A stretch of DNA of 43,582 nucleotides from Basidiobolus ranarum (taxonomy: Eukaryota): positions 1-43,582 of the forward strand of contig JASJQH010006907.1 in assembly GCA_040143965.1 (NCBI GenBank), written 5' to 3'. This document shows, piece by piece, positions 1 through 43,582 of the stretch; within the stretch, counting starts at the first letter, position 1, and each line of letters begins with the position of its first letter. The notes beneath the pieces are model-generated. The model saw only the letters and a program-made list of their open reading frames with translations, was not told the DNA's origin and searched no databases. A program made the position numbers and the translations under genes.

Positions 1-31
1 TGTCCACGACAATAAAAATATGTAAAATATT

Positions 32-103
32 GGGCTCAACCGGGAATTGAACCCGGGACCTCCACGACCCGAACGAGGAATCATACGACTAGACCATTGA
101 GCC
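32..103 (-). tRNA. tRNA-Pro, anticodon CGG (variant: C18 and a U-U pair in the anticodon stem)
   Basis: Reverse complement reads GGCTCAA TG GTCT AGTCGTA TGAT T CCTCG TTCGGGT CGTGG AGGTC CCGGG TTCAATT CCCGG TTGAGCC C. It has a 7-bp acceptor stem, GGTTCAATTCC B-box, anticodon CGG at 71-69 and a downstream TTTT Pol III terminator (24-27). Closely resembles eukaryotic tRNA-Pro. Confidence 0.92.
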
Positions 104-2158
104 CTAGTTGTCAATGTTACGAAATTGGATTATCAGACAAAAGCGATGGCAATTTTGTAGACAACATAATGTCTCAATCAACTCAATATTTTGTACGCAT
201 ATAATGCATAAGCAAACCTTGACCTTCACCCAGTTTCATATCTACACCTTTCCCACATGTCTTGCAATCACCAAAACAAGAAAAGAAATGCATATATCTC
301 CTACTGGTGAACGAATCATTACTAAACATTAGGGAGAAAATTCCCTATTATTTTTCTACTATAGGTATAAATTCTAAAACGAACCGACAGCAGAGACGAA
401 AGTTACAAGACATCGGAAACGGGCCGTCAGTGTTATATACATGTTTCGAAATTAGTACACTCCCAAATCCGGCAGGAATGCCACTCGATTTTTCCCCTGA
501 TCAACCCCATAAAAATAGCGCAATCGAAATAAAATCAATCAGTCAATTTATCAGTGAATCAAGTCCCGAAATTGCACTCACCTCAGGAACCAGCCCCAAT
601 ATCAAATTATGACCAGAAATAACACTTAGTATAATCAGTAAACAAACCGACTGCAAATGTTACTTCACTTTTGTTTAATCATGCCCTCTAGGTGAATATG
701 TTTGTTTGTGAGTGCTCATGCGTTAATAATAAGAAATGTATTTAATAATAAGCCTGTATTTATATATAGTTATCTCTCATTAGCTACTGCATACAGAACT
801 GCCTTAAGTCAACTATTATTCAGGCTTAGGCAATGCTTGGATAAATGTTCTTGAAGTATCAAATACAGCGAACACTTCGTAGCCTGCCCAATAGCCGAAA
901 GTGCGACAAATACAACACAATCATCTTTTATGATATCAATCACGAATACATAGCCAATCTTTTGAATTCAATGAAATTTCATGCATCATTTAATGTGAGT
1001 AAAAAGTCAAGTATCTAAAGCACAATATTGGGACCAATCTGGGGAGTTTTTTCTTCTAAATCAGCGGAGGAGACTACAATAGATAAATTCATGCTGTCAA
1101 CTAATTGCATTTGTGAAGGCGGTGCTCACAAGTTCCAAAACAGAGTAAATAGTTGGAATGCATTTGATGAAATCATTGTACTTACTAGAACTTGTAAGTG
1201 AAGACATCAATCTAATAAAAAAAACCAATATATATTTGGGTATTGCCAATTTATATATAGCATGGAATGAAGACAGTGGATGAATTTGAAATACTCATAC
1301 AAGAGAATATAGTCGAATAAGATGTGCCCTCTACTGAAAGCATTTAGTAGAAATGTAGTTTATAAGCGACTAGAAGCAACAGATGGTAGTTATTAATGAT
1401 AAGGATTGTAATGAGCATTTACATCTGTTTATCATCCATTTCTTTCATTTACAACGTATATAGAATCTATGTATGTTTAGTAGCTCTAGTGTATTATTTC
1501 AATAGATTTTACTTTGTCAACAACAATTTTCAGCTTACAGACTCTGAAGTGATACTAAAAATACCTAGATATTTTAGTTAAAAGTGAATGCAATAAGAAA
1601 CTAGTAAGAATATTAAAGTAGTAATGTTTGCAGTTTGACAGTAACATTTTACAAGTCTATTCACACTGCTTGAATAATCAAATAATGATGGTGTGGTGAT
1701 CATGAGTAGTAATAATACAGCCATGCCTTCCAAGCAAGGGTTAGTAAGAGTTGTACTAGAATAGCATCAATGTGTATACAGCAACAGATGTAAATGCCGG
1801 TCGCTTACTAAATTAATATAGTAACAACTTATATATAGATATTTCACATGCTAAAGTTATAAGAGAACCTAAAGATATTCCAATTTCTTAGTGTAAAAAG
1901 CCAATCTCCTCAACTAGCTATCACCACAATACGCTATCGATACACCGTCACTGCAGCAATATTACAATAAATCTCTTTGTTACCATATCAATGGTAAGTG
2001 TACCTAGTGAGAGTACACCAAATAAGTAAATACAACACGGTTAGTACAACACTGTTGAGATTTAGAAGACCAATTTGGTGAAGCGATTATTAATCTTTTT
2101 AGTTTGATTAAGATTGGACTACTCATGCTCGCCAGATAATAAGCAATATATATATGCT

Positions 2159-2332
2159 GATTTTAGACCCGAAAACTACCCGAATACCATACTATTAATT
2201 CAAAAGATGATAGAATATCTACGAGATCGAAATTGGCGACTAGTCAATTTAGCAACATGTCTTGGCAGTAAAGCATTTTATCGAGAGCCCGCACCATCAG
2301 ATAGAATTTGTGGAGTTGGAGAATGTCCTTAA
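2159..2332 (+). pseudogene. C-terminal fragment of a NodB/CE4 polysaccharide (chitin) deacetylase paralog
   Basis: DFRPENYPNTILLIQKMIEYLRDRNWRLVNLATCLGSKAFYREPAPSDRICGVGECP* aligns residue for residue with the C-terminus of the minus-strand pseudogene at 2401-2575. Only faint upstream traces remain (e.g. NLVKR near 2071). Confidence 0.75.
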
Positions 2333-2400
2333 TAGAAGAGAAATTTCAAAGAAATCTTTTTAAATTATTATATTAAATAAGCAACATTGAATTAAATAAT

Positions 2401-2966
2401 CTAAATGCAATCTTCCACACCACAACTATTATCATTAGGATTAGGGTCACAATAGAATGGTGCGCTACCCAAACATTCTGGCAAATTCACCAAATTCCAA
2501 CCACGACCTTAAAGATATTCAATAGCACGTTGAGCAAGAGGAATGGTTTTGGGTTAACTTTCTAGCCTGAAATCGGTGGTGGTATTCCAAACATCATGAT
2601 TTAAGGAGATAAATTTACCTACTTTAGGATCAGTAGGTCCGGTTTACTCCACGTGTTCCTTGTACATCTCATCAATTGTATTGACTGGATCCCAATCCAC
2701 AGGATCTATATTCCAATTTTCGATGGTTTAACCCATACGTTTGAGAATCTTCAGAGCGGAAGCATCGGTAGCACCATAAGGTGGTCTCATGCAGGTAGGC
2801 ACCTTGCCGACAATTTTAACGAGAGCATGATTTAATCCGGTCATTTGATAGACCAGCACTATAAGCACGTTTCACCACATCTGAAAGTTGATAAATACTC
2901 AAGGTTGGATTTAGAGTATCAGCATTTTTTTCATTAAATTCATTCACGAAAAAGGGTGGATTTCAC
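2401..2966 (-). pseudogene. NodB/CE4 polysaccharide (chitin) deacetylase pseudogene
   Basis: Hand translation: VKSTFFVN (with +1 frameshift)...SIYQLSDVVKRAYSAG [gap] YQMTGLNHALVKIVGKVPTCMRPPYGATD...MG*TIENWNIDPVDW...FISLNHD...CGVEDCI*. CE4 motifs RPPYG, WxxDxxDW and LxHD are present. There are four in-frame TAA stops and the HxxxH metal motif is deleted. Confidence 0.88.
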
Positions 2967-5498
2967 TATGTTATTTGAGCAGCAATTACATAGGCCATGC
3001 ACGTTTTAATGTTGGTGCACAACAAGCAATATTGGCAAAGTATATATAAAGGATACTAATTTTGAGAGTACCTTTCATAAATCTAGGAGCAAGAATTAGC
3101 TCCAAAATGCTGCTCAAGCCTTTGTTGTGACTACCCAACAGCAGTAATTGTAAAGTTCCAAATTTATACCTTCCTGCTTATTGTTAAAGTATCTTGGGAG
3201 CCCGTTGGGAGTGGTTTGGAGAATTAGCGAAATTGGTGGTTTTCACTTATTGAGTTGACATTTATAGTTTTGTCAAGATGTAAAGAAACTAACGTAGAAT
3301 GTGTTAAGGAAGGTCCTAGGAACATGTGTGCAAAGCTTGGGCCTTCTAGCACAAGTTTGAAAAAATCTATATATCTGAGAACTTCTAAGTAAATTCCTCT
3401 TGAGAATAATTCGTGATATCTTAGTTCAATATAAGATAACTAGATACTAAGCTATATATATGACTATATAGGTGTTTAGACAATGCTAATTTCAACACTT
3501 GTTACCCATGATTCAATAGTTTGGCGAATTTCATTAGCTTGAAAATGAGAGTAAGATAGAAATCATTTTTGGCAGGTAGTAAGTAGTGAGATGTTAGAGG
3601 ATTGCTAGGTGTTGTTACTGATGGAATCCATAATATTGCATAAGTGACTATATAAAAAAGTATTGTAAAATAGTAAGCAAACTGATTGGTGAAGTAGTGG
3701 TTTACCATTAGTATGTATGTTAAAAGTAAATATGGAGGTTGTAGAGGAGAGTAAATTTTCCATCTCAGGATTATATTAAAGATGATAGCATGAGGGGATT
3801 GCTTCACCTAAGCTCCCTGCTCTTATCCTATCTTACTTTTTCACTATAAGATTTATAACTGCCACATTGTTTCTCCCACTCTTCACACCTCAGCTTCTCA
3901 ACAAAACTTACACCTTTACCATCATATAAATACAAAAACACAATCTCGGGTTATGTTGGAATAAGAATATATAAATCAAAATAAACAAGCAGAAAAGTAT
4001 AATCAAAATTATACAAATGTCTTCTCAACGAGCCAAATATAGAAGTTCCTACTTGAGGACTTGTGTTCGAATAAGTTCAAGTGTAGAAGTTTAAGTTGGT
4101 GCCACATTAAAAGTATGTCACTGCATCGAATTGACATGAAGCGCAACTGCAGAACATGACGAACCTTTGGTAGATTGTAACTAATGGTGCATGTTCGTAT
4201 AGATGCATCCCTTCAGACGTGCCCGTAATATACGAGTAAGGTTGGTGATTTATCATCAGTTTTGAGTTATTTCGGGGTGTAATCTGTGAGGTGTTTGCAG
4301 CGCTATTTAGGAGTGCAATCTACGGGGTACTGGTAAACAAATTAGGAGCTTTATATGAATATTCTCATCTACTTAGTTGATTGATGTACACAGTTATGTA
4401 CTCCGCGTAACATGCGAATTCCTATCGAATGCCAAGTACCATCCCTTTACTAAATGAGTGGCCTACTAACTCTGATCGAAATCTCGATATTTCAATTTAT
4501 CACCAAAAGTGATACAGGCAATATTGAAAGCAATACATGTTGCACTAAAAGCATTGGCGCATGAATAAAAACAAGACGAAAGAGACAGACGAGGCACAGT
4601 AGAGTTGCCAAGTATAACACAAGAAGCGGCTTGGTAAAATTGTATAACATGCTCAACACTGTGCTAAACAGTATTGACTGAGACGAAGCATATAGTTGTA
4701 TTTGAGTACTTCAATGGAACGCACCCATCATACTATCCTATTTCACAAAGCTTAATCATCCAAATTCACTTCTTTACCATCCTTTGCACATTTTTCTTGG
4801 TACAAGTGAGCGACAGTAAGTAAAGCCGTGTTTGAAATACTCGCTAACATGAAAGGATAGAATAAATAACTAACAACAAGTTCAATAGTGAGGGAACCCA
4901 GTCGAAGAGCACCACAAGACCTATGGTAACAGAAACTTTTAGCACTTTTCAAGGAAATACAATCAACCAACGCGATAAGTTGAATTCGGAACATTTATAC
5001 GAGTCAATGGGCTACTCTAGAGTTAATGTAGATAACCTTGAAGCTATTCGCAAGACATTTGGAATACATAGTAAACATATATTCCAAGCTCGAACCTTTC
5101 GACTAAACAAATAGTCGTATTTTTTATGTTGATGCGTCATATCATGGGTTTCAAACCTGGAGCGACTCAAATTATATCCAGCATCGACTTCACACATATT
5201 TCCTTGATTCCATCCATCTATCGTAAATAGTCCTACAGTTGATCAAGGCTGGCAAAGAACATCAGCAGTTATATTTCTAGCTCATATCTTACATAGCAGC
5301 TGTTTTCCGTACCCATACACAACTCTTCCAAGATAGAAATTGTGTTGAAGTCTCCAGAAAAACAGCAGCCACTGGAATGTGCACAATAATTGTTTGGTTT
5401 ATTTTAATTCCGTGGATATACATTCTCTGGTGGCTTTAGCCCCAAGTTCTGGTCATTAACTACAGTGGATATTGTTGATTGGATTTGGGACTATCATT

Positions 5499-7064
5499 TT
5501 AGGTATGTGCGTGCAATGGCAGCTCTAAAGTGGCATCATAGGCGGCGTCGTTGACTTCCAGTAGCTGAAAGAGTGATATGAAAGTTAGGTTAGACATGGA
5601 ATGGGGTCAGTATTTTGATATGAGCTTTACATCGATTTCCTCTTCCAGCATTGTGATCATGAGATCTGTGGAGAGCATAGATGACAGCCTGCGGACTTGT
5701 TGCTCTAAATGGCCCCTATGTTGCACTGATGATTAATATCCATTTTGCACACATCTCGACATACAACATACCTCAGATCAGCTTCGAATTTATTTCTCTT
5801 GTGGCTTGCAAGTTTTAAGTCGCGATGGCTGGATTCTAGGTTGTTGTATCTTGTATCCCAACTGTGTATTTCATGGCCTTGGTGCACAATTATTGAAATG
5901 AACGCAGTTAGAAAGGAGGGAAGCTATTAGACCAGTGTGATGTGGACAATAAATATGCGATTCTCGTAAACTTACGAAGCTCCAATATAGTGCAATTTTT
6001 CCTCTGTATAGCCTCCTCATATCGTCGACGTTTAACTCTCTCCACAAGTAAGTTTCTTTCGCACGTTTCACGTTGAGCCTTTTCTGTCAGATTTATTAGA
6101 TGCTTTCTTGCTATCAATGTATACGTACTAAACGCTAGTTACCATTTTCTATGGCTCTCTGCAAAGCATTACTGTTTTTCTGGAGTATCTTTGTGGCCCA
6201 TATTAGTTACGGTCTTTGCACAATGTCTGATTAATGATAAATACTCACTTCTATAACGCTCAAAGCCTCCTTTAATTCTTCACTATGAGACTCATATACT
6301 AAAGCTAAGGTAAACGCAATACTCTCAGTTTCATATGCATTTCTTATAGAGTGTGCTGATCCTTTCTTACCTGGATTCCCTTCGGCTTTACGCTTTGACA
6401 TATTGCTAACATATCTGAAAAATCAGCAAGGATGATGGTGTAATGGTGTAAATATACATATAAAATACTTTACTTTGAATCCAGAAGAGAAATTCTCTGG
6501 TGATCAACGTAATCTCCCGACGATAAGGATTCTAAATCCATTTCTGGAGATGAATTCCTGGTGGATTTATCGCTTGAGTTAGAACCTCTGGACCTGGTTC
6601 TCATGGTAATTACAATGTCCTCTTTTTTTGTTCTTGAACTGCATCTGGATTAGCTTCTACACCTCAATTCAATAGATCCCCATCAGAAATCACTTACTAT
6701 TTATCTGCATCACAAGGCTTGGTAACAAAGTCGTCATCCCATTTAGGTCGTGGCTTTGGGGACGGGCTGGGAGTTAGTAAGGAAAGTCTGCAAGAATTCG
6801 CCGTTGGCAAGTGGGGATTTCTGCATAGGAGCTTTTGTCTACGCTCCAGTTTGATGGGGGAGATTTTGCCTCCTAAGGGAGCTAGCAAAAGACATATTAG
6901 CATGAGGAGTGATATGTATTAAAAGGAGAACGGATAATACCTGGACTGGCTGGAGGAGTATACAAACTGGTTACACGGCTCAAAGATTCCGATGGATTTG
7001 CGGCATCCTTTAGAGGTGCTGTAGCATCATTGAGCAAGGAAGTGATTGGAATGCAGACAGGCAT
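5499..7064 (-). CDS. Hypothetical ~327-aa protein (Ser/Pro-rich N-terminus, coiled-coil C-terminus), 10 exons
   Basis: Exons 7064-6941, 6881-6698, 6638-6474, 6414-6371, 6304-6249, 6188-6143, 6083-5976, 5877-5772, 5715-5631 and 5564-5499 join through GT-AG introns (most with CTRAY-like branch sites) into a stop-free 984-nt frame, MPVCIPITSLLND...ELPLHAHT*. Confidence 0.8.
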
Positions 7065-8170
7065 AATGAACTGTAAGCTGGGTATATATGTTGTATTTAT
7101 GAATATGTCGGGTCTATGAGCAAGTGAGAGGTTCCCAATGACATAAAAATTCTATGTGCATGAATTGTAGGCCATTCGATGATCTCCTACGACTAGACAT
7201 TCGCTGAATTTATATCTAATTCATCAGATAGATATGTTTGTTTATTATTTGAACCGTGCATGATTAGAGAGGTTTCGCGCTTGCACTAACACATAACACT
7301 ATTGTTGCCACTTTGACCATAGCCATTCGATGTAACCGCTCAATGCAGTAAACCACAGGTCAACAAGACTACTATCATATTGCAGGTCTTAAACTACTAC
7401 AAAGCTACAGCTCAACATTGTCATCTTAGAAATGGGGCAGAGTGTTTTGGATCAATAACAAGAGCAAAGTATTATGGATCGGCAGATCAACGGTAAATTC
7501 ATGAATAGCCGAAAATAGCGTATTGTATTAATAGAGCAACCCCGCATTCCTTTTTAAGAAGAGGTCTTGGGATCTAATCTAAAATACGAGTCTAACCCTA
7601 AACTCAAAAGAAATTATTCTCGATCAGTCTCAAGAAACCATTTAGTTACTTTTAATCTAACTATGGGTTTGGCAAGAATTTCGTGAACCCATCTTTCTGA
7701 TATCTGTTTACCTGAATTTCTTTCTTATCCCCCAGTTTCATCTCCATAACTAACCCTGAATACGTGTTTTCTCTTTTCAACTTGGCTCAAAATATACCTT
7801 CCAATATTAAGCCAAATAGTCATATACCGATATAGCTACTGGAACTTTGCGGAGAGACTATCTTACGCTTTTTCCTTGGATTTTTTATCGTTACTTGGAA
7901 GGAATTCTTTCATGCTACAAACGTTCCTCTCTATTTTAGACTCTTCTTTGTTAGAAGCCATCATTTAAACTTTTTTTTCTGAATTTACCTCAAGGGTATT
8001 GATTGCCCATTTGTTTCGTTCAGTATTGCTAACATCATAGAACTACTGTTAGATTTCATTCTTATATTCATATATTCTAATTCTCTCCACTATCAAGCCA
8101 ATAGTGTACAGAATTGCTGACCTTCTACTTGAAACAAAGTACGTTCCCTATATTTGTCGAGAAAGCTACC

Positions 8171-10073
8171 ATGGGCGCCATTTGTTGTAAGGAAGAAGAG
8201 ATTGATTTTACTGATGAAGGTGTTTCCCCTTTCTATTCACCTTTTTTCCATGACCTTAGACTAACCATCCTTACAACTGAATGCTTTTATCTCAGTGGAA
8301 CTATATCACTTCAATTTACTACGTTCCGTTGGAAGAGGGGCTTTTGGCAAGGTAATTCGAAGAGACGAACAACCTAGCATCTCCTTTTCATTGGCTAAAG
8401 TGTCTTCTATTTGACCTTAGGTTCGAATTGTTCAGCATAGACGCACCAAGAAATTATACGCCCTGAAGTATATCAACAAGCATCGTTGTATCCGTATGCG
8501 AGGGGTTGAAAATATTCTTCAAGAGCGGCGCCTACTGGAAGAAATTAACTCTTCACTGATATGCAACCTTCGATATGCATTCCAAGATGACGAAAACATG
8601 TTTATGGTGTTAGATCTAATGCTTGGTGGAGACCTTAGATTCCACTTGGATCGTCAAGGTCCTATGAGGGAGGAGGTGGTTCGTTTTTATGTCGCTGAAA
8701 TCGCCCTAGGCTTGCGTTATCTTCATTCCAAACATATTGTGCATAGGTATGGTAGAATAAAACGACGGTTTGTTCTGAAATCTAGATTTCAATCTCACAT
8801 TTTACTCTAGGGATCTGAAGCCCGATAACATTCTATTGGATGAAAAAGGTACGTTCAACCCAGTTACTTATTCCCGCAGTGTAATTAACTAATCGCTCCA
8901 CCATCAAAGGACATGCCCATCTGACAGACTTCAACATCGCTGTTCAATACAAAGACAAACCCCTTAAATCGGTAGCTGGCTCTTTGGCATATATGGGTAT
9001 GTACATATATGCATAACGTTTGAACTAAAACACTAATCCAATTCTTTCAACCATAGCTCCAGAAGTATTGAGTAAAAAGGGATATTTTGGAACCGTGGAC
9101 TGGTGGAGTCTAGGGGTAGTTGCTTACGAGCTGCTTTTTGCCCAGGTACTGTAAGATGTATCAATTCGTTGCTGTGACCCATTGACTCATTTGTTATTAT
9201 AAGCGTCCATTTCGTGCCAAGACTAACGATGCTTTGACTGCGGCCATCATGAACGAAGATCTAGTTTTCCCCACCCATGCGGAAAGTACTGTCACTGAAG
9301 AAGCTATAGACGCTATTCGTGGAGTAAGTAACTTTTACTCTGGTGAATGGACATGCTATATTTTAGTGTATTAACTTGACTGATAATCATATAGCTATGC
9401 GAGCGAGACATTCGAAAACGCTTAGGCTGTGGTGATGATGGGTTTGCGCGACTGAAAGCCCACCCATGGTTCAAGGATATGGACTGGGAGAAACTCCTAA
9501 CTAAAGAAGCTCAACCACCATTTGAACCAGATGTATGTATCCATGAACGTTTCATGTTTAATAGTCCATCGAATCGAATACTCATTCTTTCCAAAGTCCA
9601 AGCATGCTAATTTCGACGCTACCCATGAGCTAGAAGAGTTACTTCTGGAAGACAATCCCCTGAAAGCGCGTAAACGCAAGGATCCTTCCAAACGCACCAA
9701 ACCACTTACCAGAGAAATGCAAGCTATGGAAGAGCGCTTCCTAATGTACGACTATACGTATCCGAAAGTACAACAACGTGTGCTGAATCACGAGCGTAGT
9801 TACATGGATTTGGCAGCACCGGACAAAACTGCTCTGGACGCTTTGAAAACAGTAGATACCGGTACCTTTGGAACTCTTTCCCAAATTAGTGAATACACTT
9901 TATCCACAGAGTTCAGTAATATCCCAATACCAGTAGCCGGGGCTAATCACAACCTACCTGCGAACAGCGCTTGCAATACCAAGGCTTACCATGATGAGAT
10001 GCAACTTCTGTTCATTCCTTCCAGCAATCAAGCCTCTATGCCACCGAGTACCACAAGTAATACCCCAGCATGA
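8171..10073 (+). CDS. AGC-group YANK/STK32-like Ser/Thr protein kinase, 9 exons
   Basis: Spliced product has MGAICC (myristoyl/palmitoyl-type N-terminus), [25 protein letters not shown] (DFN is typical of YANK), YMAPE, DWWSLG and the tail [18 protein letters not shown]. Confidence 0.92.
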
Positions 10074-10988
10074 CTCCCATAAGACATTTTCTGATCCATC
10101 CACTACGTGAATTTTATATTTTTAGCTATTCAAAAGATTCATCCATTTATATCCCAGGTTTATTAATTTATGTATGTCTTTTATCATTTTCCTCTGCGTT
10201 CGCTCTCCCTTCTCTCGTCATTAATATTAGAAGTGATGTCCCCACAGGTATATATATAACCTGATATTCAATTTATTTTCCAAGGAGTATGAATCCACGG
10301 TCACTTATTTTTATCCAATCAATTTCGTTTCGTTTCATTTCATTTCATTTGGTTATCCTTTGTATCCTTCATTGATTATGGTTCGAGTCCTACTTTTAGT
10401 TCTTGACAGTGTCACCATTCTATTTTAGACCCTACATATCACCTCACCCCCTCCCACTAGCTCACATCCACTCTCACCCTCTTTTCCCTTATCCACTGAA
10501 TAGGGGGGGGGCACTTCATTAAAACTTCACTCTACAAACACTCGTACGAAAAAGAAAACGGGGATAGATGATATCGTCCAATAAGTGCTAAAAAGCCGAA
10601 AGAGAGACGAGTGGTAGAGTAGAGTAGGGTATGGTAAGGAACAAAGAAGGGCCAAGGAAAAGAGTCTTACTGCTTAATCAAGAAATTCAATCCACCTTCG
10701 ACTTGATATAAAATCACTTTCAGTGGGAAAATGGGTGGTGATCGTCAATTTAAACCTATTTATTAGGTCAAGAAGGAAGAGTTTACAAAGGGGAATCAAA
10801 ATAGATATCAATGTGTATAAAAAGGTACGGGAATAGTTCAACAGAAATGCTTCATATTAATCTATATGCAAGATGCGTTTAGAAAAAAGGACCCAAATAA
10901 ATCAGATAAAGCTACTCTTTCAAAAGACATATCCATCACCCATTACCTAGCATTCAAGGAGGCTCGATACATGACGCTAGAGGTGATT

Positions 10989-13900
10989 CTAACGTTTCTC
11001 TTTTACAAATAGCTGAAGACATATAAACGAAAGGATAATAAAAATGCAGAACATCATCGAAAGCTTTACAACGTCTGACCAATAATTGGCCGCGTTAAAT
11101 CCAAACGTAGATAGAATGGTGGCTCCGGGGATGTCAATCTGTAGGCCATACTTTTTCTCAGTTAATTGAAGATATTTCATCTCATTGACAAGCATGGCTT
11201 CTAATGCGTAATTGAAAAATGACAGGTCCTTCAACCACCTCAAGTATGGTGGAATAGAATCCTTATTCAAAAGCAATCCACCGAATAACATACTAAAGAG
11301 CATCATAAGACTGCTCAATAGGTTGGCTACCGAGATTTCCGGGAATACAATCCCTAAGAAAAGTGAGATACTGGCAGCGGTCAAGTTGAATAAAACAAGA
11401 CCCACCAGAAATCTGCGGAAATGCTCAAATCCTGGTGCCAATCCACCCATGTTGTATATAATCACTCCTAGCAAAATCGGCGGGATAACACGTAATGGGA
11501 CAATATCAAACATGACCTTGGAGGCAAAATAAGTTATAGGGGAGTAATAGCCATTGGCACGTTCTCTTACAAACAAGACTCTCTCGCTAGCGAATACTTG
11601 TAACGAGGTAAGGCATCCAAATCCAAACAAAGCACACACGAAGAAAAAGACACCCATCCGATTTTGAAATCCAGCAATATCGTTGGTAACTTGATAGAAC
11701 AAGAGACCACATAACACAGCCAAGAAAACGCTGATCACATAATGCGTTAACATAAGGTACGGGTTTCTATACAGGTTTTTGAACGTACGATCAGACAAAA
11801 TCCGATATTGTGTATACCATGAGGAACGTCGATATGTCCCCATATTGGGTACTGGTGCGCCGTCGATTTGATTTGACCCGACTATTCTCTCAATCTCATC
11901 TACAACACCATGCGCCAAAACGCTACGTTTGTACTCTCTCACTAACATCAGTAAATGGCTGGACATTCCTTCGATTGTCTCGGAACTTCTGGAGGAAGTG
12001 GTGGAACTACGATTACCACCAGTCCAGGGACTTACTTCAGTTTGCCATGGGTTGTTGACTTCAGGCGGTGTCGAAATAATAGGAGGTAGATCATCGAAGG
12101 GATTAGTAGAGGATGTTCGATGAGGAGAATATAAAGAGTCTTCTTGCATAACACGAATAGAGCGCCTATGGTTGTTTTGAGAGGTATCTACTTCACCCGC
12201 ATTGTTGGAATTGGACAATCCAGGAATGAGCTCTTCGTCATCTTCAAAATCCTCTTCTGATGGTTTCACCGCATGCTTACTCAAGTCAACCACAAAATCA
12301 GCAATGTTAAAGCCGAGGGGACAAGGATGGCCGATACTCTCAAAATGGGAACGGACCTTAGAAGCCATGCCAGAGTAAATCATCCACCCATCAGCCAAGA
12401 GAACTAACTGATCAAACAAGGTGAAGATATTGCTACGTGGTTGATGAATGGTAAAGATCACTGTTCTGTTGTAGTTGCGAGCCAAGGTGACAAGGCATTC
12501 AATAACATTATACGCATTATAAGCATCCAAGCCAGAAGTAGGTTCATCAAGGAAAAGAATAGACGGGGATGTAACAAGTTCACATGCAATAGAGACACGA
12601 CGTTTTTCACCACCGGAAATACCACGTGAACTCGAATCTCCAATGAAGCTATCCTTAATTCCCAAAATACCTAACTCGGACATGGTTTGATGCACACGAT
12701 GCTTTTTAGCCTCCGACGACATGCTACGTGGGAGTCGCAATAGGGCAGAGTAAAGTATGGTTTCATATACCGTTAACGTAGGCATTAGCGTATCCTCTTG
12801 ATCAACATAGCCAACAACTCGCTTAAACTGAGAATCACTGATAGTGCTTCCGTTAACAAAAATATCACCAGTAACCAATCCAGATTTATTCTTACGAGCG
12901 AGAATATCCAAGAACGTTGTCTTTCCAGCGCCTGTTAAAAATTGAGTTTGATATGTATTAGGTACTAATTGACTGAAGACCGTTTCTTTTATAGTAAAAC
13001 TTACCAGAAGCACCCATGATGGCCATCACTTGACCAGGCTTTACGATGCCGTGCACATTATTTAAAACCTGCTTCTTTCCAACAACGTAATTCACCCCTC
13101 TAAACATCAATGTCGTAGGTGTGTGATTATCCATTAGTTTACCGGCTTCATCATCTGGATTGTACTGATCAAGAGGTAAATAATCGCTAGGGGCTTTCTT
13201 GTTCTTTCGGACAAGATAGATGCCACCTAAATCCTAACTAGTAAGCATATACGAAATGAAATAAATATCCAGCAACAATCGCATACCAGTACCAACTCCA
13301 AGGATGAACATTAACACAGAGACGATGGAAATTATCATGAGAGATGTATTCTTGGGCTTTTCAGGTCTCTGCATGAGAGTTTAGATGAATGATTTTGGTC
13401 AGAAGAGTAGGGTAAAGGGAGTGGAGACACCCACTTACAATGTATCCAGGGACTTGAGTGTAATGTAGGCATTCTCCAGAGTGGCAATTCAAAGTAATGT
13501 AAGAATCTCCAAAAACCGACAAGATCAAGTCGTTCATGGCAGGTTCTAACAAACACTATACTGAGCATGATGACTACAATTGTGAGATGCTGTTTGATTG
13601 GTTTACCTTCAAACTTACACCCATCTTCGGTGTTACATTTGAAAGAGGCAGGCCCCTCTATTTCCTCTTCCAAAAACTCAGAAATGTCTATATGAAGTAA
13701 CGAGTCATATATGGACTCAGTATAAACGTTCTTTCTTCCATATGCTTATCATATACATACCGATGGATCCTTCTTTGCCGCAAAGCATTTCATCGGCCAT
13801 GCACTTGCAACGAATGTTAGGGCAAGTGTAGTATGTGGCATTTCCGTTGTAACTCCTATCTAAAATTGGAGTGTTTTACGGGTTAATCAACGGAATAATG

Positions 13901-14902
13901 CAGACAAACAAAGAAGTCTACCTTCTCGAAATTCGCAATGGTCAAGTGTACAATAGAATGATTCGACTTGATCAATCCAAACTTTACGTAATTATTCGGG
14001 TTAGTTTACGTAAAAGTATTGGTTAGTATAACTCTCTTACATTGGAAGCCACAAGTCCTTTCATTCGCATTACAGTTGAAAGTAACCTGAGGTGGTTGAT
14101 CAGGCAACATATCAATGATCTTTTTGTCTAAACGTAAAGCATTATGAGACCCATAAATTACACAAGTAAGCAATAAAGATACATACTGGTCACATCACAA
14201 ACTTGGTAATTGTTAAACACAACCAAACCACCCTTGTAGCAGGTTCCATTTTGTCCAGTAGGCACGAGAGCATTGCATGCAAGGTCAGTTTCGCAAACTA
14301 AAATCGGTTGTTAGAAGACATATTACAAGTGTACAGTTCAAAATAATATCTTGGTAGTACATACTATTGCAGTTGATGCCACCCCAACCATCAGAACATT
14401 GGCATTCTTTTCCTTGTCTTACTTTACGATCTTGGCCCTCAGCCAACGAATTACAGACTATATGTTGGCAGATATTTCATATTGATGAGTTCTCCGTCTT
14501 TATAGGTACATGTAAGGTTAAAAACGTACCTGGTTTGGAACAATCATCTCCACCAAAACCTTCGGGGCAACTACAGCGTCCATTGAATTCGTTGCAATCC
14601 GAGAACTGTGTACACGTATCCGATGGAAGCATACAGTTAAAGCAAGGTGGACATTGATCTTCAACCGTTTGAAAAGGGTTGCGTTTTCGATGTGTTACTT
14701 GAGGTTGCTTGAAAAGTGATTGAGGTGACTCCCCGGTGACATACCCAGCAATTCTTGACTTGCCTATAACTTCTCCAGGTATATTGCGAGAACTCTGAAT
14801 AGGCGAAAGAAGATCATCTCCAATGGCGAGTGGAGGCTTACGCCCGGACACAGCTAAAACGAGAAGTGTCCCGAGCAACAACAAGGAAGGAAAACGCAAC
14901 AT
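10989..14902 (-). CDS. ADP1: ADP1-like ABCG half-transporter with signal peptide and Cys-rich/EGF-like ectodomain
   Basis: Signal peptide [20 protein letters not shown], then CPPCFNC/EGF-like Cys-rich exons and a TM helix. Walker A GASGAGKT is split by an intron near 12932-13004. [12 protein letters not shown] signature, LFLDEPT and a multi-TM ABC-2 domain follow. Confidence 0.93.
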
Positions 14903-15769
14903 CAAGCGTATCGAAACGGAAGAGTATGACAGAAAGAAATGCTAGAGACGTAGCCAAACTCTATTCTGACTTGTCCTATTTGAGAGCAGAGTAGATACAA
15001 TAAGGATTAAGATTATCTATGAGCTCGATTGGAATTTCATTTGGGATCGTAACTTCCCGAGTATTTATGAACCTGGAACCCTAAACCTTATTCTGCACGA
15101 ATACTAGAGTGATTGAAATTGAATCATATTACCTTTTATGAAGAATAGGCATCACCAAGTATCTGATTCGCATGCATACGAAATCCGAACCTCAGTAATC
15201 TATGTATGTTAATGTTGGAGGGATATATCGAGGCAGTGCGTAAGTGCTTTCAGTGCGAGATACAAGTAAGAAGTACTTGCCCCCAGTAAGAGGCCCATTG
15301 ATACCTCATCAGCATTGACGAAATGGTACCACCACAACTTTTCGTCAGACACTTTCTCCAGCATTATTCGTGGATTTTAAAACATGTCCGTACAACGGAA
15401 TCTTGACTACTGATCATTCTCTCCCACTTGAGCAGGTTCATTTTCTACACACATTTAGCTAACAGATAGATATCTTTATCATGGTCGAACATTGAAATCA
15501 GGTCATCAATGAAGACATCCTGCATCAAAGCAAAGCCAAATCACCTGTACTGCTTGGCTTGGGGCTAAAGGATGTTATCCTTGATAATCCATCAATGAAG
15601 TTCCAAATCAATATCGGGTAAGGTGGTTGACGAAATTGATCCAATCTCAATTCATTATCTATTGCAAAGTTTTGATTTAATGTATATAAATAAAAAATGC
15701 ACTCTTATTCAATTTTGATGGAATATTAATGGCTTCATGCTGTTTGTAGTCTAATTTTTCCTAGTGAAC

Positions 15770-18700
15770 ATGGACAGTAGGTGACTTTAACAATACGTTA
15801 TAGAAGTATTGAATATTTCAAGCTCAACCGACTTCATATTTGTCAGGAAAACTCCAAAGAAAAGTTAAAACTCCAAAGTCCGAAAAAGAATCCCCTTCGA
15901 GTAAGTCAAATAAGCGAGCTCACTCTGATGAAGCCTCACCAAGTGCCAAGAAAACGCGTCATGATTTCGTGTGTATCCAACAGTACTTAATTTGCTCGAA
16001 TCAAGCTAAACTTTACTAACCATGTCATTCACGTTTCACTACGCGATCTTGTTATTTTATCAAGGTTGGAGATCTGAAGCATCTATTAAAGCAGTGTAAA
16101 GCGGTTTATCACGACATCAAGAAATACAAAGATGATAGGCACGATACACTTTTTATTACTAGCAACCTGCTTGGATCTTGTTGACTTATTCTTTATTTTC
16201 TATTTATTAGTGGAAGACACGTGTCAAAACTTTTTCATCACCTTCCTTCGCGCGAAGATTACCCAGATTACTTTGATGCCATCAGTAAACCTATCGCTCT
16301 AGACATGATCAAAGTGAGTTCTTTTCTTCAATCCTTTTATACTCATAAAGAGAGATGATTTACCAAAGCACTAGGACAAAATTGATCAAAAAGAATACAC
16401 AAGCTTGGAAGATTTCAAAGCAGACATAGAGTTGATGTTTGAAAATGCCAAACAATATAATACAAAAGGCTCACAGGTTTACAAAGACGCGGTTACACTT
16501 CAGGTAATTTTCCCGATGTTATTATTAATTTAGTTTGAGATTGTGGTTCAAATTTTTTATCCTTTGTAGAAAATTGCCTCCAAGGAGATAGCTAGTATTA
16601 AAGCGACCTTAAGTATAGAGTCCAATGAAAAAACTACACCGAAATTACCGAAAATAGTAATCAAAACGTCGAACCTTGTAATACCGGATTCTCATCGAAA
16701 GAAGCGGGTTAAAGAGGAAGAGGAGGAGGTAGTGGAAGAGGAAGAAGAGGAGGCGGAAGAGTTAGAAGAGGATTTGGATCATTTTAACGATCAAGGTATT
16801 TTTAATCTTTAGGATGTTCTATCGTGATTATCTACATTGTTCTCACATAGTCAAAGATAAATTCTTTGAAGCGGTGGCATCAGGAGATTCCAAAGTCGCC
16901 TTAAAGATCGCGAAATCGAAAGGATTTGATCCTAGTGGATTTCACGTAACTGACATATTTGGGGAGGCACTTGAGTGGGGGCCATTACATGCGGCTGCAT
17001 ATTATGGTTTAAAAGATGTTGTACCAGTCCTGATCGATAATGGTGCGGATATTGAACTTCGAGATAATGGATTTAAATCAACACCACTTGCATGGGCGGC
17101 CTTTGGAGGTTTGGATCAATTATATGTTTAATGTAAAATAGTGTTTGTTAAATCATATGCATCGTCAGGACACGATCAAGTGGCAAAGATGCTTGTCGAG
17201 GAGTATCATGCAGAAAAAGAGCCCGAAAACATCAATGGTCAGATACCGATACATCTCGTAGCTGATCCTGAAAATTCCAGGTGGTCATTTCTACTTCAAG
17301 TGAGCAAAGTTTACCTATGGTCACCGTTGGAACTATGTGCTAAGACTTTCTTTTTGAAGGAAACCGACGATAAACTTAAGGATGAAGAAGATGACAGTGA
17401 AGATCATACTCCGTTAATGGAGGAACTTCTCCGAACACTTGTTGAACATAAAGACCCAAGGTAAGAACGAAACCAGCAGTAATAGGTGATACGATATATC
17501 CTAACTATTTAATCTTGAATAGCGGCCGGTTCTGTGCAGATATGTTTATAGAACTTCCTTCTCGAGAGGAATATCCCGAATATTATGAGGTTACTGAAAA
17601 ACCCATGGCGTTTAGTATTATTCAGGTAGGTAATCATTATATGAAGTTGCTTATCGCTTATTAATATTGATTATCTGGCCTTAGCGTCGTATAAAAAAAG
17701 GCTACAATTCGTTCGAAGCATTTGACAGGGATGTTAGACTTGTCTTTGACAACGCGCTGTCATTCAACGAAAAGCGGTCACAGGTTTATAAAGACGCTAA
17801 AGTACTTTTGGTAAGCGAGAAATATATACGCAATATGCAAGAACCTCACTAATCACCCAATCAGAAATTATACAACGTAACTAAGAAAGATCTGAGTAAA
17901 CGCTCACAAACGGTTTGTTATATTTTTGAATAATTCTCGTACGTATATCATCTTGTTTAACTTTGTTGTGAATTTACTTAGTTAGAGGACACGAGGGATT
18001 CTCTCGAATACAATGGAGTTACTTATTGTTTAGGTTTGTTCGGCTAAATATTCTAGATGACACTCTCATATAGCATATCGTAACCTTCTATCGGTTTAGG
18101 TGACTTTGTCTATGTCGAAGTGGACTCATCAGAGCAAGATAACATTGCTATGATAGAAAAGCTATGGGTGGAGAAGTGAGTTATTTTCTTCATTCGTATG
18201 TATTATTAGAATTGTACCAACACTCTATGGTAAATGAACAGCGATGTAGAATACTTCAGTGGGCCTTGGTATTTCCGAGCTGATCAGGTAACTTTTAACT
18301 TTCCCACCGCAAGACTGCTCCTGTGCTCATATTATGTATATAGACCTTTCATCCGCCATCAAAGAAATTTTACGAAAACGAAGTATTCAAATCCAACAAC
18401 GTTGACGAGCATCCCTTGAAGAATGTAACCAGTAAATGTTACGTAATGTATATCAAAGACTATCTCAAAGGTAAACCATTCGCGTCTGATGACCAATACT
18501 TGATCTCTGATTAAAAGTGTTTGCTATTCAGGATATCCCAAAGACTTTGAAAAGGAAGATGTTTATGTGTGTGAATCTCGTTATTCGGATACTACCAAAA
18601 GCTTTTCTTCAATCAAAGATTGGAAAAAAACGCTAAATGTCGAAAACAAGAATTCAGTAGAGATTATTTCTTATCAGAAACCCCTGAAATTAAACAAAAT

Positions 18701-19890
18701 CAGTTCACCATTGTTCAATATGGATGGAGAATTGATTCGCAAATCTGAAGAAGTCGGCAAGGATGACACTAGTACCCTGAAGCTTAGAATTCCCAACAAG
18801 TTTACCAATACTTCTCCACGAACTAGCACCGTTGCGCATGGAACATCTCCAATATCTCCAATGAAAAGCCCGATTTCCAGTGAGGCGGGCGATGCCTCTA
18901 AAGATTCTTCCACCTCTCCAAGGGACTTGAGCATTGACAATGAGAACGACGATAATATAGATGTTGTTGGCATTTCCTCTAAATTAATATCAAATCCTTT
19001 GGATGACCAATCTGATTCCGAACAAGAAAACACTGTATCGTCTCCTCCACCCGCTTCAACCCCACATAAATCACCAGAAACTGATGACATTTCGCCTTCG
19101 ACATCTCAAAAACCAGTTACTTTTATGCCAAATGTAACCGCCAATAATTATTCATTGTCTGAAGACACCTCGAAATCTCAGCATTCTATTATGGCAGCTG
19201 CCCCAAGCACAGGCTCAACAGTATTGCCTAACAAAAGCTCACCCGCAAAACAGCCGGACACTTTATCAGAACGAACGTTCATCTCAGGATCCCTATCAAC
19301 TTCAACCGCGACAGCCATACCAGAGTCACTTCCGGGATCACAGGCATCACTGCAAAAGCCCTCTCAGGCCCCAGTGGTGCCCACTATGGTACAGCAGGTT
19401 GCTCCACCGGCTCCACCATCTCCTCCAGGTAATCAGAAGAAATAAGTTGAATTTCGTTATAAAACACTACCTGACTAATCCTATACATCTAGATATCCAA
19501 CTGTTGTCATGTATTGAACTCGAATCAGATGACCAATCGTTCTACCTCTGCCTTGACACAGCCACCGCTGCGCATAGTATATCCGTAGGATCTCAAGTTA
19601 GACATCTCGTAGTCAAGCCTAATATGATGAAGAATATAGTAAACCAACGAGTATTGGTATTTCTGTTTCAAAATGCCAGACGAGTTCAACCAACGGCCAA
19701 TCAATCCAAAAAGATAGCACCATCATCCAACCCAGCGAAACCAAACTCATATCTGGTCAATCTACAACCAGGGTTGAATTCTCTAGAAATATGGGCAACT
19801 ATTCCGTCACCACAAATGAACAATAATTCATCTTCCCCACCAGCACATATGCAACAATTCAATATTTTTGTTACGCGTATGGGTATTTAG
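15770..19890 (+). CDS. Polybromo/RSC1-2-4-like chromatin protein: Bromo-Ankyrin repeats-Bromo-BAH-low complexity-C-terminal beta domain
   Basis: Spliced product: BD1 (LPSREDYPDYFDAISKPIAL...NAKQYN...SQVYKDA), ankyrin repeats (WGPLHAAAYYG..VLIDNGAD; TPLAWAAFGGH), BD2 (LPSREEYPEYY...NALSFN..SQVYKDA), BAH (GDFVYV...WYFRADQTFH...FYENEVFKS...YVCESRY) and a C-terminal LQPGLNSLEIW...FNIFV domain. The start (ATGGACA micro-exon at 15770) is less certain. Confidence 0.88.
16139..16210 (+). other. GC-AG intron in bromodomain 1 of the polybromo-like gene
   Basis: Junction GATGATAG|gcacga...tattag|TGGAAGA restores KDDSGRHVSKLF. No in-frame GT is available, and the same position in BD2 carries a GT-AG intron (17461-17522). 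Confidence 0.8.
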
Positions 19891-20412
19891 ATACGTTATA
19901 GAGTCCTTGACTAACTACGAACAGTTATAGCATCTCTCTAGTGGTAGTGAGATGTGTCTACTTTGAAACGCAAGCAACAAATGAAATACACATCGAATAT
20001 TTTTATAGGGTGAGATCTATGCAACACCCTCTTCATCTGGCCTGAACCATTCATTTCTCTGTATCTATAGTAAATCCATCAACCTTTGCTGCTTACGTTG
20101 TTGCTATCATTGGTGATGCTTTTCTTTAGATTCCTCTCTTCTCTAGTTATATATTACACCCATGCTCTTGAACAATCGATGCGAATTTGCCATCTATTTT
20201 AGCCTAGTGTTGGGTGTTGTGTTTATCATGTGTCAATAAACCGAAAACAAAATTGATCAAACTTGTGGAGAATTGGAAAAGGGCTTTCACAGAATATTCA
20301 CCATCTATATATTACTTGAAATATGGGAAAATATATTTATTTACTTGGATCTAACTAAACTTAATGTTAGATTAATGGATATTGTAATGAAACAAATGAA
20401 TGTTTTTTTACT

Positions 20413-21981
20413 CTAAACGCTCAGAATGGCCTCAGTCTTTGATTTAAGTTGCTCTTGATAAGGAGCAAGTGCTGGTTCAACACATTTAACTAAGAAGCTG
20501 TCAACTTGCTCAGGTGCACGGCCGATAAATGTAGAAGGATCTAAGAGTTTCTCCAAGTCTTGCCAGATGGGTTCGAAATATTTGGTGGACTTGACCCTTT
20601 CGATCAGATCATTGCTTCCACCTTCTACCTTGACTCTATGTGCGGCTTGGTGTGAGAGAACACGAATTTCTTCGTGACACACCTGTCTATCTCCACCTTT
20701 CTTGACCATTGCCATGATAATATTCTCGGTAGCCATGAATGGTAGTTCTTGATTGATACGTTGCTTGATAACAGCTGGATAAACAACCATACCATCGAAA
20801 ACGTTTTGAAGAATAGTAAGAAGAATATCAGCAGTTAAGTATGCCTCAGGGATACTGATACGACGAATGGCACTATCATCGAGGGTTCTTTCTAACCATT
20901 GAACACTTGAAGTTGCCAAAGCATCTTGTACCAAGATCATCAAATGTCTAGAAAGAGAGCAAATACGTTCACATCTCATAGGGTTTCTCTTGTATGCCAT
21001 TGCTGAAGAACCAATCTGATCCTTCTCGAAGGGCTCTTCAATCTCTTTCAAATTAGCCAACAGTCTAATATCAGTAGCAATCTTATGAGCGGTAGCACCG
21101 AAAGAAGAAAGAGGTCCTAGAACATCATTATCAACTTTACGAGAGTATGTTTGACCAGTAACAGCATAAGGAGTTGAAAATCCTGAAAGTTCGGTTACAA
21201 GCTGATCCAGTTCCTCTACTTTATCGTGATCACCATCGAATAAAGTCAAGAAAGAAGCCTGGGTACCGGTAGTTCCTTTGACGCCTCTGAATTGAAGATC
21301 ATCACGAGCACGAGTAAGGTTACGTAAATCCCAAAGTAATTCCTTTGTTAAAACGACGATTTAGTATAAAGAGAAATACATGGAATCATATAAATATATA
21401 TATACATACCTGAAGCCAGAGAGTAGCTCTCTTACCAACGGTGGTGAGTTGAGCAGGTTGGAAGTGAGTGAAGCCCAAGGTAGGAAGATCACGATATTCC
21501 TTGGCGAATTTGGCAAGTGAATCGATAACACAGGAAAGCTTGTTCAACAAAATGTCTAAACCGTCACGAAGATTTATAAGATCTCCGTTATCAGTTACAT
21601 AACAAGAGGTAGCACCAAGATGAATAATGGGAGCTGCTTTAGGACAGAGAAGACCGAAAGTATGAACGTGAGCCATGACATCGTGACGACGTTTCTTCTC
21701 CTCAGCAGCAGCCACTTCGTAATCAATATCGTACTAAAAAAATAGTAAGTAAGCTACTAAAAGGCAAAATATAATGAAATACCGTGTACCAAGTGCTGGC
21801 GCATCTCCTCTAAGGCTTCCTCGGAGATGTCCTTCAAGCCAAGTTGTCTTTCGGCAGTAGCAAGGTTGAGCCAGAGTTTACGCCAGTTGCTAAATCTCTT
21901 ATCATCGGAGAAGTTATAGGCCATCTCCTTGGAGGCATAACGAGAAGTCAGAGGACTTTGGTACTTGGCATGAGATTCCAT
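20413..21981 (-). CDS. ADE13: Adenylosuccinate lyase, 3 exons
   Basis: Exons 21981-21790, 21733-21410 and 21342-20413. Motifs [33 protein letters not shown] and the [11 protein letters not shown] fumarate-lyase signature. Confidence 0.97.
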
Positions 21982-23124
21982 GATGTTGCCTGTTTCTATG
22001 TAAAGTTTCCGAGGTAAACTGCGAAGACAAGATTGACGACAAGCAACTCTATACCAATTAATGAACAAAAAAATCACTCCCAGTTTTCTCGAAATTTTAT
22101 CTATCCAATAAAAAACGATCATAATTCTACTAATTTCCCCAAATATACTCTGACATACCATAAAAGCCAATCGTAAATGAATCATATCTTATCATATCAT
22201 GATTATCTATGAGCGCCAAAGGTTGATTTTCAGTAGCTGGAAGCTAATGTCCTACACATCAGCCAGTTACTGTTACGGATGCCTAAAAACTTCCCCGAAT
22301 GGTATTGAAGTGTTACTCTATTTTTGCCATTGAGGATGCATTGATAAACTGGTGCTATAGGCCTGTCATTTTCAGAGCGATCTCTAGGAAATGCTGTATG
22401 ATCCCTCCCTCCCCAGTATAATATTACCCCACTTCGATCTAGATAAGCCTCAAAAGACCTAAGGCCAATGATTAGTGCTTCCATACCTTAGTTTGAATCT
22501 AAATGTATCACAAGGAAATCTTAGATATCTGAAATCTTATTCAATAGGAACCCTGCCTTCTGATGCAATCTTTTCTGGGGTCATCATCTCCAATGTCTCT
22601 TTCATATCCCCATGAATCACCTGTCATTTGGCTCTCCTAATGAAATAATCGCATCATGCTTAGGATTGTAAATCAACTTCGAAGTTCGAGCCTGTAACAA
22701 TACTGGCCGAATGAAGAGTGTCGTAGCGAAGCACATTAGTTTAGGCCAACTTCCCTTCAGCTGATATCTCCCTGGTTTGCTGGAGGAATATCTCATGAAA
22801 TAGACCCTTCTCAATTGTATTTAGAGAGATATCTTTAGTGCTCGAACTATTTTACGAGAATTGAATCATTGAATAAGTTGAAGAGCTTAGTGTAGTGATG
22901 AAAGTAGGTAAAAGACTTTCTGATGTATTTATATACACAAGTACATATATGCACATGCATATACATACTCATATATTTATTGATTAACTCGATATGTGAT
23001 GCAATGGTGTTTGAAACTAAGGAACATTATGATCATTTCTTGAAATTTTATGATTGACTTGAGTGTATGTGAGTAATGATCATTTCCAAGCAATCGAATT
23101 TGCCTTATCTTGGGATGTAAGGCT

Positions 23125-23671
23125 CTAGATTTGATGTGGACGGTTATGGAATGGTGACCAGATACCACGAACTGAAGGAGTATCGGAGATAACTCTTTTC
23201 TTGAACGAACCAACTTTTTGACCGCTAGTGTCACGTAACAATTGAACTTGGTTCATAACTCCCTTGCGATCAAGATTCTTCACGCAAATAACTTTGTTCT
23301 TTCCGTTCACTGTAAAAGAATGAATCGACAATAAATTAGTAAGGTGTTTTTTTAGATAAAAATAAGGGATATAGCCAACGTACTATAGAAGCCACGAATA
23401 CAGGGATGTTTCGCAGGTCTAGGTTGAACAACAACTTCAATTTGGGGATTCTTTTGGGCAAACTCGATAAGCTCCGTCTTAAAGAAATCTCTAAGTTAAT
23501 GATTAATATAAGCTCTCACTTTAAACTTAGTCAAAATAGCAAAGACTATACTCACACCATGCCACGACTACTACCACCACGCTCGCAATAATGAAACACG
23601 AGTTTTCGGCACTGGAAAATAAAAGCTCCCACACCATTTTTATGAACAGCTGGTTTAACAACGGATGCCAT
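23125..23671 (-). CDS. MRPL51: Mitochondrial large-subunit ribosomal protein mL43 (yeast MRPL51), 3 exons
   Basis: MASVVKPAVHKNGVGAFIFQCRKLVFHYCERGGSSRGM...HPCIRGFY.NGKNKVICVKNL...SVRGIWSPFH matches the mL43 family. Confidence 0.93.
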
Positions 23672-24138
23672 GATATGTGATATTCTTATGTTGTGTCTGT
23701 TTCTTGCCAGAATACACGTAGCGGATATAAGGCAATCCCTATTTCTGCTTCAGAAGAGTATTCCACAAAAAGTTCTCCAACACTGAAGTGATTTTTTCTT
23801 GAGTAAATCTATAAAATTTGCATCTAAATGAATCTTCCCAAATTAAGGGTTGACCAATCATTGAATGGGAATGCGATAAACCTATGGTTCTTCAGAATAT
23901 ATTTTGGCAGGTGTATTTCTTAAGTTCTAATTTTATTTGAAAGAGTGTAGTTACGTATTGTTTAGTTTCTAACATAACCTATGAAATCATCCAATAAACC
24001 ATACAATATGATCGCATAAGCAGTACTTGTGATTACGTCTCCATCTCTGCGCTCACACTATGGCTCTAGTACAATAAAAAGACGCCCCCTCAATACTCTT
24101 TAGCACAACGTTCCGAATATACTAATACTTACAACAGC

Positions 24139-26025
<1,887 letters not shown>

Positions 26026-26665
26026 TCGTAACCATTGGCACCCTCCTTTGTTACAACTTCTCTTTATCCTTATGATTGCCAATCGTGTTGTGAATAAGAT
26101 ATATTCCCACCTTCTTTGTAACCATTCGCATCTTCTCACTTTCTAAACCGCTTAAATTGGAATAAATCAATCACAAAATACTATCTTTAATCGCGATATC
26201 ACTATTCTTGTTGATCACCAGCTCTACCGTAGATTCAGTATTTGATTTTCGATATTTAATAGCTGTGGTAAAGTCAAATTTGAAACACTTCTAAGGGGAG
26301 AGGTTTTATATACTATGATGGTGCCCAAATTCGGTGTTTGATGGAAAAACTAGGACATCAAATCAGTGTGTCCGTTCTTCTTTCGCACACAGCATATTCA
26401 GCCATAAATACCGAGACAGCTAGTAGCTAGTACAATAGACAATTTCACATTGATTTTAGTATTTATTGAGCAACATGTCAACAGACTAATATAAAAACGA
26501 ATCACAAAACACCCTTTTAGGCCATTTACAAAGACAAACACTCGAAATGAATCCCAAGCGCTCCGCTAGTAAAAGTGCATAGGAAAAGGTGTCTGATGAG
26601 TCGCCATATTCAGTTTAGGAAATACATATGCTGAAGTAAATACCCTCTTTCACTCTAGAAAGGAT

Positions 26666-27009
26666 TTAGATTTCAGCAACGGTAAGACTGGGAGGAAGGG
26701 ATCGCTTCAATTTCTCAGCCTTTTCGAGATCAGCAACGACCAAGGTGTAAAGGTACTTGGAGCATCTGATCTTGAACTTGACTTCGGCTCCGTTCTTCTT
26801 GATACGGGCAGACTTGGCGTCCTTACGACGAGCGATCTCGAGGAAGTTCTTGATATCGTGAACTTGTTTAGGCTAAAAAGTGACGAAAGGTATTAATGAA
26901 TGCTGATTGTATTGGGAATTATATCTCAACGAGAGCATAGTGATAAAAGATATCTAATGGATCGTACAGATCCATCCATCAACTGTATTCATGTATGATA
27001 ACTTACCAT
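26666..27009 (-). CDS. RPL38: 60S ribosomal protein L38 (eL38), 69 aa
   Basis: ATG (27009-27007), intron gtaagt...tttag (27006-26873), then [26 protein letters not shown]...[28 protein letters not shown]. Absent from the ORF track. Confidence 0.97.
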
Positions 27010-27434
27010 GATGAAGAACAACCACTGATAAGGTGTTGAGAGAAAGGACTGACAATACCAAAATTTAGCCACTTTATTCCCGCATTCAATAAATTTGAAT
27101 CATAAATTTTAGGGGTAGTCCCATCCACCCTAGAAAAACCTACTTGGATCTTGTGCAAAAAACTTAGTCTCAAAACTAAGCAGTATTGATTTTAAACGTA
27201 TTTCTTGATTTTGCGTAAGCTTTGATTGGTAGGCCTGAGTGGCTATTTTCAATTTAATTGTTGACTTCTCTGCACTATAGACAAGCAAGAAGATGGATTA
27301 GCAATGCATAAAATTATTGTGGGTCTGCGAACCAGCATTTACTTGGTAACAAATCGGGGATAATATATGAGCATATTAGTCAGACTTCACCAAGCAGAGC
27401 AGATAGTAACTTGACTGCGCCCATCGACACTCCA

Positions 27435-27454
27435 GGACGATTCTGGAAATATCG
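27435..27454 (+). promoter_or_regulatory. Possible heat-shock element upstream of the ubiquitin gene
   Basis: gGACg aTTCt gGAAa tATCg is four alternating nGAAn units, two perfect and two with one mismatch. Nearby are CCAAT (27595), ATTGGGGCGG (27668) and TATATATA (27841). Confidence 0.35.
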
Positions 27455-27873
27455 AATGAATGCGACCGCAATTGTTGATCGCCTCAGATAAAGCCCAATA
27501 TAATCTCAGATAGGGTAGAGTTAGGAGCAGTTCGAATTTCCGCTAAATTGCGGGAGGGTTTTGATAGAATATATGACTTCAAGATGGCCTCACACCAATA
27601 AATCCCTTTAAAACACTATCTTTTTGTGACTAGAGGTTTCCTAGACAGCATTCTATATTTACGTTGATTGGGGCGGAGTGACTTGCCCAGCTACCTGATT
27701 CAACAATAAGCTATATCGGTCGATCTTCGATCACATGTTTGCCGTAATCTATGTACCGGAATACTACATTGCTTGAGCTGGAGAGTTGATGTACAAGGTT
27801 CAGGAAGCTGCGGTCGCATGATTTTAAAACCATGGTTTCGTATATATACTCAGATACGAATGAACTTTGTTGA

Positions 27874-28356
<483 letters not shown>

Positions 28357-29657
28357 GTGTAAATATTGAAGTATATATATTTCAATAAATAATCACATTT
28401 CAATCATTAAAAATTATATTTCATTACGTACCTTTCAATTAACATAACATATTTGAATAAATCTCACTGCTTTTCTAAAAGTATTACATCTATATTGTTG
28501 ACAAAATTGATGGAGATTCTCGTACACGACTCTCAATCAAATATAAGAGTTCCTAGTCACCGTTGTCACTGCTTTCCAATAACCATTGCTGTATAATTTC
28601 AGCAAGCTTCTAAAGACATGCGGCGTATTTGGACTTGACATCTACTCCCAGAGAGAAATCAATTAATGATGAATTACTCTACTTGTTTTAAACGATCTTA
28701 ATAATAATATATTCAGTCTATTATGGCGCGAGATATAGTCCCTTCCAACCGTACCAGTACCTAGTAAATATGTTTTGAGAATATAAAACTGAGATTTAGA
28801 TTGCTATCCATTTAGTATACTTATGAGTACCTAGCCAGCTTGAAATCTAAAATAACAAAATCAGCTCCGACTAACCCCTTTACTTCTCGCTCCACTTTCG
28901 CTATCGCTTTTGATCAGTCGAGGTGGGGTATCACGATCAAATACAGCTACAGGAGGAGTCATAACAGTGACCATTAAAGGTATGAAGTAGCTAGCAGAAT
29001 CCGGCATAATAGCTGTTCTACTGTAAAATAAGTCAATGATAAGTAAACAAGATTATAGAACAGTTGTGAAAATATCCAATTTAGAGTTGAATTAAGCACT
29101 ACATTAACTAAACAGCGTTGAATATATTGGCAACTGGACTATTTTATCAAATTCCAATGTTAGCATTTATGCATATATCACAGTAAACGCATGTCAATAT
29201 ATTTGACGAAGAATCTACATACCTCCTGATCTGACTATGTATAGCTTATTAGTATTCTTTGATGTCCCTTCAACAAAAGTTCCCCCTAAACATATTCAAC
29301 ACAGATGTCTAATGAACACGATATTTAGCGTTGTAGTGTAGTGTGATAGGAATTTATAGGTGTGAGAGCATAATCAATCGTGCTTGGTTGATTCAATAAT
29401 TTCCAAAAATAATTCACGAGCAATTGTAATCCAATTTATAGACTTGACTTCTACTTTATATGATTGAACACTATTTGCGCAAGAATTATGGCTTTCTTGC
29501 CATTAGCATCACCACAAGAATCTAATCTATCTATCTCATACCAGTTTGGTAATACTATTGGCTCATTATGAGCTAATGGCTTATGTCATCTAGCTAAATG
29601 ATGATACTTTTATAAATGGACGAAAGAAACTTGCAGCTAGTTACGTTTACTTTCAAA

Positions 29658-29957
29658 ATGCCTTCCACTCAAGATCTCGTTAAAAAATACATCGAAGACA
29701 ATGTTGTCATGGTCTTCTCTAAATCTTACTGCCCTTATTGCAAGAAAGTTAAAGAGGCTTTATCTAAGGCCTATCCCAACTTCACTGCCATTGAGCTTGA
29801 TCAACTTCCGGATGGCAGTGATATCCAAGCTACCTTGCTAGAACTCTCTGGACAACGTACAGTTCCAAACATTTACATTAAGGGTAACCATCTTGGAGGT
29901 TGTGACGATCTTTTGAAGGCTGTCGACTCTGGAAAACTTACTGAAATGCTATCCTAA
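29658..29957 (+). CDS. Dithiol glutaredoxin (CPYC)
   Basis: VFSKSYCPYC, QRTVPNIYI and HLGGCDDL motifs. The ATG at 29658 is in caaaATG context, with TATAAA at about 29611. Confidence 0.95.
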   Translation: MPSTQDLVKKYIEDNVVMVFSKSYCPYCKKVKEALSKAYPNFTAIELDQLPDGSDIQATLLELSGQRTVPNIYIKGNHLGGCDDLLKAVDSGKLTEMLS

Positions 29958-30632
29958 GGTGTTTGTATGTTGGTATATTCAGCTCTATTTCGAAGTAGAT
30001 ACGTTTGAATTGTATACACATGTTCCCACCAGACGCGTTATAGTGGCAAATAAAGAAATGAATCTACACCTAATATCATTCGTAAGCCTGTAAATATTAT
30101 CGAAAATTGTTTGTTTATGATATTTAATCTATTTAAGGTCATCTGGGATGATCTTAAAGCAAGTCAAAATTTGGGGAAAGCGCTAATTAGTAACCAATGA
30201 ATTTCATGGATTTTCTTTTAATTACGAACAAAAACGCGAGAGGCGCGCGAAAATCAATTTTGCTATAGGAAGGGGCATTAGATGAGGTAAGGAGTATATA
30301 TGAATGGGTGAATATAAGTGAATTAATTATGATGAAATATTGAATCAACAGAAATCATAGGTTGCTGGCCCGAGTCGGATCATAAATATTTCAGGATAGG
30401 TAGGATCTCATTCTAAAGTAAATCAAGCCCAAGGTTTTAATGCTTTTCTATCTTTGGTGAAAACAGCTCAGTCGGTAAAGTAGTAAGGTAACGTAAAATA
30501 ATGAAGTGTAGCTTTATACGCGTCATTAGATTCTACAATACTTCTCTACACGATTCCTAATATTGACTAACTTTTTCTGCTTTTTCAACGTACTTAGTAT
30601 TTTCTTTTTAGTTTTCTCGTACATATATAAAT

Positions 30633-33169
30633 ATGAGTAGCAAACACGCGCCAGGCACAATTGTTTGGGCAAAGATCAAAGGGTATCCTTGGTGGCCTGC
30701 TAAAGTACGTGTTTATAACATTAATATATCAATCTCCAACTTCTTGTTGAGAATACCTCCTAGTAACAAGAGTTGTTCAATAAACGCGATACTCGAGTTG
30801 GGATTTTATATATTTATATCATTACTACTATCTAGATCAAGAAGGAGGAGGAAGTCCCCGCCGCTGTCCTCAAACAAAAGCCTAGTAGACCTGTCCCTAT
30901 TATATCAGTAAAATTTTTCGGTACCAAAGATTAGTAAGTACTTTTCCTGCTTTCATAACTAATAGTTTTATATCTTGTTGACGCGTTTCTATTAATTTTG
31001 AAATAGTGGTTGGATTAGTTCAGATAACCTCAAGCCTTTTGAAGAACATCTCCAAGAATTCAATAAAGGTAGACGAGGTGTTCAATTTGATAGAGCGGTC
31101 AAAGAGGCCTCTGATCCTGATGCTCAGGCCTCCGCTTCGGAGGAGGAAATGAACGAAGTAGAAGAGGATGAGTTGGTTAGCGAGGAAGAGGAGCCTCCAA
31201 AAAAGACACCAAAGCGAGGTGGACGTAAGAAAGCTGAGCCTCGTAGAAAGAGTCGGAGTAAAGCTGACTCGGACGATGCTTCAGAAAGTGAGCCAGAGAA
31301 AGAAAAGAAAGTCAAAAAAACACCCAGTAGAAGAGCTTCTTCAGGAAGACGCTCATCAAGAATTAAGCAAGTGGAGGAGGATGAAGAAGAAGAGGAAGAG
31401 CCTGAACAGCGTCCTAATACTCGCAAGAGAAAATCTCCTCCCGTTGAAGAGTCTACGCCAAAAAGAAGAAGAACCTCACGTAAGGACAAGACAGCTGAAG
31501 AGCCAGTTGAGGCCAAGGAAGAGGAGCAGGAGCCTTCTACCCCACAACGTGCTAAACAAAAGTCCAAGCCTCGTTAGTTGAATTTTTATCTCACTTTGGT
31601 TGTGCTATGTTTTAATTCTGAGAGATATTTAGGGTCTCCTAGTGAAAAGCTCATGTATCTTCGTCATAAGTTGCAGAAATTGACCATGAAGGACGTCGTC
31701 GGGGTTGGTTTTCTGACTGTTAATAATTGTGGTATTATATGATTATTTATCTCTCAAACTGCATTTAGGATATGAACACAATAGATTCCCTTATGAAGGA
31801 GGTGGAGACTTTCGATATGAACCTTTCCCTCTTGAGAGTAAGTGCTAGAGATATGTTTGGTATTCAAGAGATGATCTAACTTGGATTTATATATATTTCT
31901 CAGGAAACAAAGATTGGCAAATTAATGAAGCGAGTCTCTCAGCTTGATTTAGACGATGACCCCTTTGATATTAGAGATAGAGCCTACACACTTACAAAGA
32001 AATGGAGATCACTACTCATTGAGGATGTTCTTTCAGACAAACAGCAAGCTAACGAAGATGAAAGTGAAAAGCCTGATGATGACGCTGATGCTGACACCAT
32101 TCCTATGGATGTTGATGTAGAAGAGTCTAAAATAGAAAATGACCAAGCGAAAGAAAATGACGATAGTGGCTCTGAAGCAGAGACAGAAATCGAACAGCAA
32201 CTCAGCTCTGGTAGTCCGGATGAAGACGAAGATAAAGAGCAAGCATCTGATATTGAAGGGGAAGTCATCCAAGATGTGCCTAAAAACACCGACACTGAGC
32301 ACGGAGTCGAAGTAGGCGAGAAGGAGGCTACTGCTGAAAAGATGGAATCTGTTGCTAAGCCTGAAGCCACTACTCAGTCTGCTGTCTCAGAGACCGATGA
32401 ATCTGTATCTAAATCAGATGTAATTAAGGATATTATACCTGAATCTGAGAGTAAGGAAGAATCCCAAGTTGCCGATGACAATACTGAATTACCCTCCAAT
32501 GGTAAAAGTGAAGAGCAAAGTAATGTTGACGTAGCTCAACCCGAACAAAACAACAATGACGAAGTAGTCACTCAAATGGAAGTAGAACCAAGTCTTGTAC
32601 AAGCCGATGTTAAGGATGAACCAAAGCAGTTAGAGAAAGCTGATTCTTCTGAGACAAAGAATCAAATGAAAGTAGAACCAAGTCCCGTACAAGCCGATGT
32701 TAAGGATGAACCAAAGCAGCTAGAGGAAGCTGATTCTTCGGAGGCAAAGACCCAAACTTCAGAGAATCAAGTGGAGTCCAACGAAGACTCTAAGCATCAT
32801 GTTGCAAATGGTGAGCTTGAGGATACTAAAGAACTTAATGAAACAGTATCTCTACAAGATCCTATATCCGAAAAAGACACAACCAAGGATCCAATCGAGG
32901 GTGAGCCAGAGAAACCAGAAAGTATTTCACATTCGGAACAGAAAGAGGCCTCTGAATCAAAATCTGAGGAAAATATACCAAAATTGGAAGATAGCACCCA
33001 AGTAGTGGAGGAAACAAAACTTGAGTCTTCAGAGGGTCAGGAGGCAACGGAAACCCAGGTTGAGCCTTCTGTGACTCATATTGTAGAAGAAACCCCCAAG
33101 TCTTCGGACGTCCATAATGAAGAACTCAAGGAGCTAGAGCCTAAAGAAAATGGACAAAAGACTGATTAA
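30633..33169 (+). CDS. PWWP-domain chromatin protein with TFIIS-N/IBD-like helical domain and long acidic tail (Pdp3/LEDGF-like), about 6 exons
   Basis: VWAKIKGYPWWPAK...VKFFGTKDYGW, then a basic/acidic linker, LMYLRHKLQK...LRETKIGKLMKRV...IRDRAYTLTKKWRSLL, and a long Glu/Asp-rich tail. Confidence 0.88.
32573..32752 (+). repeat. In-frame 90-bp (30-aa) tandem duplication in the PWWP acidic tail
   Basis: QMEVEPSLVQADVKDEPKQLEKADSSETKN / QMKVEPSPVQADVKDEPKQLEEADSSEAKT. The two DNA copies start at 32573 and 32663 and are nearly identical. Confidence 0.95.
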
Positions 33170-33948
33170 TCTAAGAGTTTGCTGACGATAATTTTATTTC
33201 TCGTGTCAATGTTAAATTTTGCTATTTCTATCACATCCTTCCTTTCCTTTTTCCCTAGTTAATTTGATGTATATGTGCTGAAAAGTAGATTTTCTACCCT
33301 TTACCATGTTGTTTTTAGTCTTTTCCTTGTTTACATTTTTTCTATGCTTAGCGAAGTATTGTAGCGTGAAGGTTGTGAGAAGATAGTCTCTGTTGACCTT
33401 TTCTGCTCACAGTTGCATCATATTCATGCTACCACTACTTTGTCTTTTATTTTCCGCTTTAGAAAACAAAACCAACGCATGGTGTTAAGCAAAATCTGAT
33501 TTCTCAAGCTTCTATTATTACTCTTTTTTAAAAAACGAACACATCGAAAAGTCAACCATGTGTACGATAATAATTAAATAAATTAACAAAAAAATAATTG
33601 GTCGATTTGGTAATACTGTTGAATCTGGTCAGATATTCGATGACATAGTATATTACACAACTTTAGCATATTTAAATTAGTAATTCCTATGCGTTATGTT
33701 TAGTGTCGATTTTTTTCATCTTAGTCACTATTGTTGGCAGAGACAGAGGCTGACTTTGCTCTTTGACGTGTTGGTGTCACGTTAATTATATTTTACACTT
33801 ACTGTCAAATCATACTTTTCAACATAAACGTACATTCCCTTCGAAGGCGTATTCATTCTGTAAAACTGTTTTAGATAATATAGCAAGAGAACAAGAGCCT
33901 TAACCCATTTAGCGAAGATTTGTGAACCGATTCACGGTATCTTTCAAA

Positions 33949-36900
33949 ATGCACAAGATAGATGCACCTAAACGCGCCTTTTACTTATAAGTATTTTAAA
34001 AGTATTTGTCAAGCGACAAATTTAGAGAAAAATTTACTTATTTCATCTTTCTTATTTTGTTCGGATTTATACAAATCATCAAAAATTCGTACTTGACATC
34101 GACATCAAGGGAAGAACTTTAAGGGTAGATATATTTCCGCTACATTATATGACCTTGAAGCATTTAGTAGAACCCACCACTATATTTCTCTATGATTATT
34201 TATCATTCTATTCTATTTTCCATTATTTGTAGGGCTTTACTGAGCTTCATATAATCCCAACTACAAATTCCTTGTCACACGTGCGCATCAATGCACGGCA
34301 TTGTGGTATCCTTTTGATTTCTTTTAGCATTTCACAACCTTTCCTTTTACAACGCGTAATATTTAAACTCCTTAACGCGTATCTCTGAGATATACATAAT
34401 GTCACGGTCAATGGAATTGCAACTTCTCACGAATACATCGATATTATCAAAAATTCACTGCTGCCTGAGGTCACAAAGGATAAAAACATATTCCAATATC
34501 ACGAATTGAAGCGAAGCTATCACACAGCATTATACGAGGCTGAGGAAGGGGAGCTGTTAATACATATTCCCGAAGTGATAGATATCGTACAGGTAAAGTT
34601 TACACATTATTTCTTTTACCTAAATTCAACCTTCTTTTGTCCTATATTTTCATTGTTTATTAAATCTACTAAATTGTAGTTCCAAGAAAATGAAGCACCA
34701 TTACTTGATGATTCTAACGAAGGTAAAGTTTCATTATTGCATGAAGTATCCAAAGTTGTGGATATATATACAGTGATCGCTAACGACTCCAAACCTTATG
34801 GTTTTGCTACAGCATACAACGCAATGTTCGAGGGACGAGTCATGTTCACCCCGCTGGTCATCCGTATAGACTTCGCAGTGGTAAACCCCAAGGCTGGCGT
34901 CAACTTCATACTACCTGATCCTCAAGTAAACCCTTATGTAAGTAAAAGCAATTCACTCCGTTAGTGCTTTAGAGGTTATAGCGTCTTAACAAAACTTTAA
35001 TATAGCGATTTCCGCACGTTTATACGTGTAATGAAACGTTTCCTGGCCAAGTGCGTCTTTGGTTGCCTTGTATCGACCGAATGCACGAACGCTGCACTTG
35101 GGAGATGGAGTATATTGTGGATCAAACGCTACAGGATTCCAGCGGTGATAACGTAACGGAAGAAGAAGAGGCTCTGGAGATGGTGGTAGTCAGTAGCGGT
35201 GAATTGATCGAACAGGTATTTTTTTCTGAATCTATCTAAAAAATATTGACTCCCAATGACACTTGTATCGTAATTAGACTTCTCATCCGATTGAGCCCAC
35301 TAAGAAAATATTCCATTACATCCTTGCAATACCATCACCAGCATTTTCTATATCTTTTGCTGCTGGTCCGTTTGAAGTTGTCAAGTTGAGCTCTTCTGAT
35401 GGTCAGGTAGAAAAGAGTTCAGAGGATGCTGGTGGTAAAAGTACTAGTGAGATCTTTATGAATACTGATGACAGTGAAGGAACCAGTGGAATGTTTGCAT
35501 TCTGCCTTCCAGGTTGGATCGATGAGACTGCGAACTCTTGTGAGTTTTTAAACAAGGTAACATAGCCTAGTCTTATGAAAAATATCAAAACCTTTTCTCA
35601 TTTGGATTTGTTTAGGCTTTGGAATTCTATGCTCAAGAACTCGGATCATATCCATATTCATCATTCAAGCTAGTGTTTGTCGAAGATGCGCCAGATATAA
35701 TGATGTACAGTGCTACTATGACTATAGCCAGGTATTTTATCACAATTGTGCGCCTAACTTCAAATAACCGTAGTATACTGATTCGAATGCTTATAATTTT
35801 AGTACGCACCTCTTGCACGGAGACGATATTATCGACCAAACGTACGAGACCCGAAGACACCTAAGCTTAGCACTAGCAAAGCAATGGTTCGGTATTCACG
35901 TGGTTCCAAAATATGGGTAAGTTAAATCCACTCATGGTTGATCCTTTGCGAAAACTAACATGCTTCCTTTTTGCATAACATTAGTGCTGATTTATGGTTG
36001 ACCGTTGGATTAGCTAATTATGCTACAAGCTTGCTCATTAAGCATTTGCACGGTAATAACGAATACAGGTTTCGAATGAAAAAGGTAACTACAGTTTCAA
36101 CTCTATATTTGCGATGTGGTGCTAACTTTTGATATTTTATGACAGGATATTGATAAAGTTTGCGAGCTGGATGTTGATCGCCCTCCTCTTTACAATGTCA
36201 ACCTTGCCTATCCCGTCGATCCAGATGACTATAACTTTATGCAGTTGAAAGCTCCCCTTGTGCTGTTTGTACTAGGGAAGAGAATGATGAAGGGTGGTCC
36301 CTCTCTTGGAATACACCGGGCTATTCCCAAGGTCCTTGTAGCTGCGATGAGTGGCGAGCTAGGAAGTGGCAATGCACTTAGTACAAATTGGTTTCTAAAA
36401 GTGTGCCGAAAAGTCAGTGGAGTGGATAATAAACCGTTTGCAGAGCAATGGATATATCCTTTTTGTGTATTTTAATTTTGGTTTTGAGATACGATCTGAA
36501 TTCTGCTTTACATTGCCATCTAATTTCTAAATATTTCCTTAACATATTAATACCTTTGGCAGCGGATGTCCGATATTTCATTTTACATATTCGTTTAATC
36601 GAAAGAAGATGGTAGTAGAGATCAACATGGAGCAAAGGTCTACTAACTCAAACGGATTAGCACACAAACATAGCGAACGTGCAATGTATCCAAGTACGAA
36701 TATGTTCACGGTAAGTTTATGCATGCTATTTGTATGCCCACGACGTATGTCGGTTGTTAAATTACAAATACACAGGGACACATGACTGCTCTCATTCGAG
36801 AAGCTGACGGAACTCCTTACGAACATGTGTTGGATATACAAGACTTGAACAAAAAGTATGAGGTGCAATTCAACACTAAGTATAAGCGTATCAGAAGGTT

Positions 36901-39900
36901 AACAAAGCGCTTCCAGCAGCGTCAGGCAGCAGCGGCCGCGGCCGAGGCTAGTGTTGGTGCTGAGGAGATGCCAGAGGCAGTTATGGATGACCTGGAAGAT
37001 GTTTTTGGGTATGGTATGGATGAGAAAGAAAAGGAAGAGTGGAGAGTTGTAGAATGGGGAGAAGTTGATGAAGAGAGTACCGCAAGGTAGAGTTGTTATA
37101 TTTTAAATAACCATTTGAAAGCAAACATTAATAATGGTAACTGATATAGTGGTACGTTTGAATGGATTCGACTTGATTCTGATCTTGAGTGGATTTGCGT
37201 TATGCAATTTGAACAACCTGATTACATGTGGGCTTGTCAACTGTTAAATGATCGTGATGTTGTGGCTCAGATCGAGGCAATTGAAGCTCTCTCGAATTGT
37301 CCATCACCTGCCACTTCTACGTCATTAATGAGAACTATGATGGACCCCAAGTGTTTCTACCGAATTCGTATGGAAGGCGCATTTGCACTCGCAAAATGTG
37401 CTATTCCACAGCTAGACTGGATTGGTTTACATCACCTTTTCAAAATATTTCAAAAAAGATACTGTTATGCTTCCACCACTTCCGATGGTGACGGCGAGAT
37501 TGCTATAGTTCCAAAGCCAAACAATTTTTCAGTGTTTACTGAGTACTTTGTTCAAAAGGCTATCGTTGCCGCTTTTTCGACTGTGAAAAATTCTAAAGGC
37601 CATACTCCGATCAAAATCAAACAGTTTCTTCTAGAGCTTCTTCGGTACAACGACAACACTGGGAACCACTTTTCTGACAACTATTATATTAGTGCGTTAA
37701 TCAACGCTCTAGGAAATGCGCTTATTCCTAACGAGAGGTCCAACCAAAGCGAACAAGAGGGTGAGAAAGAACTGTTTGCTGACGCCGTCCAGGAGATAGA
37801 ACGCTATCGAACACTGGATTATTTGGTTCCATCTTATCACAATACTGTGACTATAAGCGTACTGCAAGTAATGATGAAGCTTATGATGGCTAATCTTCTT
37901 GCCCCGAATTTGAAGCTGTTCTTAGGATATACCAGATATGGTAACTTTATGCGGGTACGACTAGTTGCGTTCGAAGCACTATTGCTTTTAGATGGTCTTC
38001 GTAATGGCTCGATTGGGCAGTATATTTTTCAAGTTATTGCTCTCGATCCTTGCCACTATGTCCGCTATTATTTAGCCAAGTGCTTATCTGAAATGTTAGG
38101 TGTTCATATTGCTCGTGCCAGCTCCACCGAACATGATACTACGGAAGAGATGGTTTTCGAGGAGGTAGGTCAGCCAAAAGTCATTCCAGAGAAGACCTCT
38201 GAAGAGGAATTTATTCATACTCCCGGCTTAGAAGCAATTCATAAAGAATTTTCGGGTAGAGAGGATCTTCAAGCACAAGTCTGGGAGATCTTGACATCTA
38301 ACCCTGAGCAGGACTATCGCGTGTTTCGTTATATGTTTCTTTTTTGTGAGTTGCTCTACAAGCCTATCGATACAATACCTAAATTGAAGATAAAGATGCC
38401 TGTAGTGGCACCCTCGGAGTCTCGAATTGACACGCCTTTAAGGACGTCTAGTAAAACTGCGGAGGCTAACAAGCCAACTGAAAAAGCAGATCCAGTCACA
38501 TCTATTCGAAAAGAGAGTACAAAGGCCAGCCATGACATCCCTATGATAAGTGCTCAGGAAGACGAAGATATTGAAATTGAAGCAGGAACTGTACCTTCCT
38601 CGACAAAACCAACTTCTACAACCACTAGCAAGGAGGACAAAAAAACCAAAGTTGTCAGCACCCCCAAAAATCGTAAAGAATCTAAAACATCGGAATCTCG
38701 TAAAGAGTCGCGTGACAAAGATTCAGAGAGACCGTACAAGAGTGAGCCGGTTGTGCCGGACGTTTTAGTTAAGATAGAGCCTGATGAAGTAAGTACATCC
38801 ACTCCTGTTGCAGCCACGACGCCTACCCATAAGGCTAAACTGCCATCGAGACAAACACCACAGCCTAATCTGACCATACCGGTACAAGATCAGCTAAGGC
38901 CGGAAGAGATGAAGGTTTGCAAACGGATCCTCCGAAAGATGATGGCTCATAAGTCTGCTTTTTACTTCCTTCAGCCTGTGGATCCAATTAGAGATGGGTG
39001 CCCTACATATTTTGATTTAATCAAGCATCCCATGGATCTGGGCACTGTTAAACTGAAGCTTGACGAGGGCAATTATCACAACCTGAAAGAGTTTGAGGAT
39101 GATGTGAGATTGATGCTGAATAACTGTTTTGTCTTTAACCCGGTCGGATCTTATGTTTACAATGAGGGCCAAGAGCTGGAAAGTGTTTTCGAGAAGGAAT
39201 GGAGTGAACAGAATGCGCAGAAACTCGTTGGTCGAGAGCCAGAGTTTAATATGACTATTGTGGAGTCTCCCGTCACCAAATCTAAACCTTTGCCATCGGA
39301 AAAATCAGATGTCGAGTCAGAGCCACCAAAGAATGAGGTCGAGAAATCCTCCAAGAATCTCACGCCTGAGCTTCACAAATGTAGAAGCATCTTGAAGAGG
39401 ATTGCACAACATGAATCTGCATTTGAGTTTTTAAGGCCTGTGGATCCTATCAAGCAAGGGATTCCTACGTATTTTGAAATGATCAAGAGTCCCATGGACC
39501 TTGGCACTGTCAATAAGAAATTGAAATCTGGCCAGTACCAAACAAAGGATGATTTCCGTGAAGATGTTGAGCTTATGCTTAACAACTGCTTTACCTTCAA
39601 CACTCCTGGTACTTTTGTGTACGACCAAGCAAAAAGTCTCAGTGAAGTATTTCAGCGAGAATGGGAGAATCAATTCGGAACCCGGACGGTATCTGACTCG
39701 GTGGAGCCTACTCATGCCCCAGTTAAAGTCGAGCCTATATCAGAGCCGAGTGTTCCTATCATACCTGACTCGTCTAGAAAACCAAAAATGGACATACCAG
39801 AGCCTGCTACTGTTGTGAAAATCGCAAAACCCTCTGTCGAGAAGGACCCGAAGGAAGTGACATCTATCGGATTCACCAAGCCGGCTCCAGCGATTGCAAC

Positions 39901-42024
39901 CCCGAGACCACCGTCACCGATGGTTCGAGCCCAGCCTCCTAACTCAAGCAGAGAAAGCAGTGGTATACCAACACCCAAGGCTGCTACTTCAGTAAAAAAC
40001 TCTCGAAAATCTTTGACACCCAAGCCATCTCAGAGTCCTGTACGCAGCAATGCTTCTCCAGTCACCAAAATTACTGGGAAAGCAACAAATGCCATGGATG
40101 ATGTTACCTATAAACGTTGCCAAAGAATACTCAAGAAGTTATGGTCGAACCCCTCCTCCGAACCGTTCCAATTGCCAGTTGACCCTATTGCTTTGAAGAT
40201 CCCAACCTATACGGATATCGTTAAAGAGCCTATGGATCTGAAGACAGTCAAAGAAAAATTAGACCGAGATGATTACATTTCTATCCGAGATTTTGAAAAA
40301 GATATTCGCCAGGTATTCTTCAATTGTTTCTTATTCAATCAGCCTGGTACTTGGGTATTTGAAGAAGGGAAGAAGATGGAGGCCTACTTCTACGAGCTTT
40401 TGGATCGCGATAAGCCTAGACGTCCCATATTATCTGAAGACAAGCAAAACTTATTAAAACTGATTCAGAAAATGACCAAAAGTAAGCATTCGTCGTTATT
40501 CCGAGAACCGGTTGATTGGGTGACATTACAGATTCCAGATTATCCGCGAATTATTCGACAGCCTATGGACCTACGAACCATAAAGGACAAGCTAGAGAAC
40601 GATCAATACCGAACCTGGGTAGATTTCGAAAGAGATATTCGTTTGATATTCAACAACTGCTTTACTTTCAATCCTTCTGGGACGTATGCTCATGAAGAAT
40701 GCCAGCACTTGGAGAACTATTTCTTTGAACGTTATCAGGAAATCAAGAGCACTTTGAAAGTCATTCCTGACGTTTCAAGGACTCCGTCTAGAGAACCTAG
40801 CATCAAGAGAGAGCCCGAGCCGGTGAGCATGACTCCCGAGCAATTGAAATTATGTGAGAAAATATACAAAAAAGTAAGCGGTAACAAAAATGCCGCTGCT
40901 TTCCTGGAACCGGTAAGTTATTCAATTCCTTTTTTTATATATCAGATTTATTAACAGACAACTTATCTCCAATGAAGGTTGATCCAGTTGCAATGGGCAT
41001 TCCGCACTACTTTGATGTAGTCCGTAATCCAATGGATTTCAGTACAGTTCATAAAAAGCTCAAGGCTGGAGAATATTCTATTCCAGGTGAGTTTGAGGCT
41101 GATGTGCGTCAGATATTCAAAAACTGTGCTACATTCAATGGCCCAGAACACTATTATACACAACAGGCGATGTTGCTCGATAAGATTTTGGACAAGGAAA
41201 TGCTCGCTTTCCAAAATCCGAAGTATTTAGGTAAACAAAATGGAGGCAGCGGTAGTAGAAAATCCAGCAAGCAGCCAAAAAAAGAAACTGTAGTACCCAT
41301 GGCTGCCCCGATTGCTTCTCCTATTCAAAGCTCAAGAGTGTCGGTTCCGTCTAGTCCTAAGACTCTGGATAGATCGGCACTTAAAGCATGTGAAAGTGTA
41401 CTGGCGCGAATCAAGTCACATCCCGCCTTCGAACCTTTCCGGGCTCCTGTGGATATTAAAGCCTTGGGTATTCCACATTACTACAAGGTTGTGAAACATC
41501 CCATGGATTTTGGCACGATCGAAAACAAACTTCGAAGTGGAAAATACCAGAGCATCGAACAATTCGTAGCCGACTCTCAATTAGTATTTGAGAATTGCTA
41601 CGCTTTTAACATTCCAGGTGATTCCGTCTATGTAATGGGACAGGAATTACAAAGATCATTTGAGAAAGCTTGTAAAAAGTACGGCTTACTAGACACTATT
41701 GAGAAGGCAACTCCTGAGCGGAGTGCAGTAAAGCGTGTACATCCTGAAGATTCTGAGCAATCCGAGGTACATATCTTACTAACCCATATTAATAATTATA
41801 TCGCATAAATATTGACAATATTTACCTAGCGCCATGGCACTCACGAGCGAAAGCGTAAGAAGGATAGAAAGGAGAAAAGAAAGCACAAGCACAGTAGTCA
41901 TCGGGAGGATGATGACAGGCCAGGCACTGAAGAGCACTTCTCCGATTCAGAGAATAGTCGTGCATCAGCATCACGAACCTCACCTCAGCCCCAAGTCCGT
42001 CTAAAGATCAAGTTAAAGCACTGA
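33949..42024 (+). CDS. TAF2: TFIID subunit 2 fused to six C-terminal bromodomains, about 17 exons, about 2,290 aa
   Basis: Aminopeptidase-like TAF2 core (HQKFVLDID, GFTEL, WLPCID, QWFG, LKAPLVL, QWIFGSGCP, IREADGTPYEH, EWIRLD, DRDVVAQIEAI, RYNDNTGNHFSDNYY). It continues in the same exon into bromodomains with F.xPVD...Y...PMD...NCxxFN, six in total. A Lys/His-rich tail ends VRLKIKLKH*. Confidence 0.93.
33987..34072 (+). other. TAF2 intron 1: probable AT-AC intron with U2-like donor ATAAGT
   Basis: TTTTACTT|ataagtat...gatttatac|AAATCATCAAAAA gives MHKIDAPKRAFYL-NHQKF. There is no GT between ATG 33949 and the in-frame TAA. Confidence 0.65.
34306..34389 (+). other. U12-type (minor spliceosome) GT-AG intron in TAF2
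   Basis: Donor GTATCCTTT, branch TCCTTAAC at 34369-34376, 13 nt to the end of the acceptor. Splicing restores RINARHC-DIHNVTVNG. Confidence 0.93.
36454..36553 (+). other. U12-type (minor spliceosome) AT-AC intron in TAF2
   Basis: Donor ATATCCTTT, branch TTCCTTAAC at 36535-36543, acceptor TAC. Splicing restores the conserved EQWI-FGSGCP. Confidence 0.95.
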
Positions 42025-43582
42025 ATCTAAGGGATTCGCGCGCTTCTATACTCTATCCTCAGCCACACCTTTTGAGCTGTTGTGGTTTTGGTTTTTTTGG
42101 CATGCAATAGGAAGAAGTTATTTGTTATTGAATTAAGTGTTGAAAAAGAACTTGATTCGTTTTCTTTTCAGCGATATGTTTTTGTGTTTATCTTTGACAA
42201 CGCGCTCTTGTGCTGGGATATTTTAACATCAATCTTGTATTGCTCTCCCCCATTCCAAAAATGCTTACATAGCAACTACCTTCTGTAAATAGACAAAAAC
42301 TTGGTCAAATTGCAAATTAAAAGGCTAGACATTGATTTAGCACTAACAAGATTCAGCATATTATTCAATAACTAGACAAAGGGTTTATAATGTTGGATTC
42401 TATGGCTTGTATTGAGGATCTGGTTCATCCAGCTTTTAATTTGAATCCAGTGAACCTGAGAATGATCTATTGGCCAGGAAGAACCAAACATGTCATTTGG
42501 TTGTGGATGTGAATTAAAATTAAATATTAAAGCCTGCTCGAATGAATGTTACGAATACGGTGTTGGACTCAACCGTGTATCGATACAGGTCTATCTAGTA
42601 GAATTAATGCTCTGAGCGGAAATGTGCTAAGAAATCCATACTTGGAGGGATCAGTGAATGTTAGTATCTCCACCTGCGAGCAAACATCCAATACGGGTTT
42701 AGCCATCTCAACATTGGGTACCAGCAGCTGTTCAATCAATTTCGGAGTAATCATACTAATATTAAGTACTGCTGAAAATCAAGGTAGCCAGACCTTTGCG
42801 TTAGGTAGATTAGTTATACTGCAAGTAGGGCGAGGAAAGGAGCAGTACAAGGCCGTACGAGTGACTGGGTAATCAATAGAACAGAGGGGCTGAGAAGGAA
42901 TCTAGGATTTCCTCGAAGAACGGTGGTGGTTTTATAGGAGCAGATGTGCTAATACAATGCAGTTGAACGTGCTCTCTAAATACTAGAGTTTAGAGATGAT
43001 TGTCTAATGTACCCTCTTCGGGGATAACTCTGATGCTTGCATTCGACATAAATTTACATAAACAATGAGATTGTCCAACACGACTCCAGTACATTTATTA
43101 CTCCGCTCCATCAGTTGTTAATGTGTTGTTGCGCTAAACCCTAAGCCCTAAACTCAGATCACATTTCCTTGCCAAGATCCGATGACTTGAATCAATTAAC
43201 CCGATTGTTACATTGATGTTATTTTGGAAATTAAGGCGACTGTGGGAGACGTTTTCCGGATCTCCACTAGTTATTCATTTTCCAGTCATTTGAAATTAAG
43301 ATTGAACTCCAGCTGGAACGAGCTCTGTGAATAAATAATCAGATGGTGCTATCCTGAGGCGACTTGCCCATCTCCTGCGCGGAAAAGAGGCCAGCCAGTA
43401 ATTCTGAACAAACCCGCATGACCAGCCGCGTCCTCAACAATCCTAAAATTTGGATTCGCCCCACCCGTACCACCTTCCAGATTCCATTTCACCGTGGCAT
43501 GGTGATCCACGATTACTAGCAATTCCGACTTCAGGGAGCCGAGTTTCAGGCTTCCATACCGTACAAAGTTGAATTTGAGGAT

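Follow-up and report, generated by a model that had tools for sequence, protein, structure and literature searches.

Locus and gene structure

The window, that is, the whole stretch of 43,582 nucleotides of a Basidiobolus ranarum contig that was analysed here, carries on its forward strand a gene which similarity searches identify as a TAF2-bromodomain gene. As modelled, its coding region extends from 33949 to 42027 and comprises 17 exons and 16 introns, with an 8-kb frame that is unbroken across all of the exons. Fungal TAF2 proteins match it with E-values down to 1e-130, and 243 representative proteins do so at E ≤ 1e-30. Matches to known structures include Komagataella Taf2 (6hqa, E = 3e-76) and human TAF2 (E = 8e-52). 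The similarity is full-length and includes the N-terminal aminopeptidase-M1-like domain, as expected of a member of the TAF2 family. The upstream neighbouring gene has its stop at about 33168-33170.

The large exon at 37145-40954 shows 100% identity to the B. ranarum protein K7432_001434 and 45-49% identity to TAF2-bromodomain proteins from Mortierellaceae, Mucorales and others, while K7432_001433 is identical to the translated exon 4. When exon 4 was searched against longer proteins, the sole match was the deposited B. ranarum protein cluster (one of 48 candidates). A second TAF2 copy is present in the assembly, represented by K7432_008111, and the two copies share 96-97% protein identity.

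The 16 modelled introns fall into three kinds. Thirteen are GT-AG introns of 59-108 nt, two are U12-type and the remaining one, the first in the gene, is a candidate U2-type AT-AC intron. The two U12-type introns had been recognised in a previous reading made from the sequence only, and both hold up, each having an exact TCCTTAAC branch box. That at 34306-34389 has GT-AG termini, the donor GTATCCTT and a branch A 14 nt from the 3' end. That at 36454-36553 has the donor ATATCCTT, the branch box 11 nt from the 3' end and a terminal AC; it lies in phase 2 in the codon following Q-W, and both the codon position and the phase equal those of the U12 intron of human TAF2. The deposited annotation reads through this intron and the public gene model is split in two there. 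[quoted passage not shown] Elsewhere in the window, a U12-like donor at 10362 was discounted as the mark of a clear intron: it has TTCTTGAC for a branch box and could not be tied to any coding context.

The first intron and its flanking exons

The coding part of exon 1 (33949-33986) consists of the ATG, 12 further codons and TT, with which a leucine codon opens. It encodes MHKIDAPKRAFY(L), which equals the N-terminus of the deposited K7432_001433 (P0121). The ATG at 33949 lies in the context tcaaaATGc and is the first to follow the in-frame stop at 33910-33912, within an open reading frame of 33913-33990. That frame closes at the TAA at 33988-33990. Exon 2 (34073-34124), which contributes the final A of the leucine codon and then NHQKFVLDIDIKGRTLR, is coded in a different frame and is followed by an ordinary GT-AG intron of 108 nt at 34125-34232. 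Excision of positions 33987-34072 joins the two frames and gives the spliced product MHKIDAPKRAFYLNHQK / MHKIDAPKRAFYLNHQKFVLDIDIKGRTLR. There is no GT-AG route to exon 2 from the ATG at 33949, since GT is absent ahead of the stop at 33988 and AG is absent throughout 34028-34106.

The candidate intron so defined is 86 nt long, lies in phase 2 and has a G+C content of 22%. It begins with the 5' splice site ATAAGTAT (33987-33994), in which the base at +1 is A and not G, and finishes TTTATAC, so that in outline it reads ATAAGT...TATAC with its terminal AC at 34071-34072. Both the ATG and the letters of the intron, ATAAGT at its start and TAC at its end, are present as the sequence-only reading had described them. 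Within the intron, positions 34033-34061 form a pyrimidine-rich tract, with T or C at 24 of 29 bases, inside which the yUnAy rule picks out two candidate branch sites, both CTTAT, at 34037-34041 and 34051-34055. Their branch A would lie 32 or 18 nt, respectively, from the 3' end.

Three features of the site call for comment. An A stands at 33987 and again at 34073, so that the boundary could be shifted by a single nucleotide, and removal of 33988-34073, with TA..CA termini, would yield an identical mRNA; the AT-AC boundary is preferred as it fits a known class of intron. On its exon side the donor, CTT, is poor. Finally, the CTTAT branch candidates are unlike the CTAAC-like sites found in several introns of the same gene.

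Spliceosome class of the first intron

The first intron has the features of the U2-type AT-AC (type II) class: it starts with AT and ends with AC, has the /ATAAGT donor and lacks both the U12 donor and the U12 branch box. The conserved 5' end of U1 snRNA is complementary to donor positions +2 to +8. U2-type AT-AC introns have been described as having a 'very strong /ATAAGT consensus' (Gould 2016), which the donor here equals, and the donor criterion used for AT-AC II introns by Sheth 2006 (PMC1557818), namely the U2-type consensus apart from position +1, agrees. An AT-AC intron with a major-type donor, as originally proposed, is therefore the best reading of these letters.

The signals of a minor intron are correspondingly poor. 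A scan of 33987-34072 found no ATATCC. The donor ATAAGTAT agrees with ATATCCTT at only four of eight positions and at none of the three positions of the TCC core. The best matches to the branch box TCCTTAAC are TACTTATT and TTCTTATT, 31 and 17 nt from the 3' end, each with three mismatches in eight, bearing out the earlier remark that the intron has neither an ATATCC nor a clear branch box of this kind. When compared with U12-type AT-AC introns, such as that at 36454-36553 in the same gene, the first intron is alike in its AT-AC termini, its shortness and its phase 2. It differs in having neither a ATATCCTT donor nor a TCCTTAAC box 10-15 nt from the 3' end and, unlike them, it combines a U1-complementary donor with a long pyrimidine tract.

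It might be supposed that in a lineage as rich in minor introns as this one the minor spliceosome removes the first intron, wholly or in part, by way of a degenerate donor. The AT-AC termini would suit such a process, as would a weak TTCTTAT placed 17 nt from the 3' end. However, half of the donor positions and the entire TCC core depart from the U12 pattern, and the three mismatches in the best branch box are to be set against none in either of the true U12 introns of the gene. Furthermore, when the minor-spliceosome factor CENATAC was depleted in human cells, none of the 85 major AT-AC or related introns responded, the counterpart of this intron included (de Wolf 2021, PMC8280824), which speaks indirectly for major-spliceosome dependence of the human intron. 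We regard removal by the minor spliceosome as improbable, although it is the best placed of the alternatives considered here.

Gene models compared with orthologous N-termini

The donor hexamer is no evidence for the intron by itself. ATAAGT occurs 27 times in the whole window compared with 35.9 occurrences expected from shuffled sequences, and its count, not being above chance, was rejected as support. The N-terminal protein sequence that results from the join was assessed against TAF2 orthologues, and it is the score obtained by the junction octamer, PKRAFYLN, and not the hexamer, that places the join beyond chance.

For this purpose a profile was made of the eight residues ahead of the conserved HQ. 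It was derived from 249 TAF2 relatives, four B. ranarum proteins having been left out. Of these, 128 had no HQ motif in their first 140 residues, being mostly truncated models, and were dropped, as were 12 of the remaining 121 that had fewer than eight upstream residues. The final set of 109 orthologue N-termini shows R at position -6 in 68 sequences, F at -4 in 87 and V, L or I at -2 in 104. Against this profile PKRAFYLN obtains +8.5 bits. Among 200,000 random octamers, whose mean is -12.8, 0.0565% do as well.

All gene models with a single intron having GT-AG, GC-AG or AT-AC termini, beginning at an ATG in 33300-34070 and reaching exon 2 without a stop, were then enumerated. Just one of the 42 scores above zero, and it is the AT-AC join at 33987-34072; the other 41 fall below zero. 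Of the models enumerated, it alone restores the conserved N-terminus of TAF2. The length of the intron lies within the range of the 13 GT-AG introns of the gene, and its G+C content is ordinary.

The N-terminus produced by the AT-AC join conforms to the R-x-F-x-[VLI]-x-HQ pattern that is conserved where TAF2 orthologues begin. Near relatives have ..KKAFYINHQK (Neoconidiobolus) and ..RRGFSLNHQQ (Calcarisporiella). The resemblance of RAFYLNHQK to the N-terminus of human TAF2, suggested in the sequence-only reading, is seen in alignments with human TAF2 chains in the PDB, where R24-P-Y-K-L-T-H-Q31 aligns with R9-A-F-Y-L-N-H-Q16. The alignment of Komagataella Taf2 is similar. In B. ranarum itself, K7432_001433 and K7432_008111, deposited for the two copies, each start MHK[I/L]DAPKRAFYLNHQK, which is the same join, the comparison for the second copy being at the level of the protein. 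These deposited gene models may not be independent of our argument, as the same protein homology could underlie them, and we count them as agreement rather than proof. An annotation that made this join nonetheless missed the U12-type AT-AC intron at 36454. Two 'partial' Linnemannia models (P0003 and P0004) start exactly at SHQK, the first whole codon past the position of the first intron, which hints that an intron defeating gene modelling may sit at the same site there. From the logic of the frames and the fit to orthologues, we infer that splicing takes place at bases 33987 and 34072.

Two other ways of entering exon 2 deserve consideration. The first supposes that the true 5' end lies in an exon further upstream which has gone unrecognised and is joined, by GT-AG splicing, at 34025 or 34027, or else that translation begins elsewhere; the match of exon 1 to TAF2 would then be a coincidence. 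Models with GT-AG or GC-AG introns from ATGs at 33306-33696 do indeed enter at 34025 or 34027 free of stops. All of them retain ..IYLFHLSYFVRIYTNHQK, however, and are among the 41 that score below zero, while the frequency with which random octamers reach +8.5 bits speaks against a coincidental match. There is, besides, little space for an upstream exon between the stop of the neighbouring gene and this locus. We judge this a shade less probable again than removal by the minor spliceosome.

The second starts at the ATG at 33962 and removes a GT-AG intron of 37 nt at 33991-34027, so that the T-rich stretch 34028-34072 would have to be read as coding (..KKIYLFHLSYFVRIYTNHQK). This competing model had been put forward, as the inferior one, in the sequence-only reading. 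The reading frame is kept, the intron has canonical termini and its donor, GTATTT, recurs at 35216 and 35732. Against this, at 37 nt the intron would be shorter than any of the 13 GT-AG introns of the gene, and the product, ..YFVRIYTNHQK, does about as well as a random octamer does on average, at -13.2 bits, and is without the R, F and [VLI] residues present in most of the 109 orthologues. It also conflicts with both deposited proteins. We therefore consider this model very unlikely.

Least credible of all is an artefact, whether a GT-AG intron whose two end bases were wrongly assembled as A and C or a duplicate gene in decay. The existence of the second TAF2 copy would allow one of the two to degenerate, but two independent errors falling exactly on both terminal bases are improbable, the frame is intact across the 17 exons and human TAF2 intron 1 has been published with identical rare termini (de Wolf 2021, PMC8280824).

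The AT-AC intron of human and fly TAF2

The AT-AC intron of B. ranarum TAF2 is not without precedent, since the TAF2 genes of human and Drosophila are known to contain one of this kind. An AT-AC II intron common to human and Drosophila TAF2 was noted by Sheth 2006 (PMC1557818), where the class numbers 15 among 185,966 human introns, six in mouse and three in fly, in keeping with the statement in the sequence-only reading that U2-dependent AT-AC introns are very rare. The same paper recalls that a G-to-A change of the first base of an intron was rescued by a G-to-C change of the last. More recently, de Wolf 2021 (PMC8280824) included this intron in RT-PCR of 'major (U2-type) AT-AC introns in ... 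TAF2 (intron 1)'. Its tables give the human intron as AT_AC, U2 and 750 nt long.

The position of the human intron can be gauged from the primers used in that work, the exon 1 primer encoding GVEPARM and the exon 2 primer encoding VVCINN (de Wolf 2021, PMC8280824). In the PDB alignment VVCINN corresponds to human TAF2 residues 32-37, directly past H30-Q31. Since the primers flank a short segment ahead of HQ, the human intron must lie there, as does the fungal one: it is bracketed between the Met of GVEPARM and Q31, and the fungal site is equivalent to human L28. The two introns thus share their gene family, their rank as first intron, AT-AC termini, U2-type class and an N-terminal site upstream of HQ, and each of the two genes also has a phase-2 U12 intron in the codon that follows Q-W. 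The first introns differ in length, at 750 nt in human and 86 nt in B. ranarum. Their exact position and phase may agree too, the primers placing the human junction no more closely than the interval given above.

The U2-type AT-AC introns of other animal genes likewise have AT-AC termini and a U2-type donor with G at +5, and their host genes also contain U12 introns; descent from U12 AT-AC introns, followed by being 'trapped', has been proposed for them. They differ in lying in unrelated genes and in animals only, and in that their U2 dependence is experimental whereas for the fungal intron it is deduced. A full-text literature search combining 'TAF2' and 'AT-AC' found no fungal counterpart of the TAF2 intron, which seems to be unreported in the literature searched.

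Origin and age of the intron

Taking the evidence together, we consider it likely that positions 33987-34072 are a real spliceosomal intron, the first of B. ranarum TAF2, which has AT-AC termini, is removed by the major (U2-dependent) spliceosome and most likely shares its ancestry with the first intron of the human gene. As to how it would be spliced, we infer the choice of spliceosome and the branch site from the signals described above. Although +1 is an A, U1 snRNP would bind the donor by an unbroken run of seven base pairs with UAAGUAU (+2 to +8), and U2 would pair with one of the two CUUAU branch sites inside the long pyrimidine tract. In the second step of splicing, a non-Watson-Crick contact between the first base, A, and the last, C, would replace the usual G-G contact. 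Such an ancient intron could be 'trapped' in its AT-AC state, as escape would need two terminal changes at once.

The B. ranarum intron is probably the orthologue of human TAF2 intron 1, which is also kept in Drosophila. The class is so rare that two independent origins at the start of one gene are unlikely, and common descent of the fungal and human introns is far more likely than coincidence.

This bears on a suggestion of the sequence-only reading that is not supported in the form given, namely that the intron is an intermediate in a conversion from U12 to U2 type. TAF2 is already published as a host of a U2-type AT-AC intron in both human and Drosophila. Because the intron appears to be shared with animals, its AT-AC state is probably old and 'trapped', a stable condition being most likely rather than a recent conversion intermediate. 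That such an intron may have begun as a U12 one is already in print as a general hypothesis: Lin 2010 put forward a 'rare pathway from AT-AC U12 to AT-AC U2-type' that leaves the intron 'trapped'.

Attempts to place the intron in further lineages were made through sequence databases. An N-terminal alignment of Mortierellaceae only, compared with metagenome contigs, gave 111 pattern matches and no confirmed orthologous loci. The corresponding comparison with the B. ranarum N-terminus gave 169 pattern matches, of which the two 'confirmed' ones (L001 and L002) were rejected as chance matches in G+C-rich bacterial DNA. A search for animal TAF2 models with a Creolimax protein as query returned four proteins, none named as animal, and the names of ten TAF2 representatives were those of protists and chytrids only.

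On balance we favour, if less firmly than the assignment of the intron itself, a history in which TAF2 intron 1 already belonged to the U2-type AT-AC class before fungi and animals split and has stayed in it. It would then be among the oldest traceable non-canonical introns of the major spliceosome, kept either by the two mutations that a change to GT-AG would take or by slow splicing that sets TAF2 levels. The U12 intron in the codon after Q-W would be orthologous in the two lineages but have switched subtype, being AT-AC in Basidiobolus and GT-AG in human.

The practical consequence is that gene finders limited to GT-AG introns will truncate TAF2 at its first intron. With a candidate U2-type AT-AC intron and, of the U12 type, both an AT-AC and a GT-AG intron in one gene, B. 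ranarum TAF2 offers a natural test case in which the three can be compared directly. The origin of U2-type AT-AC introns is debated; if the fungal counterpart is true, such an intron has persisted for roughly the whole of opisthokont history, which would support the 'trapped' model of Lin 2010.

Gene structure and annotation

The single TAF2-bromodomain gene at 33949-42027 (+) is cut in two by the public annotation, as K7432_001433 and K7432_001434. The first of these proteins terminates in ..AEQWIYPFCVF, that is, in read-through into the U12-type AT-AC intron at 36454-36553, while the N-terminus of the second is an internal methionine of the same gene, and the TAF2 exons from 36554 to about 37330 are absent from the annotation altogether. 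When 36454-36553 is removed the protein reads ..AEQWIFGSGCPIFHF.., matching orthologues. Another TAF2 copy, 96-97% identical in protein sequence, lies on a separate 14,235-base contig of the same assembly, where its annotation is divided likewise, into K7432_008111 and K7432_008112. Its presence is consistent with the Basidiobolus genome, which is reportedly large and redundant.

The C-terminal half of the gene in the window encodes a run of bromodomains (38900-41800). Most of the fungal TAF2 matches have PF00439 among their precomputed domains, and the TAF2-bromodomain fusion is common to many fungi, whereas the human TAF2 chain (1199 residues) lacks it. Elsewhere in the locus, the annotated GT-AG intron at 34723-34812 is 90 nt long, divisible by three and stop-free, and the open reading frame 34680-34964 runs unbroken across it; some transcripts might keep this intron as part of the coding region.

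At one end of the contig, 43466-43582 (-) matches a bacterial small-subunit rRNA model over 117 bases (53.9 bits, model positions 1271-1387), where the contig end cuts the match short. This stretch may be a fragment that derives from an organelle or resembles rDNA, or else a join made during assembly. A tRNA-Pro (CGG) gene is found at the opposite end (31-104, -).

Comparison with human TAF2

The U12 AT-AC intron is placed in phase 2 after CAA TGG AT, encoding Q W I (window 36449-36461). In the supplementary tables of de Wolf 2021 (PMC8280824), the human TAF2 U12 intron is listed as GT-AG, with the context ..CAG TGG GT/GTATCCTT (Q W V523), phase 2. Both introns lie in the codon after Q W, in the same phase, but they differ in subtype, GT-AG in human and AT-AC in B. 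ranarum. They look like orthologous introns whose subtype has switched between fungi and animals.

Follow-up and report, generated by a model that had tools for sequence, protein, structure and literature searches.

The TAF2 gene of the fungus Basidiobolus ranarum contains two introns, the third and the twelfth, that are in all likelihood (a probability of about 0.93) real substrates of the U12-dependent (minor) spliceosome. The gene lies in a contig of 43,582 nt, which was analysed over its whole length and is referred to here as the window. Sequence, reading frame and conservation of the two introns were read directly from the DNA; that they are spliced, and by which spliceosome, we infer from these. 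A third unusual intron, the first of the gene, has AT-AC ends and the look of a major-type intron. One gene would display three known fates of unusual introns: for intron 12 an AT-AC/GT-AG subtype switch relative to human, for intron 3 a minor-to-major conversion when set beside other fungi, and for intron 1 a major-type AT-AC intron of great age. The relevant features, together with the other genes of the window, are as follows; the second copy mentioned is a second TAF2 gene on another contig.

33949..42024, forward strand: TAF2 gene, 17 exons, 2,304 aa, with an open frame once its 16 introns are removed
33987..34072, forward strand: intron 1, AT-AC, donor ATAAGT, no U12 branch motif, phase 2, codon 13, kept in the second copy
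34125..34232, forward strand: intron 2, ordinary GT-AG, phase 0, at a position common to the fungal loci L038, L042, L056 and L078 and the animal-like locus L086
34306..34389, forward strand: intron 3, putative U12-type GT-AG, 84 nt, phase 1, codon 55, kept in the second copy
34369..34376, forward strand: U12 branch motif TCCTTAAC of intron 3, invariant in the second copy
36454..36553, forward strand: intron 12, putative U12-type AT-AC, 100 nt, phase 2, codon 567, right after a conserved Trp, kept in the second copy
36536..36543, forward strand: U12 branch motif TCCTTAAC of intron 12, invariant in the second copy
10992..13025, reverse strand: ABCG-type transporter
20416..21360, reverse strand: adenylosuccinate lyase
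27874..28353, forward strand: tandem ubiquitin gene

The predicted product joins an aminopeptidase-like TFIID subunit to six bromodomain matches. Its identity as TAF2, already proposed in a preliminary description of this DNA, is borne out by Pfam matches to TPR_TAF2_C (E 8e-64) and Bromodomain, by an aminopeptidase-like N-terminal part with Ig-like and TPR/HEAT domains, and by orthology to known TAF2 proteins. The large TAF2 exon as query retrieved 117 homologues, many of them named TAF2 and the top two from B. ranarum itself; a close homologue (P0006) matches the human and yeast TAF2 chains in PDB, and the Calcarisporiella TAF2 is 43% identical to the model across ~1,600 aa. The six bromodomain matches (window 37150-41766) compare with two in this Calcarisporiella homologue. 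The deposited protein P0002 corresponds exactly to residues 783-2304 of the model; the first 782 are missing from it. The new model repairs a public gene model that is without the first third of TAF2, and it indicates the same error in related fungi. It had been anticipated that standard predictors would mis-model the AT-AC junction; the truncated protein agrees with mis-modelling, but the AT-AC intron is not established as its cause.

Introns were called U12-type on a donor RTATCCTT, a branch motif TCCTTRAC near the 3' end, and GT-AG or AT-AC ends that restore the conserved frame. Intron 3 opens with the donor GTATCCTT and ends in AG, with the branch A 14 nt from the end; intron 12 opens with ATATCCTT and ends in AC, with the branch A 11 nt from the end. 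Both donors read RTATCCTT in both gene copies, and both introns carry the branch motif and frame-restoring ends. The preliminary description had given exact coordinates for the two introns, together with full donor and branch motifs and a short branch-to-acceptor distance. Taken singly, the motifs are not above chance in the window, with 7 donors for 4.0 expected (12/100 shuffles reach this count) and 6 branch motifs for 2.9 expected (8/100). The full donor-branch-acceptor architecture occurs twice, both times in TAF2, for a shuffle mean of 0.008; among 500 approximate dinucleotide shuffles of the window, one match appeared in 4 and two in none. Seven other RTATCCTY sites of the window were rejected for want of a matching branch motif at the right spacing, bar one at 32826, which was also set aside as a weak antisense case inside an open frame.

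Removal of introns 3 and 12 leaves junctions that align to the homologues without gaps within an open frame of 2,304 codons, so that, as had been claimed, both introns must be removed to rebuild the conserved TAF2 sequence. Retention of intron 3 brings a stop at codon 82 and retention of intron 12 a stop at codon 574, and TAF2 output would, as also proposed earlier, depend twice on the minor spliceosome. We considered whether the real mRNA uses nearby GT-AG sites instead, or whether, as the deposited model would have it, the 5' exons are non-functional or part of another unit. In the two gene copies the deposited proteins do begin only at model residues 783 and 622, and a few frame-keeping GT-AG or GC-AG alternatives exist near intron 3. 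These change the length by just 1-7 residues, so that the intron 3 junction rests on its motifs, its conservation and the gap-free match to homologues. At intron 12, each frame-keeping GT-AG or GC-AG alternative removes at least 6 residues, including a Trp that is present in 107 of the 110 homologues covering the region (the other 7 of the 117 are uncovered there or unmatched). Homologues run continuously through all modelled 5' exons, and in both copies these exons keep an open, conserved sequence. We regard this alternative as hardly credible.

The second TAF2 copy (L006, G000:C7309:8114-11586) is 80% identical in DNA and suggests a duplicated or hybrid genome. Both U12 donors are kept in it, as are the two branch motifs, whereas only 28 of 49 interior positions are identical in intron 3 and 40 of 65 in intron 12. 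Intron positions in the second copy match those of the window gene as far as the two align, and its intron 10 has a GC donor. The interior of intron 1 is identical at 42 of 51 positions, compared with mostly 40-67% in the other introns (intron 8, 19 of 24); this conservation may mark a regulatory element.

The genome of B. ranarum contains genes for minor-spliceosome components. Searches returned one match each for the four minor snRNAs: U11 (84.6 bits, Rfam cut-off 39) and U6atac (66.3 bits, cut-off 33) lie above threshold, U12 (49.4 bits, cut-off 53) and U4atac (46.6 bits, cut-off 53) below it, and functional elements are retained in all four. The minor-specific protein search, which covered CENATAC, PDCD7 and SCNM1, found three exon matches to the CENATAC family (best 43.4 bits), a PDCD7 match just at the cut-off (27 bits) and an SCNM1 zinc finger (44.9 bits). 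The earlier statement that this organism has a working minor spliceosome is thus upheld as far as its genes go, and that it works is deduced from them. Predicted duplexes between U11 and the two U12 donors have energies of -8.9 and -6.7 kcal/mol, compared with -0.3, -0.7 and -3.7 kcal/mol for three other donors including that of intron 1; by this computation the donors of introns 3 and 12 pair with U11. The branch-site complement is visible in the U12 match, and computed U12-branch duplex energies did not discriminate between the U12 introns (-7.7, -7.0) and ordinary introns (-9.0, -7.8, -6.0). U4atac and U6atac co-fold into stems I and II at -36.7, compared with -27.3 +/- 4.3 for shuffled sequences; the support from this co-folding is modest, because 25 of 1000 shuffles reached as low an energy.

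A strict U12 pattern gave 174 matches genome-wide and 24 in a reversed control, where alternative acceptors are counted separately and the figure is not an intron count. Among the matches listed, some contigs carry several (three on G000:C80), and G000:C118 (L012/L093) carries one strict match together with the PDCD7 match. A relaxed pattern with a five-base donor, aimed at deviating donors to which the variant U6atac described below might be suited, gave 147 matches compared with 64 in the control; it was swamped by repeats and revealed no second donor class. A dispersed repeat family on many contigs (for example L009, L017 and L021) contains TCCTTAAC and inflates loose U12 branch searches. 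In the U12 snRNA (L001:1501-1648; G000:C7055:8882-9029), a U replaces the A of the Rfam consensus just after the branch-pairing bases, and an A precedes TCCTTRAC in 65 of the 174 strict matches (3 of 24 in the control) and is absent from both TAF2 introns; the two features may reflect co-variation between snRNA and introns.

The single U6atac (L002:1501-1634; G000:C89:21836-21969) reads GUCGA where the Rfam consensus has AAGGA. The only U6atac found does not, then, carry the AAGGA box that pairs with the donor, which is a property of the snRNA and not of the introns, and it pairs poorly with the donors of introns 3 and 12 even though these are of the usual type. A pattern search of the genome for further U6atac copies found just this one; a second copy may have escaped the assembly, which is broken into 13,754 contigs. 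In several non-fungal lineages with minor introns, a 'CC variant' of U6atac, [GU]CCGA, replaces AAGGA and is called difficult to explain, and AAGGA is listed for the U6atac of Rhizopus and Phycomyces (Davila Lopez et al. 2008, PMC2396436). The idea that the motif of B. ranarum is novel was dropped on account of this published close variant.

These deviations bear on a second alternative, in which the junctions are right and one of the introns, or both, is taken out by the major spliceosome, their U12 motifs being remnants of a decaying minor machinery. U12 and U4atac below their cut-offs and a U6atac without AAGGA would fit such decay, and intron 1 provides, in the same gene, AT-AC ends with a major-type donor. 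Against this, the motifs of introns 3 and 12 are unchanged from one copy to the other even though the intron interiors have diverged to ~60% identity, the full U12 pattern is in large excess across the genome, and the pairing of U4atac with U6atac persists. In B. meristosporus, too, U12 and U4atac are reported below threshold (PMC11347168), and a U6atac without AAGGA is known from several lineages that have minor introns (PMC2396436). We consider removal by the major spliceosome very unlikely.

Under the preferred reading, that introns 3 and 12 are spliced by the minor spliceosome, U11 would pair with their donors and U12 with the branch site TCCTTAAC, after which U4atac would deliver U6atac. 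Failure to remove either intron would lead to an early stop, and full-length TAF2 would require two minor-spliceosome events. Both introns would be inherited relics: intron 12 would be orthologous to the minor intron of human TAF2, with a switch between the GT-AG and AT-AC subtypes, and intron 3 would survive as a U12 intron here, with conversion to major type or loss in other fungi. Intron 1, despite its AT-AC ends, would be removed by the major spliceosome.

Positional orthology of intron 12 to the human intron can be read directly from the alignment. The U12-type intron of human TAF2 (chr8:119788905-119789591, 687 nt, GT-AG; de Wolf et al. 2021, PMC8280824) lies in phase 2 within the aligned Val codon that follows the same Trp, as intron 12 does. 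It resembles intron 12 in codon, phase, U12 donor and branch motif, and differs in that the B. ranarum intron is AT-AC and 100 nt long. The human intron is retained more on depletion of CENATAC (delta PSI 0.107 at 24 h) and in ZRSR2-mutant samples (0.23) (PMC8280824). Because a human U12 intron occupies the same codon and phase, the site of intron 12 is, on this alignment, common to animals and this fungus, with a subtype switch that could have run in either direction. The comparison with animal and plant TAF2 called for in the preliminary description is positive for human; at the orthologous site, Table S8 of PMC11347168 scores Arabidopsis as 'major' and gives 'protein_ortholog' (no intron matched) for Drosophila and B. 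meristosporus (column 80). The missing B. meristosporus orthologue in that table may be due to mis-annotation or to loss. Searches for minor introns in plant TAF2, made by way of a single locus identifier, found none. We also collected 53 TAF2 loci from metagenomes; an intron at the intron 12 site was found in none of the 26 that were scored there. The three homologues of the 110 that lack the Trp are all from Zoopagomycota, two Syncephalis and one Thamnocephalis (P0081, P0091 and P0110). To judge from the proteins, the models of these two genera are probably damaged at the intron 12 junction by the same non-GT-AG intron, left unmodelled.

The site of intron 3 has a different record. Major-type introns at the same codon and phase occur in 6 of the 53 metagenome loci (4 distinct), with donor GTATGT in L042/L043, L056/L063 and L078 and GTACGT in L038; in at least 20 loci, the animal-like L081 and L086 among them, the coding sequence continues through the site without an intron. 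By best protein hits L042 and L056 are ascomycete-like, L078 is agaricomycete-like and L038 belongs to a fungus of uncertain group. Conversion is assumed, in a passage of a published paper, to run almost only from minor to major, and with this assumption the simplest reading would be that intron 3 is an old U12 intron, elsewhere converted to major type or lost; it is from this assumption that we infer the direction. Under the opposite origin, which concerns its history only, intron 3 would not descend from an ancestral U12 intron; it would have arisen, or taken on U12 type, within the Basidiobolus line, with a major-type intron at a fungal position as its source. This origin would account for the major-type donors of all six other fungal loci with an intron there (four distinct), for the two animal-like loci that cover the site without an intron, and for the listing of human TAF2 with one minor intron only. 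It would require conversion in the direction assumed hardly ever to occur, and two or three changes between GTATCC and the GTATGT or GTACGT donors; five of the six loci, besides, look like Dikarya, a group that lost minor splicing. The genomic sequence compared at this site comes from the metagenome loci. A late origin of U12 character seems to us unlikely, and the reading of intron 3 as an old U12 intron preferable.

Intron 1, a third non-canonical intron of the same gene, was overlooked in the preliminary description. Joining the gene start to exon 2 requires removal of 33987-34072; no frame-keeping GT-AG option exists, and the four weak GC-AG options would lengthen or shorten the protein by 8-20 residues. 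In the frame used for exon 1, 2 of the 3 differences between the gene copies are silent. With AT-AC ends, a U2-type donor and neither a U12 donor nor a U12 branch motif, intron 1 has the features of a U2-type AT-AC intron. Its codon could be scored in 36 of the 53 metagenome loci, 17 being left unscored. An ATAAGT...AC intron is present at codon 13, in the phase of intron 1, in 7 of the 36 (5 distinct: L038, L042/L043, L056/L063, L078 and the animal-like L081), among them loci with best hits to ascomycete and agaricomycete proteins; one locus (L086) has a GT-AG intron and 28 have none. The codon 13 intron of L078 bears a major-type TACTGAC branch motif. In L086 (2837-2903) the GT-AG intron stands, in an animal-like TAF2, at the codon where others have the AT-AC intron. 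A view of intron 1 as a recent intermediate between U12 and U2 types was rejected, given the same ATAAGT donor in animal-like and Dikarya-like loci. Persistence of the AT-AC ends need not mean selection, because the change from AT-AC to GT-AG takes two substitutions; L086 shows that it is possible.

A broader interpretation may be entertained, doubtful as it is: that the slow or otherwise unusual introns of TAF2 predate the split of animals and fungi and were selected as a throttle on the supply of TFIID, and that U6atac of B. ranarum gave up most of its donor pairing, with the hand-over resting on proteins such as SCNM1 or CENATAC. The same tentative reading would take in the persistence of the AT-AC ends of the first intron even in Dikarya, reported to have lost minor splicing, and the U12 introns, one of them shared with humans. 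If it were true, three intron types and the U6atac puzzle of 2008 could be tested together in one fungal gene.

Finding U12 introns in this fungus is less surprising than the preliminary description made it. In published work Basidiobolus has more minor introns than any other fungal group (PMC10639083, PMC11347168), with 249 minor introns (0.554%) reported for B. meristosporus by Larue & Roy (2023, PMC10639083) and 237 by Olthof et al. (2024, PMC11347168), and Dikarya are reported to have lost minor splicing (PMC10639083). Introns 3 and 12 are expected in a genus known to be rich in such introns, and the picture of which fungi have a minor spliceosome is unchanged by them. What this analysis adds is that intron 12 has a human orthologue, that the site of intron 3 bears a footprint of conversion, that a major-type AT-AC intron stands close by, and that U6atac is a variant. 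The main texts of PMC10639083 and PMC11347168 do not mention TAF2 (0 hits), and a literature search, with most subscription journals outside it, found no paper on these fungal TAF2 introns; the external minor-intron database of PMC10639083 may already list their B. meristosporus orthologues.

Among known systems, B. meristosporus is the closest: it shares with B. ranarum the genus, the intron class and the pattern of high U11 and U6atac with sub-threshold U12 and U4atac scores, and it differs in being another species with no intron recorded at the human TAF2 minor site in PMC11347168. Intron 1 finds its counterpart in a U2-type AT-AC intron that the TAF2 genes of human and Drosophila have in common and that belongs to a class of only 15 in human (Sheth et al. 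2006, PMC1557818). In human it is intron 1 and is unresponsive to CENATAC depletion (PMC8280824), an indirect sign of splicing by U1 and U2. Like that 'AT-AC II' intron, intron 1 of B. ranarum is the first of its gene, with AT-AC ends and a major-type donor; two animal-like metagenome loci share its codon, and the human intron is compared by type and rank only, not by exact codon. The U6atac of B. ranarum resembles the CC variant (PMC2396436) in having lost the motif for which pairing with the minor donor has been proposed, while the introns keep the usual donor. It differs in its motif, GUCGA, and in its host, and it adds a fungal case to a known and unexplained pattern.

Follow-up and report, generated by a model that had tools for sequence, protein, structure and literature searches.

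TAF2 is a large subunit in lobe C of TFIID, a general transcription factor. In metazoans, a reader of acetylated lysines is built into TFIID in the form of the TAF1 double bromodomain (human TAFII250; PDB 1eqf, 3uv5), while in budding yeast acetyl-H4 reading is supplied to TFIID by a separate factor, Bdf1. Bromodomains have also been described on TAF2 itself. According to the main text of Antonova, Boeren, Timmers & Snel (2019, Genes Dev 33:888, PMC6672047), TAF2 of basidiomycota, mucoromycota and blastocladiomycota carries one to six bromodomains, with six in Mucor circinelloides. These domains were proposed there to compensate for missing TAF1 bromodomains, and their dynamic gain and loss was stressed.

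We analysed a 43.6-kb stretch of DNA from Basidiobolus ranarum (the window). On its plus strand, which carries all the features given below, a gene was modelled at positions 33949..42024, with 17 exons, 16 introns and a CDS of 6915 nt encoding 2304 residues; the stop codon is at 42022-42024. We read this locus as the B. ranarum TAF2 gene, having, with six bromodomains, the architecture typical of non-ascomycete fungi, and give this reading a probability of about 0.9. In family and architecture the protein equals the fungal TAF2 described in the main text of Antonova et al., in which Basidiobolus, Zoopagomycota and entomophthoralean fungi have zero occurrences.

The fusion is no peculiarity of this genome. 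The TAF2 family PF25577 and the bromodomain family PF00439 occurred together in one protein in 113 of the 120 listed relatives. Bromodomain units were counted by HMM, the Pfam count agreeing in 19 of 20 proteins. Among the 120 listed relatives, three units was the most frequent count (81 proteins), followed by four (24), five (7), two and six (3 each), one (1) and seven (1). Among 14 longer TAF2 models, four had three units, three had four, one had five and six had six, so that at least six units were found in 10 of the 134 proteins surveyed. The six-unit long models all belong to Mucorales (Radiomyces, two Mucor, two Cunninghamella, Absidia), and six units were also counted in shorter models of Apophysomyces and of the chytrid Clydaea. 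The count of six obtained for M. circinelloides (P0122) agrees with the published one. The initial annotation had taken the array for a distinct solution, and this view had to be given up: as far as the main text of PMC6672047 goes, and by our survey, TAF2 with several bromodomains is in print and the six-unit form is shared by other fungi and common. The architecture is already published and widespread in related moulds, and the Basidiobolus gene is an ordinary member of the group, an ordinary housekeeping gene that carries little weight as a discovery. The word 'uncharacterised', applied to it in the same annotation, holds in the experimental sense only, the architecture having been described; no biochemical study of the bromodomains of fungal TAF2 came up in a full-text literature search with most subscription journals outside its reach.

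The TAF2 body and its bromodomain tail

The identity of the TAF2 body was established from several directions. The 2304-aa model gave single collinear blastp alignments with 11 full-length fungal TAF2 proteins at 35-44% identity; residues 1-1897 aligned with residues 1-2003 of Dissophora TAF2 (40%) and residues 161-2217 with residues 43-2131 of Apophysomyces TAF2 (41%). Fourteen exons upstream of exon 15 carry the aminopeptidase-like and Ig-like parts and could be aligned to TAF2 homologues by tblastn. [quoted passage not shown] The exon at 36776-37084 matched PF25316, the Ig-like third domain of TAF2 (E 2.4e-9, 38.1 bits for a cut-off of 27). The TAF2-like TPR repeats (PF25577, TPR_TAF2_C) were found at 37220..38149, corresponding to residues 26-335 of the frame starting at 37145 and to profile positions 1-308 of 363 (E 8.5e-64, 216 bits).

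The frame 37145..40954 is stop-free over 1269 codons and contains, alongside TPR_TAF2_C, four whole bromodomain stretches (Pfam, E 8.6e-95). The junction of TAF2 with bromodomains lies within a single open frame and is thus, as had been proposed, no gene-model artefact. Exon 15 (37150..40912, 3763 nt) is the exon of about 3.76 kb noted initially. Its existence was confirmed; it was said to hold the TAF2 core and five bromodomains, but encodes just the C-terminal TPR domain, a 182-aa linker and BD1 to BD4, together with BD5 up to its residue 31. Two further bromodomain stretches are in the frame 40885..41808 (E 1e-41). The reported single GT-AG intron before the remainder of BD5 and BD6 was found at 40913-40977 (intron 15; 65 nt, GTAAGT...AAG, phase 0). 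Coding resumes at 40978, and the intron splits the PVD motif of BD5 between P and V. The same junction is used in the public protein P0001, as is the last intron, 41767-41829. The last exon (41830..42024) encodes a Lys/Arg-rich C-terminal tail and the stop codon; in total, 92 residues follow BD6, with K+R amounting to 26%. A transcript isoform ending before the bromodomains may exist.

The six units are BD1 (38885-39214), BD2 (39347-39676), BD3 (40085-40414), BD4 (40418-40747), BD5 (40820-40912 and 40978-41214, interrupted by intron 15) and BD6 (41356-41685). BD3 adjoins BD4 with 1-3 residues between them. The span of the array, 38885-41685, reproduces the 38890-41690 of the initial annotation. 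In P0001, Pfam detected six bromodomain stretches (PF00439, E 6.9e-140). Acetyl-lysine is anchored in bromodomains by the BC-loop Asn and the ZA-loop Tyr. The PVD motif, the ZA-loop Tyr, the PMD motif and the NCxxFN motif are present in all six units, and pairwise identity among the units is 26-50%; the description of six diverged, pocket-intact domains was therefore borne out. Across 20 species, the pocket Tyr was kept in 82/82 and the Asn in 81/82 TAF2 bromodomains.

The closest solved bromodomains are those of BET/Bdf1 proteins (BRD2/3/4/T; Candida Bdf1 5n13, 8r6l), with E values of 1e-16 to 4e-29 and rmsd values of 1.2-2.0 Å. The best solved single-domain match of BD1 is Candida glabrata Bdf1 BD2 (8r6l, E 3.9e-29), and the Tyr and Asn of BD4 align onto those of BRD4. 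An AlphaFold2 model of the BD3-BD4 pair was obtained (pLDDT 89.6, pTM 0.59), each half of which superposes on BRDT, BRD2 and Bdf1 at rmsd values within the above range. For the two units modelled, BD3 and BD4, the predicted fold is the canonical bromodomain fold, a left-handed four-helix bundle with ZA and BC loops. The BET family is defined by the WPF shelf. In contrast to BET proteins, the Basidiobolus array has six units rather than two, no ET/BET family appeared among the Pfam matches on P0001, and the WPF-shelf Trp is absent from 6/6 units, the shelf positions reading AFYF, AFEF, SEPF, SSLF, AAAF and FEPF. Moreover, Bdf1 acts as a separate factor whereas the Basidiobolus bromodomains are covalently part of TAF2. 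The metazoan TAF1 tandem, likewise built into TFIID, is matched by BD6 (E 3.6e-21) and is overlaid by the BD3-BD4 model over 227-237 columns, though too loosely to establish a rigid TAF1-like module (TMq 0.52-0.56, rmsd 6.1-6.6 Å, model pTM 0.59). The metazoan reader is on TAF1 and has two units, whereas the Basidiobolus one is on TAF2 and has six. Polybromo-1 (PBRM1, PBAF) also bears six bromodomains on one polypeptide, and is the top whole-chain match of BD4 and BD6 because several PBRM1 units match. However, it belongs to a chromatin remodeller, carries BAH and HMG domains and lacks a TAF2 body, and its single units match less well than those of BET proteins.

Altogether, the protein is predicted to comprise a TAF2 body (aminopeptidase-M1-like, Ig-like, TPR/HEAT-like), followed by a long low-complexity, charged and Ser-Pro-rich tail bearing six BET-like bromodomains, and by a Lys/Arg-rich end. 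The tail would act as a flexible multivalent reader that keeps promoter-bound TFIID attached to hyperacetylated H3/H4 tails at the +1 nucleosome, and would do the job of the animal TAF1 double bromodomain or of the separate Bdf1 of budding yeast. By analogy with these systems, we consider such tethering of TFIID to the acetylated +1 nucleosome somewhat probable. Alternatively, the bromodomains might read non-histone partners (transcription factors, other TAFs, SAGA/NuA4 subunits), or the tail might mainly serve as a scaffold or condensate-forming element. Long disordered charged linkers and a K/R-rich end are typical of scaffolding tails, and with the BET WPF Trp absent in all six units, specificity need not equal that of BET proteins. 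We nevertheless hold this alternative to be unlikely, on indirect grounds: both the pocket residues and the kinship with BET/Bdf1 and TAF1 point to histone readers, and TAF2 is located at the promoter beside the +1 nucleosome. It is reasonable to regard TFIID of this fungus, as the initial annotation did, as having a built-in multivalent acetyl-lysine reader; the same was already put forward for TAF2 in the main text of PMC6672047. In most non-ascomycete fungi, acetylation is predicted to be read via TAF2 instead of TAF1 or Bdf1, in a manner on which the standard yeast models are uninformative.

Non-canonical introns, second copy and public models

Three introns of the gene depart from the common type. 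The 5′-end and branch-site motifs used here are the consensus motifs of U12 introns. Intron 3 (34306..34389) is a U12-type GT-AG intron with the 5′ end GTATCCTT and the branch site TCCTTAAC 12 nt before the 3′ AG; its junction is shared with the public model P0141. Intron 12 (36454..36553) is a U12-type AT-AC intron with the 5′ end ATATCCTT and the branch site TTCCTTAAC 10 nt before the 3′ AC. No canonical GT-AG intron keeping the frame was found at the position of intron 12. After splicing out intron 12, the product aligned without gaps to 8/9 homologues tested; in the ninth, P0127, a motif search gave no match to the surrounding block. Intron 1 (33987..34072) has AT-AC termini (ATAAGT...AC) and a 5′ end resembling that of the major type. 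Its join was the only one yielding an N-terminus collinear with the homologues, and the same N-terminus is present in P0141. A combined U12 pattern (5′ end [A/G]TATCCTT plus branch site TCCTTAAC located 10-15 nt from the 3′ end) had exactly two occurrences in the window, both strands included, namely introns 3 and 12. The genus Basidiobolus is reported to have the highest density of minor introns among fungi (PMC10639083).

A second genomic copy, P0002 (K7432_008112, partial), is carried by another contig, with 87% identity by BLASTP and 86.1% by tblastn against the window. Its existence raises the question whether the window copy could be a redundant, decaying paralogue whose three non-canonical introns could pass for lesions, the second copy then being perhaps the working gene. 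This is highly improbable, given that no stop interrupts the spliced frame of 6915 nt, that the six pockets are intact and that the non-canonical introns bear exact U12 consensus motifs in a minor-intron-rich genus. Conservation between the copies is also higher in the domains, BD1 and BD2 being 91.8% identical against 65-69% for two of the three linkers, but the BD1-BD2 linker is 97.7% identical and the contrast between linker and domain is thus not uniform.

In the public annotation, the locus is divided into two models, neither properly named: K7432_001433 (P0141, 560 aa) and K7432_001434 (P0001, 1522 aa). P0141 is a 100% identical entry on the same contig with a precomputed PF01433 (Peptidase_M1) match. 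It covers exons 1-12, reads on into intron 12 and halts at an in-frame stop there; against residues 1-568 of our model it shows 97.5% identity with one 13-aa gap. P0001 corresponds to the last 1522 residues of the 2304-aa model and starts at an ATG at 37328. This start lies 39 positions into the TPR_TAF2_C profile, showing that P0001 is truncated. The interval 36554..37327, consisting of exons 13 and 14 plus 59 codons from the start of exon 15, is absent from the public models and includes the TAF2 Ig-like domain.

Taken at face value, the record would describe two independent neighbours, a short TAF2 of 560 aa and a six-bromodomain protein of 1522 aa, one ending at an in-frame stop and the other starting at an ATG. 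We attach very little probability to such a pair of genes. The stop of P0141 sits within an intron that bears a perfect AT-AC signature of the U12 type, and once this intron is removed, a block shared by eight of nine homologues (all but P0127) is again matched without gaps; the Ig-like domain would be left outside both proteins, and P0001 would begin inside a TAF2 domain. In addition, the P0002 model spans 36782 onward, across the supposed boundary, and most listed relatives have the TAF2 body and the bromodomains in a single protein, as counted above. With one TAF2 gene, the public break falls at AT-AC intron 12, and the split arose because this minor-spliceosome intron was missed by gene finders. 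Other genes of this minor-intron-rich genus have probably been misannotated in the same way.

Relationships of the six units

A tree of 77 bromodomains was built from 110 columns. Basidiobolus BD3 and BD4 are orthologous to Mucorales BD3 (support 98/85) and BD4 (95/81), respectively. BD6 is orthologous to Apophysomyces BD6, Hesseltinella BD5 and Mortierellales BD4 (99/95). BD5 groups, more weakly, with Apophysomyces BD5, Mortierellales BD3 and Basidiomycota BD3 (87/95), while BD1 and BD2 fall in a polytomy. No sister pairs between Basidiobolus units were observed in this tree. At the DNA level, repeats within the array are limited to 23-39 nt; they coincide with conserved motifs and have 62-87% identity. 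The idea that one bromodomain was recently amplified in tandem within the Basidiobolus lineage would fit six similar units in a row and the gain and loss emphasised in the main text of PMC6672047. It has next to no chance of being correct, since the units share so little identity, no DNA repeat exceeds 39 nt and four units pair with same-position units of other phyla instead of with each other.

The position-by-position orthology of BD3, BD4, BD6 and, less firmly, BD5 argues for an inherited array, with losses of units in other lineages. As BD1 and BD2 fall in the polytomy, the tree supports an ancestral array for four of the six units. Antonova et al. stressed 'dynamic gain and loss'; the tree indicates instead that at least BD3-BD6 formed a stable array of position-orthologous units, with losses coming afterwards, and so recasts the published view as the later reduction of an ancient array of several units. 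More tentatively, and in our view less likely than not, the six units might be anciently separated and individually conserved readers rather than a redundant repeat, at least four of them having stayed in place and retained their identity from a time before Basidiobolus and Mucoromycota diverged. Early fungal TFIID might then have been a combinatorial hexavalent reader, each unit serving a different mark or partner, and the three-, four- and zero-unit TAF2 proteins of basidiomycetes, Mortierellales and ascomycetes might be stepwise simplifications.

The association of TAF2 with bromodomains appears to recur outside fungi. A table in PMC9010790 lists the apicomplexan bromodomain protein PF3D7_0724700 as 'PfBDP6/TAF2, essential', and to the extent that this table entry identifies TAF2, the apicomplexan protein is probably an independent fusion in a distant lineage.

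Bromodomain array on the TAF2 tail

The forward-strand frame 37145..40954 is stop-free over 1269 codons. In this single frame Pfam detected four complete bromodomains (PF00439, E 8.6e-95) together with the C-terminal TPR repeats of TAF2 (PF25577, E 8.5e-64). Two more bromodomain stretches were found in the next frame, 40885..41808. As read from the DNA, the exon carrying the TPR repeats and the first four bromodomains (BD1 to BD4) ends at 40912 on the forward strand. It is followed by an intron of 65 nt (40913-40977, GTAAGT...AAG, phase 0), which splits the P and V of the BD5 PVD motif, and by an exon starting at 40978. After the last intron (41767-41829) comes a short final exon on the same strand, rich in Lys/Arg and coding over 41830-42021 with the stop through 42024. 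Both introns are also used by the public protein model P0001 (K7432_001434, 1522 aa), in which Pfam recognized six Bromodomain stretches (E 6.9e-140). The initial annotation had placed the junction of TAF2 with its bromodomains inside one exon and the rest of BD5 with BD6 behind one GT-AG intron, and both points are borne out.

The six units span 38885-41685, where ~38890-41690 had been proposed. The PVD, ZA-loop Tyr, PMD and NCxxFN motifs are present in all six units, pairwise identity among them is 26-50%, and likeness at the DNA level is limited to stretches of 23-39 nt at conserved motifs. This agrees with the earlier description of well-diverged units keeping their pocket residues. Linkers are 26-182 aa long and 54-81% Ser/Thr/Pro/charged, the spacer between BD3 and BD4 being just 3 aa. 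The 92-aa tail following BD6 contains 26% Lys+Arg and might serve in nuclear localisation or in nucleic-acid binding. None of the eight opposite-strand and off-frame ORFs within the bromodomain region had a Pfam match at E 0.01, and Rfam gave no match at gathering score across 33500-42500.

Type of bromodomain and possible role

The best solved single-domain relatives of BD1, BD3, BD4 and BD6 were of the BET type (Candida Bdf1 BD2, BRD2, BRD4 and BRDT; E 1e-16 to 4e-29). BD6 also matched the TAF1 tandem at E 3.6e-21. Among sampled TAF2 bromodomains, the anchoring Tyr is found in 82/82 and the Asn in 81/82. Unlike in BET proteins, however, the Trp of the WPF shelf is missing from all six Basidiobolus units and no ET domain was found on P0001 by Pfam. 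Judged from their sequences, the six units are BET-like readers, not BET proteins. An AlphaFold2 model of the abutting BD3 and BD4, built from a 15-row alignment, had a pLDDT of 89.6 and a pTM of 0.59. Each of the two modelled domains superposes on BET domains at 1.2-2.0 A, whereas the pair, at this pTM of 0.59, overlays only loosely on the human TAF1 tandem (TMq 0.52-0.56, rmsd 6.1-6.6 A).

The TAF2 body of the protein is followed by a flexible tail bearing six bromodomains with intact pockets, an arrangement conserved long in evolution. In animals the TAF1 double bromodomain tethers TFIID to acetylated tails, and in budding yeast Bdf1 does so. By analogy, the TAF2 tail would tether promoter-bound TFIID multivalently to the +1 nucleosome by its acetylated H3 and H4 tails (probability about 0.6). 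Non-histone acetyl-lysine targets, or a scaffolding use of the tail, are rather unlikely.

A second TAF2 copy is represented by P0002 (K7432_008112), a partial model on another B. ranarum contig (14235 bp), which shares 87% identity with the query in BLASTP and ends past BD2. This copy might represent a paralogue, homeologue or divergent allele. Compared with our model, identity is 93.7% in the TAF2 part and 91.8% in both BD1 and BD2, with 69.4% in the linker before BD1, 97.7% in the BD1-BD2 linker and 65.3% in the linker after BD2. This pattern agrees with constraint on the domains, if not in a uniform way. With a second copy in the genome, the one studied here might be a decaying paralogue; given the motifs kept in all six of its units, we consider this improbable.

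Complete gene model and U12-type introns

The top database match was a 100% identical hypothetical protein of Basidiobolus ranarum, K7432_001434 (P0001), which begins at an internal Met (37328) and is without the TAF2 body. Further upstream lie exons of the same strand that match by homology, in the right order, the first two thirds of TAF2 from other fungi. Splice junctions were chosen by enumeration of in-frame splice sites and are clean GT-AG at most positions, with three exceptions. The resulting gene (33949-42024) has 17 exons and a CDS of 6915 nt encoding 2304 aa, with no internal stop, and is collinear with the full-length TAF2 of eleven fungi. Exon 36776-37084 matched the TAF2 Ig-like domain (PF25316, E 2.4e-9).

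Two forward-strand introns have textbook signatures of the U12 type (minor spliceosome). For Basidiobolus, a higher density of minor introns than in any other fungi is reported (PMC10639083). The intron at 34306-34389 is of the GT-AG subtype, with the 5' end GTATCCTT and TCCTTAAC 12 nt before the AG. The intron at 36454-36553 is of the AT-AC subtype, with the 5' end ATATCCTT and TTCCTTAAC 10 nt before the AC. In both introns the 5' end and the branch site agree exactly with the consensus, and the combined U12 pattern is matched exactly twice across the window, both strands included, each time inside TAF2. Splicing at 36454-36553 regained a conserved block without gaps against 8/9 homologues; for the ninth, P0127, the motif search gave no match. 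The sole canonical GT-AG candidate for the junction 36457 to 36555 lost a conserved block, and the U12 AT-AC solution was preferred. Of 50 candidate joins enumerated for the first exon, all were dropped save the AT-AC join over the first intron (33987-34072, forward strand), which is collinear with homologues. This intron starts with ATAAGT and ends with AC, its 5' end being major-type-like. The same join was later also found in a second public model, P0141.

P0141 (K7432_001433, 560 aa, PF01433) adjoins K7432_001434. Its N-terminus and first three introns are identical to those of our model, and it continues into the AT-AC intron 36454-36553 and ends there. At this unrecognised AT-AC intron the public record breaks TAF2 into two models, K7432_001433 with 560 aa and K7432_001434 with 1522 aa; because of the split, the C-terminal piece is named just 'Bromo domain-containing protein'. 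About 260 codons (36554-37327), with the TAF2 Ig-like domain, lie outside both public models. Two adjoining models might suggest two separate genes at the locus, which is very unlikely. A further difference between P0141 and our model is one 13-residue gap at intron 5, which probably results from a later acceptor in the public model. In the intron 5 region (34723-34812) two acceptors are possible; our model takes 34773, and homologues favour neither.

As for neighbours, open frames at 31880-33169 (forward strand, 429 aa, just upstream of TAF2) and within 18504-19890 (forward strand, 313 and 250 aa) had no Pfam match at E 0.001. An ABC-2/ABCG-type transporter (10992-13025, reverse strand), adenylosuccinate lyase (20416-21360, reverse strand) and a polyubiquitin with two ubiquitin units in the scanned frame (27874-28353, forward strand) are ordinary genes.

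Age and distribution of the array

A careful IQ-TREE tree was built from 77 TAF2 bromodomains of 19 species over 110 columns, five long-branch rows from Clydaea being omitted. BD3 and BD4 group with Mucorales BD3 and BD4, respectively (UFBoot/SH-aLRT 98/85 and 95/81). BD6 groups with Apophysomyces BD6, Hesseltinella BD5 and Mortierellales BD4 (99/95), and BD5 with Apophysomyces BD5, Mortierellales BD3 and basidiomycete BD3 (87/95). BD1 and BD2 fall in a polytomy with no support, and ancestry is therefore claimed for four units only. In a quick tree of all 82 units, with weaker support, all six Basidiobolus units pair with the same-numbered Apophysomyces unit. Since the careful tree has these groupings and no two Basidiobolus units sister to each other, the phylogeny argues that the array is inherited, at least for four units, from an ancestor shared with Mucoromycota; a recent amplification of the array is hardly credible. 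Smaller arrays elsewhere look like losses, with Mortierellales retaining units 1, 2, 5 and 6.

The TAF2 TPR and bromodomain families occur together in 113 of the best 120 relatives (of 203 at E 0.001 or better) by precomputed Pfam; the remaining seven are fragments with bromodomain only. By HMM count, these best 120 carry one unit in 1 protein, two in 3, three in 81, four in 24, five in 7, six in 3 and seven in 1. HMM and Pfam numbers were the same in 19/20 proteins checked, the relative P0108 having seven units by HMM versus six by Pfam. As our model exceeded the length range of the first search, longer proteins were searched separately. Fourteen of 20 matches were TAF2, and six of these, from Radiomyces, Mucor circinelloides, Mucor velutinosus, Absidia repens and two Cunninghamella, have six units. 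Several four-unit Mucorales models carry a partial flag, and six units are therefore probably the rule in Mucorales. The number is three in basidiomycetes, four in Mortierellales and five in spizellomycete chytrids.

The main text of a TFIID evolution paper (Antonova et al. 2019, Genes Dev 33:888, PMC6672047) reports one to six bromodomains in TAF2 of basidiomycota, mucoromycota and blastocladiomycota, with six in Mucor circinelloides, four in Mortierellomycetes and none in Phycomyces, and suggests that they may make up for missing TAF1 bromodomains. That main text has no mention of Basidiobolus or Zoopagomycota. A Cryptococcus paper mentions the TAF2 orthologue in passing as a bromodomain match, and PfBDP6/TAF2 is listed in a Plasmodium review (PMC9010790). 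Full-text search, with most subscription journals outside its reach, brought up no biochemical work on the TAF2 bromodomains of fungi. The initial annotation, which saw a built-in hexavalent acetyl reader, was right in substance. The distinct solution that it proposed is not new: the architecture is published and widespread, with six units in print for Mucor circinelloides (PMC6672047) and recurring in the surveyed fungi. B. ranarum TAF2 adds Basidiobolus (Zoopagomycota) to this architecture, and the useful gains comprise a revised model of the gene, a pair of U12-type introns and evidence for an ancestral array.

Five long TAF2 records (P0124, P0131, P0132, P0133 and P0134) resemble gene-model fusions or are misleadingly named, among them one of Mucor velutinosus, called 'erg10, acetyl-CoA C-acetyltransferase'. 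Extra families in long TAF2 records include C2H2 zinc fingers in Coemansia, peptidase M16 in Tilletia, and chaperonin and PIP5K families in a 3983-aa record from Collybiopsis.
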